In this document: positions 1 to 64,000 of the stretch, one piece after another | How the letters are laid out: every line of letters begins with the position of its first letter | How positions within the stretch are numbered: the stretch's first letter is position 1 | Origin: Candidatus Kapaibacterium sp. | GTDB taxonomy: Bacteria; Bacteroidota; Ignavibacteria; Kapaibacteriales; UBA2268 | Assembly: GCA_035445085.1 (NCBI GenBank) | Contig: DAOMQA010000003.1 | Location: 44,368-108,367, forward strand | Length of the DNA stretch: 64,000 nt | Direction of reading: 5' to 3' | Translations under genes and position numbers: made by a program | Notes under the pieces: generated by a model | Seen by the model: only the letters and a program-made list of their open reading frames with translations | Told to the model about the DNA's origin: nothing | Databases searched by the model: none

Positions 1-1
1 G

Positions 2-994
2 ATTGGTTTCTTGGGTATAATCTTATATGTTGTGCCTATGTATTGGGCAGGTGTTACTCAAGGGTTAATGTGGAAACAATTCTCTCCGGATGGATTTTTG
101 TTATACAAAAACTTCTTAGAAACTGTAGCTCCGTTAGTTCCGATGTATATTATACGTTCTATTGGTGGTAGCTTGTTTCTTACTGGCGCCTTATTAATGG
201 TATATAATTTAACAAGAACTGCCTTAGCTGGTAATTTTGTTGCAAACGAACAAGCGCAAGCTGCGGCTTTACCTAAAGAATTTAAAGAAAAAATTGGGCA
301 TAAATGGCTTGAAGGAAAGCCCGTTCAATTTACTATTGCTTCTTTTGTTGCTGTGGCACTTGGCGGCTTTTTAGAAATAGTGCCAATGCAAATTATTAAA
401 TCGAATGTTCCTACTATCCCAAGCGTAAAGCCTTATACTCCATTAGAATTAATAGGAAGAGACATATATGTAAGAGAAGGTTGCTATACTTGCCACTCAC
501 AGCTCATTAGACCATTCCGTTCAGAAACAGAAAGATATGGGGAGTACTCAAAATCGGGTGAATTTGTCTACGATCATCCTTTCCAATGGGGTTCTAAAAG
601 AACAGGACCAGATTTGCATAGAGTAGGGGGTAAATACCCAAACGCTTGGCATTATCAGCATATGTACGACCCTCAATCTATTTCTCCGGGCTCAATTATG
701 CCTCGCTATCCATGGCTTATTAGTGATAATTATGACATAAAAATTATTTCTAACAAAATTAAAGCTATGCAATTCTTAGGAGTGCCATATCCAGTAGGTT
801 ATGCAGATGTTGCGGAACAAGATGTTATTACACAAGCAAAAGATATAGCTTTGGATCTTAAAAATTCTAATATCAAAGTAGAGCATACTAAGGAAATTAT
901 AGCCTTAACTGCATATTTACAACGATTAGGAACAGATATTAAAGCTAAGAACGATGGGCAAGCTAACTTAAATTTACAAGCGGTAACTAAATAA
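2..994 (+). CDS. ccoNO: C-terminal part of fused cbb3-type cytochrome c oxidase subunit I/II (CcoN-CcoO); 5' end lies outside the window
   Basis: Frame open from base 2 (IGFLGIILYVVPMYWAG, CcoN C-terminus), running without a stop into CcoO motifs GRDIYVREGCYTCHSQLIRP and WGSKRTGPDLHRVG; one CxxCH. Confidence 0.95.
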   Translation: MGFLGIILYVVPMYWAGVTQGLMWKQFSPDGFLLYKNFLETVAPLVPMYIIRSIGGSLFLTGALLMVYNLTRTALAGNFVANEQAQAAALPKEFKEKIGHKWLEGKPVQFTIASFVAVALGGFLEIVPMQIIKSNVPTIPSVKPYTPLELIGRDIYVREGCYTCHSQLIRPFRSETERYGEYSKSGEFVYDHPFQWGSKRTGPDLHRVGGKYPNAWHYQHMYDPQSISPGSIMPRYPWLISDNYDIKIISNKIKAMQFLGVPYPVGYADVAEQDVITQAKDIALDLKNSNIKVEHTKEIIALTAYLQRLGTDIKAKNDGQANLNLQAVTK

Positions 995-995
995 T

Positions 996-1184
996 ATGTT
1001 TAAACATTTATATAGCAATTTAGAACATTTTGCAATATTTCCAATATTAGCAATGCTAATATTTATGGCTGTATTTATTGGTGTTGTAATCTTTGCTTAC
1101 AAAATGAAAAAATCAACGGTAGATTATATTAGTAATCTACCGCTTGAAGATGATGAGAGTAAATCAAAAAATGGAGAAAATTAA
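996..1184 (+). CDS. ccoQ: cbb3 oxidase subunit CcoQ
   Basis: 62 aa, one TM helix, ends LPLEDDE; lies between ccoNO and ccoP. Confidence 0.85.
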   Translation: MFKHLYSNLEHFAIFPILAMLIFMAVFIGVVIFAYKMKKSTVDYISNLPLEDDESKSKNGEN

Positions 1185-1187
1185 AAT

Positions 1188-1757
1188 ATGTCAAAAGTTG
1201 AAGACAAACTATTAGATCATAATTATGATGGCATTCACGAATATGACAATCCACTACCAAGTTGGTGGACATCTATGTTCATTATCTTGATTGTATGGAG
1301 TGTTGGGTATATTTTTTATTACCATGTTGCTGGAATAGGCGGCGATCAGATAGATGAATATTTAGCTGAATACCAATCTTCTGGTAATGATGCTAATGCA
1401 AAAGTAGATGCTTTAAAGAAAATATGGGATAATGTACAATATGTAGCTGTTAGCGACCCTAAGGCTATATCTGCTGGCGAGAAAACTTACAAGGCTAACT
1501 GTGCTTCTTGCCATGGACCGGTATGCGAAGGAGGTATTGGTCCAAATTTAACAGATAAAAATTGGTTACATGGGGGAGACATAGAACACGTAATGAAAAC
1601 TATTATTAACGGGGTGCCAGAAAAAGGTATGATTTCGTGGAAACCTTTGCTGTCTCCTGAACAAATTCAAGAAGTTGCTAGTTTTATATTAACTTTACAA
1701 GGTTCAAACCCACCAAACGCAAAAGCTCCGCAAGGAGATGTTTGGGAAGGTAAATAA
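1188..1757 (+). CDS. ccoP: cbb3 oxidase subunit III, short monoheme CcoP
   Basis: DHNYDGIHEYDNPLPSWW N-terminal motif, one CASCH, GGIGPNLTD, GM..W. Confidence 0.93.
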   Translation: MSKVEDKLLDHNYDGIHEYDNPLPSWWTSMFIILIVWSVGYIFYYHVAGIGGDQIDEYLAEYQSSGNDANAKVDALKKIWDNVQYVAVSDPKAISAGEKTYKANCASCHGPVCEGGIGPNLTDKNWLHGGDIEHVMKTIINGVPEKGMISWKPLLSPEQIQEVASFILTLQGSNPPNAKAPQGDVWEGK

Positions 1758-1765
1758 TTGATATT

Positions 1766-3235
1766 ATGGAAAAGCCATTTAAGGAGTTAAATACTCTTAA
1801 TGATTCCAATCCCAATAAAAAGAAAGCGAAATTAATTACCGATACTGGTCTTGATTTTAGGGATAGGGTTAGCCATTATGATAACAAAGGCAAGCGTGTT
1901 TGGGTTTATCCCAAAAAGCCTGCAGGTAAATATCATAGATGGAGGGTGATTGTTGCCGTTATTCTTCTTGCAATAATGTTTGGATTGCCTTTCATTAAGA
2001 TAAATAACAATCCTTTTGTACTACTTGATGTATTACAAAGAAAATTTATAATCTTTGGGGCTGTATTCTGGCCACAAGATTTTCATATTCTTGCTCTTAG
2101 CTTTTTAGCTTTAGTGATTTTTGTGGTGTTGTTTACTACTATTTATGGTAGAATATGGTGTGGGTGGGCATGCCCGCAAACGATATTTATGGAAATGGTA
2201 TTCCGTAAAATTGAATATTGGATTGAAGGAGATTATCATCAGCAAAAGGAATTAAATAATTCTCCCATGAACGGTAATAAATTTATTAAAAAGTTTGCCA
2301 AACATAGTATATTCTTATTTATTTCATTCTTAATCAGTAATTTGGTACTGTCTTATATCATCGGCGTTGATAATGTCTTGCTGATGATGACCGATGGTCC
2401 ACTTGCTCATATAGGAGTGTTTGTAGCGGTTGTAGGGAATACGGGAGTATTTTATTTCGTTTATTCTTGGTTTAGAGAGCAAGCTTGTGTTTATGTTTGC
2501 CCTTACGGAAGGTTACAATCTGTGTTAATTGATAAAAATACATTGGTTGTTGCTTACGATTACAAAAGAGGCGAGCCAAGAGAGAAATTTAAGAAAAATC
2601 AAGAGCAAAATGCTGGAGATTGCGTTGATTGTGCTGCTTGTGTGAAGGTATGCCCAACAGGTATAGATATTCGTAATGGCACACAATTGGAATGCGTAAA
2701 TTGCACTGCATGCATGGATGCTTGTGATGAAGTCATGTTAAAAGTGAATAGACCAACAGGATTGATTAGGTATGCTTCTATTACGAATATAGAGGAAGGT
2801 ACAAAGTATACTTTTGGTGCAAGAACGACTTTATATACTATTGCCCTGGTTATATTATTAGGCGTAATTAGTTATTTGATGACAACTCGCAGCCAAGTAG
2901 AAGCTAATATATTAAAAGCAAAGGGTTCTACTTTTCAATATACCGAAAACAACCATATTGCTAATATTTATACTGTTACTTGTATTAACAAATCATTTGA
3001 CCCGATAAACCTTGAATTCAAGCTGATAGATTTAAAGGGTAAGATAACGGTTATTGGTAACAAAAAATTAGAATTGTCGCCTAATGGTATACTTGATGCT
3101 ACTATTATGATAGAATTAAATAGGAGTGATATTACGGGTACAAGAAATGAAATACATATTGGATTATATAGTAATAATAAATTGATACAAAATATCTCTA
3201 CTGGTTTTACAGGACCAGCACCGGGAATGCAATAA
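1766..3235 (+). CDS. ccoG: cbb3 oxidase accessory 4Fe-4S protein CcoG/FixG
   Basis: GRIWCGWACPQT, CVYVCPYGRLQ, CVDCAACVKVCPTGIDIR, CVNCTACMDAC. Confidence 0.95.
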   Translation: MEKPFKELNTLNDSNPNKKKAKLITDTGLDFRDRVSHYDNKGKRVWVYPKKPAGKYHRWRVIVAVILLAIMFGLPFIKINNNPFVLLDVLQRKFIIFGAVFWPQDFHILALSFLALVIFVVLFTTIYGRIWCGWACPQTIFMEMVFRKIEYWIEGDYHQQKELNNSPMNGNKFIKKFAKHSIFLFISFLISNLVLSYIIGVDNVLLMMTDGPLAHIGVFVAVVGNTGVFYFVYSWFREQACVYVCPYGRLQSVLIDKNTLVVAYDYKRGEPREKFKKNQEQNAGDCVDCAACVKVCPTGIDIRNGTQLECVNCTACMDACDEVMLKVNRPTGLIRYASITNIEEGTKYTFGARTTLYTIALVILLGVISYLMTTRSQVEANILKAKGSTFQYTENNHIANIYTVTCINKSFDPINLEFKLIDLKGKITVIGNKKLELSPNGILDATIMIELNRSDITGTRNEIHIGLYSNNKLIQNISTGFTGPAPGMQ

Positions 3236-3236
3236 T

Positions 3237-3686
3237 ATGAAAATTTATGGTAACTGGGGGCTATTAGTCCCCACTTTCTTCTTTACTTTTGTTGTTTTAT
3301 TTGGCTCGCTTGTTATATGGACAAGCACTCAATCATTTGAATTAGTCGATGATAAATATTACGAAAAAGAAAAAGATTTTAATAAGCAAATTGAAAAAAT
3401 GGAAAGGTCTAATCGTTTGAGCGAGCAATTGGCTTTTTTTTATTCTGATAATCAGTTAAATATAAAATTTCCTAAAATAGCAAACTATAATATGATGAAA
3501 GGCGAAGTGTATTTTTTCCGCCCATCTGAAAAGAATCTTGATTTTAAGGCGAGCTTTAATGTTGATAGTGGCTATACAGCAGCATTTGCAAGCGAAAGAC
3601 TCAAAGAAGGTTTGTGGAAATTAAAAGTTAATTGGTCTGCAGGCGACTCAACTTATTATTCAGAAAGCTCTTTTATAGCGGACTAA
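3237..3686 (+). CDS. ccoH: FixH/CcoH family protein
   Basis: N-terminal TM helix, LVDDKYYEKEKDFNKQI, YFFRPS, GLWKLKVNW; follows ccoG. Confidence 0.85.
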   Translation: MKIYGNWGLLVPTFFFTFVVLFGSLVIWTSTQSFELVDDKYYEKEKDFNKQIEKMERSNRLSEQLAFFYSDNQLNIKFPKIANYNMMKGEVYFFRPSEKNLDFKASFNVDSGYTAAFASERLKEGLWKLKVNWSAGDSTYYSESSFIAD

Positions 3687-3690
3687 TATA

Positions 3691-4404
3691 ATGGATTTTT
3701 TTATTTGGACTGGCTTTACCTTAGGAATCTTTGGTAGTTTGCATTGTTTGGGTATGTGTGGACCATTGGTATTAGCTATACCAATTATAAGTAAAACAAA
3801 GTTTGGAATTGCACTCGATGGCATAATTTATAATTTGGGGCGTACACTTACTTATACATTTATGGGCTTTTTATTAGGAGTGTTGGGTGTTTCAGTAAAA
3901 TTTGCTGGCATACAAGATTATGTTTCTATTACCTTAGGTGTTTTATTATTGCTTTCCTTGGTTGTGCCACGTAAGTATTATAAATCATTGGATAGTAAAA
4001 AAAGTATCAATAAAATTGTCATTAATATTAAAAAGCAATTCAAATCATTAATAGAAACGAGAAGCAGATTTTCTTTGCTTTTTATTGGTGTCTTAAATGG
4101 ATTTTTGCCTTGTGGACTGGTGTACGCTGCCTTAGCTGGCTCATTAGCTATGAATGACCTAGCGAGTAGCTCTTTATATATGTTTGCCTTTGGGTTAGGT
4201 ACTATACCAATGCTTGCTACTGTATATTTTACTAAAAACCTATTTACTCCTAAGTTGCGTGCTAATCTAAATAAGCTTATTCCATATACGATAGCAGTAG
4301 TTGCCGTGATATTAATCCTTAGAGGATTAAACTTAGGTATACCTTATATTAGTCCCACGCCTCAAAGTCTTGAGATAACAAATAGCGGTGCTTGTTGCCA
4401 CTAA
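3691..4404 (+). CDS. DsbD_2 / TauE-SafE-like membrane protein of the cbb3 maturation cluster
   Basis: GSLHCLGMCGPLV, YNLGR, GFLPCGLVY motifs; C-terminal CCH. Confidence 0.88.
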   Translation: MDFFIWTGFTLGIFGSLHCLGMCGPLVLAIPIISKTKFGIALDGIIYNLGRTLTYTFMGFLLGVLGVSVKFAGIQDYVSITLGVLLLLSLVVPRKYYKSLDSKKSINKIVINIKKQFKSLIETRSRFSLLFIGVLNGFLPCGLVYAALAGSLAMNDLASSSLYMFAFGLGTIPMLATVYFTKNLFTPKLRANLNKLIPYTIAVVAVILILRGLNLGIPYISPTPQSLEITNSGACCH

Positions 4405-4532
4405 CGGTTTGCGGCTTTGCGCTCGGACGGGCAATCGAAGCACTAAAGTTGAATTTAGTACAACCGCTGAATATAGCACAAATGTTGAATTTTGTACTTC
4501 TCCCCAGCTCTTGCAAAACCGCTTGTTATGCC
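4397..4532 (-). repeat. attC-like site (136 bp) after the DUF262 cassette
   Basis: Minus strand GGCATAAC...GTTAGTGGC; imperfect hairpin arms gcggctttgcg/tgcaaaaccgc and gaagcac/gtacttc. Confidence 0.8.
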
Positions 4533-4546
4533 TTCGCCCTTCTTTT

Positions 4547-6615
4547 CTAGTCAGTATATTTGATTGATAATTCGTCTTCAAATCCAAAAATTGTCAAGGC
4601 TTGTTTTATTCTGTCAAACTTGCCCATATTGTCAAGATTTGCTTCTATAAAATATGTATCACTTATCGGAACTGCTTGTCTTAGTCCACTTGTTTCAGGT
4701 GTTTTAGTCAAACTTAATCTGTCGCCAATTTCTGATGTAAAAAAAGTTTCTGGTTGTAAGTCGAATAGTTGCTTAAATACTTCAATGTAAAGTTTTGCTA
4801 CTTGTGTAACTTCAAGTTTTTGATTGAAGAAAATCGCATATTCTAATTTTTTGTGTTTGGGGTCTTCTGCATCAAAAATACTTATTTCGTCATTAGTCGC
4901 TTCAAGCTCAATATTTATTTCTGGAATTCCCCAAATTTTTATAAAGCGTTCTGAAATTGTGTTTGCTCTCATTTCAATTTCAGACTTATTCCACTTCGTT
5001 TTTTCTTTTAAATCTCTATTTAGCCAAAGTCTGCTGAAAATGTATCCTTGTTCTTTACCGTCCACGTTCATTACTTTCTTGTCAAGAAATGGCTTGTTAC
5101 TTAATTTGCCGTTGTTGCCTGAAAGAGTAAGATTTCCGATTGTGTTTAGATAGTTTTCTTTTATCAAATTGTATTCGTCTGCACCTAATTCAATTTTCCA
5201 TTTTGGGTCAGGGTTTTGCGGAAAAATATGTTCAATAGTTATATTGGAATTTCCTTCAATTGCTACTGGTTCATTGTTTTGAAAGTTTTCAAGTCGTTCT
5301 AATAAGTAAGTTCGGTTTTTAGGTTTAATGTTGTAAACATCTTTTTCTTTTAGTGCGTTTATCGTTTCTGTGTTTCTTGGGAAACGTTGAACACCAGACC
5401 TTTGAAGTAAAGATTTTTGAATTGAAAACAAATAATTGTTTGGCTCAACTTTATCATATAAGCCCATAAATATTTTATTAAGTGCATTGGTAGGCAAGCC
5501 TAAAATAAAACGTCTGAATATGAATGATTGAACTGTCGATAAAACTGAAATAAAAGTTGCTTTATCAATTATGTTATTTGAAAAATCTTCATAAACTTTC
5601 ATTAAGAATGGAAACGCAACATTTATTTCTAACCTGTTGATGTATTCAAGTTGAGTTCGTATTAGCTTATCAGGTTCATTTTTTGGGTTAGTCAGTTTGT
5701 TGTAATACTTAACTAATGATTGTAATTCTGCTAGGACAAGCTCTAATTCGTTAATAGTTGAAGTCGGATATTTTTCTTTGAATTTTGTATAAACGTCTCC
5801 TTTATTTGGAATTTCTTTGTTTTTAAGTGTCAAATAATCCCGGATAAACTCAGAAACACGAGTTTTATTTAATGTCTCATCCTTAGCATTTTTCTCGATT
5901 ACTTCCCAATAGTTTTTGTAAATTTTGTCTTGATTGATTCTTGAAAGTCCCATCAAAATATAATTTCTAATAAGATCAGCTTGTGATAATTCAAGTCCTG
6001 TCGAATTCAAACTTTCAAAAATTCTTTGTGGATTGTCTCTTTGTCTATCAAGAGCAATATCAACAAAAATTAGCTTTGAAAGTCCACGCTGAACAACTTC
6101 AAAGTTCTCCGCATTAATTGCTGACCTGAAATAAACAAAATTCTCAATAATTTTTGAGTAGCCTCTAAATTCTTCTCCGTCTGTTGAATTTAGAATGTGT
6201 CGAAGTGCTTCTTTATTATTTTCTGTTGGTTTTAACTTTAACTTTTCTTCTCCGGGTGCAAATTCATTTATCAAATAAGTTTTCTGAATTCGGTTGGCCA
6301 CATTTGGTTGTCAAGTTCCTTCGCAAGGCGGTAAAGTGCAATGTAAATTAAGGTAATTGTTGTAAGCCTTTGCTGTCCATCAATGATGGTTAATTCAGTC
6401 AAACCCGAAGCCGTGTAAACGTCATCGTGAACATAAACTATACTTCCAATAAAGTGAGCATTTGTCTTGTCGTTCTTTCCCGTTTCAATTATGTCGTGAA
6501 GTAATTGTTTACATTGAAACAATGTCCAATCGTAATTTCTCTGATAAACAGGAATGGCAAATGTCGTTTCATTTGTTGCTAAAAATTTATCTACTTTGGT
6601 TTCGTTCGCTTTCAT
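4547..6615 (-). pseudogene. GmrSD-like DUF262 + DUF1524 (HNH) putative type IV restriction protein, split by a 1-bp frameshift near 6300
   Basis: ORF 6615-6271 has IPVYQRNYDW and IIDGQQRLTT. ORF 6301-4547 has FESLNSTGLELSQADLIRN, TIEHIFPQ and IGNLTLSGNNGKLSN. Adding one T (ATG TTG GCC) joins them into about 689 aa. Confidence 0.85.
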
Positions 6616-6648
6616 ATTTTATTTCTGCCTGTCAGTTTGTTTACGGTT

Positions 6649-6898
6649 GCCACTAGCTTACAAATATACGAACATTCGTATATAAATACTAATACAACAA
6701 TTAATATTATTTCTAATATACGAAAAAAATTAGTATTTTCCGATAACTAATAATTCCTTTCTAATTTAATTATAAAACAACTTTCTATTTAGGTACGCTT
6801 TCAATGGCTGAAAGTTGCGACTTGCGAGGGTGGGTGGTGGAGTACAAAAGTTTAATTTAGCACTTCAGCCCCCATTTTGCCAAACCCTTGTTAGTGGC
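6649..6898 (-). repeat. Composite att site, copy 1 (250 bp): attC-like arm + AT-rich palindromic module
   Basis: Direct repeat of 7511-7758; minus-strand ends GCCACTAAC ... GCTAGTGGC. Confidence 0.85.
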
Positions 6899-7490
6899 TG
6901 CCTTTCTTTGCATCTGTAAGTTTCAAATATTCGTTTCCTCGTCTCTCTATCAAGTTTTCTAAACTTTCAAAATAGTTCAGTCCTGCAAGTCCTGTCCCGT
7001 ATGGTGCAACTGTTATTTCACTAATCAAATATCCATTGTCTAATAGGAGAAGTCCTTTATCGGTATCGTCTGCATACCAAATAAAGTCAACTATTTTTCT
7101 GTTCTTAATATGTTTTAGTTTGTTTTCCCTGTAGTCAACTTTATATGGTTGATAATCCTTGATTACGATGTCTTGTCCAAATAAAAATTTACGAAGTCTG
7201 TTAAATATATTCTGTCTTTGTCGTTGGTAACTATCGGCAATTTCTCCGACTGTTTTGTTGTTCTTGTTGACGTAATAAATGGGATAGTCCGATAAGTCAG
7301 CGAAAAGGCTTACAGCTTCTTTGTTTAACTCCTTTAACCAAATGTCGTCATTATGACAAAGTGGAATGTCAATAATATATTTGTTGTCAAGTTCTATAAA
7401 ACACTCACAAGTGTCTAAGCCGCCAACCTCCATTTTTAACAATGAATAAATGTTTGTAACAGTTTTACCTATAATTTCTCCTGTCTGCAT
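6891..7490 (-). CDS. Hypothetical cassette protein (199 aa)
   Basis: ATG 29 bp after the GTTAGTGGC core; stop codon lies inside the GCCACTAAC box; no motif recognised. Confidence 0.8.
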   Translation of the reverse strand: MQTGEIIGKTVTNIYSLLKMEVGGLDTCECFIELDNKYIIDIPLCHNDDIWLKELNKEAVSLFADLSDYPIYYVNKNNKTVGEIADSYQRQRQNIFNRLRKFLFGQDIVIKDYQPYKVDYRENKLKHIKNRKIVDFIWYADDTDKGLLLLDNGYLISEITVAPYGTGLAGLNYFESLENLIERRGNEYLKLTDAKKGSH

Positions 7491-7510
7491 CTCGGGTGTT
7501 GGTTAAGGTT

Positions 7511-7758
7511 GCCACTAACTTATAAATATACGAACATTCGTATATAAATACTAATTCAACAATTAATATTATTTCTAATATACGAAAAAAATTAATATTT
7601 TCCGATAACTAATAATCCCTTCCTAATTTAATTATAAAACAACTTTCTATTTAGGTACGCTTTCAATGGCTGAAAGTACTACTTGCAGGTGGGTGGGGGG
7701 AGTACAAAAGTTCAATTTAGCACTTCAGCCCCCATTTTGCCAAACCCTTGTTGTGTGC
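7511..7758 (-). repeat. Composite att site, copy 2 (248 bp)
   Basis: Direct repeat of 6649-6898; minus-strand ends GCACACAAC ... GTTAGTGGC. Confidence 0.85.
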
Positions 7759-7767
7759 AGTGCTTTT

Positions 7768-8622
7768 TTAGCCATATTTTTCTGCTGGTTCAAATAATGT
7801 CAATTGTTGTTGTTCTGGTAATGCTTCAAGATAGTTTGAAATAAAAAGCTCTTTCCCTTTTTGGTCTGCACTTGCTGTTACATTTCGCATTCCATACATC
7901 AATTCCCAAGGTATAATATTTGCAAATGAAAACAACTCTCTAATGTATTCGCTGTCGTCATAAGTAATGAGCCATTTATGCTTGCAGGTCTTCATATTGT
8001 CGGCAAACTTAACGTGGTCAAATGATTTGTGCATATTGCCATTCTTTCCATATAGTGCCGATTTTGTTGCTGAATAATAAGGTGGGTCAAGAAAAATAAA
8101 AACATTTTCTCCGTCCTTTTTCAATAATTCTTCATAATCAAGGTTTGTGATAGTTGAACCATTTATAACTTTTGCAAATTGGTTAAGTCGTTGAATACTA
8201 CTTTCTGTAAAGCGTCCTATAAAAGCACCTTCACTAAAACCACCACTCAAACTTGTTCCTGAAAATGTTATTCGGTTATATATAAAAAATGCTGCACCTC
8301 TTTCTAAATCGTTGAATGAAGCCAAATTTTCATTTAGAAATTTATGTAATTCTTTCCCTACTGGAAATTGGTTACGCCATTCATAAATTTTGTCAATAAG
8401 AGCATCTACATCTTTTTGGGCCATCTCCCAAAACTTGTAGAGTTCAAAATAAAGGTCGTTAATCCAAAAAGTTTTATTTGGAAAGCGTTGTTTTGCATAA
8501 ATGAAAATTGAACCACCGCCTAAAAATGGTTCTCTAAATTCGTCAAATTCAGGAATAATTGTAGATATTAAATCTACCGACCTGCTTTTTCCACCTGGGT
8601 ATCTTAACGGACTTTTTATCAT
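7768..8622 (-). CDS. Dam/D12-class N6-adenine DNA methyltransferase
   Basis: KSPLRYPGGKS, EPFLGGGS (SAM binding), FLDPPY (catalytic). Confidence 0.93.
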   Translation of the reverse strand: MIKSPLRYPGGKSRSVDLISTIIPEFDEFREPFLGGGSIFIYAKQRFPNKTFWINDLYFELYKFWEMAQKDVDALIDKIYEWRNQFPVGKELHKFLNENLASFNDLERGAAFFIYNRITFSGTSLSGGFSEGAFIGRFTESSIQRLNQFAKVINGSTITNLDYEELLKKDGENVFIFLDPPYYSATKSALYGKNGNMHKSFDHVKFADNMKTCKHKWLITYDDSEYIRELFSFANIIPWELMYGMRNVTASADQKGKELFISNYLEALPEQQQLTLFEPAEKYG

Positions 8623-9710
8623 TTTGAATATTGTATTTGAATGATAAAATTATTTTGTTTAGCTTCAGCAAAAATGGTTTCTACTAATTTGATTTGTTGT
8701 GTTGAAAAACTATTTTCGGTAAAAAAGTTTGCAATATCTTTTTTTGTACTTGTAGAAGTTATTGCACCTTTTAATTTTGAAGAGGTTAAGTTTAGCACTG
8801 CTTCACTTTTTATTTTATTTCCATTAGCAGTAACTTCCGAAAGGTTGCAATACAAAATCAATTTCAAAAGCCCGTCTTTTATGTCGCCTTTGCTTGGCAG
8901 TAAAGCATTTTTACTGTGCTTTCCTTCTATTAAATTTACTTTGTTTGGTGTGATTTTTATTTCATCAACTGTCAAAAAATATTGCCCACCTAAATAATTG
9001 GTAATTGTAACTTTTGCTTTTGAAAGTGTAGATAAACTTTCTTTTGGTTGTTGTGTAACAAACTCTCTTGATTGTGCTTTTTGTGCTTTCTCTCTTGAAA
9101 AAGCCATAAAAAATGAAACATCTTTGCCAATTTTTTCTTTGAAGTTGTCTAACCCACTTGGATTGTGTAGTTTAACTTTTGTAGTTAATTCAATGTTGCC
9201 ATAAGAGGTTTTGACTTTATCAATAATCTTATGCAGATTTGTATTTAATTCATTCAAATTCCAATGTAAAGCCGAACTATGATATTGTTCTATTTCCTTT
9301 ATTTTGGATAATATGTATTTATTGTTAAACTCTTGATTGGTTATTTTTTCGTCCGCATTTTCTGCTTTGTCGTAATATGCAAAAATTACAAAAACATCTA
9401 ATAAAGACATTAATGAAACAGTATCCCATTGTATAAAATCTCTATCGCCTTTTGCTCCTTCGTCTTTTACAACTGGAATAACAGTAATTTTCTTTGAAAT
9501 GTGTAGAGTATTATACACTCTTTCAAAAGGATAAGAACGTGTTCTTTTTGGCGAAACCCATTTGGAAATTGCAAATGTATGTTTGTTGCTTGTTAGCAAA
9601 CAAGCCGAAGGCATTTCGTTAATATCAAAGTTTTTGATTTTAACTTCTTTCAAGTCCTCTGTGAAAAGTACTTGATATTTTATGCCTGTTATTTTGCCAA
9701 CTATGTCCAT
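8619..9710 (-). CDS. Putative type II restriction endonuclease, partner of the MTase
   Basis: ATGA overlap with the MTase; PD-(D/E)xK-like TVDEI...LIEGKH; specificity unknown. Confidence 0.65.
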   Translation of the reverse strand: MDIVGKITGIKYQVLFTEDLKEVKIKNFDINEMPSACLLTSNKHTFAISKWVSPKRTRSYPFERVYNTLHISKKITVIPVVKDEGAKGDRDFIQWDTVSLMSLLDVFVIFAYYDKAENADEKITNQEFNNKYILSKIKEIEQYHSSALHWNLNELNTNLHKIIDKVKTSYGNIELTTKVKLHNPSGLDNFKEKIGKDVSFFMAFSREKAQKAQSREFVTQQPKESLSTLSKAKVTITNYLGGQYFLTVDEIKITPNKVNLIEGKHSKNALLPSKGDIKDGLLKLILYCNLSEVTANGNKIKSEAVLNLTSSKLKGAITSTSTKKDIANFFTENSFSTQQIKLVETIFAEAKQNNFIIQIQYSK

Positions 9711-9784
9711 TCGATACGAAATATTAAATTTTGGTCAAAGCTACAAATTTATAGTTTGATTTTTTGCAGGTGTCTTTTAAGCTT

Positions 9785-9882
9785 GCACACAACGAGCCGC
9801 GTATTGCCGAAGGCGGGATTTTTAGCACTGAACTTGATACGAAGTCGTTCAGCCCGCCTATTGCCAATACGATGTTGTGTGC
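9785..9882 (-). repeat. attC-like site (98 bp)
   Basis: Perfect 9-bp terminal inverted repeat gcacacaac/gttgtgtgc; inner arms gtattgccgaaggcggg / cccgcctattgccaatac with mismatched or extrahelical bases. Confidence 0.88.
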
Positions 9883-9898
9883 TGTGCTTTCTATGTTG

Positions 9899-10465
9899 TT
9901 AGTTTGTTTCAATTTGTTTCCGTTCTTCGTCTGTCAGTTCGTAAAGGTCGTAAATTATTTGGTTTATCTTATCTTCTGTAAATGAAATTCTGTTTTCTAA
10001 TTGCTCTTTTTTGTCTGCCAAAGTTACGGTTTGAAGTTCGCCAATTAGTTTTAGAAGTAAGGAAGTTTGCTTTTTAACTTCGTTGTATTGGTCTTGTTGA
10101 TTTTGACCGATTTCGGGTATTGGCAATTTCTCCAAATAACTTCCTTTAATTTTTGGAAAGGTCTGGCGTAAATCCGAGAAATTTTCAGTCCAGTAATTGG
10201 CAATAAATTTTGAGTTTAAGACTGCTAAAAGAAATTTGATGTCAATGCTTGCTTCTGTTTTTGGTACAATCATGAAAACGGTATTCAAACAAGCATAGCC
10301 GTTTTCATTGTCAATATCCCAACCGAGAGCTTTCCAAAACGGGTCGATAAAATCCCGTCTTGTTTGCGTTTCATTATAGTCTGATTTTTTGTAAAATTCT
10401 TTTTGTTCGTCAAACCGCTGAACCAACAATTTTATTTTTTTAAGTGCTTCGTCTTTTGTTTGCAT
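9899..10465 (-). pseudogene. Internally deleted type IIG (Eco57I/TaqI-like) restriction-modification gene; N-terminus fused in frame to the C-terminal specificity region
   Basis: NETQTRRDFIDPFWKALGWDIDNENGYA is followed directly by CLNTVFMI...FLLAVLNSK...FPKIKGSYLEKLPIP...INQIIYDLYELTDEE; no nuclease or MTase catalytic motifs remain. Confidence 0.8.
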
Positions 10466-10587
10466 CCACTTTTCCAATTTAGAGCCGTAAATGTTTTATT
10501 ATCGCTTATTAGTACTTCCATTAATTCGATATAGAAGGCTAAATCTTAAAATAATTATAAGAAAAGTTAATAAACAATAATTACTTA

Positions 10588-10618
10588 TTGTTTTTTTTAG
10601 CAAAATATCATATTTTTG
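10588..10618 (+). promoter_or_regulatory. Putative Bacteroidota-type sigma70 promoter for the act operon
   Basis: TTG at 10588-10590 and TATTTTTG (TAnnTTTG) at 10611-10618, 20-nt spacer. Confidence 0.45.
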
Positions 10619-10742
10619 GAACTCTGTTAATAAGTTTTAATAATAATTGGTATATTTTATTTATATTGCCTTTTATAAATGTAGTATCAATTATTATTAT
10701 TTATATAGAATATTGTAATTTTTAATTAAAAGTAGGTTAAAT

Positions 10743-11315
10743 GTGAAAAAAACAGTACTTGATTATGCTCTGAAGGTAAAACTTCCGCTGACTGTTTTTG
10801 TGATATTAGCAACTTTTGCAGTTACATACTTTGTAGCAAAACCAGAAAGAGATGGTGTAGGCTATCAGCCTAAACAACCAATCGCTTTCTCGCATAAGTT
10901 GCATGCCGGTGATATGGCTATCGATTGCCAATATTGCCATACTAGTGTTACAAAAACAAGGCACGCAAGTATCCCTTCTGCTAATACTTGTATGAACTGC
11001 CATAGCGTAGTCCGTACAGACAAGCCCGAAATCATCAAACTTACAGAATATTACAAAAACAATCAACCAATTCCATGGGTAAGGATTCATAGAGTACCCG
11101 AATATGCTTACTTTAATCATAGTGTGCATGTTAATAATGGCATTGATTGTGAAAATTGTCACGGTAATGTTCGTAAGATGGAAGTCGTGCAACAATCTCA
11201 CTCATTTACTATGGGTGCTTGTCTCGACTGTCACCGCAACCCTCACGAGAGAATGCCTCAAATGAAAGGAGTAATTAACAAAGGTCCAACTCATTGTAAT
11301 GCATGTCACCGTTAG
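10743..11315 (+). CDS. actA: Alternative complex III pentaheme cytochrome c subunit ActA
   Basis: GTG start, N-terminal TM helix, QPIAFSHKLHAG, five CxxCH (CQYCH, CMNCH, CENCH, CLDCH, CNACH). Confidence 0.93.
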   Translation: MKKTVLDYALKVKLPLTVFVILATFAVTYFVAKPERDGVGYQPKQPIAFSHKLHAGDMAIDCQYCHTSVTKTRHASIPSANTCMNCHSVVRTDKPEIIKLTEYYKNNQPIPWVRIHRVPEYAYFNHSVHVNNGIDCENCHGNVRKMEVVQQSHSFTMGACLDCHRNPHERMPQMKGVINKGPTHCNACHR

Positions 11316-11331
11316 TAAAGGAGGAGAAAAA

Positions 11332-11538
11332 GTGAAAAATACAAACAAACAATTAGAAAACAATATGATTGATAAAAGAAGAAAATTCTTTAAACTATCT
11401 GGTATTACTGGCGGTGGTTTATTGCTTTGGAATTTCCTTCCTAAATCTATTTTTGCGAAATCTAAATCTGAAGAAAAAGGTACGAAAATGAAAGTATCCA
11501 TACATCCAAATGCAATTAGCAGAAAGGAGAAGAAATAA
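11332..11538 (+). CDS. Small basic hypothetical protein with a twin-arginine-like leader
   Basis: GTG after AGGAGG; DKRRKFFK followed by a hydrophobic stretch; stop 1 nt before the actB ATG. Confidence 0.7.
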   Translation: MKNTNKQLENNMIDKRRKFFKLSGITGGGLLLWNFLPKSIFAKSKSEEKGTKMKVSIHPNAISRKEKK

Positions 11539-11539
11539 A

Positions 11540-14500
11540 ATGGATAAGAATAAACTTTGGAGAAGTTTGAAGCAATATAACGATGACGCTTCAGCTTCTG
11601 AAAGATCTAAACATGAATTTAAAAAAGGAGTTACTGATGATTTTACTGTAGCAACTATGCCAGATAAATCAAGAAGAAACTTCATCGCTGCTATGGGAGC
11701 AACCACAGCACTACTCTCTACAGCTTGTTCCGATTATTACGACAAAGGGCAAATTATTACTTATAATAAAAAGCCAGATAGCGTAACTTATGGAAAAGCT
11801 AATTATTATGCATCTTCAATGAACAATGGCTCCGCAGTCTTAGTTAAAACTCGTGAAGGTAGACCAATCAAGATTGATGGTAATCCCGAACACCCTGTTT
11901 TCAAAGGCAAAATTGACGCTGCTGCTCAAGCTTCTATTCTTGATTTATACGATCCGGGTCGCGTTCGCTTCTCTGCCAAAAAATCAGATAGTAAGCTAGT
12001 CTTATTCAAAAACGATTTGCCGTATGTTGAATGGGAAAAATTAGATAAAGAGGTACAAGAAAAATTAAATGCTGCTAATGCGGCAGGTAAAGAAATAGCT
12101 TTAATTACGGGCAAAGTAATATCACCCACACAAAAGAAATTGTTTGATGATTTTGCGGTTAAATACCCTACTTTTAAAGTATATTCATTAGAATTACTCA
12201 ATGATATTGCAAAAAGGAAAGCTTTTCAAGCTACTTATGGTATGAATATTTTACCAGCCATTCGTTACGATAAAGCTGATGTTATAATTGCTTTAGAAAA
12301 TGATTTCTTAGGCGCTGACGGTAATACTGCCGAACAAATCAGACAGTTTACAAGTCGCCGTAATGTAGATGATCACAAGAATTTCAGCCGTTTATACGCA
12401 GTTGAAGGTGATTATAGCACAACTGGAGCTAATGCTGATTATAGACTAAAATTAAACCCAGTAAACCAAGTAGATTTTATTTTCTCATTATTAAATATAA
12501 TGGTTAATAAGAATGGGTTTGTATTGCCGACGGGCGTTGCATCTTATGTTAATTTATCAAATTATAATTTAGAGCAATTAGCTACTAAAAATAACTGGAA
12601 AAAAGAAGCAGTTGCTGAACTATTAAATGATATTGCTACCAAAAAGAATAAAGTACTATTTACAGCGGGTAATAATATGCCTTACGAGGTACATTTAGCT
12701 GTTAATTTAATAAATGCTACTTTATCAAATTGGGAGTTGTTCGATTTTGATAATGCCGATGTATTACAAATGAACTATACGTCTGTAGATGAATGGAAAA
12801 ACTTAATAGCTAATATGAATAGTGGCAAAGTAGATGTAGTTATTCATTTTGATGCGAACCCAGTATTCCATTTAGCAGAAGATTTGAAATACAAAGAAGC
12901 AGTACAAAAAATACCTTCTCTTATCTCAATGGTAGAAATGCCGAATGAATCAGTTCTAAACTCTAAATATATTATTGCAATTAACAATCAATACGAATCT
13001 TGGGGTGATTTTAAATTAAGAACTGGACTAATCAGCTTACAACAACCAATCATTGCTCCTTTGCACGATACACGTCAAAAGGAAGCGGTATTATTAAATT
13101 GGTTACAAGCTGATGTTGCTCAATTCTCGCAAGATATTTACCATAAATATTTACAAGAAAATATAAAGACGAATTTATTCCCAACTTTAAATCAAGGTTT
13201 GGATTTTAATTCGTTCTGGTTTGGCGCTTTAGAAGATGGTTTAATTATATATAAAGAACCAATAACACCTGATACTATGTTCAGGGCAGAGTCTTTTAAC
13301 GGTGCAAACTTTAAATACTCAGATGAAGGGGTAACAGTAATTCTCAAACCAGCTTTCTATCTACGTGATGGCAAACAAGCTAATAATGGTTGGCTACAAG
13401 AATTGCCTCACCCTGTTACTAAAGTAACTTGGGATAATTATGTTGCTCTATCTCCAGCAACAGCGAAAAAATATGATTTAAAATTTGCTGAAGATAATGA
13501 AGATAAAGTAACCGATATGGTTGAAGTTAATGTTCAAGGTAGAAAAATTAAATTACCAATCCTAATTCAGCCGGGTATAGTAGATAATGTTATTTCTATC
13601 GAATTAGGCTATGGCAGAACATTGATTGGCGACGTAGGCAATAATGTAGGCGCTAATGCTAATTCATTAATGTCTTCAAATGGCTCGTTTGGTGATAAAA
13701 TTTATACAAATTGCTCAATTACTAAGACAGGTGAGAAGTTTGATTTAATATCAACACAAGAACACCACGCTTTAGATGATGAATTTGTTAAGGATATGCA
13801 CCGTTCACGCCATATTATACAAGAATATACAATTCCATTTTATGCTAATTTTGAAGAAAAATACTATAAAGTAAAAGATGAGCTAAAGGAAAAGTATAAA
13901 GATGATCCTAAAAAGTTCAAAGATGAATTATCTAAAGAAAAATCACATTTATTAGGTCAGCACCATTACGAAATTAAATCTATTTATAAAAAAATAGAAT
14001 ATACTGGCGTAAAATGGGCTATGGCTATAGATATGAACAAATGTACTGGTTGTAGTATTTGCGTTGCTGCTTGTAACGTTGAAAATAATATTCCGGTCGT
14101 CGGTAAAGATCAAGTAGAACGTGGACGTGAAATGCAATGGATGCGTATTGATACATATTTTTCTGGAACTCCAGAAGAGCCTATTACATCATTACAACCT
14201 ATGCTCTGCCAACATTGCGACACTGCACCTTGCGAAAGTGTTTGCCCCGTTGCCGCTACTTCGCATAGTCCAGACGGATTAAATCAAATGACATATAATA
14301 GATGTGTTGGAACGCGTTATTGCTCTAACAACTGTCCTTACAAAGTTCGTAGATACAATTTCTTTGACTTTAGAAATGACTTTGCTGATGGATATTATAG
14401 AAAAGATACTTTAGAATTATTAAATAACCCAGAAGTTACTGTCCGCTCACGTGGTGTAATGGAAAAATGTACTTTCTGCGTTCAAAGAATTCAAGAAGCA

Positions 14501-14752
14501 CGTCAAGATGCAATTAAATTAGGTAGAGATGTACAAGGCACCGACGTGAAAACTGCATGTCAAGAAGCATGTCCTTCTTCTGCAATTTCGTTTGGTGATA
14601 TGAACGACCCTGCTTCTGACATTTCTGCTTATAGAGAACATCCATTAGCTTACTATGTATTAGAAACATTGAATACAAAACCTAACGTAACTTATATTGC
14701 AAAAGTTAAAAATATAAACGCACAAGAGGAGGCGCACTTTGAGCACCACTGA
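11540..14752 (+). CDS. actB: Alternative complex III subunit ActB (molybdopterin-oxidoreductase-like domain + Fe-S domain)
   Basis: Likely ATG at 11540; SRRNF Tat motif, [13 protein letters not shown], Fe-S motifs [51 protein letters not shown]. Confidence 0.95.
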
Positions 14753-16139
14753 TTTGACTTATGAGCCATCTGTAATTCATGGGAAACCATCGTTAGAACA
14801 GATAGATGAATCAATTATACATCCAATGAATGTTGTTCCTAATAAGAAATTCTTCATTGCTATTAGTTTTACTCTTACTTTATTATTGATTGGTGCCACT
14901 TCCTTAGGGTACACTTTTTATCGTGGTATTGGTGTTTGGGGTAATAATAACCCAGCCGGCTGGGCTTATGGTATTGTCGATTTCGTTTTTTGGGTTGGTA
15001 TTGGGCACGCAGGAACATTGATTTCCGCGATTTTATTCTTATTCAGACAAAAATGGAGAACAGGTATTGCGCGTTTTGCGGAAGGTATGACTATATTTGC
15101 CGTTATGACTGCGGGTATTTTCCCCGCTGTGCATACGGGGCGTCCTTGGGTTGATGGTTATTTGTTCCCATACCCTAACCAACACTCACTGTGGGTGAAT
15201 TTTACCTCCCCATTGCTTTGGGACGTGTTTGCCGTTTCAACTTATTTTACTGTCTCGTTAGTGTTCTGGTATATCGGTCTTGTACCTGATTTTGCTACAA
15301 TGCGTGATAGGCTTAAAAATAATACAGGTATTGATAAAGTAAAAAAGAAAATTTATTCTGTATTAAGCTTAGGCTGGAGATTTTCTAATAGACACTGGGC
15401 TCATTATGAAATGACTTATATGGTATTAGCTGGATTAGCGACACCACTCGTACTATCTGTACATACTATCGTTTCTTTTGACTTTGCGGTTTCTATTTTG
15501 CCGGGGTGGCACGCAACAATCTTCCCACCATACTTCGTGGCAGGCGCTGTGTTCTCTGGTTTTGCTATGGTACAAAATGCACTGATCATTATTAGAAAGG
15601 TTTTTGATTTAGAATATATCATTACTCTTGATACTCTTGAAAAAATGAACAAAATTATCTTAGTAACTGGTTCGATGGTAGGATATGCTTATGCTATGGA
15701 ATTCTTTATTGCTTGGTATAGCGGTCACGAAGCAGAATCATTTACTTTCTTAAACAGAGCGTTTGGTCCTTATGCTTGGGCGTATTGGATTATGATTAGC
15801 TGTAATGTTTTATCTCCACAGTTCTTCTGGTTCAAAAAATTAAGAACAAATATTCCATTTATGTTTGTGATTGGTATTTTTGTTAATATTGGTATGTGGT
15901 TTGAAAGATTTGTAATTACTGTTACCTCTCTATCAAGAGACTTTTTGCCTTCAAGTTGGGATTATTTTACTCCAACAATAGTTGATATTGGTTTGTTGCT
16001 TGGTAGCTTTGGGTTATTCTTTACGTTGTTGTTGTTATTCACACGTACTATGCCTGTTGTTTCACTTGCTGAAGTTAAAGCGGTTGTTGATGGCGCACAG
16101 CCAACTCACCACTCTTTAGGCCATAAGGAGGAACATTAA
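14739..16139 (+). CDS. actC: Alternative complex III NrfD-like quinol-binding subunit ActC
   Basis: TTG after GAGGAGG; [50 protein letters not shown]. Confidence 0.95.
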
Positions 16140-17281
16140 TGGAAAATAAAATATTACATTCGGTTTCAGGTTTATTTAATACTCCTGATGAAATTATGAA
16201 AGCAGCACGTGAAGTCAATAAAGCTGGTTATACTAAGTTTGATATTCATACTCCATATCCAGTACATGGATTAGAAAAAGCAATGAAGTTGAAGCGTTCT
16301 CCCTTAGGTTTCTTTGCCTTTGGTTTAGGCGTAACGGGCGCAATTATTGCTTTGCTTATGATGTGGTGGACAATGTCTGTATCTTACCCGATGAATATTA
16401 GCGGTAAGCCCGTGTTTTCTTTACCTGCTTTTATTCCAGTAACATTTGAACTTACTGTTCTTATTGCTGCAGTAGGTACTGTAATAACAATGATTCTTTT
16501 CTTCTTCAAATTTCCTAATAATAGCCATCCACTTCACGACACTCCTTATATGAAAGCCGTGTCTGCTAATAAATATGGAATGGTTATAGAATCTGATGAT
16601 CCAAAATTTAATATCGATAATGTTAAAGCATTCTTCACTTCGATTGGTGCTTATAATGTTGAAGAAATTTATTGGGATAATGAAGAACTTAATACAAAAC
16701 ATACAATTTATGATAAGAAATTCTTATTAGGTTTAGTTACTATTGCTATTGTGGTAGCGGGTGCTACTTACTTTACTTTAAACAAATTGATGTTTATGCA
16801 ACCATTTAATTGGATGATGAATCAACAAAAATTATCAGCTCAAGCACCGACAACATTTTTTAAAGATGGTTTCTCTATGAGAGAACCTATTTTAGGTACG
16901 GTAGCTCGTGGTTTTAAGCCTTATCCTTATCCTAAGGATAGTGCAGACTTGGCAGGTAAATTCTTAGTCAATCCATTAGAAATGAATGAAGAAAATCTAA
17001 ATGCTGGTAAAGCTAAGTATAATACTTTCTGTAGTCCTTGCCATGATTATCATGGTACTGGGCAAGCTAGATTAAATGGTCAATTCCCTAATCCACCAAG
17101 TTTGCACTCTGATAGAGTTCGTGGTTGGAAAGATGGACATATATTTCATATTATAACAATGGGTCAAAATACAATGCCTGCTTATGCTAAAACTGTTGAT
17201 GAAAAAGAACGTTGGCAGATAGTGCTTTACGTAAGGGCATTAGAAAGAGCTATGAATGCTAAACCAGAGGATTTAAAATGA
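16139..17281 (+). CDS. actDE: Fused ActD (DUF3341) - ActE (monoheme cytochrome c)
   Basis: HTPYPVHGL and FIPVTFELTVL (ActD), then TM helix, MREPILGTVARG, CSPCH, TMPAY (ActE). Confidence 0.9.
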   Translation: MENKILHSVSGLFNTPDEIMKAAREVNKAGYTKFDIHTPYPVHGLEKAMKLKRSPLGFFAFGLGVTGAIIALLMMWWTMSVSYPMNISGKPVFSLPAFIPVTFELTVLIAAVGTVITMILFFFKFPNNSHPLHDTPYMKAVSANKYGMVIESDDPKFNIDNVKAFFTSIGAYNVEEIYWDNEELNTKHTIYDKKFLLGLVTIAIVVAGATYFTLNKLMFMQPFNWMMNQQKLSAQAPTTFFKDGFSMREPILGTVARGFKPYPYPKDSADLAGKFLVNPLEMNEENLNAGKAKYNTFCSPCHDYHGTGQARLNGQFPNPPSLHSDRVRGWKDGHIFHIITMGQNTMPAYAKTVDEKERWQIVLYVRALERAMNAKPEDLK

Positions 17282-18471
17282 GTTCAGATATAATTTTATA
17301 CGAAAAGAAAGAATTACCTTCTAAGGTTACAATTATTGGGGCTTTGGTTCTGATTGTTGGTATTGCTCTTAGTGCTGTATCTTTCAGTGTTGATAATTTA
17401 AGAGCATATTATAATTTAATATTAACTCTTACTTGGTTGTATAGTATTGGTCTTGGTGCAATGTTCTTGATGGCATTAGAATATGTGGTTTCTGCTGATT
17501 GGAGTGTACCTTTTAGAAGAGTAACAGAAATAGTTGCTGGATTGATTTTCGTTGTTCCAATTGTGTCGATACCTTTATTGTTAAATTTAGATACAATATT
17601 TGTATGGCTAAACCCAGAGATTTTGGGTGCTGATAAATATATAGCTGGTAAGGCCCCGTACTTAAATCAAAACTTCTTTATTATTAGAACGATTGTAGTT
17701 TTCTTAATAATGTTTTTGTTTTACTTCTTGTTGGCTGGTCGTTCTTTAAAGCAAGATAAAACTAAAAATGCATCTTTAACAAAGTTATCAGGTAGAATAT
17801 CTGCTGCATTTATGCCAATATTTGCTATTTCTATTACAGTAGTTAGTATGGATTGGCTTATGAGTTTGGAACCAAAATGGTTCTCTACAATTTTTGGCGT
17901 TTATTACTTTGCGGGTGCTGTATTGGCGGCTTTGTCTACAATTACTTTTGTTACAATTATTCTTACAGAAAAAGGCTACCTAAGCAAATACGTTACTGAA
18001 GACCATTATTATAATTTTGGTGCTTTGCTTTTCGCTTTTGTAATGTTTTGGGCTTATATTGCTTTCTCACAATTTATGTTGATTTGGTATGCTAATATCC
18101 CAGACGAAACAAGATGGTATATGAATAGAGGCGAAGACTGGTTCTATGTGTCGATTGGATTAATATTTATTAAATTCATTATTCCATATCTAATACTACT
18201 TTTCAGATCTTCTAAGAGTAATCCAAAAATATTAAAGTTTGTTTCTGTATGGATTTTCTTAGCTCATTATTACGACTTATACTGGATGATTATGCCAGAC
18301 TACACTATGAAAACTGCTTCTAATAGTCCTATTTATTCTTGGTTTGAATTGTCATCACCATTAATAGTTATTGGCTTAGTGATAGTTTCATTTATGTTGT
18401 TTGCGAAAAATAAAAATCTAATGCCAATTGGCGACCCTAAATTTAAAAAAGGTTTAGAATTTCATTTATAA
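17278..18471 (+). CDS. actF: Alternative complex III membrane subunit ActF
   Basis: WSVPFRRVTE, DWLMSLEPKWFSTIFG, FSQFMLIWYANIPDET. Confidence 0.93.
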   Translation: MSSDIILYEKKELPSKVTIIGALVLIVGIALSAVSFSVDNLRAYYNLILTLTWLYSIGLGAMFLMALEYVVSADWSVPFRRVTEIVAGLIFVVPIVSIPLLLNLDTIFVWLNPEILGADKYIAGKAPYLNQNFFIIRTIVVFLIMFLFYFLLAGRSLKQDKTKNASLTKLSGRISAAFMPIFAISITVVSMDWLMSLEPKWFSTIFGVYYFAGAVLAALSTITFVTIILTEKGYLSKYVTEDHYYNFGALLFAFVMFWAYIAFSQFMLIWYANIPDETRWYMNRGEDWFYVSIGLIFIKFIIPYLILLFRSSKSNPKILKFVSVWIFLAHYYDLYWMIMPDYTMKTASNSPIYSWFELSSPLIVIGLVIVSFMLFAKNKNLMPIGDPKFKKGLEFHL

Positions 18472-18481
18472 TTGAGGAATT

Positions 18482-19426
18482 ATGGATAACTTTAAAAGAC
18501 CCGAAGACGAAATTAATTTTTCTAATTTACTTAAAAATCCAATGAGATTAATTGGATTAATATTTCCTATTACATTAATTTTGATTATTGCTGTCGGTAT
18601 GTATTGGGTTTATAATATGGATTCTGCTTTCCTCAATAGAATTCCAGATGTAAAACTAAAACGCGATACCGTAGCAACTGAATTAGTGCAAAAGAAAGGT
18701 GCTGCCGTTGTTGGTGTAAATATTGTCGAAGCTGCTCTATCCACCAAAGAGCAAGTAGCTAAAGGCAAAGAATTATACGCTGCAAATTGTACTTCTTGTC
18801 ATGGCACAGATGGTAAAGGGGACGGCGTTGCTGCCGCTGCCCTTAACCCAAAGCCACGTAATTTTACTTCTAAAGACGGCTGGGTTGTAGGCCGTAAGTT
18901 TTCTGAAATGTATAAGACTTTAGAAGAAGGAATTGCTGGTACAGGAATGGTTTCATACAACTTCCTTCCTATTCCTGATAGAGTGGCTATTATCCACTAT
19001 CTACACTCTATTATGGGAGATTATCCAAAAAATACTCCTGCTGAATTGGAAGAGTTAGCTACTACATATAAATTAAATGAAGGTAAAGCTGAGCCAAATC
19101 AGATTCCTGTTGCTAAAGCTATGAAGCTTTTAGTTACAGAGAATTCCACCAATTTTGATTTGGATAAAAAATTAGCTACATCTATTGTTGATGTTAATAA
19201 TCCTGATTTTAGCTTAATTAAACAAACTGTGGATAATCCGTTGAGAGTTGCTACATTCTTAAGAAAAGATAAAGAATGGACAGCTTCTATGGATTTATTT
19301 TATACTAAAATTTCTTATAACTTGAATTATAGTGGATTTAATTCATCATTTTTAAGACTTAACAAGGAAGATATAAATAAATTATATAATTACTTCCAAA
19401 ATTTAATGAATATTAAACAAGTTTAA
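18482..19426 (+). CDS. Membrane-anchored monoheme cytochrome c
   Basis: N-terminal TM helix, NCTSCHGTDGKGDG, PKPRNF, TGM distal ligand candidate. Confidence 0.85.
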   Translation: MDNFKRPEDEINFSNLLKNPMRLIGLIFPITLILIIAVGMYWVYNMDSAFLNRIPDVKLKRDTVATELVQKKGAAVVGVNIVEAALSTKEQVAKGKELYAANCTSCHGTDGKGDGVAAAALNPKPRNFTSKDGWVVGRKFSEMYKTLEEGIAGTGMVSYNFLPIPDRVAIIHYLHSIMGDYPKNTPAELEELATTYKLNEGKAEPNQIPVAKAMKLLVTENSTNFDLDKKLATSIVDVNNPDFSLIKQTVDNPLRVATFLRKDKEWTASMDLFYTKISYNLNYSGFNSSFLRLNKEDINKLYNYFQNLMNIKQV

Positions 19427-19438
19427 TGAAGAGATGAA

Positions 19439-20233
19439 ATGAAAAAACTCACTCTATCAATTTGCCTGATACTTTGTTTAGGAGCAACTAAGTTTTTAGC
19501 AGAGGATAGACTTGAAGTAGGAATTGAGTACGACAAAAAATTAGGTCAATTCGTTGACCTAAATTTGTCGTTTACAGACTCAGATGGCTCAATAAAAAAA
19601 TTGAAAGATATTATTAAAAAGCCAACTGTTTTATCCTTAGTATATTATCATTGCCCGGGTATTTGTAGTCCCTTACTTACTAACTTAGGTAAAGTAATCG
19701 ACCAAGCTCAAGTAGAGCCGGGCAAAGATTATCAAGTATTAACCATCAGCTTTGACCCTAAAGAAGATGCCCCGCTTGCGGCTAAGTGGAAAAATAATTA
19801 CCTTAAATCATTAAAAAGACCTGTAAAATCAGAAGATTGGTCTTTTATGGTTGGAGATAGCTTAAATATAGCTAAAATTACCGACCAAGTTGGATTTAGA
19901 TACAAATCCGACGGTAAAGATGATTATATTCACTCAGGAGCCCTCATTGTATTGGGAACAGATGGAAAAATCGATAGGTATCTATTAGGTACTGATTATT
20001 TACCTTTCGACTTTAAAATGGCGGTATATGAAACTGCAAAAGGTATTGCTGCACCGCCAATTTCCAGAATGTTAGCATATTGCTATAGCTATGATCCTAA
20101 TGGCAGAACTTATGTATTTAATTTTACAAAAGTTGCCGGCACCATAATATTTGTTGGTGCGGGTGTTCTGCTGCTTACTTTGATATTAAAAGGTCGTTCT
20201 AAAAATTCCAATAATGGAGGTCTTAATGTCTGA
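19439..20233 (+). CDS. sco: SCO family copper chaperone
   Basis: YYHCPGICSPLL (CxxxC), YIHSGAL, C-terminal TM helix. Confidence 0.9.
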   Translation: MKKLTLSICLILCLGATKFLAEDRLEVGIEYDKKLGQFVDLNLSFTDSDGSIKKLKDIIKKPTVLSLVYYHCPGICSPLLTNLGKVIDQAQVEPGKDYQVLTISFDPKEDAPLAAKWKNNYLKSLKRPVKSEDWSFMVGDSLNIAKITDQVGFRYKSDGKDDYIHSGALIVLGTDGKIDRYLLGTDYLPFDFKMAVYETAKGIAAPPISRMLAYCYSYDPNGRTYVFNFTKVAGTIIFVGAGVLLLTLILKGRSKNSNNGGLNV

Positions 20234-21869
20234 TTCTACAGTTGCGTCAAGCAATTACGTGAATTATTTCGACTACAAAGGAAAGTATAGTGGTATTGGT
20301 GCGTGGTTGCTTACTGTTGACCACAAACGCATAGGCTTGCTTTACTTGTTCTCGATTATTACATTCTTTCTTGTAGGTATGACTCTCGGATTCTTTATGA
20401 GATTAGAGATGTTAACTACTGGTGAGACAATAATGAAACCGCAAACTTACAATGCTTTGTTTACATTGCATGGTATAGTGATGGTTTTCTTGGTAATCAT
20501 TCCTGGTATTCCTGCCGGTTTCGGGAATTTCTTTCTACCAATTTTGATTGGGGCAGAAGATGTTGCTTTTCCTAAATGGAATCTAACATCATGGTATTTA
20601 TATACAATCGGTGGTTTATTTGTTATCGTATCACTTTTTCTTAGTGGCGGTCCTATTGATACTGGTTGGACTTTTTATGCTCCCTATAGTCTTCGTACTG
20701 GGACGCAAGTTATTCTGCCTCTTTTAGGCGCTTTTATTCTTGGTTTTTCTTCAGTTTTGACAGGGCTTAATTTCATAGTTACTGTTCATCGCTTAAGAGC
20801 ACCCGGAATGAGTTTCTTTAAAATGCCTTTATTTGTATGGTCTTTATATTCTACTGCATGGATACAAATAATAGGTACTCCAATAATAGGTATTACTATT
20901 TTATTAGTAATTGTTGAGCGTTTATTTGGCGTTGGTGTATTCGACCCAGCTATGGGGGGAGATCCAATTCTGTTTCAACACTTATTTTGGATATATTCGC
21001 ACCCTGCTGTATATATTATGATATTGCCAGCAATGGGTGTAGTCTCTGAAATAATTCCAACATTTTCTAGGAGAACCATTTTTGGTTATACTGCCGTTGC
21101 AATGTCTAGCTTAGCTATTGCATTTGTTGGAACATTAGTTTGGGGACATCATATGTTCACTTCAGGAATGAGTGATGAATCTCGCTGGATATATTCATTC
21201 CTTACATTCATTGTGGCTTTACCTTCGGGTGTAAAAGTATTTAACTGGGTAGCTACAATGTACAAGGCTTCGATAAAACCTGAAACGCCGTTCTTATTTG
21301 TAATGGCTTTTATTTTCTTGTTCTCTATTGGAGGTTTAACAGGGCTGACTGTTGGCGCTTTGGCTACAGATATCCACCTTCATGATACTTATTTCGTAGT
21401 TGGGCACTTCCACTATGTAATGTTTGGTGGTACAATGTTTATATTTTTTGCTGGCTTGCATTATTGGTTCCCAAAAATGTTTGGCAGAATGTATAACGCA
21501 AAAGTCGCAAATACTGCTTTAGTGTTTATGGTTGTTGGTTTCAATATGCTATATTTTACTTTCTTTATACTTGGTTACTTAGGTATGCCACGTAGGTATT
21601 ATGATTATTTACCAGAATTTCATAATTTGCATGTAGTTGCAACCGTTGGATCGTGGGTTATGATTACAGGCATATTAATAATGTTCGGAAATTTATTTAT
21701 AGCTATGAAAAAAGGTAAAAAGGCAGTTGCAAACCCTTGGGGAGGTATGACATTAGAATGGTCTATACCATCGCCACCACCTATGACCAACTTCGTAAAA
21801 ATGCCAACGGTGAAATATGGTCCTTATGATTATGAACATTATGAAGAGGTAATGAAGAATGAGCACTAA
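20226..21869 (+). CDS. ctaD: Heme-copper oxidase subunit I, type A2
   Basis: TVDHKRIG, TLHG, FWIYSHPAVY (YSHPxV = A2), WGHH, HFHYV; likely ATG at 20226 after GGAGG. Confidence 0.96.
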   Translation: MSDSTVASSNYVNYFDYKGKYSGIGAWLLTVDHKRIGLLYLFSIITFFLVGMTLGFFMRLEMLTTGETIMKPQTYNALFTLHGIVMVFLVIIPGIPAGFGNFFLPILIGAEDVAFPKWNLTSWYLYTIGGLFVIVSLFLSGGPIDTGWTFYAPYSLRTGTQVILPLLGAFILGFSSVLTGLNFIVTVHRLRAPGMSFFKMPLFVWSLYSTAWIQIIGTPIIGITILLVIVERLFGVGVFDPAMGGDPILFQHLFWIYSHPAVYIMILPAMGVVSEIIPTFSRRTIFGYTAVAMSSLAIAFVGTLVWGHHMFTSGMSDESRWIYSFLTFIVALPSGVKVFNWVATMYKASIKPETPFLFVMAFIFLFSIGGLTGLTVGALATDIHLHDTYFVVGHFHYVMFGGTMFIFFAGLHYWFPKMFGRMYNAKVANTALVFMVVGFNMLYFTFFILGYLGMPRRYYDYLPEFHNLHVVATVGSWVMITGILIMFGNLFIAMKKGKKAVANPWGGMTLEWSIPSPPPMTNFVKMPTVKYGPYDYEHYEEVMKNEH

Positions 21870-22518
21870 TATTAATGCTGAAGCTATAACTAATTTATCG
21901 CACCAAGAAGCCCATACCGAAGGGCATGTTCATCGCGATGACTACGGTTCTAAATTAGGAATGTGGTTGTTTCTTTTTACCGAATTGCTTTTGTTCGGAG
22001 GTCTATTTGTTTTATATATGGCATATAGGCACGATTATTTCCCGATGTTTCAATTAGGAGCAAAGGAACTTAAAATTTATATGGGTGGACTTAATACCTT
22101 AGTTTTGCTTACAAGTAGTTTAACAATGGTATTATCTATTACCGCATTACAAAGAAAAAGCATCAAAGGCTCGATATTTTGGCTTTTAACAACTATATTT
22201 TTTGCCTTTGGTTTTTTAATTATAAAATTTTTAGAGTGGTCCGAAAAATATCACCATGGCTTATTTCCAAAGGCTGAAAACCTACTAAATCAACCTGAAG
22301 GCGTGAAAGTATTTTTCGGCTTATATTATACTATGACTGGTTTACATGGTATTCACGTTATTATTGGTATTCTTATATTATCATATATGGTGATTAGAAT
22401 ACTGAATGGTAAAGTAACACCAGATAAATTCGTCCCACTTGAGAACGCTGGTTTATACTGGCACTTAGTAGATCTTATATGGATATTTTTATTCCCATTA
22501 TTTTATTTATTACATTGA
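21859..22518 (+). CDS. ctaE: Cytochrome c oxidase subunit III
   Basis: LGMWLFLFTELLLFGGLF, TGLHGIHV, GLYWHLVDLIWIFLFP. Confidence 0.93.
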   Translation: MSTNINAEAITNLSHQEAHTEGHVHRDDYGSKLGMWLFLFTELLLFGGLFVLYMAYRHDYFPMFQLGAKELKIYMGGLNTLVLLTSSLTMVLSITALQRKSIKGSIFWLLTTIFFAFGFLIIKFLEWSEKYHHGLFPKAENLLNQPEGVKVFFGLYYTMTGLHGIHVIIGILILSYMVIRILNGKVTPDKFVPLENAGLYWHLVDLIWIFLFPLFYLLH

Positions 22519-22526
22519 GGTAACTT

Positions 22527-22835
22527 ATGATAGATAGTCAAAAAGATGATGGGAGAATTGCCCACGCTCACTCGCCGACTTATGGCGTTAATATAATGGT
22601 GTGGCTTACACTGGTGTCGCTGACTGTGATTACTATTGCTATAGCTGGACTTAATTTAGGCACTTTTACTTTGGCAGTGGCACTTTTAATTGCCGCTATC
22701 AAATCGTATTATGTTGTTTCTTACTTTATGCATATCAAATTTGAAGACAAGTTATTTAAAATTTGCTTGATATTTGTTTTATGTATTGTTCTCGTTGTTA
22801 TGGTTTTAACTGCTTTTGACGTATTTTATAGGTAG
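22527..22835 (+). CDS. ctaF: Cytochrome c oxidase subunit IV
   Basis: Three TM helices, IKSYYVVSYFMHIKFE. Confidence 0.88.
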   Translation: MIDSQKDDGRIAHAHSPTYGVNIMVWLTLVSLTVITIAIAGLNLGTFTLAVALLIAAIKSYYVVSYFMHIKFEDKLFKICLIFVLCIVLVVMVLTAFDVFYR

Positions 22836-22845
22836 GGAGGAAAAA

Positions 22846-23481
22846 ATGTTTAATAATGCTTCTAATTATGCTAATTCTGTTGATTCAGTAATGATGCTAA
22901 TTACTGTAATCTCTGCCATATTGTTGTTCGGAGTAACTTTTGTAATGATTTACTTCGTATTTAGGTATAGTAGAAAGAGAAACCCGGTTGCTACCCAAAT
23001 TCATGAAAACTTAGGCTTAGAAATAGCCTTTGTTGTTATTCCTACTATTTTAGTTATGATAATGTTTTGGTATGGCTTCGATGGTTTTAGAAAGCTACGT
23101 GCAGAAACTGACGGGGCTTATGAAGTAAAGGCTTATGCCTTTATGTGGGGTTGGAATTTTCAATATGAAAATGGAAAACAATCAGATACTTTATATATAC
23201 CGCTGAGTAAGATTACAAAAGTTCGTTTAACATCGCGAGATGTTGTTCATAGTTTTTTTATACCTGCTTTTAGATTAAAAGAAGACGTTGTTGCTGGGAA
23301 AGAGCATTATGTTGTGCTTACTCCTAAAGAAGTAGGGTCTTATGATATAGCTTGTGCAGAATATTGTGGCTTAAATCACTCTAAAATGTACACACGCTTA
23401 AAGGTATTAAAAGATGATGAATTTAATCAATGGTTGCAGGGCGGTATTGCCAATAATAATAGTACAAATAAGCAACAATAA
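22846..23481 (+). CDS. ctaC: Cytochrome c oxidase subunit II (CuA), no fused cytochrome c
   Basis: DVVHSFFIP, CAEYCGLNHSKM; likely ATG at 22846 after GGAGG. Confidence 0.94.
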   Translation: MFNNASNYANSVDSVMMLITVISAILLFGVTFVMIYFVFRYSRKRNPVATQIHENLGLEIAFVVIPTILVMIMFWYGFDGFRKLRAETDGAYEVKAYAFMWGWNFQYENGKQSDTLYIPLSKITKVRLTSRDVVHSFFIPAFRLKEDVVAGKEHYVVLTPKEVGSYDIACAEYCGLNHSKMYTRLKVLKDDEFNQWLQGGIANNNSTNKQQ

Positions 23482-23537
23482 TGTTGCATATTTAGTAACT
23501 AAATGAAAAAGAATAATTTATTCATACATATAATATA

Positions 23538-24410
23538 ATGACTAATAATTTACATAAACTATATAGAAATTTGTTTGAATTAGGCAAAGTAAGAGTTACT
23601 TCTTTTGTTGCCATATCTGGCTCTGTTGGCTATGTTCTAGCAAAGGGGAGTATTGATTTTGACTTATTATTAGCAACGCTCGGAATATTGATTTTATCAA
23701 TCGGAGGAGCTGCTTTTAATAATATTCAGGAAATTAATACTGACGCCCTTATGAATAGAACTAAATCCCGTCCATTGCCCACAAATAGAATGTCTAAAAA
23801 GCAAGCTATTCTTTGGGCTTCTATATTTTTGTATGGTGGTATGTTGTTATTGTATTTTATCTTTGGCCTGCAGACGTTAATTTTAGGCTTTGCGACTTTT
23901 GTAGCGTATAATTTAATATATACTCCTTTAAAGAAACATACTCTTTTAGCTGTAATACCCGGCGCTATATCCGGTGTATTACCGCCTATTATTGGCTGGT
24001 CAGCAGGGAATGGTTCTTTACAAGACCCTAAAATTTTGGCTCTGAGCATATTCTTTTTTATTTGGCAAATTCCTCATACTTGGTTTGTAATGCTTATCTA
24101 TGATAATGATTATAGGCAAGCGGGGTTCCCTACTCCATCTAAATATTTAACAGAAGAACAACTAAAAAAGATTACTTATATTGGAGTAGCCACGTTAGCA
24201 TCGTCTTGTATGCTAATACCATATTTGGGCGGCACTAATAGTATTGTTACAAATATATTATTGCTTTTGGCAGGATTTGTAATAGTATGGCGAACTCGTT
24301 CTTTAGTAATCAAATACGACAAAAGTTTTAATTTAAAACATGCCTTTTTAGATATTAATCTATATGTATTATCAGTCGTAATTTTATTAATGATTGATAA
24401 ATTTGTATAA
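23538..24410 (+). CDS. ctaB: Protoheme IX farnesyltransferase (heme o synthase)
   Basis: DALMNRTKSRPLP, YTPLKK, GVLPPIIGW, WQIPH. Confidence 0.92.
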   Translation: MTNNLHKLYRNLFELGKVRVTSFVAISGSVGYVLAKGSIDFDLLLATLGILILSIGGAAFNNIQEINTDALMNRTKSRPLPTNRMSKKQAILWASIFLYGGMLLLYFIFGLQTLILGFATFVAYNLIYTPLKKHTLLAVIPGAISGVLPPIIGWSAGNGSLQDPKILALSIFFFIWQIPHTWFVMLIYDNDYRQAGFPTPSKYLTEEQLKKITYIGVATLASSCMLIPYLGGTNSIVTNILLLLAGFVIVWRTRSLVIKYDKSFNLKHAFLDINLYVLSVVILLMIDKFV

Positions 24411-24433
24411 CAATAGTACAACGAGGACAATTT

Positions 24434-25759
24434 ATGAATTTCTTAGACAAATTAGTAATTCCACAGCCAGACTATAACCTAAATATGCTTAATGCTCTTT
24501 TGGTATTAGCCTTAGCTGTTTATATTATATATAATGCAACAATGTTCGGTTCGATACTCTTATCTGTATTTTTTAAAAGAAAAAGTAAGTCTAACGAGGA
24601 TAATTCTGCGAAGACTGCTCTTTCATATGCTGCGTTGGTTACAGATAAGTTTATGTATGCGTTTGGGCTTAGCATTGTTCCATTTCTTTCGATTATATTT
24701 ATTTATACTCAACTTTTACATAAGGCAAACCCCGAAATTGCAGCTTATTTGATGTATGCATTCGTTCTTTATGTAATTGGCTTAGCTCTTGCTTTTTTAT
24801 ATAACAAAGTACTTGCTACTGGCAGTAAATCGGCTAATGATGACAAATCATTTAATTTGCAAGGTATCAACCTTGCATCATATTCAAGATTTAACCCATA
24901 TGGATTTATATCATTAGTGTTTCAATTGCTATCTTATTGGATATTAATTGCATCTATAAATTTAGCAAGCCATCAAAGCCATTGGGCTAATGATGGTTTT
25001 GTTAAAATGCTATTCTCAATAGATTCAATAGTTGATTTTACACAATTTATTATTATTTCCTTATCATTAGCAGCTATTACATTCCTTTTCAGAAATTACT
25101 CTTGGGATAAGAAAAATATTAATGGCGATGAAGTTAATTCATCTATATTCAAATCTAATCTATGGATAGCTTTAATCTCATCTATCTTGGTATCGACTTT
25201 CTTTGCCATTGGTATCTGGACACTTGCTAAACAATCATTTAGCACTTCAATTTTCTTTGCCTCAATAGCTGGTGTTATATTAGTTGTTTTATCTCTTCAA
25301 TGGCTTTATGTGTCGTATAGAGATAAAAAATTTAACTTAATAAACTATGCTTATTTGGCTATGATTATTGTTGTCTTTATATTTGCATTCAGAGATAAGA
25401 CAGCTTTTGCTGTTTCGAATAAGGCAAACGTAGTTACTTTGAATGAAGATTATAATGTGCATCATGATGAGTTTGTTGCTTCTCTGGGTTTAGGTAAAAA
25501 AGAAATTAATGGCGGTGAAATTTATTCGGGTAGATGTGTTGCTTGTCATAGAGACGAGGATTCACCTACAGCCCCAGCTCATAAAAATGTAATTAAAAAG
25601 TATTTATCTCAAGCGGACCCAAAAGCTGCATTAGTTAAGTTTATTATGAGCCCTGTAAAAGTAAATCCAGCTTACCCGCCTATGCCAAATCCAGGATTAA
25701 CGCCTGCTGAAGCAAATGCGGTAGCAGAGTTTATGGTTAGTAAATATAGTACAAAATAA
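24434..25759 (+). CDS. Polytopic membrane protein with C-terminal cytochrome c domain
   Basis: About 9-10 hydrophobic segments, then GGEIYSGRCVACH and YPPMP. Confidence 0.8.
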   Translation: MNFLDKLVIPQPDYNLNMLNALLVLALAVYIIYNATMFGSILLSVFFKRKSKSNEDNSAKTALSYAALVTDKFMYAFGLSIVPFLSIIFIYTQLLHKANPEIAAYLMYAFVLYVIGLALAFLYNKVLATGSKSANDDKSFNLQGINLASYSRFNPYGFISLVFQLLSYWILIASINLASHQSHWANDGFVKMLFSIDSIVDFTQFIIISLSLAAITFLFRNYSWDKKNINGDEVNSSIFKSNLWIALISSILVSTFFAIGIWTLAKQSFSTSIFFASIAGVILVVLSLQWLYVSYRDKKFNLINYAYLAMIIVVFIFAFRDKTAFAVSNKANVVTLNEDYNVHHDEFVASLGLGKKEINGGEIYSGRCVACHRDEDSPTAPAHKNVIKKYLSQADPKAALVKFIMSPVKVNPAYPPMPNPGLTPAEANAVAEFMVSKYSTK

Positions 25760-25782
25760 TTTGACACAAAACACAAAATAAT

Positions 25783-26673
25783 ATGATTAAAAATATAATT
25801 GCCGGATCTAAAAATCCGGCTTTCTTGCCTATAAAAATGTTTTATTACTACTTGTTTAACAAGTATTATGAAATAAATAATTTGATAGATAAAATTCAAA
25901 TTAATGATGATAAATCATTATATATCGTTCTAAAAAATAGCATCAAGTTGCTATATAAGCCATATACTTTAGATGCAGATATTAATTTTACAGAAAGATA
26001 TAAATATGGGCAAAAATCGAAGATGGACAAGATACTTAATGTAGAAAAGTACTACTTTATCTATGATTTGATGCACGAAATTTATGTAAAGAATGATTAT
26101 TTTAAGTTCTTTAATATCAAAACTGATGATGTCGTGTTAGATGCGGGTGCAAATATTGGCTTATTTACTGTCTTAGCGGGTAAAAAGCTAAATAATACTG
26201 GCATGGTGATAGCCGTTGAACCTGACGATAATAATTTTGAAATGCTCCAAGCTAATATCGAGTTGAATAATTTAAAAAATATAAGCCCATATAAAAAAGG
26301 TTTATGGTCTAAAAATACGAATTTAGAATTTTTAATTGGCAATCGCCCAGGCGAGCATTCGCTAATAGATAATGAACAATCATCTGGAAAGAAAGTTGTT
26401 ATCGAATGTGTGTCATTAGACTCCTTATTAGATACTTTTGCTATACCGAACTTCGATTTTATAAAAATGGATATTGAAGGTGCAGAAATTGAAGTCGTTC
26501 TAAATTCCATCAAAGTATTAGAAAATACTAAAACTAAATGGGTGATTGAAGCCTTGCATTCAGTAGATGGCGTACCAGCTTTCAAGAAGATAATACCATT
26601 TTTACAGAAAAATAATTTTAAAATTTTGAGTGAAGCCGATAGCTATCGGGGTACAATTTACGCTGTAAAGTAA
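25783..26673 (+). CDS. FkbM family SAM-dependent methyltransferase
   Basis: VLDAGANIGLFT, AVEPD, FIKMDIEGAE; start may be 25837. Confidence 0.88.
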   Translation: MIKNIIAGSKNPAFLPIKMFYYYLFNKYYEINNLIDKIQINDDKSLYIVLKNSIKLLYKPYTLDADINFTERYKYGQKSKMDKILNVEKYYFIYDLMHEIYVKNDYFKFFNIKTDDVVLDAGANIGLFTVLAGKKLNNTGMVIAVEPDDNNFEMLQANIELNNLKNISPYKKGLWSKNTNLEFLIGNRPGEHSLIDNEQSSGKKVVIECVSLDSLLDTFAIPNFDFIKMDIEGAEIEVVLNSIKVLENTKTKWVIEALHSVDGVPAFKKIIPFLQKNNFKILSEADSYRGTIYAVK

Positions 26674-26735
26674 ATTTAAAATTATTTTTTTAAGATTTAT
26701 AAACTTACTTTTGTATTTGTAATTTCAGAGGTAAG

Positions 26736-27752
26736 TTGATGTTAAGGGTAGCAATTATTGGTTGTGGGTATTGGGGAGCGCACTTAATTCGGAATTTTAA
26801 TAATTCTGACTTATGGCAAGTGTCCTATTTGTGTGATATAGATATAGCTCATCTACAAAATATATCAAAGCAATATCCAGGTATCCCTACAACTACTCAT
26901 TATCAAGATATTTTGAATGATAGTACAATAGATGCAGTGGTGATTGCAAGCTCATCGGCTACACATTTCCAAATTGCAAAAGATGCTTTATTGTCTGGTA
27001 AAAATATATGGGTAGAAAAGCCATTTACACAAGACTCTAAGGAAGCCCAAGAATTAATATCCTTAGCTAAAGAGCTAAACCTTATAATTAATGTGGATCA
27101 TACTTATTTATATACTTCTGCAATTGAAAAAATTAAAGAAATAATTGATAGTGGCGAACTGGGTAGTATTATATATATTGATACCATTCGCATAAATTTA
27201 GGGCTATTTAGACACGACGAAAATGTTCTTTGGGACCTTGCTCCACACGACATATCTATTATAAACTATATACACCCTATACAAGCTATCTCCGTTAGTG
27301 CTACTGGAAACTCCTATTACCCTTATAGCAATAAAAAATTAGAAGAAGTGGCATACATTACAATTAAATTTGCAGATAAATCAGTTGCTCATATAAATGT
27401 AAATTGGCTCTCCCCTATTAAAATTAGGCAGATGATAATTGGGGGTACTAAAAAAATGTTAGTTTTTGATGATATGCTTAATACAGAAAAAATCAAAGTA
27501 TATAATAGTGGCGTAACACTTCAAAATAGAGAAGATATTTATGATGTACTTGTCCAATATAGGACTGGTGATATGTACTCACCAGCATTAAAAAGCAATG
27601 AAGCTTTGGCTACTGAATGCAAGCATTTCTATGATAGAATTGTAAGTAAAGTTAAAACTAATACTGATGGTGAAGCAGGCTTACTAAATGTTAAAATTCT
27701 TGAAGCTGCACAACAATCATTAGATAGTGGTGGGAAAGAAATATTATTATAA
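26736..27752 (+). CDS. Gfo/Idh/MocA family oxidoreductase
   Basis: VAIIGCGYWG, WVEKP, WDLAPHDIS. Confidence 0.9.
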   Translation: MMLRVAIIGCGYWGAHLIRNFNNSDLWQVSYLCDIDIAHLQNISKQYPGIPTTTHYQDILNDSTIDAVVIASSSATHFQIAKDALLSGKNIWVEKPFTQDSKEAQELISLAKELNLIINVDHTYLYTSAIEKIKEIIDSGELGSIIYIDTIRINLGLFRHDENVLWDLAPHDISIINYIHPIQAISVSATGNSYYPYSNKKLEEVAYITIKFADKSVAHINVNWLSPIKIRQMIIGGTKKMLVFDDMLNTEKIKVYNSGVTLQNREDIYDVLVQYRTGDMYSPALKSNEALATECKHFYDRIVSKVKTNTDGEAGLLNVKILEAAQQSLDSGGKEILL

Positions 27753-27769
27753 ATTAAAGAAAAATAGTT

Positions 27770-28759
27770 ATGAGTATAAGTTATAAAGAATCTGGTGTTG
27801 ATATTCAAGCAGGAGAAGAAACTGTTGATAGGATTAAGCCGTTAGTAAAAAGTACACATAATAAAAATGTGTTGTCTAATATTGGCTTGTTTGGTGGGTT
27901 TTATGAATTAGATTTCAAGGAATACGAAGCTCCAGTATTGGTTGCTTCTACAGATGGTGTCGGCACTAAATTAAAAATTGCTTTTGCTACGGGCAAACAC
28001 GATACTATTGGGCAATGCTTAGTTAATCATTGTGTAAATGATATACTTGCTTGCGGTGCAAAGCCTTTATTTTTTCTTGATTACTTTGCTACGGGTAAAC
28101 TAAATCCAGATGTTGCCGAGCAAGTCATAAAAGGTTTTACTATTGCTTGCAAGGAAAATGGAGTTGCTTTAATAGGTGGCGAAACGGCGGAAATGCCTTC
28201 ATTATATTCAGATGGAGAATATGATGTTAGTGGTACTATAGTTGGAGTGGTTGATAAAAGAAAAATAGTAAACGGTAGCAAAATACAAAAAGGTGATATT
28301 ATGATAGCCTTGCCTTCGAGTGGACTGCATACTAATGGCTATTCGTTAGCAAGAGCTGCTCTGTTCCCAAAATATAATGCTAATACTTATTTTGAGTCAT
28401 TAGGTACTACTTTAGGAGATGCTCTTTTGGCAGTGCATAAGCCATACTATAATTCTATATACCCTTTAATTGATAAAGAAATGATAAATGGCATATCTCA
28501 TATTACGGGTGGCGGAATAGAAGGTAATACTAAAAGGATAATGAGAGATGGTATTGAGATGGAAATTAATTGGAATAGTTGGGAACGCCCCGAAATATTT
28601 AAATTAATACAAAATGAAGCTAATATTGCTGAAGAAGAGATGAGAGCGGCATTCAATCTTGGAGTAGGCTTGATTATGGTTGTTAACCCGAATAAAGTAG
28701 ATGATATTATGACTTTTTGTGAAAATGACAAACCATTTATTATTGGTAAAATAAAATAA
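27770..28759 (+). CDS. purM: Phosphoribosylformylglycinamidine cyclo-ligase
   Basis: YKESGVDI, STDGVGTK, GGETAEMP, GLHTNGYSL, HITGGG. Confidence 0.97.
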   Translation: MSISYKESGVDIQAGEETVDRIKPLVKSTHNKNVLSNIGLFGGFYELDFKEYEAPVLVASTDGVGTKLKIAFATGKHDTIGQCLVNHCVNDILACGAKPLFFLDYFATGKLNPDVAEQVIKGFTIACKENGVALIGGETAEMPSLYSDGEYDVSGTIVGVVDKRKIVNGSKIQKGDIMIALPSSGLHTNGYSLARAALFPKYNANTYFESLGTTLGDALLAVHKPYYNSIYPLIDKEMINGISHITGGGIEGNTKRIMRDGIEMEINWNSWERPEIFKLIQNEANIAEEEMRAAFNLGVGLIMVVNPNKVDDIMTFCENDKPFIIGKIK

Positions 28760-28906
28760 TTGATTCTACTAATTATATAATAAGAAATTACTTATGTAAT
28801 TGTTTTTTTGTATAGATTAAAGAAAAATTTTGATTATTTGCTTAAAATTCCCTAATTTATATTTTAGAATATGCTTTTATTAAAAAATAATTATTAGGGA
28901 TTTTTT

Positions 28907-30878
28907 ATGAGTAGAAATTTTACTTTATTGCTAATTGCTGCATTATTTATTGGACTTGTAACGGTTAGTTTTTCTGCTGAATTAGCTAGCAGAGACCCGC
29001 AACCAAGAAACGTGGTCTTAGAAGAATACACTGGAATATATTGTACATATTGCCCTGACGGTCATAAAAGAGCAAGAGCTTTAAAAGAGGCAAACCCAGG
29101 TAGAGTAGTCTTAATCAATGTTCACGCTGGTGGTTATGCCGTACCTAAGGCTGGTGCTCCTGATTTTAGAACACCTTTTGGAGAGCAACTTGTAGGGCTT
29201 GCACAAGTAGCAGGTTTTCCTGCTGGCAGTATTAATAGGATGGTCTTCCCGGGTGCAGCTAATCAATCACCATATACACCACAGACTCAAGGCGGCACTG
29301 CTCTAAGTAGAGGAGGCTGGGCAATAGCTGCAGCTGACAGTGTACTTAATGGCTCTATATCACCTATGAATATTGGTGCTGTTACAAAGTGGTCTAACTC
29401 TACAAGAGAATTAAATGTTGATTTAGAATTATTTTTTACATCTGGGATTGAAGGAGCTGTAAAATTAAATGTCGCTTTGATTGAATCTCATATTTGGGGT
29501 CCACAAACGGGTGGCGAAGATCCTGTAAATTATGAGCATAATTTTATGTTACGCCATATGCTAACAGGACAATGGGGCGAACAAATAACTACTACTGACA
29601 AAAAAGATTAAAATTGAAAATTGCGATGTAGTTATATTCGTAACTACTGCGTCTAACCAATACATATATACGGGTATTAGTCTGCCTGCCATTACTCCCG
29701 AAATTGATATTGCAACAATAGGAAACAATATAGACGCATTAAAGTCAGGTGAAAAATTTCAAAATACTTTTAAAGTAAAAAATATATCTTCAAAAGATAT
29801 AAAGTTTAATGTAAGTGTTGTTAAATCTGATAGAACACCAGAAGATTGGGTTGCAAAGTACGAAGGTAGTGAAAATGTGTATACTGTTGCTCCAGAAGAA
29901 ACTGCTGATATAAATGTTAGTTTGCAAGTAGGAGATACTAAGGGGATTGGGGACGCAATTTTAACTATAAGCCAAGTTGATAATCCAGGTGCTATACCTG
30001 TTACTAAAATGCTTACTGCTGTATCTTCTGATGCAAAATATCTTGAAGTAAATGCTGGTGCTACGATGGAGACTACAATTAAAGAAGGCGGCAGAACAAG
30101 CCTTATTTCATTATCGAATGGTGACTATAATATAGTAGCGAACAAATTGGATCCAAGTGTAGTTGTTTGGAATTTTGGTCCTAAAGGTGGTATAAATGTA
30201 GCTCAAGCAAATATAATTGTAGACATGATAGGTAAAGGAATAGGGGTTTTAATGAATGGGGGTGTTGCTCTGCCATTTTTAACTTTTGAATCAACTAACC
30301 ATCCACTGCTTTCTACATTAGGATTAAATTGGGCGTCTGGATATGATATTCAATTATCTCAATTTACTCTAGAAGGTGTAGCTGGCGATCCCGTAGCCGA
30401 TGGCTTTAAAGTGACAGGCTCTGCTGGAAATAACGGGAACTATTACCTTCAGCCAATGATTATAACTAATTCAAGTATAGCAACCGAAATGGTTAAAAAT
30501 ACCGATCAAGGAAAGACTATCTCCGCAAGAATAGTAACTCCAACTGCTAAAGCTATTTATATGGGCTTTAATTTAGATGTTATAACTAATATTACCGATA
30601 GAACTAACTTTATTAAGAAAGCAATAGATTGGATTGAAGGAACTACTGATGTAAATGATAATCTTGTGAATGCTAATATATCTCTCTATCCAAATCCAAG
30701 TTCTGACTTTATTAATGTTAATGGTTTAAATGGTCAAGCTAATGTTACTGACTTGTTCGGGAGAATAGTTTGGTCTGGATTTATTACAAATAATAGCCAA
30801 ATAGACATAACTACTTTATCAAGCGGTGTTTATATGCTAAATATAAATAATAACATATATAAAATAATTAAAAAATAA
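28907..30878 (+). pseudogene. Omp28-related, T9SS-secreted protein broken by a frameshift or deletion near 29600
   Basis: RNVVLEEYTGIYCTYCPDGH and YEHNFMLRHMLTGQWG end in TAA at 29609-29611. The +1 frame resumes KIKIENCDVVIFV and runs open into the 29877 ORF, which ends in a T9SS CTD (LYPNPSSDFIN...SSGVYMLNI). Confidence 0.8.
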
Positions 30879-30932
30879 TTGTTGCTTATAGTAATCTAAA
30901 TAAAGGGGCTGTATCTTAAATTTCCCCTAATC

Positions 30933-30968
30933 AATAGCCTTATGTAATTAGACGTAGGGCTATTTTTT
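30933..30968 (+). terminator. Intrinsic terminator
   Basis: aatagcctta / tagggctatt stem (one G-U pair) followed by a T run. Confidence 0.6.
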
Positions 30969-31225
30969 ATACTTGATTCAGAATAAAACATTAAAAAATA
31001 TTCATTTTAAATATAAGCAGCATGATGCTATGGCGATGGTAATTTATTAGTTTTTCTGCAATTTGCCAATCTATTATTAAAAAAAAATAATATATAATTT
31101 ACTTTTAGTATCAAAAAATAAATTTGTATATATCGGAAGAAATAGTTAATTTTATGTGTCCTTATATTACGAAAAATTGATAGTATGATAAATAGAGAAC
31201 AAAATGTTACTATAAATCTTATAAA

Positions 31226-31252
31226 GTACTCTGGTACTCTGGTACTCTGGTA
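31226..31252. repeat. 8-bp tandem repeat (gtactctg) x3.4
   Basis: gtactctg gtactctg gtactctg gta. Confidence 0.9.
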
Positions 31253-31486
31253 GACAGCTATTATGCCTACAATATTGTAATCAAGGTAAGTATACAAATA
31301 AGTATCAGCGGCTGGCACGTTGCCCTACAATAATGATTATACAAATAAATAAAGTATTTAGTGTTTGTTTATGTATTATTTATAAAAATTATTAAAATAT
31401 GGAGTATTTATGAAGTATAGAATATCAGTTTTTTTGTTGCAAGGTTGTGGTGATATAATTATCAGTGATTCAAAAGGGAGGCAGTA

Positions 31487-32728
31487 ATGAAAATATTAAG
31501 TATATTGTTTGTAACTCTTCTTGCTATGACTGCCTTTGCACAAAGGCAAAATGCCATATTTTCTATTCAAGATATGGATATTAAGTACAATCATTATTTT
31601 GTTGTAGCAAATATTTTTGATAGTGCAATGGTATATTATGAAATAGGCAATATCTCCTATATTAATAATATGCAAGAGAAAACGAGAATTTATCTTTCTG
31701 ATAGTATCACCAAAATAGCCGGCAAGTATTTGCAAGCGTCTAATATACAAGGTGAAAACCCTGAATTTCATAGTATACTTAGGACAGAGTCCTTTTTTCT
31801 TCCTGAACAAGCAACACAATTAGAATTTTATAGGCGATCATTAATAAATAAAGACCCTTGCTCTTCGGTAAAGCCCAATAATGGCGCTAATAAGTGGGGA
31901 TATGACGATATGAGTAAATTTCGAATTGATATAGTAGATGCAGGAACTTATACTGTTTTAGCTTCGATAGATTCCGTAATATCCAATCCCGTTGCAAATA
32001 GGATTGATGGGGTGCTAATTGGTAGCGAACCATATACGACTATTCATTTACGCGATTTACCATCTAATTGCAAAAATAAAAATGTATACCTAAGAGTAAC
32101 AACATTTAGAGTGGGACAAAGTCCTTTTGGAATGGTAGCCAAATCTATGAACACTTGGGTAAACCGTTCAGCTTTATATGATTATAATGGATTGTATGTT
32201 GATAATGAAAATTTCTTTGACTCATTGAATACTATTTTTAGAAGTAAATTAATTCAAAACTTAGATTCCATTCAATCAACTTCTGGAAATGTTAGCATAC
32301 CCGAATTCTATCCCCCAAATTTTGGTAACCTCTTTATGGATAGGTATTTATTCAAAGGTAGGTATAATGTTTATATAGAAGCAAATGGAGATACTATAAA
32401 AATTGCTAGGAATGAGCTATTAAAAGAATCTATCGAAAGCGAAGAAAGCTCTGATAAATTAAAATTTATTACTGTTGCACCATCAATACTAAATGGGCAA
32501 AACGAAGTATATCTAAAATTTTATAACAGTATGCAACAGTCGCTCAATATATTTGTTACCGATTTGAACGGTGCAAAAATTGCCAATATATGTAATAATA
32601 ATTTTGAACAAGGTATACATACTATTAATTTTATCACAAAAAATTTATTAAATGGCTTATATTTTATAAATATTGTCGATAACAATGCAGAGCAGTGGGT
32701 AACTCAAAAAATATATATAATTAATTAA
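31487..32728 (+). CDS. Secreted hypothetical protein with T9SS C-terminal sorting domain
   Basis: Signal peptide ending AFA-Q; C-terminal VAPS...DLNG...LLNGLYFINI...TQKIYIIN. Confidence 0.8.
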   Translation: MKILSILFVTLLAMTAFAQRQNAIFSIQDMDIKYNHYFVVANIFDSAMVYYEIGNISYINNMQEKTRIYLSDSITKIAGKYLQASNIQGENPEFHSILRTESFFLPEQATQLEFYRRSLINKDPCSSVKPNNGANKWGYDDMSKFRIDIVDAGTYTVLASIDSVISNPVANRIDGVLIGSEPYTTIHLRDLPSNCKNKNVYLRVTTFRVGQSPFGMVAKSMNTWVNRSALYDYNGLYVDNENFFDSLNTIFRSKLIQNLDSIQSTSGNVSIPEFYPPNFGNLFMDRYLFKGRYNVYIEANGDTIKIARNELLKESIESEESSDKLKFITVAPSILNGQNEVYLKFYNSMQQSLNIFVTDLNGAKIANICNNNFEQGIHTINFITKNLLNGLYFINIVDNNAEQWVTQKIYIIN

Positions 32729-32822
32729 GATTTGTTTAGAGAGTTATCTATATAGCAATAAAATAAGGTTTGAAAAAGTTGGAATATAGTTCCTTAAAAT
32801 CCTTTGTTTGCTAATTAATTAT

Positions 32823-32850
32823 AGGTCGTATCTTCGCCGAGATACGACCT
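32823..32850. terminator. Hairpin between convergent genes, probably a bidirectional terminator
   Basis: Perfect 11-bp stem aggtcgtatct / agatacgacct with a 6-nt loop. Confidence 0.7.
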
Positions 32851-32872
32851 TATTGTTTTCTATACTACATCT

Positions 32873-35188
32873 TTACATTTTTACTGATAAACTTGCTCTA
32901 AAGGTTCTGGGTTTTAGCGGACCATAAATAAAATCAGAATCTCTATTTGGTCCCCTATCAAAATCGTCCTGATATTGATTACTTATGTTATTAACGCCAA
33001 GTGCTAATTTTAGCTCTGGTCTATCTAAAAAGATGTAAGATACAGAAGCATTTAATTCTAAAAAGTTAGGTGAGAGAAATACAATGTTCTCGGTAATGAC
33101 ATTCCCGGTTGGCGATGTTCCCCCCGCAAAGTGTGGTATATCCATTGAACCCGTATATATTGCAGATAATATAAATTCTAAGTGTTCGCTTGGATTAATA
33201 TATAGGCTTACATACCCGTATAAATCTGGTGTTCTTAATATTTTATTAGTTTTTTGTTCTAATATATTTTTTAAAGGGTCTGCTGCTAACCATACAAATG
33301 GCGAATCATAAGAACCTTTTTGGTATGTGATACTTGCTTGCAATAAAAAATATTCAAAATATGATGTCCTTATTTCGGCATTTAGTCCATATATAGTTGC
33401 TCCATCACCATTTTTTTTGGTAAGTACAATGTTTCCCTTATCATCAATACCACTTGCTTCATTAACAAACACATTGTTGAGTTTGTTGTAAAATACTTCA
33501 AAGGAAAGAGCAATTGGCAGGTTCTCAAAATTTAAATATTTATCTATGCCCCAATTTAATGAAAGAGATTTTTCTGCTTGCAAATGCTGAGATAACTCTA
33601 CAATTACACGCTTACCCGATCTCAATTCAGTATGCAAATCTTCATTGTAGGCTTGTGGCGATCTGTAACCTGTACTAAGTGATGCTCTTAAATTAAAGTC
33701 GTCTACTTGTTTGTACATAAAAGTAAACCTTGGACTAAGAATAAGGTCTTTTATCATGTTATGTTTGTCTGCTCTTAACCCACTAATTAAATTAAAATGC
33801 TCGTTAAGCCTCCAATCATATTGGGCATATAAGCCAAAAAGATTTACTTCTTGCTTTAATGTTGTCCTATATTCGCTTGCTTCGTTTAATACGTTTTCGT
33901 TCTGGTATTCAAATCCAGAAGTAAAAATTCCATCTCCTATTAAAAAGTTCTTTAATATATGATTAAATTGTAAACCGCCTAAATATACTTTCGATGATGT
34001 TAGCCCATAGCCATTAGGGTCTTTGTTTGCACCTATATAATCTTTAACTTCAGTGTTGTTAAATGAGGCGTATATAGAATATTTACTTAAATCATTATTA
34101 AAATATGATTCATAACTTAAGCTACCAGCTGTCAAATTTTGACTCAAATCTTCAGCTATTAATGTTTCGTGAGGTGGTAATTTTATACTGTCGCCTCCGC
34201 GTCTGTTTTCATGGATAGTCTGAAAATCAAAGGTTAGTTTTGATTTGGAGTCTGGATTAAGGAATGCTCTTGCTCCAAATGACGTGCCGGATAAAGTCGG
34301 TATTTCAGAGAACCCATCATTATCAGCATCGTAGATATCTCGCTTATTATGATTAGCAAATAAGTATACTCCAAAATCTTGCTCATCGCTAATAGTTGAA
34401 GCATTTAATTGGTATGAGTAATCTATGCTATTGTTGTCTATCATACCATAATTATATCTACCTTCAAAGCTATTTTCAACAGGCGGTTTTGTTATAATAT
34501 TTACTACTCCAGCTATTGCATTCCCTCCATATAGTGCAGAGCCTCCTCCACGTACAATTTCAACCCTATCTATCATATTTGAAGGTATTTGGTCTAAAGC
34601 GTACATTGAATTTAATGATGTGATAATTGGCTTTCCATCAATTAAAATTTGTGAATACCTACCTTCCATACCATTTAAACGGATTTGCGAATAGCCACAA
34701 TTCTGGCAATTTGCTTCGACTCTTAAACCTGGTGCAAACCGTATACCTTCTTGAATTGATGCGGATTGAGTAGCTTCAAAAATCTTATTATCGATGACAG
34801 AAACTTTAATCGGAACATCCTCATATAGTTTGTCTGTACGGGTGGCAGACACTACTACTCCACTACTATTAACTATACTTTCTGATAAAATAACCTTCAT
34901 TTCATGTATAAAATCCTCCTTATGAGTTAGATCAACCTCTAATGTATAAGAATGATACCCCACAGCGCTGATAAGTACATTATAAATACCAGGGGGGACG
35001 CGTTTTATTGAAAAATCACCGTGTTTGTCTGCTACAGCTCCTAATGTAGTATGCTCTAATTTTATAGTAGCACCAGCAATAGCTCTTTTTGTAGAATCTA
35101 ATACACTACCCTTTATGATGTTATGCGAATATAAATTATTGATAGAAAGGAATACAAACAAAACAATAAACACAATTTTGTATAACAC
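32873..35188 (-). CDS. TonB-dependent receptor with N-terminal carboxypeptidase-regulatory-like domain
   Basis: VVVSATRT, plug GLRVEANCQNCGYSQIRLNG, RVEIVRGGGSALYGGNAIAGVVNIITK, C-terminal YGPLKPRTF. Confidence 0.93.
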   Translation of the reverse strand: MLYKIVFIVLFVFLSINNLYSHNIIKGSVLDSTKRAIAGATIKLEHTTLGAVADKHGDFSIKRVPPGIYNVLISAVGYHSYTLEVDLTHKEDFIHEMKVILSESIVNSSGVVVSATRTDKLYEDVPIKVSVIDNKIFEATQSASIQEGIRFAPGLRVEANCQNCGYSQIRLNGMEGRYSQILIDGKPIITSLNSMYALDQIPSNMIDRVEIVRGGGSALYGGNAIAGVVNIITKPPVENSFEGRYNYGMIDNNSIDYSYQLNASTISDEQDFGVYLFANHNKRDIYDADNDGFSEIPTLSGTSFGARAFLNPDSKSKLTFDFQTIHENRRGGDSIKLPPHETLIAEDLSQNLTAGSLSYESYFNNDLSKYSIYASFNNTEVKDYIGANKDPNGYGLTSSKVYLGGLQFNHILKNFLIGDGIFTSGFEYQNENVLNEASEYRTTLKQEVNLFGLYAQYDWRLNEHFNLISGLRADKHNMIKDLILSPRFTFMYKQVDDFNLRASLSTGYRSPQAYNEDLHTELRSGKRVIVELSQHLQAEKSLSLNWGIDKYLNFENLPIALSFEVFYNKLNNVFVNEASGIDDKGNIVLTKKNGDGATIYGLNAEIRTSYFEYFLLQASITYQKGSYDSPFVWLAADPLKNILEQKTNKILRTPDLYGYVSLYINPSEHLEFILSAIYTGSMDIPHFAGGTSPTGNVITENIVFLSPNFLELNASVSYIFLDRPELKLALGVNNISNQYQDDFDRGPNRDSDFIYGPLKPRTFRASLSVKM

Positions 35189-35287
35189 TATTATAAGCTC
35201 CTAAAGAATTATTTAAATATGACAAATATTTTCAGGTTTAGTCGTTAATGACTATATTACATTGTTTAACTTATAAAATTATAAAAA

Positions 35288-35728
35288 ATGAAAGTAAAAA
35301 TTGTAAGAATAGATCCAAACTTAGATTTGCCATTACCAAGTTATGCTACAATTGGATCAGCGGGTATGGACATATGTGCTTCAAACAGAGAACCAATAAT
35401 TATTGTCCCTCGCGAAACGCTACTTGTGCCAACGGGCTTATCGATAGAGCTTAGCCCTGGCTACGAATGCCAAGTGAGGAGTAGAAGCGGATTAGCTGCT
35501 AAATATGGTATATTCTGCTTAAATGCACCTGGAACTATTGATAGTGATTATAGAGGTGAGATAAAAATAATCTTATCGAATTTTGGCAATGAACACTATA
35601 CAATTAATTATGGCGATAGAATTGCACAGCTTGTTATAGCAAAATATGAAAGAGTAGAATGGGAATTAAGCGAGTCGTTAAGTAATAGCGAGCGTGGTAG
35701 TGGTGGATTTGGTAGTACAGGAAAATAG
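35288..35728 (+). CDS. dut: dUTP diphosphatase
   Basis: RSGLA, GTIDSDYRGEI, RGSGGFGSTG. Confidence 0.97.
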   Translation: MKVKIVRIDPNLDLPLPSYATIGSAGMDICASNREPIIIVPRETLLVPTGLSIELSPGYECQVRSRSGLAAKYGIFCLNAPGTIDSDYRGEIKIILSNFGNEHYTINYGDRIAQLVIAKYERVEWELSESLSNSERGSGGFGSTGK

Positions 35729-35769
35729 ACTCAATCAAGTGTATTTGTTAGTAAATAATAAAATTCAAG

Positions 35770-36294
35770 ATGAATGATAACTTAGCTCAGACTATATTAA
35801 ATCGCGGTAAAGAGCAAATTGTTTTATATTTTGATAGTAATCCAAATATGATAGATGATTTAATTCTGCTTGTATTTGCCAAAGATGCTAAAATAGCATG
35901 GCGCTCCACATGGGCTTTAGACCATTGTAATTATAATAAAAATGAAAAATTATCCCCATATTTAGATAGCTTCATTGAATTGCTGCCTAAAGCAGATGAG
36001 ACTATGCAACGTGTTATGCTTAGGCTTATTACGCCCCTTAACTTGCAAGAAGAGTCGTTCGGCAAGTTACTGAATGTGTGTCTTGCCATCTGGGAAGATA
36101 TTCGAATAAAATCGGCTGTTCGTCTATATGCTTTTAAGATAATATTAAAAGCAATTGAAATGTACCCAGAATTAAGGAATGAATTTCAATATTTGTTTGA
36201 CAATCACTATATGGAAAACATATCGCCAGGTATAAAGCATTCAATAAATAAATTAATGAATACCGCTAAAAATAGTAGAAGAATTGATAGATAG
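35770..36294 (+). CDS. Hypothetical helical (HEAT/ARM-like) protein
   Basis: 174 aa, AWRSTWALDH, repeated amphipathic helices. Confidence 0.65.
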   Translation: MNDNLAQTILNRGKEQIVLYFDSNPNMIDDLILLVFAKDAKIAWRSTWALDHCNYNKNEKLSPYLDSFIELLPKADETMQRVMLRLITPLNLQEESFGKLLNVCLAIWEDIRIKSAVRLYAFKIILKAIEMYPELRNEFQYLFDNHYMENISPGIKHSINKLMNTAKNSRRIDR

Positions 36295-36514
36295 TCAATA
36301 TATTAAAAGAAAAAGAATACATTAGGGGATAGCTTTTGAAAATCAAAAAGAGAGAATCGTAATTAACCCTAAAAGAGAATCTATTACTAAATTAAAAGAT
36401 AATAATAAATTAATTGTTTTTTTGAGGAATTTTAAATATTTTTTCGTAATTTATATTAATTAAATGTAACAAATGAATTAATTTTAATTTATCTTTTAAA
36501 ATTGGAGTTGCTTT

Positions 36515-39500
36515 ATGAAATATAAATACCTAATAATTATGGTTGGGCTCTTGATTCAAACATTGAGCTCATTATATGCTCAAAAAGAATACTCTAATTG
36601 GTACTTTGGTAAATACGCTGGCATCACTTTTAATACGCAAAGTGGCGAACCAGAGTTTTTAGAACATAATAAGATTAATCAATATGAAGGTAATGCTTCA
36701 TTATCAGACAAAGACGGAAATTTAATTCTATATTCTAATGGGGTAGATGTTTATAACGGGCAAGGTGATAAAATAAATAAAGATAATGAAACTTTGATGG
36801 GGCATCAATCCTCCACTCAATCTGCTATTATTACTAAAATGCCCAGCTCTTCTAATTTGTATTATATTTTTACTTCTGATGCTGGGGACTACGCCGACCC
36901 TCCCAATCAAGGTATCCACTATTCAATTATTGATATGAATGGCTTAGGAGGACGAGGCGAAATAATTTCCCTCAATGTACCATTACTTGGTGTTGCTTCA
37001 GAAAAATTAACTTCTACCAATCATGGCAATGGTAAGGATGTATGGATACTATCTAAAGGATATGGTAATAATAATTTATATGCTTGGCTCTTAACAGACA
37101 AGGGCCTTGTTGATACGGTCATTACTTCCTTAGGGTATACTCCAAAATCACAAAATGAATCTATTGGTTATATGAAGGTTAGTTCAAAAGGCAATAAAGT
37201 TGCTTTAGTTTATACTGAAAAGCCATTTATTGAGCTTGTGAACTTTGATAATAAGACTGGAGTATTTAGTAATTTGCTTACAATTCCTGTCGATGGATAT
37301 TATTCTTTATATGGCTTGGAATTTTCACCTAATAGAAATTACTTATACGTGTCAAATAGTGGCTCTCTATTAGATTTTTATACTATTTTTCAGTTTGATA
37401 TACGCTCACAAGATGTTAATAAAATTGCTAATTCGCGAGTAGTTGTTGATAAAAATAATGGTACTATAGGTGCGATACAGATAGCACCAGATAATCTTAT
37501 ATACATTGCGGCTTCCAATAAGAATTATTTAATGGGTATAATGAACCCTGATAGACGCTGCCCGCAATGTCGTTTCAATAATAATGTTATATCATTAGAA
37601 GATTCTTTATCATATATGGGGCTACCGCAATCCATACCTATATATAATACTTCAAAAAATATATTAGCTTGCGAAACACTTACAGCACAATTAGATCCTG
37701 ATGATATTTTAGAGGATACGTCAAGGTATGCTTTCAGCTATGAATGGAGCGGTCCTAATGGTTATTTATCTAATTCTCCGCGTCCAGAGTTTAACAATGT
37801 TTCTATGTCTGATACAGGAGCTTACACTCTAATTGTAAAATATGTAATAGGCAAAGATACTGTAAGTATGTCGTTTGTGAATTACCTATTAGTGAATCCA
37901 AAGAATAGTTTTTCTATTATTGGGGGTACTACATTATGCGAAGGCGATACTCTAAGCCTACAAGCGGATACAATGAATTTGAACTTTAGTTATTTATGGT
38001 CGACTGGTTCGCGCCGAAGTACGTTAAAGGTAACTAAACCTGGAGAGTATAAATTATATATCACATCAAGGTACGGTTGTGTAGATAGTGCAGAAATAAA
38101 TATAAATATGATACCTAAGCCTATCGCGAAAATTGATGGTCCTAAGTTATTGTGTAACAATAGCTCAATTACACTTACTTCTAAATATCAGTCCGATACA
38201 CTAAAATATTTATGGTCAACTGGAGAAACTACTCCTTCAATAAATGTAAAGCAGGTAGGTACCTACACTCTTAAAGTAAGTAATGATTATGGTTGCTCAA
38301 ATATAGATGAAATTAATGTTGTAAGGCATGACGAACTAAAGATTGATATTGCTGGTGATAGCGTGATTTGTAATCCTAACCCTGCTAAGCTTTTTGCTGT
38401 TATATTGCCTTATGATTCGACACTAAAATATGAGTATCATTGGAGTGACGGGCAGGCTGATTCGTCAGTGCTGATTAATAAGCCGGGTATTGTTAAGCTA
38501 ACCGTTACCATTGAGGGAAATTGCGAGTATACATCTGAAATTACTGTTGAAAAAACAGATCCCCCAAAAGTAGAACTAAATTTAAAAGATACTGTTGAAT
38601 TTTGTAACGGGGATTATATTGAGCTAAAAGTAATAGAGCCAGATAGCAAACTTCAATATACTTGGAGTAATGGAGAAAAGGGCGATAAAATTGTTCCCAA
38701 AAAAAGTGGGCAATACACGGTTTATGCAAGCAATTATTTAGGCTGTACTAGTGAAAAGTCTGTATATATAATTATAAGTGAGCCAATAATTGCATATATC
38801 GAATCAGATTATTTTACTAATAATTGTACCACAGATTCTGTTGCTTTATCCGTATATCCCAAAGATGAATCATTCACTTACCAATGGTCTAATGGACTAG
38901 TTGGGGATAGTATCATTGTTCTAAAATCGGGCAATTATTTTGTTACAATTAAAGATAAGTTTGCTTGCATGACAAATGTGAGTATCGAGGTTGTTATTGG
39001 TAGCGGAATCAAAGCTAATATAATAGGAGATACAAGGGCGTGCTTAGGAGATACCATTACCTTGAGAGCTACTCTCAATGATAATACTATCAAATCGTAT
39101 AAATGGTCGAATGGAGAGACAAGTGAATACATCAGAGTAAACACCTCTGATACTTATTCAGTAGAAATTACGGACGAGACCGGTTGTAAAGCAGCAGCAA
39201 GTATAAATATATTATTCATTGAACGTCTGGACGCAGAACTAAACATCAAAGATACCGTGCAATTATGCGATGGAGATAGCATAGTTATATCACCAATAAA
39301 GTATGATGATTCCTATCAATACTCTTGGGAAGATGGGCAGGAAGGTGCTAGCCGGACTATTAAGCAAAGCGGTCTATACCGACTTTACGTTACAAATAAT
39401 AACCTTTGCACAGATAGTAGTCAAGTTTATATAATATTTCATAAATTAGAGTATTTAGCTATCAAATCAGATAGAGAGCCTATTATTTGCAATGGGGGCG

Positions 39501-40873
39501 AATTGGAATTATATGTTGATTCTTTGCCCAACATCACCTACCATTGGTTTAATGGTTCTTCACGTTCGAGGGTACTTGTAAATCAAGCAGGTAATTATTA
39601 TTTGATTTATGAAAATGAATTTGCTTGCAAAGATAGTATTAATTTTGTAGTAAAAAGTGGAACTGTAGGAGAGTTTAGTATTATTGCTGATAAACAAGAA
39701 TTTTGTAAAGGCGATTCTGTTATACTCTCTACCAATAAGCCTTATTCGCGGTATCAATGGTCTAATGGTGCATCAAGTAGCACTATAGTTGTTAAACGTG
39801 GGGCGTGGTATTCCTTGATTGTAAGCGATGAGAATGGTTGTTCGTCAAAAGATAGTATTTTTATTAAAGAACATGGCAATCTTTTAAATATAGATATAAT
39901 AAGCGATAGTTCTTTTGTATCATGCGAATATATCTACGTAGATTCGGTGCAAGTTCTTAATAGCGATACTTTGGAGTATCAAATTAATGATATTTTAAGT
40001 TCAAAGAACTTAGAAATTCTTAATAAGGAAGAATTGATTACTAAATTTGCTAGTGGGGAGCAAGCCTATATTAAATTTCAAATAAAAGAGCCAAAATTAG
40101 GAATAAATAAATACAATTTTTCTATAGTATCAAATAATCCTTGCCCTATTAGCAAGCAATTTAGTGTTACTTATTCTCTCAAAGCAGAAACATTGATTTA
40201 TTTAGATACATTAAGATTGGAATCTGGTAGCGTAGCATGTTTGCCTGTACATTACAAAAAGCTATGCCCAAATGATTATATCATTAATTCGGGGTTTATA
40301 TTTACAATTGATATTCCTGCCGAATATTTTAATCCCGAATCGCTAACTATTGGCACTATTATATCTAAGAAATTAATAGGTGAGAATTGGAGACTTATAA
40401 TTAGAGTAGACAATTTTAAGGAGAGTGCAGATGAAACACTTTTACTTAAAATATGTGGCACTAATTTAATTGGGAGCGATATTAAGGCTACAATTCAAAT
40501 CAAAGATTTTAAATGGGACTCCGATGATATAATTGTTGAAAAAAAAGACGGGGTGATTAGCTCTATAGCTTGTGCTATAAATATTAGAGCGATAAAATAC
40601 TTTAAGCCAACTAATTTAACTATTACACCTAATCCAGCTACTGAAAATATAAATGTTACTATTACTACTTCATCAATTGGTAGGCATTATTTAAAAGTAT
40701 ATAACTCTAAATCAGAGCTTATTAGCGAAACGACATTTGAGTATAGAGAAAATTCACCGTATATTAAAAAATTAGTATTAAATTCGCATAATTTAGAAAA
40801 CGGCATTTATTTTGTTGTTCTACAATCTCCTTGGGGAGTAATAAATACTGAGAAAATTATTGTAATAAAATGA
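36515..40873 (+). CDS. Large T9SS-secreted protein: beta-propeller + about 10 Cys-containing Ig-like repeats + CTD
   Basis: Signal peptide, NWYFGKYAGITF, repeated YxWS(T/N/D)G...G.Y...GC units, ITPNPATE...LENGIYFV. Confidence 0.85.
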   Translation: MKYKYLIIMVGLLIQTLSSLYAQKEYSNWYFGKYAGITFNTQSGEPEFLEHNKINQYEGNASLSDKDGNLILYSNGVDVYNGQGDKINKDNETLMGHQSSTQSAIITKMPSSSNLYYIFTSDAGDYADPPNQGIHYSIIDMNGLGGRGEIISLNVPLLGVASEKLTSTNHGNGKDVWILSKGYGNNNLYAWLLTDKGLVDTVITSLGYTPKSQNESIGYMKVSSKGNKVALVYTEKPFIELVNFDNKTGVFSNLLTIPVDGYYSLYGLEFSPNRNYLYVSNSGSLLDFYTIFQFDIRSQDVNKIANSRVVVDKNNGTIGAIQIAPDNLIYIAASNKNYLMGIMNPDRRCPQCRFNNNVISLEDSLSYMGLPQSIPIYNTSKNILACETLTAQLDPDDILEDTSRYAFSYEWSGPNGYLSNSPRPEFNNVSMSDTGAYTLIVKYVIGKDTVSMSFVNYLLVNPKNSFSIIGGTTLCEGDTLSLQADTMNLNFSYLWSTGSRRSTLKVTKPGEYKLYITSRYGCVDSAEININMIPKPIAKIDGPKLLCNNSSITLTSKYQSDTLKYLWSTGETTPSINVKQVGTYTLKVSNDYGCSNIDEINVVRHDELKIDIAGDSVICNPNPAKLFAVILPYDSTLKYEYHWSDGQADSSVLINKPGIVKLTVTIEGNCEYTSEITVEKTDPPKVELNLKDTVEFCNGDYIELKVIEPDSKLQYTWSNGEKGDKIVPKKSGQYTVYASNYLGCTSEKSVYIIISEPIIAYIESDYFTNNCTTDSVALSVYPKDESFTYQWSNGLVGDSIIVLKSGNYFVTIKDKFACMTNVSIEVVIGSGIKANIIGDTRACLGDTITLRATLNDNTIKSYKWSNGETSEYIRVNTSDTYSVEITDETGCKAAASINILFIERLDAELNIKDTVQLCDGDSIVISPIKYDDSYQYSWEDGQEGASRTIKQSGLYRLYVTNNNLCTDSSQVYIIFHKLEYLAIKSDREPIICNGGELELYVDSLPNITYHWFNGSSRSRVLVNQAGNYYLIYENEFACKDSINFVVKSGTVGEFSIIADKQEFCKGDSVILSTNKPYSRYQWSNGASSSTIVVKRGAWYSLIVSDENGCSSKDSIFIKEHGNLLNIDIISDSSFVSCEYIYVDSVQVLNSDTLEYQINDILSSKNLEILNKEELITKFASGEQAYIKFQIKEPKLGINKYNFSIVSNNPCPISKQFSVTYSLKAETLIYLDTLRLESGSVACLPVHYKKLCPNDYIINSGFIFTIDIPAEYFNPESLTIGTIISKKLIGENWRLIIRVDNFKESADETLLLKICGTNLIGSDIKATIQIKDFKWDSDDIIVEKKDGVISSIACAINIRAIKYFKPTNLTITPNPATENINVTITTSSIGRHYLKVYNSKSELISETTFEYRENSPYIKKLVLNSHNLENGIYFVVLQSPWGVINTEKIIVIK

Positions 40874-43458
40874 GATATAACATAGTACTGATAATGATTT
40901 TGTTGATGATTGTGTATTGCGAAGCTCTATCAGTTAATGAAAATAATACTTGGATTTTTGGATATAATGCTGGGCTTAGTTTCTCTACTCCTAATGGTGT
41001 TCCCAAACCAGTAGACAGTTCCGCTTTATATAATTTTGAAGGCTCCGCTTCTATTTCGGATAGTAGCGGTAATTTGCTTTTTTATACGGACGGCATAAAT
41101 ATATTTAATCGCAACAATCAAAAAGTTAATAGTGAAGATTCCTTAATGTATTCGCATTTGTCAGCAACCCAAAGTGCTTTAATTGTCCCAATTCCGAATA
41201 GTAAGTATTACTATATATTTACTACCGATGCTGGCGAATATTATATAGATGAAGATGGTAATAATTATGTAAATAAGGGGCTTAATTATACTAAAATAAG
41301 AGCTGATAATAACAATATAAGAATTGATTCATTGAATGTAAGGCTATTAGAAAAATCGACTGAAAAAATTAGCGCTACAAAACATAAAGATTATATAAAT
41401 TATTGGGTGGTCTCGCGCGCTTGGGGCAATGATAAATTTTATATTTACTTAGTAAATAGCAATGGGATTGCACTTGTAAACAGTCAAAGTATTGGACAGA
41501 CGACGCAAGGTAATTGGAGAGAAAGTATTGGCTATATGAAGTTTTCTGCTGATAGCAAGTACTTGGCATTTGTTAATGAAGGCAGAGATTACTTTGAACT
41601 ATTTAAATTTGATAATAATTTAGGTGTATTTTCTGAAGCATTAGTTGTGCCTACTCCGGGAAGGTTCTATAATTACGGTATTGAGTTTTCGGCTCATAGT
41701 AATTTTCTTTATATAACTGAAAGTAAAAATGGTAAAATTTATAGGTATGACATTTCTAAGTATAATGTAGATGATATTGTGAACTCTGAAAGCATTGTGT
41801 ATACAGAGAAAGCTAATACATTCCTTGGCGCGTTGCAAATTGCACCAAATGAAAAAATTTACTTTTCTCGTTTTAAAAGTAAATTCCTTGGAGTAATAGA
41901 GTCGCCAGATTCAGTAAATAGCAAAGTAATTGCCGATGCCGCATATTTAGGGAATTATACGGATGGAACTGCTTCTTACGGTTTGCCTAACATGATACAA
42001 TCTAATAATAAATTTAATGTAGTTTTGGAAGATACTAATATTTGCCAATCAAGTAGCCTAAAAATTACTCCAAAAATTAATTATTTAATAGATAATATGA
42101 AATTTAAATGGGACGGACCCAACAATTTTCAATCATCTAAATTTATATTAGATATTGACAATATCAGTTTTAAACAGCAAGGTAAATACTACCTTACGTC
42201 AATCTATGCTGATAAAATTCTTTATGATAGTATAAATATTATTGTTTTAGAAAGTCCACTCGCAAAAATAGAAGGACCTAATTATATTTGTGGGACTGTG
42301 CCAGTTACGCTCGCATCTAAATTTCAAGATAAAAGCTATCGGTATAAATGGAATACGGGCAGTACCAACGAAAGCATAGAAATAAGTAAGGCGGGACAAT
42401 ATATTCTTACTATAAGCAATGCAAATAACTGTATTAGCTCTGATACAATGATTGTGAAAGGTTCTATTGTTAATGTTTCATTAAACAAGGACAATATTGA
42501 AGCAGGCAAACTATGCCCTAAACAAAATTATACAGACAAAATTAGTATTAAAAATAACGAGCTAAGTAATATAGAGATTGCAGAGATTTACTCAAAAAGG
42601 AAAGCTATCGTTGTTGAAAATCTTAAAAATATAATATTAAAGCCTGAACAAATTATAGAATTTGATGTTAATATCAGTTCTCCTTTTCCTATTATTATAA
42701 ATGATTCGCTGCTAATTAAAATTAAAAGCTCTGATTGTATTATGGAAAAGGTGATTTATGTACATTCTCGAATTGAATTAGAAACTAAATTGCAGATTGA
42801 TAATTTTGAAAAAGCACCAGGTGATAGTATTGATATTAACATTAATTTAACGAACCAATGTAATAATAAGCCAACTTTTAAATCTACATATACAGCACTT
42901 ATTTCCTATAATTCTGAATATATTTATTTAGATACTGTTTTTAATGCTCGTATTCTTGACAGGAAAGTTATAGATACAACTTGCTATCTCCTTATCCAAA
43001 GTGATGAAATTGATTTCTCAGCAACTTGGAAAAATGTTGTTTTAAAAGGAATAGTAATGACAGGCGGAAATATAAATTCTTCTATCAATATTGAAAAAAT
43101 TACTTGGAGCGATAGTTTAATTAATACAGAAATTGCTGCAGGCTCGCTAAAAATCAAATCTTGTGCTATCAATATTAGACCTATTAAAATATACCAACCG
43201 AGTAGCTTGGTCAGTTATCAAAATAGAAACGGCGATTGGATAATTAAGTACAAAAGTGAAGCACCTGGGGAACATAATATATTTATCTATGATATTAAAG
43301 GTAGTATAATAACAAAATTTAATTTATTAAAAGATGTTACAAAAGAAATCGACACGGAATTCGTTATAAACAAGAGGGATTTTGTTACGGGTATTTATAT
43401 TATTTGCTTAAAAAATGTTTTTTATTCTACACATATTAAACAAATAATTTTGAAATAA
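40870..43458 (+). CDS. Shorter paralogue of the upstream T9SS protein
   Basis: TWIFGYNAGLSF, EGSASISD..GNLLFYTDG, TQSALIVP, two Ig-like W-G units, shared CAINIR, degenerate CTD. Confidence 0.82.
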   Translation: MRYNIVLIMILLMIVYCEALSVNENNTWIFGYNAGLSFSTPNGVPKPVDSSALYNFEGSASISDSSGNLLFYTDGINIFNRNNQKVNSEDSLMYSHLSATQSALIVPIPNSKYYYIFTTDAGEYYIDEDGNNYVNKGLNYTKIRADNNNIRIDSLNVRLLEKSTEKISATKHKDYINYWVVSRAWGNDKFYIYLVNSNGIALVNSQSIGQTTQGNWRESIGYMKFSADSKYLAFVNEGRDYFELFKFDNNLGVFSEALVVPTPGRFYNYGIEFSAHSNFLYITESKNGKIYRYDISKYNVDDIVNSESIVYTEKANTFLGALQIAPNEKIYFSRFKSKFLGVIESPDSVNSKVIADAAYLGNYTDGTASYGLPNMIQSNNKFNVVLEDTNICQSSSLKITPKINYLIDNMKFKWDGPNNFQSSKFILDIDNISFKQQGKYYLTSIYADKILYDSINIIVLESPLAKIEGPNYICGTVPVTLASKFQDKSYRYKWNTGSTNESIEISKAGQYILTISNANNCISSDTMIVKGSIVNVSLNKDNIEAGKLCPKQNYTDKISIKNNELSNIEIAEIYSKRKAIVVENLKNIILKPEQIIEFDVNISSPFPIIINDSLLIKIKSSDCIMEKVIYVHSRIELETKLQIDNFEKAPGDSIDININLTNQCNNKPTFKSTYTALISYNSEYIYLDTVFNARILDRKVIDTTCYLLIQSDEIDFSATWKNVVLKGIVMTGGNINSSINIEKITWSDSLINTEIAAGSLKIKSCAINIRPIKIYQPSSLVSYQNRNGDWIIKYKSEAPGEHNIFIYDIKGSIITKFNLLKDVTKEIDTEFVINKRDFVTGIYIICLKNVFYSTHIKQIILK

Positions 43459-43569
43459 ACTTAAAAAAAGTTAATTTAGTAGATTGTATTGATGCATAAA
43501 GTTTACCAAATTAATTTAAATTAATTTGAAACAGATTGATGAGATAAATTAAACGCCGGAGATAAATGT

Positions 43570-44844
43570 ATGTCACTGCTCTTAAAAAAGTTAGAAGAGG
43601 TTTTGCCACCTCAAATTGAAAATATTAAAAATTTCATTAATGAAAATAGCGACAAAGTAGTAAGCGAAGTTACAATCAAACAGGTATATGGAGGTATGAG
43701 AGGTGTTAAGTCCTTAGTTTGCGACACTTCCGAAGTTCCGCCAGATAAAGGGCTTATTATTCGTGGTATTGAGCTAAAACACTTAACAGACAAAACACCA
43801 GAAGAGATATTATGGTTATTATTAACTGGTTCTTTGCCCAATGCTGAAGAACTTGCTAATTTGCAAAGCGAATTAAATGACCGTGGTGTGGTGCCAGACT
43901 ATGTATGGAATGTTATTGATGCTATGCCAAATGATTCCCATCCAATGGCAATGTTTAGTGCAGCCGTTTTAGTTATGCAAAAGGAATCTGTTTTTGCCCA
44001 AAAATACGACGAAGGTATGGCAAAACCAGATTATTGGAAAGCTACTTTAGAAGATTTATTAAATATAGTAGCTAAATTACCAGCTATTGGCGCTTATGTC
44101 TATAGAAAGCGTTATAATAAAGGTGATAGAATTGCTCCAGATTTTAATAAAGATTGGTCAGGTAACTATGTTCATATGCTTGGACTTGGCGATAGAGATG
44201 GAGAATTTAGCAAATTGATGAGATTATATTTAAACATACACTCAGACCACGAAGGTGGCAATGTATCGGCTATGACGGGGTCCGTGGTTAGTTCTGCATT
44301 ATCTGACCTATACTATGCTTTGTCCGCTGGTTTGAATGGATTAGCTGGACCGTTACACGGCTTAGCAAATCAAGAATGTTTAAAATGGATACTCGAAACT
44401 AAAGAAAAATTTGGTGGCATACCAACGGTAGAAGAATTGGAAAAATTCGCTTGGGATACTTTGAATTCTGGTAGAGTGATTCCAGGCTACGGGCATGCCG
44501 TATTACGTATTACAGACCCTCGATTTGATGCCTTCCTTGCTTTTGGCAAGAAATATATGGCTGACGATCCTGTTTTTGCTACTGTATCACGTGTATTTGA
44601 TGTAGTACCGGGCATATTGTCTAAAGTATCAAAAATCGCTGATCCTTGGCCTAATGTTGATGCTGGTTCAGGTGCCTTATTATATCACTATGGCTTAAAG
44701 GAATTTAGTTATTATACTGTATTATTCTCTATTTCACGTGCATTAGGTATAGGTTCGCAAGCAGTATTAGCGAGAGCTTATGGTTTGCCTATTACAAGAC
44801 CTAAGTCTATGCCAACAGAAAAGTATATGAAAATGGTCAAGTAA
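43570..44844 (+). CDS. gltA: Citrate (Si)-synthase, eukaryote-like type
   Basis: YGGMRG, HSDHEGGNVSA, GLAGPLHGLANQE, IPGYGHAVLRITDPR, PWPNVDA. Confidence 0.95.
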   Translation: MSLLLKKLEEVLPPQIENIKNFINENSDKVVSEVTIKQVYGGMRGVKSLVCDTSEVPPDKGLIIRGIELKHLTDKTPEEILWLLLTGSLPNAEELANLQSELNDRGVVPDYVWNVIDAMPNDSHPMAMFSAAVLVMQKESVFAQKYDEGMAKPDYWKATLEDLLNIVAKLPAIGAYVYRKRYNKGDRIAPDFNKDWSGNYVHMLGLGDRDGEFSKLMRLYLNIHSDHEGGNVSAMTGSVVSSALSDLYYALSAGLNGLAGPLHGLANQECLKWILETKEKFGGIPTVEELEKFAWDTLNSGRVIPGYGHAVLRITDPRFDAFLAFGKKYMADDPVFATVSRVFDVVPGILSKVSKIADPWPNVDAGSGALLYHYGLKEFSYYTVLFSISRALGIGSQAVLARAYGLPITRPKSMPTEKYMKMVK

Positions 44845-44867
44845 AAACTAATACCATTGTAAGATAA

Positions 44868-44905
44868 AAAAATCCTTCTTTTACAATAATGAAAGAAGGA
44901 TTTTT
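44868..44905. terminator. Bidirectional intrinsic terminator
   Basis: aaaaatccttcttt / aaagaaggattttt 14-bp inverted repeat between convergent genes. Confidence 0.8.
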
Positions 44906-44983
44906 CTTGTGTTATCTATGAGAATTTAAAATACTAAAGCTCTGCAAATTATTACTTCCGGTTAATAAAGCGGTATCAAGTAC

Positions 44984-45703
44984 CTAAAATGAAAAGATTA
45001 TTTTGAATATATTAGCCCAGTTTGTTAGCATTACTAAGCGTAAACCAATCCAACTACCAAAGCCAATAAAAGTGAGTCCTGCAACTTGCCTTATTTTATG
45101 TATGGATGTATTTGATAAACGATGCTTATTTTTATGAACAATAAGTCCTAAAGTATACAGCCATAAAAAATTGCCTATACCAAAGCCTAATGAGAAAATT
45201 ATAAAATGGAAAGCAGTAGCATCGAACAAGTTCATTTTTTGTACCCAAGTGCTCATCACGGCAAGAGAAGGTAAAAAAGTAGGGTTCGCTATATTGGTTA
45301 GAGCTAAGGCTATACCAAGTAAAAAAGGACCTTTGGATTTTAGGTTATTTAAATATTCTGGAGTATTTAAGCTTTGCTCGTCTGTGAGTTGATTTTTTTC
45401 TCGCTCTCTAAATTGTTGAATACCATAAACAATTAGCCCAGAAACTACAGAAATTTGAAAAACGGTCGATATTAAGGGGTAACTTGCAAAAAAGTCGTTT
45501 AAAGTAGATTGGACTGCCGAAGCGGCAAAAATTGCAATTAAACAATAAATGGTATCTAATATAGCTGTACCTACAGACAATTGGAAAGTTGCTCGACGCC
45601 CACTTTCTAACCCTAGTCTTATGCTTGCTACTCCAATAGGACCCGGAGGCATTGCTAAGACAAAACCGATTATTGCACCTATAAATAAAGCTGTAAACAT
45701 CAA
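44984..45703 (-). CDS. LysE family translocator
   Basis: LAMPPGPIG, ANPTFL, six hydrophobic segments. Confidence 0.8.
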   Translation of the reverse strand: MMFTALFIGAIIGFVLAMPPGPIGVASIRLGLESGRRATFQLSVGTAILDTIYCLIAIFAASAVQSTLNDFFASYPLISTVFQISVVSGLIVYGIQQFREREKNQLTDEQSLNTPEYLNNLKSKGPFLLGIALALTNIANPTFLPSLAVMSTWVQKMNLFDATAFHFIIFSLGFGIGNFLWLYTLGLIVHKNKHRLSNTSIHKIRQVAGLTFIGFGSWIGLRLVMLTNWANIFKIIFSF

Positions 45704-45963
45704 CCTTCTATAATTATTACCTTATAAAGACGAATAAAAAACAAAAACTGTAAGGAAATATTGACACAATGTAAGCTATTTTTTTTATATAAAAAAACAA
45801 AAATTTAAGAATGTATAAAAATTAATTATATTGATATTGATGTTATTGTAGTATAATTGGCTATAAATCAATAAGATTGCTACAAAAAAATATATTTAGT
45901 TGATATGTTTTAAAAAAAATATTACTTTTATACTTTGTGTCATTTTATTAATCAAAGGTATAT

Positions 45964-46686
45964 ATGGATTTGTTTTTGCTACCCGAAACATGGATAGCTA
46001 TTGTTACGCTAACATTTTTAGAAATAGTCTTAGGTGTAGACAATATAATTTTTATTTCTATTATCTCTAATAAATTGCCCAAAGAGGAACAGCAAAAAGC
46101 TAGGACAGTCGGGCTTACGCTTGCTATTGTAATTAGAGTGCTTATGCTATTAGGTATAAGCTGGCTGGTGCATTTTACTGAACCATTGTTTACTGTTTTG
46201 GAATATGGTTTTAGTGGACGAGACTTGATATTATTCTTTGGAGGCTTATTTCTATTGGCAAAGAGTACCTCTGAAATTCATCATAAAGTAACACATGACA
46301 AAGAGGAACAATCAAAAAATGGGGCCTTATCTGTAGGAAATGCTATATTTCAGATTGTATTGTTAGATATAGTCTTTTCCTTTGACTCTATACTGACTGC
46401 TGTGGGACTGACCGATCACGTTATACTAATGATTATTGCCGTTATCGTTTCGATGATTATAATGATCATATTTGCCGGTAGCATTTCTGACTTTATTGCT
46501 AAATATCCTACATTACAAATGTTAGCCTTATCATTTCTAATTTTAATTGGATTTATGCTTGTGTTAGAAGGTTTTCATACTCACGTTCCAAAAGGATATA
46601 TTTATTTTGCAGTATTTTTCTCACTAATGGTTGAGTATTTAAATATCAAAATAAGAAGCAAAAAAGTACAAAAAGTAGTAGAGTAA
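45964..46686 (+). CDS. TerC family membrane protein
   Basis: LEIVLGVDNIIFISI, DIVFSFDSILTAVG, KGYIYFAVFFS. Confidence 0.92.
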   Translation: MDLFLLPETWIAIVTLTFLEIVLGVDNIIFISIISNKLPKEEQQKARTVGLTLAIVIRVLMLLGISWLVHFTEPLFTVLEYGFSGRDLILFFGGLFLLAKSTSEIHHKVTHDKEEQSKNGALSVGNAIFQIVLLDIVFSFDSILTAVGLTDHVILMIIAVIVSMIIMIIFAGSISDFIAKYPTLQMLALSFLILIGFMLVLEGFHTHVPKGYIYFAVFFSLMVEYLNIKIRSKKVQKVVE

Positions 46687-46715
46687 ATTATTATGTTTAA
46701 AGTAGAAATAGAATT

Positions 46716-47402
46716 GTGAGAACTTTTGTAATAGGAGATATACACGGCTGCTTTTATTCTTTACAGCATCTACTATTTGATATATGTAAAGTTACAAAAA
46801 GAGATAAGTTGATATTTTTAGGTGATTATATTGATAGAGGAATTTTTATAAAAGAAACTATTGATTTAATTCTTGAGCTTATTGACAAAGGCTTTAATAT
46901 TGTTGCTTTGCGTGGAAATCATGAACAATATTTGTTAGAATCTTTAAACGACCCTAAGAGATTAGTGAATTGGTTGAGGAATGGGGGTGATACTACCTTA
47001 AATAGTTTTATGGTAATGAATCCCCTTTTCTTAGAAGAAAAGTATATCCAATTCTTTATGAATACTGTATTCTATCATTGTGAACAAAATTATATTTGTG
47101 TTCATGCGGGTCTGAATTTTAAAATAGATAAGCCTCTAAGCGATACTAAATCAATGTTAAATTCTCGCATTAATACCGTTGATTCCTCAAAGATTGATAA
47201 CAAAACCCTAATTGTAGGGCATACTCCACAAAGTTTACAAAATATTAAGGCGTCATTGCTAACGAATTTAATTAGGCTTGACGGAGGCTGTATATATTAC
47301 AAAAAAGTTGGGTCGCTTGGCAACTTAATAGCTTTAGAACTGAACTCGATGGAATTATATTATACACAAAACCGAGAAGGCATACCCATAATATCGGATT
47401 AG
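46716..47402 (+). CDS. PPP-family (Ser/Thr phosphatase-like) metallophosphoesterase
   Basis: GDIHG, GDYIDRG, GNHE, VHAG, GHTP; GTG start. Confidence 0.9.
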   Translation: MRTFVIGDIHGCFYSLQHLLFDICKVTKRDKLIFLGDYIDRGIFIKETIDLILELIDKGFNIVALRGNHEQYLLESLNDPKRLVNWLRNGGDTTLNSFMVMNPLFLEEKYIQFFMNTVFYHCEQNYICVHAGLNFKIDKPLSDTKSMLNSRINTVDSSKIDNKTLIVGHTPQSLQNIKASLLTNLIRLDGGCIYYKKVGSLGNLIALELNSMELYYTQNREGIPIISD

Positions 47403-47615
47403 ATTATACGCTGTTTTCATAAATCTATAAATTTATTTGCCAAAATATTTTTTGAATTATTTTTACTTATAACAAGTACTCTAAGCTCTTATTCTTATAA
47501 TGTATTCCGTCAAGTAGTGCTGAGAATAACTTGTTCGCTTTTTTTGTCAAAAAAAATTTGGTGGATTCATAAATTATTTTTAGTTTAGTGTATAAGAAAA
47601 TTTATAGAGGTTAAT

Positions 47616-50600
47616 ATGATTTTTTCGTTTTGCAAAGATTTCAATAAGTATATCTGGACATTGCTTATATTTATTGGAACTTGTTATAGCCTGCAATCTC
47701 AGTCGTGGGTATCTGAGGTCTCCCAAGCAGGGTTCATACTAAAAAAGGTAGTTAGTGATACCACAGTTCCAAGTGGCCAGAGCTTTAGTTATACTATCTA
47801 CTATACAATACCTGCCGGCGCTACGAATGTTAATATAATGGACAATATACCGCCGTCATTAATATTTCAGGGGTATTCTGTAAATGCTGCTTGCGGCACA
47901 CCTACTGTAAGTGCACCAGCTGTTAATGCTATGGGTGGTCTGTTGTCTGTATCGTGGGCCAGCGTTCCCTCTGGTTGCTCAGGTTCATTTACAATAACTG
48001 TGGCGTTTCCTAATGGAGTTACTTGCCCTGGTGCCATGGCTCGTAATAATGCTTGTATTCTTGCTACTTTAAATCAAAAGAATTACGAGTTTTGTACGAA
48101 TTACCTTGTTACTACTGCTACTGCCTCAAATCCGTGGCATATCAATAAATACCCTTACGGATTAGCTTATATTGGTGGTAATTGTCAATGGGCAACAGGC
48201 AACGATACAATAACTTACCAAGTTTGTGTGTATAAAAATGTAGGTACAACAGGGCAGTTAAACTTAGTTAATGCTGTAGTAACCGATACGCTACCAACAG
48301 GCGCAGTTTTAGTAAGTTCGACTTGTGGAGCTACTCAATCTGGAAATGTAATAACTTGGAATGTTGGGAATATGAGCGCTTTGCCAGCATATAATTCAGC
48401 ATGTTGTAATTTCCAAATATACTATCCGTTAGCACAGTTTCCAAATGGAACAAATATTACAAATAAGGCTACACTTACAGGGTATTTAGGACCAGCTAAT
48501 TATTGCGATAGCGTCTCAACTAATGCGAGTACTTGCGTAACTAAACTAACTTACCAAAGTGCTACTCTAAGTAAATGGGCGTATACAAATGGGCAGCCCG
48601 GTTGTGCGGGTCAATACCTAATTTATATCTGTAATAATGGTACAACAAATCTTCCAGTAGTAGCTCTTGACTCCGTTCCAAGTAGCTTAACTTCTATTAG
48701 TCTGGGTAATGTATGGCCAAATACAATTACAGCTTCGTTGTCTGGTAATATTGTGAGTATTAATGGCAGTTTGGCGACTGGTCAATGTGGCTATGTATAT
48801 GTAAACTTTACTATACCAAGTAATGCTACGATTGGTTCAACTATCACAAATTGCGTTCATCTGACTTCTATTCAGCCTAGTGTTAGTGCTTGTAATACCT
48901 TTACAGTTGCTACACCAGCCCCTCAGGCTTGTTTGTGGAAAGAAGTTTGCCAAGCTCAAACATCGTACACCCCGGGCTCTATATTTAGATATAGGCTTAG
49001 AGTACAAAATATTGGCGGTCAAGCTTTAAATGGCGTTACACTTACTGATGTATTAAATTCTAATTTAGAGTATGTAGGCAATCCATCATATTATATTGCT
49101 AATACTTGGAGTATTACAAATTGCAAGCCTAACCCTACTCCTAGTGAACAATGGGCAGGTGTTAATTTATCTTATAATAGTGGTACAAATACAGTCAGTG
49201 CAGTGCTTCCATCTATAGCTGCTGTTTGCCAAAATATATTCTATAGTAATTGTGGAATGTATGGCACAGGTGGAGTACCGTATTATTATATTGAATTTGA
49301 TGTTAAAGTAAGGGATACTGCAGCTTTAGGTAATGTGCCAAATCAATTCTCATTGTCAGGTGGTACCCTTAATACTGCGGTTGAAACTTCAAATACTGCG
49401 ATGGTACTTGTAACTGGCGTTGTTGGGTTTAATTTACAAAAAGATGTTAAAAAGCCTAATGATGTTGCCTATACTAATACCGTTACTACTACTGCTGGCT
49501 CACTAATTAATTATAGATTAAAGTTAAATTCAAGCGGAACAGCTGCTTTGACGCATGTAACTTTTGCAGACTTGCTTCCTCGCAATGTGAGTCCAAGTGA
49601 TCAATTAATTTTAGCTCCTTGTGGTAATAGAAGTAGTCAGTTTGATGTATCTTATGCTTCTGTATTAGGAACGCCAACACCTAACCCAGTATTTCCATAT
49701 AATAATAATACTGTATTGTTGGCAAATGTAAATAACTTATCGCCATCTGGAATACCGGGCAATAGTTTTACAGTGGGATGTGGAACTAATGGAACGTGGG
49801 CGTCTGGTTTAGGTGCAGGTGATAAAAATATGAGTATTTACTTTGGTCCTACCGCAGTCGGATTAACGGGTGCTGAATATAAATTTGCTGCTCAAATAAG
49901 CAATACGGCGCAGGTAAATGAACTTGCCTGCAATACTTTTGCAGCAAGCGCTTGGACTAAGCATTTAATCCAAAGTAGTATTTTAAATTATCAACGTGCG
50001 GGTGAGTTAGAGTCGCCTAAAACTTGTATTACTATTAAAAAGGCGGACGAACCTACAAGTTGCTTAAAAGATGCGAAGTATGACATAATATGCAAAGGTG
50101 TGGACCCTTCTACAGGGGCTGTTTATTATTCATTTAGTATGAACGCAAGTAGCTGTACGCCTTCTGTATTAGTGCTTAGCTCGCCTGATGTTAGTTTTGT
50201 AACATCATCATATTCTTTAACATCGTCTCCTTGGACAATTAACGGAGCGTTCTCGCATACATCTACAAATAATCCTATTACAATTTATTATACATTGCAA
50301 TGTAATGGGGTTGTCTGCCGTGATAGTGTTAAATTAGACCTTCCACAATGTGGGGATCCAAATGATCCAACTGATCCAAAAGACTGCTGTAAAGAGTTTA
50401 AAAAGCAGTTTATGGAACCTAAACTTACTTGGAATAGTGGTACTGGTTTTGTAGGACTGACATCATTTATGGCAGTTGGACCAAATCCAATTAAAGAATT
50501 TAATGCAACTATAGTTTCTGCACAACTAAGACGAGTTTGCAAAAATACGGCATCTGCTTGGACAAGAATATTCGGCGATATAGTTAGTGGCAGCGTCGTC

Positions 50601-51947
50601 GTGGCTCCCGGAAATGGACCTCAATTGATAACTCCGTTCTCTCGCGAAGCTAATTGGGGACCAGACTCTTGTGTTAATTGGCAAAAGGCAGCACAATTAA
50701 AACTTAATATGCTGTTCCCACCATTTAGTGGTAGCTTTTTATGCCGAGATACTCTAAGATTTTCTATTAAATATACATTTACTGATTGTAATTGCATTAC
50801 TTGCGATACAACTATAAACTATACTATTGTTCGACGCGGTAAATGGTTACCTTGGGATATTGCTGCCGAAACTCATATTAGATTTAATCCAAGTGTAAAT
50901 AATAAATTACATCAAAAAGCACCTAACAAGACTTCATTAGAAATGAGCAATTTTAATAACGGAAAATTCTGGGTAATAAGTCCAGATGATCCAAGTAATG
51001 ATGTTGTTATTCGTGGCTTAGAATTTACTAGTAAGGAAGTCAAAATTACTGACTTGTCTAGTAATGATGCTAATGGAATAGTTGAAGGCGATGTTGCTTT
51101 TATTAGTACAGAGATTAAAGCGGGAGATACGAAGGATATTAATTTGAAATTTGATAACAAAGATGATAATCATAAATTTGTTGTTAATGTAAGATACCTC
51201 TACACTATGGAAGGTGTAGACGAAGCTATGTTCTCCGAACCAGTGTCATACTTAGCTTATGTACAAGGCGAGGGTGGTGATATTGTTGGTATAAACAATG
51301 AAGTTGATATGAAGATAAGAACGTATTCAATATATTTACACAATCAAAATGAATATAAAGAAAATATAAGTTCACTTGCGCTCAAAACAGTTGAAAGTCA
51401 GAAAATTATTGCTGTAGGTCCTCCAATGGATGACAATGAGGGCGTTAGATTGTTCCCATTAAAGCAAGAAGACGGTTCGTTTATAATTGCTTTAGATGGA
51501 AAGGGTGAGCCAGTTCTATATAACGATAAAGTTGTACCAATTTACTTAACAATCTCCGGAATAAACGATAAAGATCCGTCATTAGACTTTACAACTTTTG
51601 ATGATATGAACAATATCATTAGTAGCGGTACTGTGCAACTAAGCAATCCTATTGCAAAAGTACAAGACTCTGAAGATAGCCCTACAAGTACTATTTCTGT
51701 ATTTCCAAATCCTGCTAATAATTTGATTACTTTATCAATCAATGTGTTAGACGATATTAGAAATGCAACGATTACTATACGCGACCTTCGTGGAAAAGTT
51801 GTACAAGAAATTGCAAACAACAATGACCTGAACATAGGAACACATATTTATAATGTAAACATAAATAAAATACCTAATGGTATATATTTTATAGAACTGA
51901 ATAACGGTAATTTAACTATTAATGAAAAATTAATCATACAGAAGTAG
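47616..51947 (+). CDS. Large Cys-rich T9SS-secreted protein with about five DUF11-like repeats
   Basis: Repeated K...G....Y.(L/I).(V/Y).N.G...L....D.LP units; C-terminal VFPNPANN...IPNGIYFIEL. Confidence 0.85.
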   Translation: MIFSFCKDFNKYIWTLLIFIGTCYSLQSQSWVSEVSQAGFILKKVVSDTTVPSGQSFSYTIYYTIPAGATNVNIMDNIPPSLIFQGYSVNAACGTPTVSAPAVNAMGGLLSVSWASVPSGCSGSFTITVAFPNGVTCPGAMARNNACILATLNQKNYEFCTNYLVTTATASNPWHINKYPYGLAYIGGNCQWATGNDTITYQVCVYKNVGTTGQLNLVNAVVTDTLPTGAVLVSSTCGATQSGNVITWNVGNMSALPAYNSACCNFQIYYPLAQFPNGTNITNKATLTGYLGPANYCDSVSTNASTCVTKLTYQSATLSKWAYTNGQPGCAGQYLIYICNNGTTNLPVVALDSVPSSLTSISLGNVWPNTITASLSGNIVSINGSLATGQCGYVYVNFTIPSNATIGSTITNCVHLTSIQPSVSACNTFTVATPAPQACLWKEVCQAQTSYTPGSIFRYRLRVQNIGGQALNGVTLTDVLNSNLEYVGNPSYYIANTWSITNCKPNPTPSEQWAGVNLSYNSGTNTVSAVLPSIAAVCQNIFYSNCGMYGTGGVPYYYIEFDVKVRDTAALGNVPNQFSLSGGTLNTAVETSNTAMVLVTGVVGFNLQKDVKKPNDVAYTNTVTTTAGSLINYRLKLNSSGTAALTHVTFADLLPRNVSPSDQLILAPCGNRSSQFDVSYASVLGTPTPNPVFPYNNNTVLLANVNNLSPSGIPGNSFTVGCGTNGTWASGLGAGDKNMSIYFGPTAVGLTGAEYKFAAQISNTAQVNELACNTFAASAWTKHLIQSSILNYQRAGELESPKTCITIKKADEPTSCLKDAKYDIICKGVDPSTGAVYYSFSMNASSCTPSVLVLSSPDVSFVTSSYSLTSSPWTINGAFSHTSTNNPITIYYTLQCNGVVCRDSVKLDLPQCGDPNDPTDPKDCCKEFKKQFMEPKLTWNSGTGFVGLTSFMAVGPNPIKEFNATIVSAQLRRVCKNTASAWTRIFGDIVSGSVVVAPGNGPQLITPFSREANWGPDSCVNWQKAAQLKLNMLFPPFSGSFLCRDTLRFSIKYTFTDCNCITCDTTINYTIVRRGKWLPWDIAAETHIRFNPSVNNKLHQKAPNKTSLEMSNFNNGKFWVISPDDPSNDVVIRGLEFTSKEVKITDLSSNDANGIVEGDVAFISTEIKAGDTKDINLKFDNKDDNHKFVVNVRYLYTMEGVDEAMFSEPVSYLAYVQGEGGDIVGINNEVDMKIRTYSIYLHNQNEYKENISSLALKTVESQKIIAVGPPMDDNEGVRLFPLKQEDGSFIIALDGKGEPVLYNDKVVPIYLTISGINDKDPSLDFTTFDDMNNIISSGTVQLSNPIAKVQDSEDSPTSTISVFPNPANNLITLSINVLDDIRNATITIRDLRGKVVQEIANNNDLNIGTHIYNVNINKIPNGIYFIELNNGNLTINEKLIIQK

Positions 51948-51987
51948 GGCTTTAAATCCCCAAATTGTATTGCTTAGTTTGTATGGC

Positions 51988-52023
51988 AACCTCATTAGCT
52001 ATGTTTAGCTAATGAGGTTTTTT
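51988..52023 (+). terminator. Intrinsic terminator
   Basis: Perfect 14-bp stem aacctcattagcta / tagctaatgaggtt, 4-nt loop, T tail. Confidence 0.88.
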
Positions 52024-52099
52024 ATAATAAAGTAAAAAGTATTTTGTAGTCTCATCAAAAAGAAGTAAATTTGAAATTGTGTAATTTAAAATTAAATAT

Positions 52100-54292
52100 A
52101 TGCTAACTAAATATATAATTATAATATTAGTAGCTTTGAGTTGTTTGGTAACAACAGGGTTGATGGCGAATGATAGCATTAATGCTAAAAACTTAGAACA
52201 AACTATAGACAAGCAAATTGATAAAAAGGAATTTGATAAGAAATTTGTTAATAACGTTTTTGATCTGACAGGCTATTATAGAAATACAGATCCATTATAT
52301 GGGATAGAATATTTAGGCAAAATTTTAGCTTTACCCGGAGTGCAAAAAGTAGACTCAATTTTACCAACTTTATATATTAGATTAGCACAAATACATACTG
52401 AATTAGACCAATATTCCTTGGCTACTAAATATATGGCAAAAGCAACAGTTGTTTTGGAGCAGAACAAGAATGATGGCGCCTATTATTGGTCATTAGTAGG
52501 GCTTGCAAATATCTTGTTTAGTAATCATAGCTACATAAGGGCTATAGAATACTACCATAAAGCTGAAGTTGGTTTTCAACAAATTCATAATATTTTACAA
52601 AAGGATAGACTGCATGCAATAGGTGTGGTTAATGAAAATATAGCTCTTTCTTACTCCAATATGTTCCAAAATGATTCTGCTACTAAGTATTATCTTAGAG
52701 CAATGCAATACAAAGAAAAATCAGGAATTAGAATTGGTTTAAAAATAATGTATTATAATTATGGGACATATTTTTTACAAGCTAATCAACTTGACAGTGC
52801 ATTTAAATATTTAAGTAAAAGTTTTCATATTATACCATTTTATAATGATGAACTTGGTAGCAGTCTGGAATATGAAAGATTTCATGTGAAATGTATGGCT
52901 ACTTTATCTGCTTATTTTGCGAAGGTAAACGCAAAGGATTCTTCTGATTTCTATTTAAAAAGTACGTTAGAGTTATTAAGCCAAAAAATTCCCATATCTA
53001 CCCAAATTGCCTTATTAGATCAAATAGCAGAGTTGCAACTGCAACAAGGAAATAAGAATGCTGCGCTAAAGCTCGCTCAAAAAGCAGCTGTGATGATTAA
53101 AGATAATTCAAATTTTTCTAATATACAAGAAAATACAAAATTACTATCAGATATTTATTTTAGCTTGGGCGACAATGTAAATTCCTTAAAATATAGATTT
53201 ATATACGATAACATTGCCGACTCTTTACAAAAATTGTCCGTTAACCGAAGTTTAGATTTAGAAATTGTATCGCAAAGACTTGAAAGAAAGATTAGTGAAG
53301 TAAGAAAAATAAATGAGAATAAATCCGAAAAGCTAAATTTCCTCCTAATGTTTGTAATTATATTAGTATGTATTGTGATAATTGTTGCATTTTTTGTATA
53401 TTTTTTCCATAAACTCAATGTAGCAAATACACAGTTGAACGATGAGCTAAAAGCTAACAATGAGGAAATTAGTAAAGTAAACCGTGCAATGGCAGAATCA
53501 CAGGCAGAAATTCAGCAATATAATTATGAATTGCTATTAATAAACGAAGAGTTAATTACTACTAATAAGGAATTGGAAGAAACAAATAACACGAAGAATA
53601 AATTATTTTCAATTTTGGCTCATGACTTAAAAAATGCTGTTGGTGGAGTTCTAAATTTATCTAAAGATTTGAATGATAACTATCATATTTTTAATGATGA
53701 AGATAAAATTGAGGCAATTAATGCAATTAATCAATCGTTTCAGGACATATTTAATTTGCTAAGTAATTTACTTACTTGGAGCTCCGCTGTAAGGAATAAT
53801 ATTAATCTTAATTTAGAAACTAATAATTTGTACCAGGTAGCACAAAATAATGTAAATCTTTATTATAGTATTGCAAAAAACAAACAAATAAGTTTTATTA
53901 ATGATATTGATAAAAATGAAATCTTTAATTTTGATGCAACATTGATGGATACCGTTATCAGGAATATTCTTAATAATTCTATTAAATTTTCTTCAGCTGG
54001 GAAAAGAATTTATTTAAAGTCTCAGAGAGATAGCGATTTTATACTAATAACTATTAGAGACGAAGGTGTTGGGATGAGTAAAGAAAAAGCAAATGGTATT
54101 TTTACTTCTAAATATAATAAATCAACATTAGGCACTAACAAAGAAAAAGGTACTGGCTTAGGATTAATGATTTGTTATGAGTTTGTAAGATTACATTCTG
54201 GGCATATTTGGTTTGAAAGTGAAATAAACCAAGGTACATACTGCTTTATACAGCTTCCTCTAACCAAAACATCGATTACAGAAGAAAACTAA
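52100..54292 (+). CDS. Sensor histidine kinase with TPR-like extracytoplasmic domain
   Basis: Signal peptide, helical repeats, TM helix, coiled coil, SILAHDLKN, RNILNNSIKFS, DEGVG, GTGLGL. Confidence 0.9.
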   Translation: MLTKYIIIILVALSCLVTTGLMANDSINAKNLEQTIDKQIDKKEFDKKFVNNVFDLTGYYRNTDPLYGIEYLGKILALPGVQKVDSILPTLYIRLAQIHTELDQYSLATKYMAKATVVLEQNKNDGAYYWSLVGLANILFSNHSYIRAIEYYHKAEVGFQQIHNILQKDRLHAIGVVNENIALSYSNMFQNDSATKYYLRAMQYKEKSGIRIGLKIMYYNYGTYFLQANQLDSAFKYLSKSFHIIPFYNDELGSSLEYERFHVKCMATLSAYFAKVNAKDSSDFYLKSTLELLSQKIPISTQIALLDQIAELQLQQGNKNAALKLAQKAAVMIKDNSNFSNIQENTKLLSDIYFSLGDNVNSLKYRFIYDNIADSLQKLSVNRSLDLEIVSQRLERKISEVRKINENKSEKLNFLLMFVIILVCIVIIVAFFVYFFHKLNVANTQLNDELKANNEEISKVNRAMAESQAEIQQYNYELLLINEELITTNKELEETNNTKNKLFSILAHDLKNAVGGVLNLSKDLNDNYHIFNDEDKIEAINAINQSFQDIFNLLSNLLTWSSAVRNNINLNLETNNLYQVAQNNVNLYYSIAKNKQISFINDIDKNEIFNFDATLMDTVIRNILNNSIKFSSAGKRIYLKSQRDSDFILITIRDEGVGMSKEKANGIFTSKYNKSTLGTNKEKGTGLGLMICYEFVRLHSGHIWFESEINQGTYCFIQLPLTKTSITEEN

Positions 54293-54381
54293 GCTGCTAC
54301 ATAATAAGTCAATCAAAATGCCGCATATATAAGAGTTCTTTCATACGAAATTTGGGGTGTTTAAGGTAAAAAAAAGTTAGC

Positions 54382-55110
54382 TTATTCTGTTAGCTTCTTA
54401 ATACCTTCAATTACTAAGTGAGGTCTATATATTATTGGAGAATTCTTACTAAGATGCGGAGAAAATATATCTGCTAACCCGCCCGTTGTAAAAATTGCTT
54501 TATTAAGCTCTCCGTCATATAAGGTTGAACTTATTTCTAACGCTTTCTCTATAGCGCCAATTGTAGATAAATATATTCCACTATTGACTGCTGCATAAGT
54601 ATCATTACCAAAAGAGCTACCTTGAATTGATAATTTATCAAACTTTAGCTTTGTTGAAATATTACCCAAAGATATTAACTGATTTTCTGCCCCTAACATT
54701 ATTGAGCCACCGATAAACTTACTATTTAGCACATAATTAATTGTAGTTGCAGAACCAAAATCAATAGTTATGAATGAGTTAATATTTTTGTTCCAAGCAC
54801 CAATCAAACCAAGTACTCTGTCTGTACCTGCACCACTTACAAAGTCTAAATTTATCATTTTTTGTTTACTTAGATATATATCAACCTTATTAAACGGAAT
54901 TTCTAATTTGCTAAGTAGTTTTAAAAGAATTAGTTCAGACTTATAATTAACTGATGAGTACACAATCCTTTTGTTTAATGCAAAACTTTGAATATAATGT
55001 TCAACTCGCTTTTCAAAACCCTCGCTATATTCTATAGCGAAATAAGTCTCATTGTCGCAGAATTTAATACGGCTATTGCCTATATCGGCAATTAATAGGT
55101 CATAATTCAT
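54382..55110 (-). CDS. coaX: Type III pantothenate kinase
   Basis: IADIGNSRIK, GAGTDR, IDFGSATT, TGG; likely ATG at 55110. Confidence 0.9.
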   Translation of the reverse strand: MNYDLLIADIGNSRIKFCDNETYFAIEYSEGFEKRVEHYIQSFALNKRIVYSSVNYKSELILLKLLSKLEIPFNKVDIYLSKQKMINLDFVSGAGTDRVLGLIGAWNKNINSFITIDFGSATTINYVLNSKFIGGSIMLGAENQLISLGNISTKLKFDKLSIQGSSFGNDTYAAVNSGIYLSTIGAIEKALEISSTLYDGELNKAIFTTGGLADIFSPHLSKNSPIIYRPHLVIEGIKKLTE

Positions 55111-55825
55111 AAATAATTGACTCCCCATCATCTATAATTAACTCTTCACTTTCGTTTTGTACAACTAATCTACCGTCGTCTAAATGCTTGATTACTTTCA
55201 TTTGTTTCTTTTGAGAGGTGAGTAGTACCGATTTATTAACGATATTAATTTCTTTTTGCCAATCTTGTATCAATAAGGCTTCGTTTAAGCTATACATTCT
55301 TTCAAAAGACAGACCCAAGCCATCAATAAAATCGCTCACAGAAATTTTAAGACCCAATTTACTTAGAGAGCTTGCCTTAGCTTGCAATTCTAATGGGAAG
55401 TTAGATTGATTAATGTTAGCTCCAATTCCTATAATAGTGTATTTGGGTAATGTGGCGGCAAACGTATGTTCTATTAATATACCAGAAACCTTTTTGTAAA
55501 TACCATTATCTAAGCAATAAATATCATTAGGGTACTTTAGTTTAAAAGTAATATCTGCCGCAAATTTTCTAAAGTTATATAATGTGAATAGAGATGAAGC
55601 AGCCAAATAAGATATATTATTGGCAAATGTCTTTAGTTTAGTGTGATTTACAGCATAAGAGAAATACATATTTTTGCCTTTTTCGCCAAGCCAACTTCTT
55701 TCACGCCTACCTCTACCCGAAATTTGTTCTTCTGCTGTTACAATAATTTCATCTTCATTTTCAATTAATGAACGAGCCGTATCATTTGTTGAGTGTAATT
55801 GTTCAAAGTAAAATGTTTTAATCAT
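55100..55825 (-). CDS. birA: Biotin-[acetyl-CoA carboxylase] ligase (monofunctional, no HTH)
   Basis: STND, QISGRGR, KYPNDI, KVSGILIE, GIGAN. Confidence 0.92.
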   Translation of the reverse strand: MIKTFYFEQLHSTNDTARSLIENEDEIIVTAEEQISGRGRRERSWLGEKGKNMYFSYAVNHTKLKTFANNISYLAASSLFTLYNFRKFAADITFKLKYPNDIYCLDNGIYKKVSGILIEHTFAATLPKYTIIGIGANINQSNFPLELQAKASSLSKLGLKISVSDFIDGLGLSFERMYSLNEALLIQDWQKEINIVNKSVLLTSQKKQMKVIKHLDDGRLVVQNESEELIIDDGESIIYEL

Positions 55826-56463
55826 TTCTTACCTGCTGTGTTTATAATCGTATTTGATATATCAACTATCATATCATCAACTATCTTGCTCAGTACTAAG
55901 CTAGTATTCTCTGCTACGTTTTCTACTTTATTGTTTTTTCTTATAGCTCTATTTTGATAAGTTTTATTGAATAGAAATATATTATCCTTGCCCTCAAAGT
56001 TTCTTTTAATTAAGCTGATAGTAATTTGGAGGGTTACTGAGTTTATTTCATCGCTATTGCTCTTGCTGTCAATATCTAAGTCATCAATTGAAATATCAAG
56101 TATATAATCGGGTAAAATAGAGCCAATTACCTTCGTTACTCCTTGTTTAAATAGCCCACTTTCCTGAATCCTTTGAGTTATAAAGTCATTTGCAATAAGA
56201 TCAAAGTCTTCAGCCCATCTATGATAAAAATATTTTTGTATACTTGCATCGTCCCAATTTATAATTAACTGACTGCCATAAATGATTGAATTAGTACTAA
56301 TATTTCTTACATAAAGTGATGCGTCTACTTTATAAATATCTAAGCTTTTATCTTTGATTTGTGATAAACTATAATACTTAATATCGGGGTATTCATTTTT
56401 TAAATTTATACATGAGTTTAAGGAAAAAATACTAATTATAAAAAAAATAAGCGTTAATTTCAT
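55822..56463 (-). CDS. ABC-type transport auxiliary (PqiC-like) lipoprotein
   Basis: Lipobox FSLNSC, KYYSL, YFYHRWAED. Confidence 0.7.
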   Translation of the reverse strand: MKLTLIFFIISIFSLNSCINLKNEYPDIKYYSLSQIKDKSLDIYKVDASLYVRNISTNSIIYGSQLIINWDDASIQKYFYHRWAEDFDLIANDFITQRIQESGLFKQGVTKVIGSILPDYILDISIDDLDIDSKSNSDEINSVTLQITISLIKRNFEGKDNIFLFNKTYQNRAIRKNNKVENVAENTSLVLSKIVDDMIVDISNTIINTAGKK

Positions 56464-56532
56464 AGTAAATATTATATTTCGTTTTTAAACTATGTAAAAT
56501 ATTAAACTTTTAATAAATAAAAAAACGAATAA

Positions 56533-57258
56533 ATGATATACTTTATTTCTGATGTTCATTTAGGCTTCTACGAAAAGGAACTAGATTTGCCACGAGAACT
56601 AATTTTTTTAAGATTTTTAGATACTATTAAAAAAGATGCTGAACGAATATTCTTAGTTGGAGATATTTTCGATTATTGGTTCGATTACAAAACTGTAATA
56701 CCGAAGCAATTTTTTAGAGTACTAAATAAATTATGGGAGCTTAGGCAAAGCGGTATTAAAATTGACTATATTATTGGTAACCATGATTTTGGGCATTTGA
56801 GTTTCTTTGAAGAAGAGTTAGATATACCCTTATATAAGGGGGATATTAGTTGTGAGATTAAAGATAAAAAGTTCTATATTTCTCATGGTGATGGCAAAAA
56901 TCTTAAGGACAAAGGCTACCTGTTATTAAAGAAAATTACTAGAAATCCTTTAATATTAAAGCTATATCTAATGCTACACCCTAATTTTGGTATTTGGCTT
57001 GCTTCTGGCTCTTCAAAAAAAAGTAGAAGCTATACGGATAATCGGGAGCACTTAGAGGATGAGCCTATGAAAGAGTTCGCTTACAGAATGATTGATGACG
57101 GTTATGATTTTGTTATAATGGGGCATCGGCATAAAAGCGAATTTACAAAATATAAAGACTCATACTATATAAACTTAGGTGAGTGGTTCAAAGAGCCAAT
57201 GTTTGCACAATTTGATGGAATTAATATGAGTTTAAGGAAAGTTTCGGAATTAGTATGA
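56533..57258 (+). CDS. lpxH: UDP-2,3-diacylglucosamine diphosphatase
   Basis: ISDVHLG, GDIFDYW, GNHDF, HGDG, GHRH, NLGEW. Confidence 0.85.
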   Translation: MIYFISDVHLGFYEKELDLPRELIFLRFLDTIKKDAERIFLVGDIFDYWFDYKTVIPKQFFRVLNKLWELRQSGIKIDYIIGNHDFGHLSFFEEELDIPLYKGDISCEIKDKKFYISHGDGKNLKDKGYLLLKKITRNPLILKLYLMLHPNFGIWLASGSSKKSRSYTDNREHLEDEPMKEFAYRMIDDGYDFVIMGHRHKSEFTKYKDSYYINLGEWFKEPMFAQFDGINMSLRKVSELV

Positions 57259-59300
57259 TTGTAGAAGGTAACTATCATTTTGGGCAAGACGAAATTATTA
57301 ATCGTGTAGATGAATTAATAAGAAATCTCAAAAAGGGAAAGGGTGGATTATTATTTGTAGAAGGAGATACTGGCTCTGGAAAAACTAATTTTTTAAGTGC
57401 TATTAAACATTATATGGAGCGTATGCACCGCGATATTAAGGTTGTGAGAGCCGAAGCTCAAGTGCCAGTTGCTAACTTTAAGGTGGCCAGTGTGCAACCG
57501 TGCCAGCCATTTATCAATATTGTTGAAGAATTAGAAAAATCAAATAGTAGTGCTAAAACTAAATTAGCTCAAAATATTGGGCTAACTGTGCTTGCCTCTT
57601 TACCAATTGTGGATACGTTTGCTTACGCATATAAAGAAATAAACCGTGATATTAAACAATTTCATCAAGAAGAAAGGAATCATAAGTCTACAAATTCAAA
57701 CTCAATTTTCGACTTCTTCTTAGCTAAGATTAATAACTTACGCAAGGATAAAAAAATATTAATTTTATTAGATAATATGCATTGGAGCGACGCACAGAGT
57801 GTAGATTTTTTGAATGGGTTTATTAATCAAAATTTCAATGCTCCTTTTGTAATAATATGTGCTTATCGTGAATTTATCTTAGATACTCAAGGACTACCAT
57901 TAGTAACTATCATTAATAATGAGTTGCTAAAAGATAAAGTTGAGATTCAACACCTGCGTTTATTAAACCTTGATAATATTAGAGAATTATCTAAAATATA
58001 CTTTACTAACTATAAAAACAATCAAGAGTTTGAAGAATGGATTTATGAGAAAAGCGATGGCAATCCGGGTATGGTATGCGAATATCTACGTTATTTTAGT
58101 AAATATTCCCCGTTTAATGATAATGGCGAACTTGCAATGAATTTCAAAGACAACGAATTCTTGCCAAGTACTTGGAGTGCAGTATTTTCTCAACAAATAG
58201 AGATATTAAGCGAAGAAGAAAAACATATTCTTACGATTTGTGCCGCTGAAGGAGTAGAATTTACGGCTAATATAGTAGCACAATTATTATCTTGCGATGT
58301 CTTAGAAACTATAAAGAAGCTAAGAGCAATTCAGAATAAAACGGGTTTTATTAAAAGCATTGGTCCACAGCTTAGATATGGGATAAAAACTACAACGTAT
58401 AAATTTTCGCAAGTATTTTATCATACATTTTTTGAAAACCTCTTAGAATACGAAGAAACAATTGAATTACATAGTAGAATAAGCGAAATACTCAAATTAC
58501 AATTCATTAATGCTGAAGACGAAAGCATTAAGAACCAAATAGCACCATATTTGGCGGCACACTCTATCGAAAGTGGCGACCCTGATACAGCAAGCGAAGT
58601 GTTGTATTTTACTGCACAAAATAATAGAGAAATTGGAGGCGACGGTTTAATAGATAATTTGCAAGATGTTGCTAATATGATTGCACCAAATAATTTAGAG
58701 CTATCACAATCATTCGATAATTTAAAATCCTTAATTCACAAACATCATTCTTCCGATGATACAGAGCCTAGCAGTAATTATGCAAATGAGATAAACTTAG
58801 ACTTTAATTCAATTAAAAAAATGTTAATTAACGATCTGCTGAATGACAATGCAACAACGGTAGCTAATAAAATAAATATGTATATAAATGAATACGGCGA
58901 TTATTTTAGTGACGATGAGAAAGTTCAGTTTTATTTAGTATTAGCAAAATCAAATATTGATAGCGGGCAATATTTGTCTTCAAAAGAAGCTATAGATAAG
59001 GCTACCCTATTAATAAATAATAATATTATTACTAAAGATACGACAGCTCTTTATAATAATACCTTGGCTATCTACTTTTATAGTGTAAATGATATAGAAA
59101 ATGCTATGAGATGTTTAGAAAAAAATGCCTTAATATCACAAGATCTTGCTACAGACGCAAAGATTATGACAAGTGTCTTAATATCTCGAATTTATAAAGA
59201 GTCTTCTAATGATAATTATAAAAAATATAAAGATGTTGCCATTGAATTAAGTAAAGAATTAAATTATGAACAATTAAAAGATGAATTGTTAAAGTTATAA
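57255..59300 (+). CDS. STAND/AAA_16-like ATPase with helical C-terminus
   Basis: Walker A GDTGSGKT, Walker B LLDNMHWSD, GNP motif; ATGA overlap with lpxH. Confidence 0.8.
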   Translation: MIVEGNYHFGQDEIINRVDELIRNLKKGKGGLLFVEGDTGSGKTNFLSAIKHYMERMHRDIKVVRAEAQVPVANFKVASVQPCQPFINIVEELEKSNSSAKTKLAQNIGLTVLASLPIVDTFAYAYKEINRDIKQFHQEERNHKSTNSNSIFDFFLAKINNLRKDKKILILLDNMHWSDAQSVDFLNGFINQNFNAPFVIICAYREFILDTQGLPLVTIINNELLKDKVEIQHLRLLNLDNIRELSKIYFTNYKNNQEFEEWIYEKSDGNPGMVCEYLRYFSKYSPFNDNGELAMNFKDNEFLPSTWSAVFSQQIEILSEEEKHILTICAAEGVEFTANIVAQLLSCDVLETIKKLRAIQNKTGFIKSIGPQLRYGIKTTTYKFSQVFYHTFFENLLEYEETIELHSRISEILKLQFINAEDESIKNQIAPYLAAHSIESGDPDTASEVLYFTAQNNREIGGDGLIDNLQDVANMIAPNNLELSQSFDNLKSLIHKHHSSDDTEPSSNYANEINLDFNSIKKMLINDLLNDNATTVANKINMYINEYGDYFSDDEKVQFYLVLAKSNIDSGQYLSSKEAIDKATLLINNNIITKDTTALYNNTLAIYFYSVNDIENAMRCLEKNALISQDLATDAKIMTSVLISRIYKESSNDNYKKYKDVAIELSKELNYEQLKDELLKL

Positions 59301-59380
59301 AAAAAAAGTACTTGCTATTCTTATTCTTTTTTCTTACATTTAATTGTTCTTAAAGTGAATTTTAATGAGATTATTGTTTA

Positions 59381-61843
59381 GTGGAAAATTTACCAATTAT
59401 ATTAGATGAAAATTTAGACGTACTTAATAAAATAATGTATGATGGTATTGTTATACACCGTGACGGTAAATTTGTATATTTAAATGAACATGCTCTCAAA
59501 GAACTTGAAGCAGACTCAAAAGAAGATTTAATTGGGAAGAGTGTTCTATCTATTATTAAGCCACAGTATTTAGAATTAGTGATAGAGAGGCTCAAAAAAT
59601 TAGAAAAATTGCGTTCGTTGCCACCAGAGCTGATAGAACTTACTACAATCAAGGGCAATTCATTGTTTGTAGAGATATCTACTAGTGCTGTAATTTACGA
59701 AAATCAACTTTCATTTTTAATTTATAGCAAAAATCTAAATGAGATTGTAAAAAAGAATAATGAACTTGCTAATTACCAAAGTCAATTGAATGCAGTTATC
59801 AAATCTATACCAGACATCTTGTTTATAATTGATAAAGATTTGATAGTTAAAGGTATGTTTGCTAATGACCCTTCTAAGCTGTTTTTATCTCAAGACAAGG
59901 TCGTTAATAAAAATATAATAAATGTGTTGCCTCCTCACGTTTATTTAGCCTGCAAAAGATGTATAGAAGATGTCTTTGATACTAAAGAGGACAAGATAAT
60001 ACATTACGAAGCTGAATTTAACAATCGTATAAGCTACTTTGAATTTAGGGCTACTCTGAAAAATAGCGATGAAGTTCTAGCTATTGTACGTGATGTAAGC
60101 AAGGAGACTCAATTAGTAAATGAACAACGCTATACAGATGGCTTTCAACAACTGCTTACAGGCTTAGCGTTTGAATTTCTAAATACGAACATTAGTAATT
60201 TTGAAGTCATAATAAATTCTTCCTTAGAGAAATTAGCTAAATTCTTGGAATTAGATGATATTACATTTGTTGAATATGAACTTAATAAGAGTTTGGTTAA
60301 GCCAATTTATAAATGGGGTATAAGCGATAAAGCTAATTTCGATAAAATTTATACAGAAGTACCTACTGAATTGTTTTCAAATTGGATTACTTCTCACTTT
60401 AGAGGTTCACATTACTTCTTAAATGATATAGAAAACTCTAAGGTTAATAAAAATATTATCTATTTCTTTAGTAAATTGGTTGTTAGTTCGCATTTGTCTA
60501 TTCCTATCTTCAAACACTTAGAATGTATCGGTTTTATAAGCTTAGAAAAGCGATATGACAAGAAGCAATATAGCGAGGCTGAGATAAAATTAATTAATAT
60601 CTTTGCCAAATTACTTGGTAATTTATTTAGTCGTTTGCATAATCTTGCTTTGCTTGAAGATAAAAATATTGAATTAGAAAAAGCTAAGATTAAGAACAAT
60701 CGTTTAATAAAAGAATTGCGGGATGAAATTCTTGAGAGAAAACAGATTGAAGAAGAACTTTCGGTAAGTAAAAGACAGTTAGAGGCTACTATTCAGAATT
60801 CTCCAGTAATTGCTATTCAGTGGTATAATAACAAAGGAGAAATAATTTTTTGGAATAAAGCATCAGAGCAAATATTTGGTTATTCCGAAAAAGATGTATT
60901 AGGCAAAACTTTGCAAGATTTATATATGACTTACGAGGAGCATAAAGAGTACTTAAAATCTCTTCAACAAATTGAGATTACAAACAAACCTATTGGTCCT
61001 TACGAAAGTCAAATAATTAAGAAAGACGGCACCATTGGTTGGCTGTTATCAACTACTTTTATAATACCTGGGAAAAATCAGGAAAATATATATGTTTGTA
61101 TGGATGCCGATATTAGCAAGCAGAAGGAACTTTTTTTACAATTAAGTAATGTAGTTAGCGAAAAAGATAAATTCCTTTCTATTATAGCCCACGACCTAAA
61201 ATCGCCATTTACTGGCTTTCTTGGTATGACACAGATGCTGTCGAATGATTTCCATAAATTGAATTTAAATGAAATTCAAGAAATATCAGGTAATTTATAC
61301 GAATCGGCTGAAAATTTATATAAACTATTGGAAAATCTTTTAGAATGGTCCCGCTTGCAAAGAGGACTAACTGCCACAAATAAAGAAGAGTTAGATATAT
61401 ATAATTTGGTCAATAATAATATTAATTTACAAAAAATCAAAATTGAGCAAAAGGAAATCTCTATTCGCAACAAGGTAAATCAGGATTTGCGATTTTTTGC
61501 AGATATGAATATGGTTAATGCTATTCTAAGAAACTTCATTTCAAATGCTGTTAAGTTTACAAATCGTGGAGGCTCTATTTCTATTTATTATGAGGAGGAT
61601 GTGTCTTTCAATATTATTGTGGTTGAAGACAATGGTATAGGCATCCCAGATGATATACGTAATTCATTGTTTACTTTAACAAAGAAAGTATCAAGATTAG
61701 GTACCGAAGGCGAGCTTAGTACTGGGCTTGGACTTATTCTTTGCAAAGAATATGTTGAAAAACATAATGGTAAAATATGGGTGCAAAGCACTCCCGACCA
61801 TGGAAGTAAATTTTACTTTTCTATACCCAAAACTAAGTTCTAA
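59381..61843 (+). CDS. Cytoplasmic PAS-PAS-GAF-PAS histidine kinase
   Basis: PAS-like segments (DLIGKSVLSII; WNKASEQIFGYSEKDVLGK), SIIAHDLKSPF, RNFISNAVKFT, DNGIGI, GLGL. Confidence 0.9.
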   Translation: MENLPIILDENLDVLNKIMYDGIVIHRDGKFVYLNEHALKELEADSKEDLIGKSVLSIIKPQYLELVIERLKKLEKLRSLPPELIELTTIKGNSLFVEISTSAVIYENQLSFLIYSKNLNEIVKKNNELANYQSQLNAVIKSIPDILFIIDKDLIVKGMFANDPSKLFLSQDKVVNKNIINVLPPHVYLACKRCIEDVFDTKEDKIIHYEAEFNNRISYFEFRATLKNSDEVLAIVRDVSKETQLVNEQRYTDGFQQLLTGLAFEFLNTNISNFEVIINSSLEKLAKFLELDDITFVEYELNKSLVKPIYKWGISDKANFDKIYTEVPTELFSNWITSHFRGSHYFLNDIENSKVNKNIIYFFSKLVVSSHLSIPIFKHLECIGFISLEKRYDKKQYSEAEIKLINIFAKLLGNLFSRLHNLALLEDKNIELEKAKIKNNRLIKELRDEILERKQIEEELSVSKRQLEATIQNSPVIAIQWYNNKGEIIFWNKASEQIFGYSEKDVLGKTLQDLYMTYEEHKEYLKSLQQIEITNKPIGPYESQIIKKDGTIGWLLSTTFIIPGKNQENIYVCMDADISKQKELFLQLSNVVSEKDKFLSIIAHDLKSPFTGFLGMTQMLSNDFHKLNLNEIQEISGNLYESAENLYKLLENLLEWSRLQRGLTATNKEELDIYNLVNNNINLQKIKIEQKEISIRNKVNQDLRFFADMNMVNAILRNFISNAVKFTNRGGSISIYYEEDVSFNIIVVEDNGIGIPDDIRNSLFTLTKKVSRLGTEGELSTGLGLILCKEYVEKHNGKIWVQSTPDHGSKFYFSIPKTKF

Positions 61844-62880
61844 AAAGGATATAGTAAATAAAATCTTGTTCCATCATTGCTAAATTCTACTGCTGGTGCT
61901 GGTAACTTAAAATGATTTAACGTTTGCCTTAACCAATTCCAAAATGGAACACCGTCTGGCAGTATCTTAACTAAATCATAATCTAAGCCTATAATATAGC
62001 GTGGACTACCTAATACTCCATTTGAATAAATCTGTCCCCGTGATAAATCACAATTTAAACTTGGATCATTTGTGTCGCATAAATTTCTAACTGCTACACC
62101 AAACGTTAATTGCAACCAAGAGGGCCAATAACTTTTTAATTCGCTTGGTAACATATTGTGTACATTCAAAGACCAATAGAAGGTATGAGAAGAATAATCA
62201 TCTACAAAAAATGAGTGTGGTTTTCTAGGTAATTCACCGTGCCAATTGGCAGGGATGTACATAAATTTAGGTGTAATATTCTGAAGAAATGGGATATAAT
62301 GTTGCAACATAAAAAATAGTGAGCCAGCCACATTAGAATAAAAATCTGACGGACTAAACCCCCAACCAGCAGCAAAGCCGTCCATTACTTCTACATAAGC
62401 CGTATATAATATGCCAAGTGAAGGTCCTAATACGAAAGATAAGTCATAATCAAAACCTGACCATAGGAACATCTCTGTAAAGAAGTAGGAACTTAAGTAT
62501 GCTCCATAAGTATGGCCTACTTTGTCAATATACAGAGCGTAATTCCCATCTTCTATGAATCTAAACTTCCCTGTTTCGCTCCAAATACTATTTTTTTGAA
62601 CTATATGTTGCACTGTCATATAGGATAAGGTTGCGCCAGCAAAGATTGCAAAATTTGTCGGTCTAATATGTGTTTCTCTATTCGGCAGTATGCCCGTGAA
62701 AGTTGTCCTATAATTATCGCCATACATAAATTCCGATTTAAGGATAGTAAATGTCGTGTCAATATTTGTATCTATAGATTGTGCTTCTTGTTGGGTGCTA
62801 TCAGCAATTTGTATCAATTCTTCCGAAAATGTAATATTTATAGAATAAATTAAACTAATTAAAATTATTATATACTTCAT
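61840..62880 (-). CDS. DUF2279 (YfiM-like) protein
   Basis: DKVGHTYGAY, EVMDGF..WGFSPSDFYSNVAG, DDYSSHTFYWS; likely ATG at 62880. Confidence 0.72.
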   Translation of the reverse strand: MKYIIILISLIYSINITFSEELIQIADSTQQEAQSIDTNIDTTFTILKSEFMYGDNYRTTFTGILPNRETHIRPTNFAIFAGATLSYMTVQHIVQKNSIWSETGKFRFIEDGNYALYIDKVGHTYGAYLSSYFFTEMFLWSGFDYDLSFVLGPSLGILYTAYVEVMDGFAAGWGFSPSDFYSNVAGSLFFMLQHYIPFLQNITPKFMYIPANWHGELPRKPHSFFVDDYSSHTFYWSLNVHNMLPSELKSYWPSWLQLTFGVAVRNLCDTNDPSLNCDLSRGQIYSNGVLGSPRYIIGLDYDLVKILPDGVPFWNWLRQTLNHFKLPAPAVEFSNDGTRFYLLYPF

Positions 62881-62980
62881 ATAATATTTGGTATAATATT
62901 TGTTAAAATACAAATATAAATAATGTTTATTAATTACATATAAAATATAGCTTTAAATGTCAAAATAGTTAGTCAATATG

Positions 62981-63011
62981 TTTGAAAAATTAAATTAAAT
63001 AGTTAATTTTG
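62981..63011 (+). promoter_or_regulatory. Bacteroidota-type sigma70 promoter for rodZ
   Basis: TTTG (62981-62984), 19-nt spacer, TAATTTTG (63004-63011); matches TTTG-N19-21-TAnnTTTG. Confidence 0.65.
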
Positions 63012-63030
63012 TAAATGGCTCTGGTATACA

Positions 63031-64000
63031 ATGAATGAATTAGGTAGCAAATTAAGAGATGCACGCTTATCAAGAAATCTTGGTTTAAAGCAAGTAAGCG
63101 ACGATACTAAAATTAGACTCCATATCTTAAAAGATATAGAGAATGGTGATTTTAGTAGCGTTCCAGAGGTTTATATGAAATCTTTTATTAAAACTTTAAC
63201 CCAATATTATAAGATTTCATTAGATAGCCCAGATATTAATATTAAAAGCTCTGATAAGCCTATTTCAAGTGCTATTCAAAATGAAACGCAAGAGGTAATC
63301 AAACCAAAAGACGCTAAGGCGTTAATTCAATTTAATGATAATAGCACAGATGAAGTTATTCCTACTCCCAAAAGAGTAGTTGATCCAGCCGTAGCAGAAT
63401 GGGCCGCAAAATATAAAAAGACTTATATAGAAAAACCGCAAAAGCAGGCAAAAATTAAAAAAGTAAATAAGGTCTCACTTTCTAACTATATTCTTTATGG
63501 GATGTTATTTGTTGCTATCGCCACAGCTATTGCGATTACCATATTTTCATTATTAGATAATCCAGACAAGCAAAACGAATTAACGCAAACTAATAATTCA
63601 AGTAATGATACGGTAAAAATTGAAGCCAAGAAAGATAATTTGCTATCGTATTTCAAAAATAATGATTCTTTGTCTCTAAAAGCTGTTGCTAAAGATACCG
63701 CGTGGGTTAGATTGATTATAGACGATAGTAAATATATTGAAGAGATAATGAGACCAGGTGATAATAAGGAATGGTTCGCGTCGGAACAATTCAAGATAGA
63801 CGTGGGCAATGCAGGGGCTATTTCTTTCTATCGTAATGGTGAACAATTGCCTATGTTTGGAAGACCTGGTACAGTAGCAAAAAATATCAAAATTACTAAG
63901 GATAATATAATATCTATTGCTTCAATACAGCCCAAAGATACTTCAAATATAGTAAAAAAGCCTAAGCAAAAGAAAAAAGTTGAGCAAGACACAAAAGAAC
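63031..64000 (+). CDS. rodZ: RodZ-like protein (HTH_25 + TM + DUF4115), 3' end outside the window; not in the ORF track
   Basis: My translation: MNELGSKLRDARLSRNLGLKQVSDDTKIRLHILKDIENGDF...YMKSFIK, TM helix, then AWVRLIIDD...DVGNAGAISFYRNG; no stop before 64000. Confidence 0.88.
   Translation, partial: MNELGSKLRDARLSRNLGLKQVSDDTKIRLHILKDIENGDFSSVPEVYMKSFIKTLTQYYKISLDSPDINIKSSDKPISSAIQNETQEVIKPKDAKALIQFNDNSTDEVIPTPKRVVDPAVAEWAAKYKKTYIEKPQKQAKIKKVNKVSLSNYILYGMLFVAIATAIAITIFSLLDNPDKQNELTQTNNSSNDTVKIEAKKDNLLSYFKNNDSLSLKAVAKDTAWVRLIIDDSKYIEEIMRPGDNKEWFASEQFKIDVGNAGAISFYRNGEQLPMFGRPGTVAKNIKITKDNIISIASIQPKDTSNIVKKPKQKKKVEQDTKE

What the first reader, a model, noticed from the sequence alone, without database searches (positions are those of the whole stretch)
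4391..4405. Array ends exactly at a host stop codon that mimics the cassette core (TGT TGC CAC TAA C = minus-strand GTTAGTGGCAAC)
Seen: the 12-mer GTTGCCACTA(A/G)C occurs at 4394-4405, 6646-6657 and 7508-7519. The first copy also encodes the host Cys-Cys-His-stop. Inference: integrase-mediated insertion at a chromosomal secondary site that resembles the cassette core and leaves the host protein intact. Stop-codon TAAC sites would be harmless landing pads.
Basis: partly seen in the sequence, partly recalled or inferred. Interest (0 to 1): 0.62.

Follow-up and report, generated by a model that had tools for sequence, protein, structure and literature searches.

The report
Gene-cassette array docked at a stop codon
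A 6-kb string of mobile phage-defence gene cassettes is joined to the chromosome exactly behind the stop codon of a housekeeping gene, whose last codons (Cys-Cys-His-stop) happen to spell the cassette system's own crossover sequence; this is a tidy example of a known route of gene capture, not a new mechanism.

Summary
GTTGCCACTA(A/G)C occurs three times in the window and nowhere else in the 2.7-Mb genome, and the first copy encodes Cys-Cys-His-TAA of the DsbD_2 gene.

The CCH-stop is native. The same-genus relative ends TGTTGTCACTAA and runs straight into actA, with no array. So window 4405 to about 10480 is an insertion.

Read on the minus strand, the 12-mer is G|TTAGTGGCAAC, the crossover core of an integron-type cassette family found across this Bacteroidota order (consensus G|TTRGYGGCAAY). 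An unrelated cassette in another family starts with the identical 12-mer. The last attC (4405-4536) meets host DNA at the family's canonical ...AAACCG|TT position, so the cut falls right behind TAA.

A weight matrix from 43 foreign cores ranks the host site 328th of 5.45 million genome positions.

The genome has no matching recombinase, so this is an integrase-less array. The best reading is recombination between an attC and a chromosomal pseudo-core (a secondary or attG-type site).

Not supported: a general preference for stop codons. No other attC examined clearly abuts one. Conspecific strains all break at the same base but carry a different terminal module.

It is a new member of a known kind, of moderate interest.

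The parts
3691..4404 (+). Host DsbD_2-family gene (237 aa), last gene of the cbb3 oxidase accessory cluster (ccoG-fixH-dsbD_2). It ends Cys-Cys-His-TAA.
   Evidence: ORF. Pfam PF13386 at 2.6e-44 and FixH upstream. Native CCH-stop in orthologues.
4394..4405 (-). Host copy of the 12-mer, read on the minus strand as G|TTAGTGGCAAC. Base 4405 (the G) is the last base of the attC. Bases 4404-4394 are host DNA, equal to the reverse complement of (T)GT TGC CAC TAA.
   Evidence: Homology with conspecific haplotypes breaks exactly after 4404. Canonical ...AAACCG|TT end of the attC family.
4405..4536 (-). Terminal attC (s1'). It has R'' GGCATAAC (4536-4529), a 5' arm AAGCGGTTTTGC..., two ~23-nt internal modules, and a 3' arm GCGCAAAGCCGCAAACCG ending at 4405.
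   Evidence: nhmmer with family arm profiles against the whole genome: 5' arm E 7e-4, 3' arm E 1.5e-4. Alignment to attCs of other genomes. Its fold is not better than shuffles (z +0.9/-0.07), so it may be decaying.
4547..6615 (-). Cassette A': a GmrSD-type (DUF262/DUF1524) restriction gene split by a frameshift into ORFs 6271..6615 and 4547..6301.
   Evidence: Pfam GmrSD_N/GmrSD_C. The same split appears in an independent metagenome contig, L062.
6646..6657 (-). Second 12-mer copy, G|CTAGTGGCAAC, with a mutated core (GCT). It is the junction of an attI-like module with the leader of cassette A'.
6657..6902 (-). Composite junction s2'. It consists of R'' GGCAGCCACTAAC (overlapping the ORF199 stop), an attC 5' arm, and an AT-rich attI-like module carrying the palindrome ATATACGAATGTTCGTATAT and a TATATTTG box.
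   Evidence: Repeat families D1/D3. arm5 HMM E 1.7e-11. The same module lies next to a tyrosine recombinase in relatives.
6891..7490 (-). Cassette B': ORF199, with no family match. It is bounded by the inverted pair TTAGTGGCAACC (start, 7518-7507) and GGCAGCCACTAAC (end, 6902-6890).
   Evidence: and (no Pfam or NCBIfam hit).
7508..7519 (-). Third 12-mer copy, G|TTAGTGGCAAC: the junction of an attI-like module with the start of cassette B'.
7519..7763 (-). Composite junction s3', 91-96% identical to s2'. Its R'' is GCACTGCACACAAC.
   Evidence: arm5 HMM E 3.8e-11.
7768..9710 (-). Cassette C': ORF363 (8619..9710) plus a D12-class adenine methyltransferase (7768..8622). It is bounded by TTGTGTGCAAG and GCACACAAC.
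   Evidence: Pfam PF02086. Sequence.
9789..9884 (-). attC s4', a clean 96-nt hairpin: GCACACAAC...G|TTGTGTGC.
   Evidence: Fold z -3.1 and -4.5 on the two strands. arm HMMs E 9e-7 and 6e-4.
9899..10477 (-). Cassette D': a 192-aa remnant of a type IIG/TaqI_C-type enzyme. It is shared by all conspecific haplotypes and lies next to the actA upstream spacer. The left array boundary is not resolved.
   Evidence: Pfam TaqI_C/HSDR_N. L068-L073.
10743..11315 (+). Host actA (cytochrome c7-type subunit of alternative complex III), the gene that directly follows DsbD_2 in the same-genus relative.
   Evidence: Pfam. Synteny with G001.

Best explanation
The 12-mer, read on the minus strand, is the crossover core (R'/R-box, G|TTAGTGGCAAC) of an integron-type gene-cassette system that is widespread in this Bacteroidota order.

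The housekeeping DsbD_2 gene natively ends Cys-Cys-His-TAA. The reverse complement of TGT TGC CAC TAA is TTAGTGGCAACA, a perfect copy of that core.

A tyrosine recombinase of the XerA/IntI-like type seen next to such arrays in relatives is absent from this genome, so it must have acted in trans or been lost since. It recombined a folded attC with this double-stranded chromosomal pseudo-core. The event was either an insertion, or a deletion between the last attC and the pseudo-core.

Cleavage falls between the attC's G (4405) and the host TT (4404-4403), directly behind the stop codon. The gene therefore stays intact, and the cassette array (GmrSD, ORF199, an R-M pair and a type IIG remnant) sits tail-to-tail against it.

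Shown: the native C-terminus, the insertion relative to a sister species, the canonical attC and crossover position, the core consensus, the absence of an integrase, and the strain polymorphism. Inferred: that a recombinase did it, the order of events, and the position of the left junction.
For: - The 12-mer is unique to this locus in the genome.
- CCH-stop is native. Four other species have it, and the two nearest read tgttgtcacTAA.
- Same-genus G001 has DsbD_2, 240 bp and then actA with no array.
- Conspecific haplotypes (identical protein, 0.4-1.8% nucleotide divergence) lose homology exactly after TAA at 4404.
- s1' matches the family's attC arms, and its conserved 3' end ...GCAAACCG stops at 4405. 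This mirrors ...GCCAAGCYGCRAACCG|TT in more than 25 attCs of other genomes.
- In the complete locus of G035, the recombinase is followed by ORF-attC units in the same orientation. The cassette starts are TTAGCGGCAATGG, TTGGTGGCAACCC and TTAGTGGCAACCGT. The last is the identical 12-mer, on an HNH cassette unrelated to ORF199.
- A PWM of 43 foreign cores ranks the host site 328th of 5,452,994 positions.
- Integron cassettes are known to insert at genomic attG sites and so create CALINs and SALINs. Hotspots there need about 9+9 bp (10.1101/2022.09.11.507474).
Against: - There is no recombinase of this type in the genome or its genus, so catalysis is inferred.
- The left junction (about 10478) has no recognisable core, and cassette D' does not start with the complement of its own R''. 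A clean conservative insertion cannot be demonstrated.
- No conspecific empty site was found in the metagenome contigs that cover the junction (six runs).
- The common haplotype has a 190-nt unique segment between the stop codon and its last attC, so the events at this locus were more than one.
- s1' does not fold better than shuffled sequence.
- Thirteen other sites in the genome match TTRGYGGCAAY and are unoccupied.
Confidence: 0.7

Rival explanations
1. Microhomology-mediated deletion or illegitimate recombination, with no recombinase involved. The array originally lay further downstream, for example where the common haplotype has its last attC, 190 nt from the stop. s1' was followed by a cassette beginning TTAGTGGCAAC. 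Slippage or RecA-independent deletion between that 11-mer and the identical host 11-mer then removed everything in between, which also leaves the junction at G|TT.
For: Cassettes starting TTAGTGGCAAC exist in this very array and elsewhere. The common haplotype has 190 nt between the stop codon and its last attC. The only strain difference near the junction, CAC versus CAT at 4401, would be explained if TTAG came from the cassette side. No integrase is present.
Against: The two nearest outgroups have CAC, so the window's CAC is probably ancestral and needs no explanation. With 1-1.8% divergence in the gene, a SNP within 4 nt of the junction has about 4-7% chance. No intermediate was seen in 8 metagenomes. 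This rival still depends on the host mimic.
Confidence: 0.15
2. The array is the remnant of a resident integron built in place. The 12-mer at 4394-4405 is the right half of its original attI, supplied by the element, and it replaced the true end of the host gene.
For: In any integron, the far end of the array is flanked by the right half of the original attI. G194's apparently unoccupied attI reads G|TTAGCGGCAAC, an 11/12 match.
Against: CCH-TAA with 10/12 of the 12-mer is present in species that have no array. No attI palindrome, integrase or integrase pseudogene lies at the other end, 10478-10742.
Confidence: 0.04
3. Coincidence. The array ends there for unrelated reasons, and the 12-mer identity is chance.
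For: Given a CCH-TAA end, only three synonymous choices are needed to spell the core (a 1 in 8 chance). Fifteen genome sites match the degenerate consensus.
Against: The probability that a random junction falls on a site ranked 328th or better of 5.45 million is 6e-5. The junction is also in exact register with the attC's G|TT.
Confidence: 0.01

Closest known systems
attC x attG insertion of integron cassettes into genomes (Loot et al., bioRxiv 10.1101/2022.09.11.507474; read)
   Same: An attC is joined at its G|TT to a chromosomal double-stranded site that is neither attI nor attC. The result is an integrase-less small cassette cluster (CALIN/SALIN). Efficient sites need sequence beyond the triplet, about 9 bp on each side.
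   Different: Here the recombinase family is XerA-like and lacks the IntI insertion. The target matches the system's own 11-nt core rather than only GWT plus a CRGM motif. It overlaps a stop codon. Nothing was tested experimentally.
Classical secondary-site insertion of cassettes by IntI1 (GWTMW/GTT sites; from my own knowledge of work by Francia, Recchia, Stokes and Hall in the 1990s, not read here)
   Same: A cassette is fixed outside an integron at a core-like site. It is hard to excise afterwards because only one proper site remains.
   Different: Those cases are plasmid-borne single cassettes. Here a four-cassette array lies in a chromosome, and the terminal hybrid site keeps a perfect core.
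CALINs and sedentary chromosomal integrons carrying anti-phage cassettes (IntegronFinder papers PMC4889954 and PMC9024848; bioRxiv 10.1101/2024.07.02.601686, listed, abstract only)
   Same: A cluster of attC sites without an integrase. The cargo is restriction and defence genes, and content varies between strains.
   Different: Two of the internal junctions are attC/attI-like composites. The phylum-level group is Bacteroidota, Kapabacteria-like. IntegronFinder reported complete integrons in Chlorobi and Ignavibacteriae, but its IntI criterion would not accept the recombinase found here.
Delta-attI-type cassettes of mobile integrons (PMC12901181, abstract seen)
   Same: attI-derived sequence occurs inside arrays as part of cassette junctions.
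   Different: This was not examined in depth here. It concerns the internal junctions s2' and s3' rather than the host junction.

Membership tests
Integron-type cassette array (attC sites plus cassettes) | attC sites: imperfect palindromes with an inverse core ...AAC at the 5' end and a core G|TT... at the 3' end, placed directly after each ORF. | tested here: met
   s4' is a 96-nt hairpin with z -3.1/-4.5. s1', s2', s3' and s4' match the family arm profiles. The architecture is shared with attCs in more than 20 other genomes.
Integron-type cassette array (attC sites plus cassettes) | The cassette start (after G|) is complementary to the cassette's own inverse core, as expected for units that circularise. 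| tested here: met
   B': TTAGTGGCAACC against GGCAGCCACTAAC. C': TTGTGTGCA against TGCACACAAC. Not met for A' (CTAGTGGC against GGCATAAC) or D'.
Integron (sensu stricto: IntI + attI + Pc) | An integron integrase with the IntI-specific additional domain, encoded next to the array. | tested here: not met
   No hit reaches the TIGR02249 cut-off in the genome. The best tblastn match to the relatives' recombinase is 30% identical, which is housekeeping Xer. The relatives' array-linked recombinases score 192-209 bits against a cut-off of 265. They lack a counterpart of VchIntIA residues 182-237. They pass NF040815 XerA instead (225-228 bits, cut-off 220).
CALIN (cluster of attC sites lacking an integron integrase) | At least 2 attC sites and no integrase nearby. 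| tested here: met
   Four attC-type sites lie between 4405 and 9884, and there is no recombinase in the window or the genome. IntegronFinder itself was not run.
attG / secondary-site insertion | The array/host boundary lies at the attC's G|TT, with host sequence starting TT(W). | tested here: met
   The conserved ...AAACCG ends at 4405 and the host TTAGTGGCAAC follows. The strain homology break falls at 4404/4405.
attG / secondary-site insertion | The target sequence pre-exists in genomes without the insert (an empty site). | tested here: met
   Same-genus G001 reads tgttgtcacTAA, then 240 bp, then actA. Within the species no empty site was found.
attG / secondary-site insertion | A reciprocal left junction (host ...N|TT-cassette start) consistent with conservative recombination. 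| tested here: inconclusive
   Candidate...GGCTCTAAA|TTGGAAAAGTGGATG at 10478/10477. It cannot be checked because the intergenic DNA of G001 and G002 shows no homology (z about 0).
attG / secondary-site insertion | Dependence on the recombinase. | not testable with these tools
   Needs a recombination assay.

The most novel reading that the evidence does not exclude
The Cys-Cys-His-stop end of a conserved cbb3-oxidase accessory gene serves as a standing chromosomal docking site, a pseudo-attI R-box, for a Bacteroidota cassette system. That system's recombinase is XerA-like and lacks the IntI-specific domain.

Because the hybrid site attC-G|TTAGTGGCAAC keeps a perfect core, cassettes can be exchanged there repeatedly by a recombinase supplied in trans. 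This would explain why conspecific strains share the breakpoint at 4404/4405 but differ in the module next to it. It would also explain why complete attI-like modules sit inside an array that has no integrase.
Probability: 0.22. Interest if true: 0.55.

Novelty: new member of a known kind. Interest (0 to 1): 0.4.

Why it matters
How integrase-less cassette clusters (CALINs) arise is still debated: they may be decayed integrons, or the result of direct insertion at genomic sites.

This locus is a clean natural example of the second route, and it lies outside the Proteobacteria:
- The target pre-exists in a sister species.
- The junction is in register with the attC crossover.
- The target matches the system's extended core.

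It also shows that a short conserved peptide motif can, read on the other strand, act as a recombination site without cost to the gene.

It adds defined sequences to a poorly described Bacteroidota cassette system whose recombinase is not a canonical IntI: a core consensus G|TTRGYGGCAAY and the attC arm motifs. These could be used to build a family-specific detector.

Tried and rejected
- Plus-strand orientation of the attCs, in which DsbD_2 plus s1 would look like a cassette. Rejected because in the complete locus of G035 the ORFs, R''...R' and the recombinase all run in one direction, and the attI-like modules point the same way as the minus-strand ORFs.
- Locating the left junction by aligning the actA-upstream spacer with G001 and G002. 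There is no homology beyond shuffles.
- Reading the 190-nt segment behind the stop codon in the common haplotype as a decayed attC. By eye...AGCTACCAAACCTA|TTAATGG resembles ...AGCTGCAAACCG|TTA, but the 3'-arm profile does not detect it, it has no notable fold, and it is unique in the genome. Left open.
- Searching for a conspecific empty site as a joint from 4404 to about 10478 in 8 metagenome runs. None was found. The joints 4421 to about 9812 have sides of only 20-27 nt and are other attCs of the community.
- The stop-codon landing-pad generalisation. No clear second case. One attC (L119) abuts only a dubious 71-aa ORF.
- The palindrome pattern scan also hit ArsR-type operator contexts and unrelated genomes. 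These are not att sites and were set aside.
- Exact look-up of the variant haplotype's 533-aa protein returned nothing.

Full report
**Observation**

The window shows GTTGCCACTAAC at 4394-4405, GTTGCCACTAGC at 6646-6657 and GTTGCCACTAAC at 7508-7519. Shuffles give 0.01 expected matches. These are the only three copies in the 2.73-Mb genome, which is 31.7% G+C.

The ORF 3691..4404 is a full-length DsbD_2-family protein that follows ccoG and fixH. Its last codons are TGT TGC CAC TAA at 4393-4404, followed by C at 4405.

Copies 2 and 3 lie inside two ~250-bp repeats that are 91-96% identical. They count as one observation, not two.

**Is the CCH-stop native?**

I located orthologues in 19 relatives and read their ends:
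- Same-genus G001 (65% identity) ends ...GGSCCH*, with tgt tgt cac TAA.
- G010 ends ...NDCCH*, also with tgttgtcacTAA.
- G007 and G032 end ...ECCH*.
- More distant orthologues keep a C-terminal Cys motif (CCK, CCR, CCE, ECH, SCH), sometimes with a few more residues.

In G001 the stop is followed by 240 bp of AT-rich spacer and then actA. In the window, actA starts at 10743.

So window 4405 to about 10480 (6.1 kb) is an insertion, and the C-terminus was not supplied by it.

**What the inserted DNA is**

All genes in it are on the minus strand:
- a frameshifted GmrSD gene (4547-6615)
- ORF199 (6891-7490)
- ORF363 plus a D12 adenine methyltransferase (7768-9710)
- a 192-aa TaqI_C/HSDR_N remnant (9899-10477)

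Each gene block is followed on the minus strand by a structured element beginning ...YTAAC-A(A/G)GGGTTTGGCAAAA-GGGGGC.

BLAST of one such element against 254 genomes of the same order found the same element in many of them. The full copies share one architecture:
- an inverse core ...TAAC
- a 5' arm
- one to three ~23-nt modules
- a 3' arm ...CTTCGCCAAGCC(G/C)C(A/G)AACCG
- then TT followed by variable sequence

A pattern for the 3' arm hits 40 places in 28 genomes, against 5 for the reversed control.

In the complete genome G035 a tyrosine recombinase is followed by five such ORF-attC units, all in one direction. That settles the orientation: in the window the minus strand is the top strand, and the crossover is G|TT as in integrons.

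Site s4' (9789-9884) is a clean hairpin, with z -3.1 and -4.5. Profiles of the two arms find s1' (4536-4395), s2', s3' and s4' in the window. They find only two further isolated sites in the whole genome.

**The junction**

The conserved 3' arm of s1' reads GCGCAAAGCCGCAAACCG and ends at 4405. The next bases on the minus strand are TTAGTGGCAAC, which is the reverse complement of the host's (T)GT TGC CAC TAA.

The array/host boundary is therefore in exact register with the canonical crossover, and the stop codon is host DNA.

Independent support comes from conspecific strains. Metagenome contigs encode the identical DsbD_2 protein with 0.4-1.8% nucleotide divergence. They lose all similarity to the window directly after TAA. 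Contigs of six further runs break at 4404.

**What the 12-mer is**

After G|, cassette starts in other genomes read:
- TTAGCGGCAATGG
- TTGGGCGCAATT
- TTACCGGCAATT
- TTGGTGGCAACCC
- TTAGCGGTAATT
- TTAGTGGCAACCGT, in G035: the identical 12-mer

The G035 cassette with the identical 12-mer encodes an HNH protein unrelated to ORF199, yet it has the same inverse core GGCAGCCACTAAC.

GCCACTAAC is the inverse core of 3 of 13 aligned attCs. The consensus is G|TTRGYGGCAAY, so the 12-mer is the extended core of this family and not a feature of one cassette.

In the window, copies 2 and 3 sit where an AT-rich module meets the next cassette. That module carries the palindrome ATATACGAATGTTCGTATAT and a TATATTTG box.

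The same module lies about 110 nt from a divergent 279-aa tyrosine recombinase in three relatives. There too the sequence diverges right after GTT. In sister genomes the module remains beside mreB without the recombinase. This agrees with earlier notes calling it attI-like. I verified the association only in those few loci.

**How good is the host mimic?**

A weight matrix from 43 distinct cores of other species scores the host 11-mer 11.85 bits. Only 328 of 5,452,994 positions in the genome score as high, a fraction of 6e-5.

The CAT variant ranks about 7,000th and G001's version about 2,700th. Fifteen sites match TTRGYGGCAAY, and two of them are in this locus.

Given a CCH-TAA end, only three synonymous choices are needed to spell the core. 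The peptide motif therefore predisposes the site.

**Recombinase**

The genome (100% complete by the tool's estimate, 71 contigs) has no hit over the IntI cut-off. It has only 29-30% identical Xer-type relatives of the array-linked recombinase.

Homologues occur in 35 of 254 genomes of the order, and none in this genus.

These recombinases pass NCBIfam XerA (225-228 bits, cut-off 220) but not TIGR02249 (192-209 bits, cut-off 265). Aligned to VchIntIA (2a3v), they lack a counterpart of residues 182-237, the IntI-specific insertion.

The array in the window is thus a CALIN. The system works like an integron, but its enzyme fails a defining feature of IntI.

**Mechanism**

The best reading (0.7) is recombination between an attC and a chromosomal double-stranded pseudo-core. 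This is the secondary-site or attG route shown experimentally for IntI1-3. There the minimal consensus is GWT, hotspots need about 9+9 bp, and SALINs and CALINs are proposed products.

Because the cut is G|TT on the minus strand, it is TAA|C on the plus strand, and the ORF is untouched.

**Complications**

- Every conspecific haplotype already has an array. The remnant cassette D' and part of s4' next to actA are shared.
- The common haplotype differs at the other end. Its order is: stop codon (CAT TAA), a unique 190-nt segment, another attC (R' G|TTACAGCC), and a 533-aa N6_Mtase/AlbA_2 cassette.
- The window haplotype may therefore have arisen by a second event. That could be a new insertion, or a deletion between a terminal attC and the pseudo-core.
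- A recombinase-free deletion between the host 11-mer and an identical cassette start would give the same junction. It would also explain the CAC/CAT difference at 4401. I give it 0.15. Against it, both near outgroups have CAC, and a nearby SNP is only mildly unlikely, at 4-7%.
- The left junction is unresolved.
- s1' no longer folds better than shuffles.

**Generalisation**

The landing-pad idea was tested as far as possible:
- The two other attCs in this genome end 84 nt before a convergent gene and next to a CRISPR array.
- Of about 25 true attCs in relatives, most are followed by the next cassette.
- The four that face a large convergent gene stop 74-226 nt short of it. One abuts only a dubious 71-aa ORF.
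- None of the 19 orthologous DsbD_2 loci has an attC arm.

There is no sign of a preference for stop codons. This case looks like a core match that happens to be a gene end.

**Novelty**

Integrons have been reported in Chlorobi and Ignavibacteriae, and genomic attG insertion is established.

This is a new, well-resolved member of that kind in a little-studied system. The curiosity is that a conserved tripeptide plus stop encodes the core.

Noticed in passing
L165 (G035:C1:996000-1014000) and L166 (G033:C56:36000-49000): These are complete cassette arrays of the same attC family behind a XerA-like recombinase. Their cargo includes a pterin-binding DHPS-type enzyme (the same 272-aa ORF start appears in both genomes), an SMR transporter, an MFS transporter, a LinB-like nucleotidyltransferase, an HNH endonuclease and a GmrSD. 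So environmental Bacteroidota arrays of this type carry resistance-type as well as defence-type cassettes.
   Followed up: partly
L082, L090, L092, L093, L094, L097, L100: A near-identical attI-like module (...AAATAAACGAATGTTCGTATATTTGGGC|GTT...) occurs in animal-associated bacteria of different phyla: Bergeyella porcorum (several copies), Actinobacillus indolicus, Moraxella pluranimalium and a Bacteroides MAG. Each copy is followed after GTT by a different gene. This looks like a mobile promoter/att module crossing phyla. No recombinase was seen within the fetched flanks.
   Followed up: no
window 9834-9877: The 3' half of attC s4 is matched by many other contigs of the same metagenomes. Summed depths reach about 280, against about 14 for this genome. 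This attC family, and hence its cassette pool, is abundant in wastewater and biofilm communities.
   Followed up: partly
own genome, contig C10:66646-67770 (outside the window): A single cassette (350-aa ORF plus a family attC ending ...CCAAAACG|TTGTAAGG) lies directly beside a CRISPR array and cas1/cas2. A second isolated attC is at C7:64460-64600.
   Followed up: partly
L084 versus L103/L058/L056: In one genus the attI-like module sits next to mreB-mreC. One genome has the recombinase between mreB and the module, while three have the module but no recombinase. This is consistent with a sedentary platform that repeatedly loses its enzyme.
   Followed up: partly
window 6271-6301: The GmrSD gene is split by a frameshift into two overlapping ORFs. 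The same split is present in an independent metagenome contig (L062), so it is a real pseudogene and not an assembly error.
   Followed up: partly
L066:886-2873 (conspecific haplotype): The common haplotype carries a 533-aa N6_Mtase + SLFN/AlbA_2 protein as a cassette. It also has a unique, non-coding 190-nt segment of unknown origin between its last attC and the DsbD_2 stop.
   Followed up: partly
window 6646-6657: The second 12-mer copy has GCT instead of GTT at the crossover triplet, so this internal attI-like site may be inactive.
   Followed up: no

What the first reader, a model, noticed from the sequence alone, without database searches (positions are those of the whole stretch)
4397..10477. 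Integrase-less, integron-like defence cassette array in an FCB-group genome
Seen: four units on the minus strand. Each gene block ends at or within about 20 bp of an NNNNNNAAC box and has a short leader after a G(T/C)T core. For two cassettes the end box is the exact reverse complement of the cassette's own start (GTTGTGTGC/GCACACAAC; GTTAGTGGC/GCCACTAAC). That is the pattern expected for units that circularise and re-insert at G/TT. Known: integron cassettes show this R''/R' complementarity, and clusters of attC lacking an integrase (CALINs) exist. Three of four cassettes carry restriction-type genes. Inference: a modular anti-phage island run in trans by a tyrosine recombinase, with att sites divergent from proteobacterial attC.
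Basis: partly seen in the sequence, partly recalled or inferred. Interest (0 to 1): 0.9.

Follow-up and report, generated by a model that had tools for sequence, protein, structure and literature searches.

The report
Integron-like defence cassette array, Bacteroidota type
The four gene blocks are real mobile gene cassettes, separated by folded recombination sites of a family found across Bacteroidota that behaves like integron attC sites but is linked to a different, Xer-like recombinase, which is absent from this window.

Summary
Four minus-strand units lie between a cbb3-oxidase assembly gene (3691-4404) and actA (10743).

A covariance model built only from other genomes finds site A (92 bits, E 2e-22) and site D (34 bits, E 6e-7). 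Sites B and C match only in their 5' halves.

The site family is an imperfect palindrome of 90-210 nt, found in co-oriented arrays across Bacteroidota. In 100 cassettes from other genomes, the 6 variable bases before AAC are the exact reverse complement of the 6 bases after GTT at the same cassette's start in 75 cases. Pairing within a single site is at chance. This is the integron signature of circular cassettes crossing over at G|TT.

The arrays sit next to a 273-361 aa Xer/IntI-like tyrosine recombinase that lacks the IntI-specific insertion. None is encoded in this window.

Strains 98-99.7% identical in the flanks carry a different cassette here, and the divergence starts exactly at the TT.

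Cargo: one intact type II R-M pair, a frameshifted GmrSD, a type IIG remnant and one unknown protein.

The system appears barely described.

The parts
3691..4404 (+). Flanking housekeeping gene (DsbD_2-type membrane protein of the cbb3 oxidase/FixH cluster). Its stop codon lies inside the last GTT box of the array.
   Evidence: Pfam PF13386, E 2.6e-44. Synteny with ccoNOQP/FixG/FixH. The protein is identical in strains that carry another cassette.
4397..4532 (-). Site D. A full att site: end box GGCATAAC at 4532-4525 and GTTAGTGGC at 4405-4397. It fuses the array to the 3' end of the flanking gene.
   Evidence: CM R1 34.3 bits, E 6.4e-7. nhmmer 75 bits, E 2.5e-21. The strain alleles diverge exactly 5' of the TTA of this box.
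4547..6615 (-). Cassette 4: GmrSD-type (DUF262/DUF1524) type IV restriction gene, split by a frameshift near 6271-6301.
   Evidence: Pfam GmrSD_N and GmrSD_C, and PADLOC Orf5/HEC-06. The homologue in L143 (65-74% aa) is one intact 691-aa ORF followed by a full site, with matching boxes GTTATGTGG/CCACATAAC.
6649..6898 (-). Site C, a composite site. It holds a canonical 5' half (6901-6841), a degenerate 3' half ending in TTT, and about 170 nt of AT-rich sequence with TTCGTATAT/ATATACGAA repeats and a TAnnTTTG box. It ends GCTAGTGGC.
   Evidence: nhmmer 40 bits for model positions 3-64 only. CM 16.3 bits. 91-96% identical to site B. No significant fold, z -1.6. The 3' end resembles the attI-like junctions beside recombinase genes elsewhere.
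6891..7490 (-). Cassette 3: conserved 199-aa protein of unknown function. Start box GTTAGTGGC and end box GCCACTAAC match 9/9.
   Evidence: No Pfam or PADLOC hit. 168 homologues, the named ones all from Bacteroidota. Confident model (pLDDT 88.7) with no PDB fold match. In Terrimonas (L260) the homologue is also bounded by matching boxes G(T)TAGCGGC/GCCGCTAAC.
7511..7758 (-). Site B, a composite site with the same build as C. End box GCACACAAC at 7758-7750. It ends GTTAGTGGC at 7519-7511.
   Evidence: nhmmer 40 bits for model positions 3-64. Repeat families D1-D3. No significant fold, z -0.6.
7768..9710 (-). Cassette 2: intact type II restriction-modification pair (REase 9710-8619, D12 N6-adenine MTase 8622-7768). 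Start box GTTGTGTGC and end box GCACACAAC match 9/9.
   Evidence: PADLOC REase_II 1.2e-76 and MTase_II 1.2e-106; Pfam PF02086. A homologous pair (77-86% aa) lies in L192 on the array strand, 6 kb from a type-1 recombinase.
9785..9882 (-). Site A. A full att site, a short variant with a 37-nt deletion in the apical part: GCACACAAC...GTTGTGTGC.
   Evidence: CM R1 92.2 bits, E 1.8e-22. The DNA fold is an imperfect hairpin of -26.9 kcal/mol, z -5.4, with 0/200 shuffles as good. Metagenome contigs of the species end inside it.
9899..10477 (-). Cassette 1: remnant of a type IIG restriction-methyltransferase. About 55 N-terminal residues are fused to the C-terminal TaqI_C specificity domain. No recognisable 5' box.
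   Evidence: PADLOC REase_MTase_IIG hits to profile positions 6-56 and 1131-1245; Pfam TaqI_C.
10478..10742 (.). AT-rich spacer between the array and actA. No att or attI-like site was recognised in it.
   Evidence: Read. No CM or HMM hit.
10743..11315 (+). Flanking housekeeping gene actA, the multihaem cytochrome of alternative complex III. It marks the end of the island.
   Evidence: Pfam Cytochrome_C7/c3. The act operon lies downstream.

Best explanation
The region is a chromosomal array of four mobile gene cassettes. They belong to an integron-like cassette system that is widespread in Bacteroidota.

What a cassette is. Each cassette runs from the TT of a GTT box, through a short leader and one or two ORFs, to a variable 6-nt box plus AAC. 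An imperfect palindrome of 90-210 nt follows and ends in the G of the next GTT.

How it most likely works.
- A tyrosine recombinase cuts at G|TT in two sites and releases a circle.
- In the circle, the cassette's own end box pairs with its own start box.
- The circle re-inserts at another G|TT. This can be an attI-like site beside the recombinase gene, another cassette site, or a look-alike secondary site.
- Here the last box sits on the stop codon of the flanking gene.
- The site probably acts as a folded single strand, as attC does.

The enzyme. The candidate is a 273-361 aa Xer/XerA/IntI-like recombinase without the IntI-specific insertion. It lies next to such arrays in other genomes. It is not in this window, so it must act in trans from elsewhere in the genome or has been lost.

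This array. It stores restriction-type defence genes but is partly decayed. Sites B and C carry AT-rich, promoter-like 3' parts that probably drive the next cassette.

Shown: family membership of the sites, hairpin covariation, box covariation, association of recombinase and array, and strain polymorphism ending at the TT.

Inferred: circles, the single-stranded substrate, which enzyme acts here, promoter activity, and defence activity.
For: Sites belong to a foreign family.
- A pattern taken from sites A-C hit more than 120 genome loci, about two thirds of them a conserved element, nearly all in Bacteroidota.
- CM R1, built from 32 of those sites, recovers sites A and D of the window. The nhmmer profile also recovers the 5' halves of B and C.

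Arrays.
- Up to 10 co-oriented sites occur in 8 kb (L147). L110 and L120 have 8 each.
- The longest ORF lies on the site strand in 98/112 cassettes. Median spacing between consecutive sites is 886 nt.

Crossover at G|TT.
- Own-end against own-start boxes match 6/6 in 75/100 cassettes. The same-site mean is 2.74 and the random mean 2.53.
- After removing duplicates, 63/88 match, with 38 distinct boxes.
- 179/204 sites have AAC...GTT.
- In MAGs, contigs end at or within a few bases of the GTT after the recombinase gene in five of the twenty type-2 loci printed.

Hairpin under selection.
- 93% of cells are paired, against 34-46% with slid partners.
- There are 400 double-change cells against 55-86, and 29/30 pairs show compensatory changes.

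Recombinase.
- L150 shows recombinase | aadS | 802-aa ORF | tet(X) | aadS, each gene followed by a site.
- The enzyme matches XerA and, in two stretches, IntI4 and the integron-integrase profiles. The IntI insertion is missing. The catalytic RKHRHY residues are complete.
- More than 577 loci encode relatives.
- In type 1 loci the arrays are divergent and upstream of the gene. In type 2 loci they are co-directional and downstream. Strand polarity fits this pattern in 35 of the 36 loci with a site.
- attI-like junctions end ...|GTT.

This species.
- Strains with 98-99.7% identical flanks carry a different last cassette.
- The divergence begins exactly at x|TTA.

Cassettes recur elsewhere.
- The R-M pair recurs in L192, GmrSD in L143 and the 199-aa protein in L260, each with its own boxes or site.

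Experiment in the literature.
- In Riemerella anatipestifer, a resistance gene with its 27-bp leader and a 140-bp attC-like 3' region integrates site-specifically without homology (PMC13148043).
Against: - No recombinase of this or any tyrosine-recombinase family was found in the 64 kb. Not every ORF was scanned with Pfam. The rest of the genome is not available.
- Sites B and C do not fold better than shuffles. They lack a recognisable 3' half, so they may be inactive.
- Cassette 4's boxes do not match (1/6). Cassette 1 has no start box.
- Two of the three restriction-type cassettes are degraded, so the array may be a fossil.
- No circular intermediates or recombination have been observed for this locus.
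- The pair counts were made on an alignment fitted to the model.
- My sample of loci was seeded with one conserved 20-mer. It therefore over-represents one site subfamily and sequenced drug-resistant isolates.
Confidence: 0.8

Rival explanations
1. It is an ordinary integron remnant (a CALIN). The sites are true attC sites made and moved by a canonical IntI integron integrase located elsewhere.
For: The site architecture and the own-box rule are those of attC. The linked recombinases score against integron-integrase profiles: TIGR02249 at 195.8 bits and PRK15417 at 131.8 bits.
Against: - Those scores are below the curated cut-offs (265 and 435). They come in two stretches that skip the IntI-specific insertion.
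- The recombinases next to the arrays are 273-361 aa and score highest against archaeal XerA (4a8e, 5hxy; 129.6 and 120.8 bits), with IntI4 (2a3v) a near tie at 120.7 bits.
- The boxes do not follow GTTRRRY; examples are GTTAGCG, GTTATGT and GTTACCT.
- The integron census text cites only In0 and one complete integron for Bacteroidetes proper (PMC9024848).
Confidence: 0.05
2. The modules are moved by the housekeeping XerC/XerD pair, as with Acinetobacter pdif modules or IMEX elements. No dedicated enzyme is involved.
For: The linked recombinases are Xer-like and are annotated XerD in databases and papers. The window has no dedicated recombinase.
Against: - The sites are co-oriented hairpins of 90-210 nt, not 28-bp dif-like duplex sites in alternating orientation.
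- A distinct accessory recombinase sits next to the arrays with fixed polarity and its own attI-like junction.
Confidence: 0.07
3. It is a static defence island. The palindromes are terminators or REP-like extragenic repeats, and the box matches are incidental.
For: The sites lie directly after stop codons and form hairpins, so they could also terminate transcription. GC content of the island equals that of the flanks.
Against: - A terminator or REP model predicts pairing within a site. Instead, the variable boxes pair with the start of the same cassette 0.2-3 kb away and not with the same site.
- G-U intermediates are rare in the main helices.
- Cassette content differs between conspecific strains, with breakpoints at the TT.
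- There is no Rfam family match.
Confidence: 0.03
4. The array is a fossil. It was assembled by the cassette system but can no longer move in this lineage, because the recombinase is lost and the sites are decaying.
For: - No recombinase lies in the 64 kb.
- Sites B and C have degenerate 3' halves.
- The GCTAGTGGC box has a T-to-C change in the GTT core.
- GmrSD is frameshifted and the type IIG gene is deleted internally.
- Cassette 4's boxes do not match.
Against: Strains of the same species differ by a whole cassette with a clean junction at the TT. This points to recent site-specific events. Sites A and D are well preserved.
Confidence: 0.3

Closest known systems
[quoted passage not shown]
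   Same: - Co-oriented cassettes of one or two ORFs, each followed by an imperfect palindromic site with invariant AAC...GTT cores.
- The variable bases next to the cores pair with the cassette's own start, which implies circles and crossover at G|TT.
- Site length varies through the apical part.
- Arrays lie next to a tyrosine recombinase, divergent from it or co-directional with it.
- An attI-like junction ends in G|TT.
- Cargo includes resistance, defence and toxin-antitoxin genes.
- Arrays without a nearby integrase exist.
   Different: - The recombinase lacks the IntI-specific insertion and is XerA-like in length and in its best matches.
- The site sequence family is different, and the boxes do not follow RYYYAAC/GTTRRRY.
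- Some sites carry promoter-like AT-rich segments.
- The host phylum is one where the integron census text cites almost none.
Riemerella anatipestifer resistance-gene units: aph(3')-IVb, lnu(H) and blaRATA with an attC-like 3' stem-loop (PMC13148043)
   Same: Gene plus a roughly 27-bp leader plus a roughly 140-bp folded 3' region. Integration is site-specific and needs no homology. The hosts are Flavobacteriales. My family includes sites in R. anatipestifer contigs, for example L088.
   Different: That work describes single genes and leaves the mechanism and enzyme open. It does not describe arrays, the box rule or the linked recombinase. I could not compare its 140-bp sequence directly.
The 'xerD' gene next to tet(X) variants in Flavobacteriaceae and on Acinetobacter plasmids (PMC7473080)
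   Same: The same kind of 279-aa recombinase lies upstream of tet(X) in the opposite direction. L150 shows recombinase | aadS | ORF | tet(X) | aadS with sites between them.
   Different: The papers treat it as a neighbour of unknown role and report no integron or mobile element there.
Xer-dependent modules (Acinetobacter pdif modules, IMEX elements)
   Same: Discrete gene modules bounded by sites for a Xer-family recombinase that may be encoded elsewhere.
   Different: pdif sites are 28-bp duplex sites in alternating orientation and are used by the host XerC/XerD. Here the sites are long, co-oriented hairpins with a dedicated recombinase.
Integron cassettes that encode anti-phage defence (sedentary chromosomal integrons as biobanks, bioRxiv 10.1101/2024.07.02.601686)
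   Same: Compact defence genes are stockpiled as cassettes.
   Different: Those are Vibrio and other Pseudomonadota integrons with IntI and classical attC. Here the platform differs, and most of the defence cargo is degraded.

Membership tests
Integron (sensu IntegronFinder) | An intI gene: a tyrosine recombinase with the IntI-specific additional domain | tested here: not met
   There is none in the window. The recombinases next to homologous arrays match the IntI profiles in two stretches that skip profile positions of about 177-253. They score below the curated cut-offs. The match to IntI4 (2a3v) also comes in two stretches.
Integron (sensu IntegronFinder) | attC sites: imperfect palindromes with R''/L''/L'/R' boxes and conserved AAC and GTT cores | tested here: met
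   Site A folds with a 9-bp R stem, an asymmetric spacer (2 against 6 nt), an L stem and bulges, z -5.4. 179/204 family members have AAC...GTT. Compensatory changes occur in 29/30 pairs. The wider consensus RYYYAAC/GTTRRRY is not followed.
Integron (sensu IntegronFinder) | Sites detected by the IntegronFinder attC covariance model | not testable with these tools
   The model is not available here and Rfam holds no attC family. Indirect evidence: the census text cites only In0 and one complete integron for Bacteroidetes proper (PMC9024848).
Integron (sensu IntegronFinder) | The cassette's end box is complementary to its own start (crossover at G|TT) | tested here: met
   In the window, cassettes 2 and 3 match 9/9 and cassette 4 matches 1/6. 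In other genomes 75/100 match 6/6, against chance-level pairing within a site.
Integron (sensu IntegronFinder) | An attI site and promoter next to the integrase, where cassettes enter | tested here: inconclusive
   Analogous AT-rich junctions ending ...|GTT lie between the recombinase gene and the first cassette in other genomes. None lies beside a recombinase in the window. The 3' parts of B and C resemble them.
[quoted passage not shown] | At least two attC sites close together with no integrase nearby | tested here: inconclusive
   Two full and two partial sites lie within 5.5 kb with no recombinase in 64 kb. Whether they count as attC depends on the IntegronFinder model, which could not be run.
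Bacteroidota cassette-site family defined here (model R1) | A significant match to a model built without the window's sequences | tested here: met
   Site A: E 1.8e-22. Site D: E 6.4e-7. B and C match in their 5' halves only: E 1.4e-10 by nhmmer; by CM, C scores E 0.046 and B is below the reporting threshold.
Xer/dif modules | 28-bp dif-like sites (XerC arm, 6-bp spacer, XerD arm) flanking modules in alternating orientation | tested here: not met
   The boundaries are co-oriented palindromes of 98-250 nt.
Type II restriction-modification system (cassette 2) | An adjacent REase and cognate-type MTase, both full length | tested here: met
   PADLOC REase_II 1.2e-76 over profile positions 6-303/371. 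MTase_II 1.2e-106 over 1-272/282. Pfam D12 MTase. Activity and specificity were not tested.
GmrSD type IV restriction enzyme (cassette 4) | One polypeptide holding the DUF262 (GmrSD_N) and DUF1524 (GmrSD_C) domains | tested here: not met
   Both domains are present but split over two reading frames. The L143 homologue is a single 691-aa ORF.

The most novel reading that the evidence does not exclude
The window is one locus of a second, phylum-wide lineage of integron-like systems that has not been recognised as such. In Bacteroidota, gene cassettes with their own family of folded att sites are excised and inserted at G|TT by a Xer/XerA-like tyrosine recombinase that never acquired the IntI insertion. 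The platforms come in two layouts, each with an attI-like junction. Some sites carry promoters. The same system carries tet(X), aadS and other resistance genes in Flavobacteriales, as well as defence genes like those here. It would explain the unexplained 'xerD' beside tet(X) and the homology-independent integration reported in Riemerella.
Probability: 0.6. Interest if true: 0.9.

Novelty: new variant of a known kind. Interest (0 to 1): 0.8.

Why it matters
Integrons are treated as essentially a Proteobacterial device defined by IntI and attC. The census text I read cites almost none in Bacteroidetes.

The evidence here points to an equivalent cassette system in Bacteroidota with a different recombinase and site family. 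More than 4000 recombinase relatives were found, and arrays hold up to 10 sites in 8 kb.

If this holds, three things follow:
- Cassette capture by folded-DNA recombination either evolved more than once or is older than IntI.
- It gives a concrete, testable mechanism for how tet(X), aadS and similar genes move among Flavobacteriales and onward. It also explains published observations that were left open.
- It offers a way to mine Bacteroidota genomes for compact defence and resistance genes through their site signature.

For this window specifically, it explains why a small block of restriction genes sits between two respiratory operons and differs between near-identical strains.

Tried and rejected
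- **Rfam.** Nothing at gathering thresholds over the 64 kb, and nothing meaningful in E-value mode on the island or on a 10-site array. Flavo-1 was not matched.
- **Source genome.** It was not found among the GTDB representatives. The best DsbD_2 relatives are 43-46% identical. The rest of the genome could therefore not be searched for the recombinase.
- **Annotating the window through the look-up of encoding contigs.** This gave little. Ten further ORFs scanned with Pfam are housekeeping genes, with no recombinase.
- **Homology between the AT-rich parts of B/C and other spacers.** I compared them with the 190-nt spacer of the other strain allele and with the spacer before GmrSD in L143. Only the last ~20 nt (TTCGTATATTTGTRAGTTA) are shared. 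The rest is not convincingly alignable. The origin of B and C stays open.
- **The 199-aa protein.** No family was found in Pfam or PADLOC. The AlphaFold model is confident, but no PDB fold reaches E 0.001.
- **Model R1 on loci with homologues of the 199-aa protein.** It found nothing. Reading L260 by eye showed short or promoter-type sites with matching boxes. R1 therefore misses part of the site diversity.
- **Recombinases of L106 and L131.** At 36-38% identity they look like partners of IS91-type transposases. I left them out of the recombinase alignment.
- **Literature.** Eight searches for a description of integron-like arrays in Bacteroidota found only the two partial observations cited.
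- **Viral contigs.** The site pattern is rare there: 5 hits, of which 3 are true sites.
- **Transposon reading.** Treating the start and end boxes as terminal inverted repeats was rejected. The boxes differ between cassettes (38 variants), whereas only GTT/AAC are constant.

Full report
**What is in the window.**
Between 4397 and 10477 all coding is on the minus strand. The block is wedged between two plus-strand respiratory gene sets:
- On one side lies the cbb3-oxidase assembly cluster, ending in a DsbD_2-type gene (3691-4404).
- On the other lies the alternative complex III operon, starting with actA (10743).

GC content of the block equals that of the flanks.

Reading downstream on the minus strand, the contents are:
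1. A 192-aa remnant of a type IIG restriction-methyltransferase, with N-terminal residues fused to the TaqI_C domain.
2. An intact-looking type II REase plus a D12 adenine methyltransferase.
3. A conserved 199-aa protein with no family.
4. A GmrSD type IV restriction gene split by a frameshift.

An intact 691-aa homologue of the GmrSD gene exists in another genome.

**Check of the observation.**
- Cassettes 2 and 3 begin with GTTGTGTGC and GTTAGTGGC. They end with the exact reverse complements.
- Cassette 4 does not match (GCTAGTGGC against GGCATAAC).
- Cassette 1 has no recognisable start.
- The last box, GTTAGTGGC at 4405-4397, overlaps the stop codon of the flanking gene.

Site A (9882-9785) folds as DNA into an imperfect hairpin. 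It has a 9-bp outer stem, an asymmetric unpaired spacer, an inner stem and bulges, with z = -5.4. Site D folds weakly. Sites B and C are about 250 nt long and 91-96% identical to each other. They fold no better than shuffles.

**The sites belong to a large family.**
- About two thirds of the hits are one conserved element, nearly all in Bacteroidota: Flavobacteriales, Chitinophagales, Sphingobacteriales, Cytophagales and Bacteroidales.
- The consensus is xxxxxxAAC ATCGTATTGGCAATAGGCGGGCTGAAC ... GTTCAGTGCTAAAAATCCCGCCCATCGCCAATACGCGGCAC GTTxxxxxx.

I built covariance model R1 from 32 of these foreign sites and left the window's sequences out. Results in the window:
- R1 finds site A at 92 bits (E 1.8e-22), site D at 34 bits (E 6.4e-7) and site C weakly. 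Its other matches have E 0.67 or worse.
- A profile of 180 foreign sites finds D (75 bits) and A (65 bits). It finds B and C only over model positions 3-64.

A and D are therefore bona fide members. B and C keep only the 5' half.

No Rfam family, Flavo-1 included, matches these elements.

**Arrays and structure.**
- In other genomes the sites form co-oriented arrays. There are 10 in 8 kb in L147 and 8 each in L110 and L120.
- Median spacing between consecutive sites is 886 nt, and the longest ORF lies on the site strand in 98 of 112 cassettes.
- Site length runs from about 90 to 210 nt through the apical part.
- On 114 aligned sites, 93% of cells pair, against 34-46% when the partners are slid.
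- There are 400 cells with changes on both sides, against 55-86. 29 of 30 pairs show compensatory change.
- One-sided G-U intermediates are rare in the main helices. That alignment is fitted to the model, so the numbers lean towards the structure. The margin is nevertheless large.

**The decisive test.**
I took 100 cassettes bounded by two full sites.

| Comparison of 6-nt boxes | Mean matches out of 6 |
|---|---|
| Cassette end box against the same cassette's start box | 5.31 |
| Two boxes of one and the same site | 2.74 |
| Random pairs | 2.53 |

- The 6 variable bases before AAC at the cassette's end are the exact reverse complement of the 6 bases after GTT at the same cassette's start in 75 cases. 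In 8 more they match 5 of 6.
- After removing duplicates, 63 of 88 match perfectly, with 38 different box sequences.
- Most failures are intervals longer than 2.5 kb, where a site may have been missed.

This is the classical integron pattern. The part of the GTT box after the G belongs to the next cassette. A cassette's two ends therefore pair only once it is excised as a circle, and the crossover lies at G|TT. The pattern excludes terminators or REP-like repeats, which would pair within a site. It also excludes a transposon with fixed terminal repeats.

**The recombinase.**
In Apibacter muscae (L150) a 279-aa tyrosine recombinase lies divergent from aadS | 802-aa ORF | tet(X) | aadS | 191-aa ORF, with a site after each gene.
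- Its highest-scoring solved relatives are archaeal XerA (4a8e, 5hxy), with Vibrio IntI4 a near tie. The IntI4 match comes in two stretches.
- NCBIfam integron-integrase models match below their cut-offs and skip the region of the IntI-specific insertion.
- The catalytic residues are complete.
- Relatives number more than 4154 at E <= 1e-30. They are annotated only as 'tyrosine-type recombinase/integrase' or 'XerD'.
- A genome scan gave more than 577 loci.

Mapping sites in the best 80 loci shows two layouts:
- Type 1: the closer relatives, 48-99% identical. The array lies upstream on the opposite strand, the classical divergent layout.
- Type 2: 41-49% identical. The array follows the gene on the same strand.

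Strand polarity fits these two layouts in 35 of the 36 loci that have a site.

Between the gene and the first cassette lies an AT-rich segment of 90-200 nt with short repeats. It ends precisely in ...|GTT followed by the first cassette's box. In L150 this reads ...AATAACAAT|GTTGTACGA, the aadS cassette, which ends TCGTACAAC. In five of the twenty type-2 loci printed, the MAG contig ends at or within a few bases of that GTT. This is what a population that varies from the crossover point onward would produce.

No recombinase of this family is encoded in the window (tblastn). The 20 ORFs scanned with Pfam also include none.

**Evidence from the same species.**
Public assemblies hold the identical flanking proteins.
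- Flanks are 98-99.7% identical at the DNA level.
- In five contigs the sequence after the DsbD_2-type gene differs from the window.
- L049 carries a 533-aa methyltransferase/specificity/AlbA_2 fusion. Its boxes nearly match (GTTAGCTGC against GCCGCTAAC). A 95-nt site and a 190-nt spacer follow it.
- The two alleles are identical up to ...GTTGCCA(C/T)TAA and diverge from the next base. On the cassette strand that point lies directly 5' of the TTA of the box.
- The protein is unchanged, because CAC and CAT both encode His.
- On the other side, all strains share cassette 1. Three contigs end at the same base inside site A.

**The cassettes travel.**
- The R-M pair has a 77-86% identical copy in L192, on the array strand and 6 kb from a type-1 recombinase.
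- GmrSD has a 65-74% identical, intact copy in L143. It is bounded by GTTATGTGG and CCACATAAC and followed by a full site.
- The 199-aa protein has 168 homologues, the named ones all from Bacteroidota. In Terrimonas (L260) the homologue sits between matching boxes.

**Cargo in general.**
Ninety-two cassette proteins from other arrays were scanned. They include:
- Tet(X)-like monooxygenases, AadS, SMR pumps and a PBP/beta-lactamase-type protein.
- GNATs, methyltransferases, glyoxalase/bleomycin-type proteins and a chromate transporter.
- A few defence proteins: GmrSD, a GajB-like helicase and mad2/3.

The system is therefore a general cassette store, not a defence-only device. My seed pattern also biases the sample towards sequenced drug-resistant isolates.

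**Sites B and C.**
After the canonical 5' half the match decays and the expected GTT reads TTT. About 170 nt of AT-rich sequence follow. This stretch holds TTCGTATAT/ATATACGAA repeats, a 20-bp palindrome (ATATACGAATGTTCGTATAT) and, in C, a TATATTTG box. That box fits the Bacteroidota -7 promoter consensus TAnnTTTG (my own knowledge). The GTTAGTGGC or GCTAGTGGC box that starts the next cassette comes directly after it.
- The same ending, TTCGTATATTT..|GTTA, precedes GmrSD in L143 and follows the 199-aa gene in L260.
- It resembles the attI-like junctions beside the recombinase genes.

I read B and C as composite sites that supply a promoter, and perhaps a duplex entry site, for the next cassette. 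This is inference, and their origin is unresolved.

**Literature.**
- The IntegronFinder 2.0 census text cites only In0 and one complete integron (Salinibacter) for Bacteroidetes proper (PMC9024848).
- A 2026 paper shows the following in Riemerella anatipestifer. aph(3')-IVb, with a 27-bp leader and a 140-bp 3' region that folds 'analogous to attC', integrates site-specifically without flanking homology after natural transformation. The same holds for lnu(H) and blaRATA. The authors call the mechanism not yet elucidated (PMC13148043).
- A 2020 paper notes an 'xerD' upstream of and opposite to tet(X14), as seen for tet(X3) and tet(X5). It finds no integron there and asks whether XerD is involved (PMC7473080).
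- Eight full-text searches found no description of the arrays, the box rule or the recombinase platform. Absence from this library does not prove that nothing has been published.

**Verdict.**
The locus is an integrase-less array of cassettes of an integron-like system particular to Bacteroidota.
- It works like an integron in anatomy, in the box rule and in its platform.
- It fails the defining IntI test, so I do not file it as an integron.
- In this window the array is partly decayed. Whether it is still mobile depends on a recombinase that must lie outside the 64 kb.

Noticed in passing
window 6891-7490 (-): The 199-aa cassette protein has 168 homologues, the named ones all from Bacteroidota, and no Pfam or PADLOC family. 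Its AlphaFold model is confident (pLDDT 88.7), yet no PDB fold match reaches E 0.001. It may be a new fold or function carried on cassettes.
   Followed up: partly
window 6664-6688 and 7521-7545: A perfect 9-bp inverted repeat, ATATACGAA-TG-TTCGTATAT, lies about 25 nt upstream of the start boxes of cassettes 3 and 4. Further TTCGTATAT copies lie nearby. It looks like an operator or a recombinase-binding repeat.
   Followed up: partly
L211, L214, L238, L241, L248 (type-2 recombinase loci): MAG contigs end at or within a few bases of the GTT, about 100 nt downstream of the recombinase stop codon. The assemblies seem to break at the crossover point because the population differs from there on.
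   Followed up: partly
L150 171-7906 (Apibacter muscae NZ_SELG01000025): A full platform: recombinase, then aadS, an 802-aa ORF with no NCBIfam match, tet(X), aadS again and a 191-aa ORF, each followed by a site. The aadS cassette (GTTGTACGA...TCGTACAAC, 887 nt) recurs with identical sequence in more than 20 loci of several orders of Bacteroidota.
   Followed up: partly
L106 3486-5599: A tyrosine recombinase only 38% identical to the array-linked one overlaps an IS91-type transposase ORF. This probably represents a separate pairing unrelated to the cassette system.
   Followed up: no
L143 2428-2470 and 7900-7940: A 35-nt sequence, tactactatcgctcaccgtaggtgtcgcttGAAC, occurs twice, each time directly before a site. 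One copy lies beside a 31%-identical recombinase gene. Similar ends (...caccggaggt...gaac) precede sites in L096 and in Myroides contigs. It may mark an array start.
   Followed up: no
L089 about 5480, L184 upstream of the recombinase, L099/L145: Directly after some GTT boxes come short perfect hairpins such as GTTGAGCGGAAATCCCTTCGGGCTTCCCGCTCAAC. They look like ORF-less mini-cassettes or a second kind of site.
   Followed up: no
window 6271-6301: The GmrSD frameshift lies next to a short A run (CAGAAAACTT). It is identical in an independent Logan assembly (L045). It could be a true mutation or a slippage-prone tract.
   Followed up: partly
window 1-64000: No Rfam family reaches its gathering score anywhere in the 64 kb. 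The ORF at 10806-11201 (-) lies inside actA on the other strand and is probably spurious.
   Followed up: no
L265, L266, L267 (IMG/VR contigs): A few sites of the family occur on contigs classed as viral: 3 of the 5 pattern hits among 2.9 million contigs. The family is therefore rare there.
   Followed up: partly

Follow-up and report, generated by a model that had tools for sequence, protein, structure and literature searches.

Two modules of about 250 bp each, M1 and M2, inside a defence-gene cassette array (positions 4394-9890) are likely hybrid attC-attI sites in an integron-like system specific to Bacteroidota, their function being inferred from sequence. The window, meaning the whole 64-kb stretch of DNA that was analysed, holds both copies, and they are ~95% identical. 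Each joins one half of a cassette-bordering attC hairpin to the core of an attI-type entry site, and both halves belong to their respective families. The features of the array are collected in Table 1.

Table 1. Features of the cassette array, in the order in which the minus strand is read.
Feature	Position	Strand	Description or role	Basis
Site A	9785-9890	-	Complete attC hairpin of a second type (GCACACAAC...GTTGTGTGC); 5' boundary of R-M cassette	
Cassette 1 (R-M)	7519-9792	-	Type II restriction enzyme (363 aa) and Dam-like methyltransferase (284 aa); 3' site is M2	Pfam, PADLOC; box complementarity for the 3' site
Module M2	7508-7765	-	Hybrid attC-attI site (likely); 3' boundary of R-M cassette, 5' boundary of 199-aa cassette	Repeat family, nhmmer, attI PWM
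M2 extended R'' box	7750-7765	-	AAGCACTGCACACAAC	Complementary to R-M cassette start GTTGTGTGCAAGCTT at 9793-9779
M2 attC left arm and one loop repeat	7703-7749	-	AAGGGTTTGGCAAAATGGGGGCTGAAGTGCTAAATTGAACTTTTGTACT	23-mer, HMM match
M2 variable C-rich patch	7678-7702	-	Degenerate attC right arm	Canonical-site comparison, M1/M2 alignment
M2 AT-rich spacer	7533-7677	-	Small hairpin (CTTTCAGCCATTGAAAG); direct CGTATAT 7578-7584; inverted ATATACG 7539-7545	
M2 attI-type core	7508-7532	-	CGTATATTTATAAG|TTAGTGGCAAC	Pattern, PWM, cassette-start rule
M2 equivalent of palindrome	7526-7545			
Cassette 2	6657-7518	-	199-aa protein of unknown function; 3' site is M1	
Module M1	6646-6904	-	Hybrid attC-attI site (likely); 3' boundary of 199-aa cassette, upstream of GmrSD gene	Repeat family, nhmmer, attI PWM
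M1 extended R'' box	6890-6904	-	AAGGCAGCCACTAAC	Fits 199-aa cassette start
M1 attC left arm and one loop repeat	6843-6889	-	One position different from M2	
M1 variable C-rich patch	6816-6842	-	Degenerate right-arm remnant	Canonical-site comparison, M1/M2 alignment
M1 AT-rich spacer	6671-6815	-	Direct box 6716-6722; inverted box 6677-6683	
M1 attI-type core	6646-6670	-	CGTATATTTGTAAG|CTAGTGGCAAC	Pattern, PWM
Perfect 9+2+9 palindrome	6664-6683		ATATACGAA-CA-TTCGTATAT; L box and its inverted copy	
GmrSD-type gene	4405-6656	-	Type IV restriction, frameshift-split, followed by site D	Pfam, PADLOC
Site D	4394-4538	-	Complete canonical-family attC	nhmmer positions 6-135, E = 5e-19

The first ~62 nt of each module match an attC-like hairpin site of ~100-140 nt. 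Against a 136-position attC model, nhmmer places M2 at model positions 2-64 (7759-7697) and M1 at positions 3-62 (6898-6839); neither gives the full-length match to the Bacteroidota attC profile (~2-136), unlike site D, which is the only other att site in the window of the same sequence family as the left halves of the modules. Both modules lie 3' of an ORF, on its strand, and carry an R'' box that fits the start of their own cassette, and stand where a cassette's attC should be. The reverse complement of the M2 R'' box (GTTGTGTGCAGTGCTT) corresponds to the start of the R-M cassette (GTTGTGTGCAAGCTT) with an internal mismatch of 1-2 nt, and that of M1 (GTTAGTGGCTGCCT) agrees with the start of the 199-aa cassette (GTTAGTGGCAACCT) at 12/14 positions, the exception being the family-typical AA/TG mismatch at positions 10-11. 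Beyond the left arm, the C-rich patches CCCCCCACCCACCTGCAAG and CCACCACCCACCCTCGCAAG are a degenerate remnant of the canonical right arm CCCCCACTTCGCCAAG, and the terminal CCCCAAACC that closes the hairpin beside the R' box in canonical sites is absent from both modules, leaving 13 nt of attC gone rather than displaced. The only arm pairing to survive is the inner GGGGG/CCCCC, and shuffled sequences fold about as well as the modules (z = -0.76 and -1.39), so neither qualifies as a hairpin. The R''-AAC end is present, and the GTT/GCT box is found only ~240 nt off, within the attI core.

The last 24-34 nt of the modules match strongly to the attI-type core tTgCGTATATTTa.gAG|TTAGyGGCAA (the bar marks the predicted crossover). 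A position weight matrix (PWM) for this core scores M2 at 42.3 bits (7538-7505) and M1 at 36.2 bits (6676-6643), both within the training range of 30.7-52.1 bits, and finds nothing that reaches 14 bits in 1.79 Mb of unrelated control loci. Both modules thus have the conserved core, M1 with a GCT variant in place of the GTT triplet, and the right end of the module is a bona fide member of the attI-type core family; that it is bound and recombined is inferred from its sequence. In M2 the crossover is predicted to fall between 7519 and 7518, the -7-like promoter box is TATATTTA (7523-7530) and the 199-aa ORF begins 18 nt past GGCAA; in M1 the -7 box TATATTTG lies at 6661-6668 and the N-terminal ORF of GmrSD begins 31 nt past GGCAA. 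The -33 region is not conserved across the family, and the promoter is a consensus match only. A palindrome analogous to that of the modules (ATACGCA-GT-TGCGTAT) occurs at another locus, L022.

Where does the next cassette begin? Past attI cores in this family, the first R'' box fits the R box plus three cassette-specific nucleotides, with a constant AA/TG mismatch, and the pair formed by the M2 core and the M1 R'' box follows this rule exactly. Since the gene that separates the two modules (199 aa) conforms to the cassette rule of the family in this way, the G|TT of the M2 core is a true cassette boundary (12/14 positions, with the family-typical mismatch). The M1 core fails the same test (2/11), and neither core is at the head of an array or adjoins a recombinase gene, both being mid-array in a window without such a gene.

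The GmrSD unit breaks the cassette rule. Since its start does not fit its own R'' box, I class it as an irregular cassette; its frameshift recurs in other assemblies (L036/L058 and L059). At its far end, the R' box of site D (GTTAGTGGCAAC) overlaps the stop codon of a DsbD_2 gene; orthologous DsbD_2 loci from 44 other species are at most 46% identical and show no arrays and no empty site. Site A folds at -26.9 kcal/mol (z = -5.2). No record of the exact 199-aa protein exists in the assembly index.

Between the two halves lies an AT-rich spacer of ~145 nt, a length within the 137-187 nt that separate recombinase gene and attI in five complete elements from related loci. One of these spacers, from locus L152, gives a weak collinear alignment (63.5% over 170 nt, E = 3e-5). 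I was unable to find a clear homologue of the spacer outside the species: blastn against all fetched loci returned only the core and weak AT-rich similarity, and an exact 24-mer from the palindrome region had 0 matches in GTDB species representatives. The origin of the spacer from an attI region thus rests on position, length and short boxes. Two other matches were set aside: a 19-mer from the spacer hairpin had seven hits in JGI metagenomes, all unrelated chance ones, and a 37-nt similarity (E = 0.009) with 10692-10725, the ACIII promoter region, is taken to be a chance likeness between AT-rich sequences. No match was found in a phage collection, and no further copy of the module elsewhere in the window or in public collections.

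The two copies align without gaps over 6637-6815 and 7499-7677 (96% identity), and over 6827-6892 and 7687-7752 they are 91% identical, at a spacing of 860-862 nt. A MAFFT alignment resolves the differences into 6-7 isolated substitutions, one indel-rich patch of ~27 nt (6816-6842 / 7678-7702) and differing terminal boxes. Within the window the 24-mer AACAAGGGTTTGGCAAAATGGGGG and the palindrome TATACGAACATTCGTATA each occur only at M1 and M2, 0 being expected by chance. A contig from another run (L059, SRR13356409) carries M1 and the GmrSD gene at 100% identity, and in independent Logan assemblies (L036 and L057) the contigs break at or within the modules.

The initial annotation, made from the letters of this stretch alone, described two composite junctions, each half an attC-like hairpin joined to an AT-rich attI-like module, and as a whole it is confirmed and essentially right, both halves having been tested and upheld. 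Its ~7 substitutions, variable patch and differing terminal boxes are borne out, as is its AT-rich lead of ~150 bp to the core, here put at ~145 nt. Its statement that each end box matches the start of its own cassette is also correct, and the match reaches further than was then seen. The statement that there is no complementary second arm holds in part: a decayed remnant persists, and it is the hairpin-closing end that is gone. That the modules begin like the other att sites is true of site D only, as site A is a different attC type.

The attC half has a wide distribution. Its 23-nt left arm is found exactly in 35 loci, nearly all Bacteroidota and always within a full hairpin site. Canonical attC arrays hold up to 6 sites per 8 kb, and one array exceeds 30 kb. 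The consensus stem of canonical sites has 14 pairs (97.9% paired; fold z = -1.5 to -3.8), the left and right arms co-vary within arrays, and R'' is complementary to the start of its own cassette. The attI-type core was found in at least 85 Bacteroidota species (85 loci), typically once per locus. It is followed by a same-strand ORF in 74/78 loci (median 41 nt downstream), opens arrays in L022 and L002, and has inverted boxes enriched at -11 to -35 across the family. A second, independent and shorter hybrid site lies mid-array in L169, the only other mid-array core among the 85 loci, with an R'' complementary to 13/14 positions at the start of the cassette it belongs to.

Clustering of ORFs around attI cores brought out a conserved Xer/IntI-like recombinase, which in 8 loci lies 92-187 nt from the core; clustering around attC sites gave no recurrent recombinase. 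One locus (L160) is a complete element, with recombinase, attI core and canonical attCs downstream. As the window has no recombinase gene, proteins from related loci were compared with TIGR02249 and IntI4. Their best NCBIfam match is the integron integrase TIGR02249, at 183-203 bits against a cut-off of 265, and the match falls into two stretches that skip profile positions ~180-240; the match to IntI4 from the PDB is likewise split in two. The family recombinases thus fail the requirement of an IntI-specific additional domain that defines a classical integron in the sense of IntegronFinder, and they carry an extra N-terminal domain of ~85 aa. A tblastn search of the 64-kb window with an IntI1 query found no recombinase gene, and 56/64 assessable attI cores have none within 2 kb; action in trans is assumed for these reasons. 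The IntI1 query did match in L006 and L008, but these are tyrosine recombinases that accompany IS91-family transposases inserted at attC sites, not the array recombinase. A scan of viral contigs for the attC 23-mer found nothing, nor did Rfam at gathering thresholds in the window or in 16 related loci.

In the reading I prefer, the system has a tyrosine recombinase of the Xer/IntI-like kind (~360 aa), an entry site that is double-stranded and conserved, with the attI-type core given above, and conserved attC-type hairpin sites of ~100-140 nt. Each hybrid module runs from R'' box, left arm and one loop repeat through a decayed right arm and a ~145-nt spacer to a complete attI-type core, together with its accessory boxes, inverted and direct. 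It would no longer be able to act as a folded hairpin and would recombine with attC sites in attI (double-strand) mode, so that the cassette upstream would bear an attI for its site; placed in an array, this cassette would let further cassettes enter internally. The core's TAnnTTTG-like -7 box would be a promoter, with transcripts starting at the cassette boundary, and the hybrid promoters would drive the 199-aa and GmrSD genes. It is likely, again by inference, that the array has extra internal entry points and probably promoters too. The M1 core, with GCT for GTT, may be inactive. No recombination has been observed, and every function is inferred.

Since M1 and M2 have derived characters in common, I trace them to one ancestral fusion. 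An exchange inside the conserved left arm, with site-specific steps after it, would have brought the hybrid to a second cassette; the extra step of homologous exchange is invoked because a G|TT crossover cannot give both shared derived characters and different R'' boxes. Divergence is far greater in the right-arm patch than elsewhere in the module, and this explanation does not account for it.

How the fusion arose is not resolved among a deleted recombinase platform, a mobile attI module and an insertion upstream of an orphan attI. Of the two origins offered in the initial annotation, a new class of site or the scar of an integrase-bearing unit, neither could be favoured over the other: no copy turned up in which a recombinase ORF separates the halves, and ORF-less copies between varied genes are very rare, being confined to this species and the shorter hybrid in L169.

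The scar remains possible. It concerns origin only and is compatible with the account of present working given above. It supposes a divergent platform (recombinase gene, spacer and attI) downstream of the attC at an array end, and a deletion, perhaps recombinase-mediated between the attC and a secondary site, that ran from the attC right arm to the first recombinase codons and left attC-left, spacer and attI. In its favour, the distance between the spacer's conserved left edge and the core (~134-146 nt) can be equated with that from recombinase start codon to core in the five complete divergent elements, a plus-strand ATG (ATGGCTGAAAGT, 6804-6815 / 7666-7677) lies exactly where conservation between M1 and M2 stops, and the spacer is collinear with the whole recombinase-attI spacer of L152. 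However, outside the core that alignment is weak AT-rich similarity; attC lies on the far side of the recombinase gene in 0/8 recombinase-linked loci, none having been found beyond that gene in complete elements; only four codons of the supposed gene are left, and they resemble no N-terminus of the family; the modules lack the box GCGTATTTTGTAT that complete elements have near the recombinase start; and no intermediate turned up in which a recombinase separates the halves.

A mobile module is unlikely. Here a 157-nt ORF-less unit running from TTTCAGCC to the core G (6657-6813 / 7519-7675), a mini-cassette with an attI as its own recombination site, would have inserted independently at the crossovers of two different attCs, complete but degenerate, and each patch would be that cassette's own right arm. 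Because ...CGCAAGTCGCAAC|TTTCAG of M1 can be aligned with ...CGCAAAGCCGCAAACCG|TTAGTG of site D, the attC may be complete up to the C|TT junction. This view would account for the cassette-specific R'' boxes and for the clustering of differences in the right-arm patch, and a mid-array attI core is known elsewhere (L169). Against it, the left arms of M1 and M2 are 98% identical with derived characters in common, and that of site D is, by eye, only roughly 60% identical to them, so the left halves are sisters rather than independent attCs; and since arms co-vary within arrays, identical left arms predict identical right arms. Further, the junction is C|TT and not G|TT, TAGTAC of M2 aligns poorly with a right-arm end, and none of the collections yielded another copy of the 157-nt unit.

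Very unlikely is that the AT-rich half is a promoter-operator module only, duplicated in front of two defence genes, with a palindrome that binds a transcription factor and no role in recombination. The perfect 9+2+9 palindrome does overlap a TAnnTTTG-type -7 box, 30-45 nt 5' of start codons, and a same-strand ORF follows closely in the 74/78 family members noted above. However, the most conserved part of the motif, GTTAGyGGCAA, is the R box common to attC sites, cassette-specific complementarity starts exactly at the core G|TT, and the tyrosine recombinase is the only recurrent neighbour gene of the cores. Regulation and recombination do not rule each other out.

The remaining alternatives, which include the IS end and the assembly duplication that the initial annotation had named as able to refute it, are all but excluded. 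A MITE, IS end or group II intron remnant inserted into an attC would have precedent: elements that target attC sites exist (IS1111-attC elements and group IIC-attC introns), and attC sites in L006, L008 and L002 are occupied by IS91-like elements that have a tyrosine recombinase. Yet no terminal inverted repeats, target-site duplication or dispersed copies were found, attC sequence is lost and not merely pushed aside, there is neither an Rfam match nor a transposase gene, and the right end is the family attI core. An assembly artefact or plain tandem duplication is suggested only by the regular spacing of the copies; they are ~4-5% apart, are flanked by different genes, have R'' boxes that differ and each fit their own cassette (upholding the earlier claim that simple duplication does not explain them), and are supported by independent assemblies from two sequencing runs with no sign of an assembly duplication.

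How does this system relate to known ones? Like classical integrons, including sedentary chromosomal ones with homogeneous attCs such as the Vibrio cholerae repeats, it has arrays of single- or few-gene cassettes, each followed by an imperfect hairpin with xxxxAAC...GTTxxxx boxes, an R'' that complements the opening bases of its own cassette (implying crossover at G|TT), a distinct entry site that is not a hairpin and lies beside a tyrosine recombinase matched best by the integron integrase model, and defence-gene cargo (bioRxiv 10.1101/2024.07.02.601686). Unlike them, its recombinase lacks the IntI-specific insertion, falls below the TIGR02249 cut-off and has the extra N-terminal domain; its attI and attC are sequence-conserved across orders of the phylum; and most of its attI cores are not beside a recombinase gene. 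Whereas a classical integron has one attI at the array head, here an attI core is fused to a truncated attC mid-array, twice. CALINs, as annotated by IntegronFinder (PMC9024848), similarly have attC-type sites with no recombinase gene, none having been found within 64 kb here, but they are defined by attC sites alone and this array also has attI-type cores. The IntegronFinder 2.0 paper reports Bacteroidetes to be almost devoid of integrons (PMC9024848). IS1111-attC elements and group IIC-attC introns also place foreign DNA in or beside an attC and interrupt the hairpin. They encode a transposase or are structured introns, and both attC halves remain; the modules, by contrast, have no coding capacity or Rfam match, have lost the distal attC end, and have as their added DNA the system's own entry site.

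The closest experimental parallel comes from Riemerella anatipestifer, where a gene, aph(3')-IVb, with a 27-bp 5'UTR and a 140-bp 3'UTR was shown to integrate without flanking homology, the 3'UTR forming attC-like stem-loops (PMC13148043). The authors cite lnu(H) and blaRATA as parallels and state that the integration mechanism is not yet elucidated. The host belongs to the Flavobacteriales, the size and layout match the cassettes described here, and Riemerella anatipestifer plasmids carry relatives of the same attC left arm. However, that paper names no recombinase, attI motif or hybrid site. The system may explain acquisition of resistance genes in Riemerella, although the family of the aph(3')-IVb 3'UTR and its target remain unverified.

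A bolder reading takes all of this jointly: a widespread Bacteroidota integron-like system, appearing to be missed by standard integron searches, in which most entry sites are 'orphans', presumably served in trans, in which some cassettes have an attI for a functional attC, and which explains capture in Riemerella. As a whole I would place it slightly on the doubtful side. The initial annotation knew of no name for the architecture, and keyword and sequence-string searches of the literature turned up no account of the motifs or the system.

The conserved triad of recombinase, attI core and attC occurs in dozens of Bacteroidota species, in arrays rich in anti-phage defence genes. Classical IntI uses its insertion to recognise folded attC sites; because the recombinase of this triad lacks that insertion, how it recognises its sites can be put directly to the test. 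From the hybrid sites it is clear that a place within an array is open to an attI, which can there mark the border of a cassette, and nature supplies in them a substrate on which double-strand (attI-mode) and hairpin (attC-mode) recombination can be compared. That one attC body serves two cassettes whose R'' boxes differ is relevant to the copying or homogenisation of attC sites, which is still an open question in the field. If the bolder reading is true, the same system would be the unexplained mechanism of homology-independent resistance-gene capture in Riemerella, and an attI-bearing cassette would move by attI x attC recombination, planting an entry site and a promoter wherever it lands, so that arrays would branch and extend themselves.

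I conclude that the two ~250-bp modules M1 and M2 are real, and that each is a hybrid attC-attI site, new within an integron-like system that is apparently poorly described or undescribed. They lie in a minus-strand cassette island (4394-9890) flanked on one side by a cbb3-oxidase accessory gene of the DsbD_2 family and on the other by the alternative complex III (ACIII) operon, and share the array with two complete attC-type hairpin sites, A and D. M2 is the 3' site of the restriction-modification (R-M) cassette, M1 that of the 199-aa cassette.

Features of the cassette island and its flanks (window positions)
Feature	Position	Strand	Remark
cbb3-oxidase accessory gene, DsbD_2 family	3691-4404	+	
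Site D	4538-4394	-	final 12 nt GTTAGTGGCAAC overlap DsbD_2 stop codon
GmrSD-type gene, frameshift-split	6615-4547	-	
Module M1	6904-6646	-	
199-aa ORF, no family match	7490-6891	-	
Module M2	7765-7508	-	
Type II restriction enzyme and Dam-like methyltransferase	9710-7768	-	
Site A	9890-9785	-	
Type IIG restriction-modification remnant, internally deleted	10477-9899	-	
ACIII operon	from 10743	+	

The frameshift in the GmrSD-type gene leaves ORFs of 114 and 584 aa (6271-6615 and 4547-6301, overlapping at 6271-6301), and since the split also appears in independent assemblies of two sequencing runs (L036/L058 and L059; L-numbers denote loci from other genomes, metagenome assemblies, plasmids and viral contigs), it is either a real pseudogene or a programmed shift. 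The type IIG ORF (192 aa) joins roughly the first 50 residues of a restriction-methyltransferase to its C-terminal TaqI_C domain and is thus an internally deleted remnant; it adjoins the ACIII operon in all sampled strains, with contigs breaking right after it, in site A. The extended R'' boxes (R'' and R' being the boxes at the two ends of an attC-type site) of site A (AAAGCACAGCACACAAC, 9874-9890) and M2 (AAGCACTGCACACAAC, 7750-7765) are almost the same despite different cassettes and attC types. Other strains with an identical DsbD_2 protein (L037-L041) have an array end that differs from window 4394-4546, namely a 533-aa N6-methyltransferase/AlbA_2 cassette, half a site-A-type attC and a filler of ~230 nt that ends in CCAAACCTA|TTAATGGCAAC; that end lacks an attI core (the attI-type entry-site motif).

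The initial annotation described two ~250-bp near-copies separated by ~7 substitutions, a variable patch and their own end boxes. This held: identity between M1 and M2 is 91-96% over blocks without gaps, and what separates them is 6-7 isolated substitutions, an indel-rich patch of 27 nt and the boxes at their 5' ends. An assembly artefact is ruled out, as the copies differ, independent assemblies break at the modules, and M1 with the GmrSD gene occurs at 100% identity on a contig from a different sequencing run.

The attC-type half is widespread. Exact copies of its 23-mer AACAAGGGTTTGGCAAAATGGGG are present in 35 loci from genomes of species representatives, almost all of them Bacteroidota, including Saprospiraceae, Flavobacterium, Chryseobacterium, Pedobacter, Spirosoma, Arcicella and Bacteroidales. 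Four short contigs with canonical attC sites are binned elsewhere, as Armatimonadota (L013), Saccharibacteria (L016), a Thermococci archaeon (L018) and an unclassified bacterium (L014); because repeat arrays bin poorly, these are probably mis-binned Bacteroidota. In all 35 loci the 23-mer opens a site of ~100-140 nt composed of xxxxAAC, AAGGGTTTGGCAAAATGGGGGCAGAAGTGC, one to three repeats of ~23 nt, TAATTCCCCCACTTCGCCAAGCCCCAAACC and GTTAxxxx. In the consensus structure GGGTTTGG...GGGGGG pairs with CCCCCC...CCAAACCC (14 pairs, 97.9% of cells paired). Arrays recognised by the attC profile hold up to six sites per 8 kb, and one, on a Saprospiraceae contig, exceeds 30 kb. Within canonical arrays R'' complements the start of its own cassette at a mean of 4.6 of 8 positions, versus 2.6 of 8 for the adjacent R' tail, and at 7-8 of 8 in L012, which I read, from sequence alone, as the classical integron signature of crossover at G|TT (the bar marks the crossover). 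Site D aligns with the profile throughout (positions 6-135), M1 and M2 with positions 2-64 only. After the loop repeat the modules carry a degenerate right arm, CCCCCCACCCACCTGCAAG or CCACCACCCACCCTCGCAAG, where the canonical arm is CCCCCACTTCGCCAAG; they lack CCCCAAACC, the partner of GGGTTTGG in the canonical hairpin, and therefore fold no better than shuffled sequence. Site A folds as a textbook hairpin (z = -5.2).

The final 25 nt of the modules reappear ahead of the first cassettes of Chryseobacterium piscicola (L002) and of a Cytophagales genome (L022), the order in the latter being a housekeeping gene, ~270 nt of intergenic sequence, TTGCGTATATATCAGAG|TTAGTGGCAAT, a cassette with R'' CTGCCACTAAC and a canonical attC. 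The degenerate pattern CGTATATNTNNNAGNTAGYGGCAA, derived from the L002, L022 and module sites, found 90 loci, 85 of them in Bacteroidota and typically with one site each; the core consensus is tTgCGTATATTTa.gAG|TTAGyGGCAA. On the core PWM (85 sites, training range 30.7-52.1 bits) M2 scores 42.3 and M1 36.2 bits, and 1.79 Mb of unrelated loci contain no match of 14 bits or more. A same-strand ORF follows the core in 74 of 78 loci, at a median distance of 41 nt. The core includes a TAnnTTT(G/A) box, a motif that resembles the Bacteroidetes -7 promoter element; a promoter into the first cassette is plausible and unproven, resting on a consensus match only. Four loci (L114, L118, L121 and L140) have a common conserved sequence downstream of the core (...gttgtgtagggtagtcgcttaaagacaaaatacaaaaaca...), which might be a shared first cassette or a small RNA.

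Where an attC lies no more than ~2 kb after the core, the first R'', when reverse-complemented, reads as the R box (the right half of the core) and three bases specific to the cassette, apart from a two-base mismatch that is always present, as in GTTAGCGGCAAGCA with GTTAGCGGCTGGCA. The M2 core GTTAGTGGCAACCT and the M1 R'' GTTAGTGGCTGCCT follow this pattern, and the R-M cassette obeys the same rule relative to site A and M2. The R-M and 199-aa genes are therefore regular cassettes with a hybrid 3' site, G|TT of the M2 core marks a cassette boundary, and the pairing at M2 suggests, again from sequence alone, that its core serves as a crossover point. The M1 core has GCT in place of GTT, and the downstream GmrSD unit, which ends in site D, breaks the rule; possible reasons are an inactive M1 or a rearranged GmrSD unit. 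Of the remaining claims of the initial annotation, the half attC-like, half AT-rich attI-like architecture held on the profile and core scores, and the match of each end box to its own cassette's start held for the R-M and 199-aa cassettes by box complementarity; the absence of a complementary second arm held only in part, as a degenerate arm is kept and CCCCAAACC is missing. R'' and R' are complementary over 14 nt or more, and positions 10-11 are always mismatched (AA opposite TG), in L012, L002, L022, L112, L125, L131, L155, L158, L170, L176 and the window (7506-7519 versus 6891-6904). By analogy, this mismatch could correspond to the extrahelical bases by which classical attC sites determine the strand that recombines.

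Between patch and core lies an AT-rich spacer of ~145 nt with a small hairpin. CGTATAT occurs there twice, directly at -52 and inverted at -13, and the inverted copy forms a perfect 9+2+9 palindrome with the L box (the left half of the core); family-wide, the enrichment falls at -11 to -35 for inverted and at -41 to -55 for direct boxes. In its layout, such an arrangement recalls the accessory binding sites of attI1. Exact spacer k-mers revealed no clear homologue outside this species among species representatives and metagenomes, and the best alignment, weak outside the core, is collinear with the entire recombinase-attI spacer of L152.

The sole recurrent gene adjoining the core encodes a tyrosine recombinase of 356-364 aa (8 loci). 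It is divergent in five (L115, L137, L152, L158 and L160), where 137-187 nt separate its start codon from the core, and upstream in the same orientation in three (L121, L157 and L187), 92-146 nt away; L160, from Parapedobacter, is a complete element with recombinase and adjoining core (5429-6685) and three canonical attCs. Among NCBIfam models the recombinase fits the integron integrase TIGR02249 best, scoring under the cut-off and matching in two stretches that skip profile positions ~180-240, the location of the IntI-specific insertion. The protein carries an extra N-terminal domain of ~85 aa; among solved structures, archaeal XerA and IntI4 are nearest to it. No recombinase lies within 2 kb of 56 of the 64 cores with enough upstream sequence, so most entry sites are orphans; they follow a variety of chromosomal genes (loci within the set L002, L022 and L105-L191) and are presumably served in trans. 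A predicted viral contig (L193:10705-11964, IMG/VR IMGVR_UViG_3300032282_005588) has a core, an adjacent family recombinase, apparently without the N-terminal domain, and an attC-like site, and is possibly a mobile copy of the system.

Recombinase, core and attC family together look like a Bacteroidota-specific integron-like system, which functions similarly to classical integrons but fails their defining integrase test. Bacteroidetes are described as almost without integrons in the IntegronFinder 2.0 paper (PMC9024848), and I found no description of the attC, core or recombinase in the literature searched by keyword and sequence string. The nearest experimental report concerns Riemerella anatipestifer, where aph(3')-IVb integrates with a 27-bp 5'UTR and a 140-bp attC-like 3'UTR, without homology and by a mechanism "not yet elucidated" (PMC13148043); its sites may be the same as the Bacteroidota attC/attI, although this is unconfirmed. 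Left-arm relatives occur on plasmids of Riemerella, Empedobacter, Myroides, Chryseobacterium and Adhaeribacter. The R. anatipestifer resistance plasmid pRA0846 (L194) has family-related attC-like repeats (5229-5412 and 7320-7493) on either side of its estT/floR region. Pairs of IS91-family transposase (Y2_Tnp) and tyrosine recombinase are inserted at or beside attC sites (L006:3620-5766, L008:4947-6412, L002:3185-3766); the L006 element abuts GTTC|AAC at the R'' box, and the L002 transposase is truncated exactly at the start of the AT-rich attI region.

The best-supported reading, a likely one inferred from sequence, is a hybrid that lost its hairpin function and kept a complete attI-type site. 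M1 and M2 have derived characters in common, namely T in GGGGGCTGAAG, CTTTTGTACTCC, the truncation and the spacer, and therefore descend from one fusion. Three origins of that fusion are possible and remain unresolved. Deletion of a recombinase platform is supported by the length of the spacer, which fits, and by an ATG that looks like a relic where conservation ends; a mobile attI mini-module, or a cassette inserted upstream of an orphan attI, could also have produced it. An independent hybrid in L169, a Chitinophagaceae locus, consists of R'' TTCTGCTAAC, ACGGGTTTTGC, CTTTTGTACTC, ~20 nt and a core, with an R'' that agrees with the start of its own cassette in 13 of 14 positions; such fusions thus recur, although they are rare (one of 85 species-representative cores, plus this species). 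The L169 array has two cores, a weaker, attI-like one at its start (64-97) and a strong mid-array one fused to a short attC left-arm remnant (3797-4141); most of its ORFs run against the orientation of its attC sites.

The differing, cassette-specific R'' boxes of M1 and M2 could not be produced by G|TT crossovers. R'' may instead have been swapped by exchange inside the highly conserved left arm, for example through unequal crossing-over with a canonical attC and then an excision at specific sites; neither step is shown. On the hybrid-site reading, each module would be the upstream cassette's own recombination site, working in attI mode, and would also provide an internal entry point and promoter for downstream cassettes.
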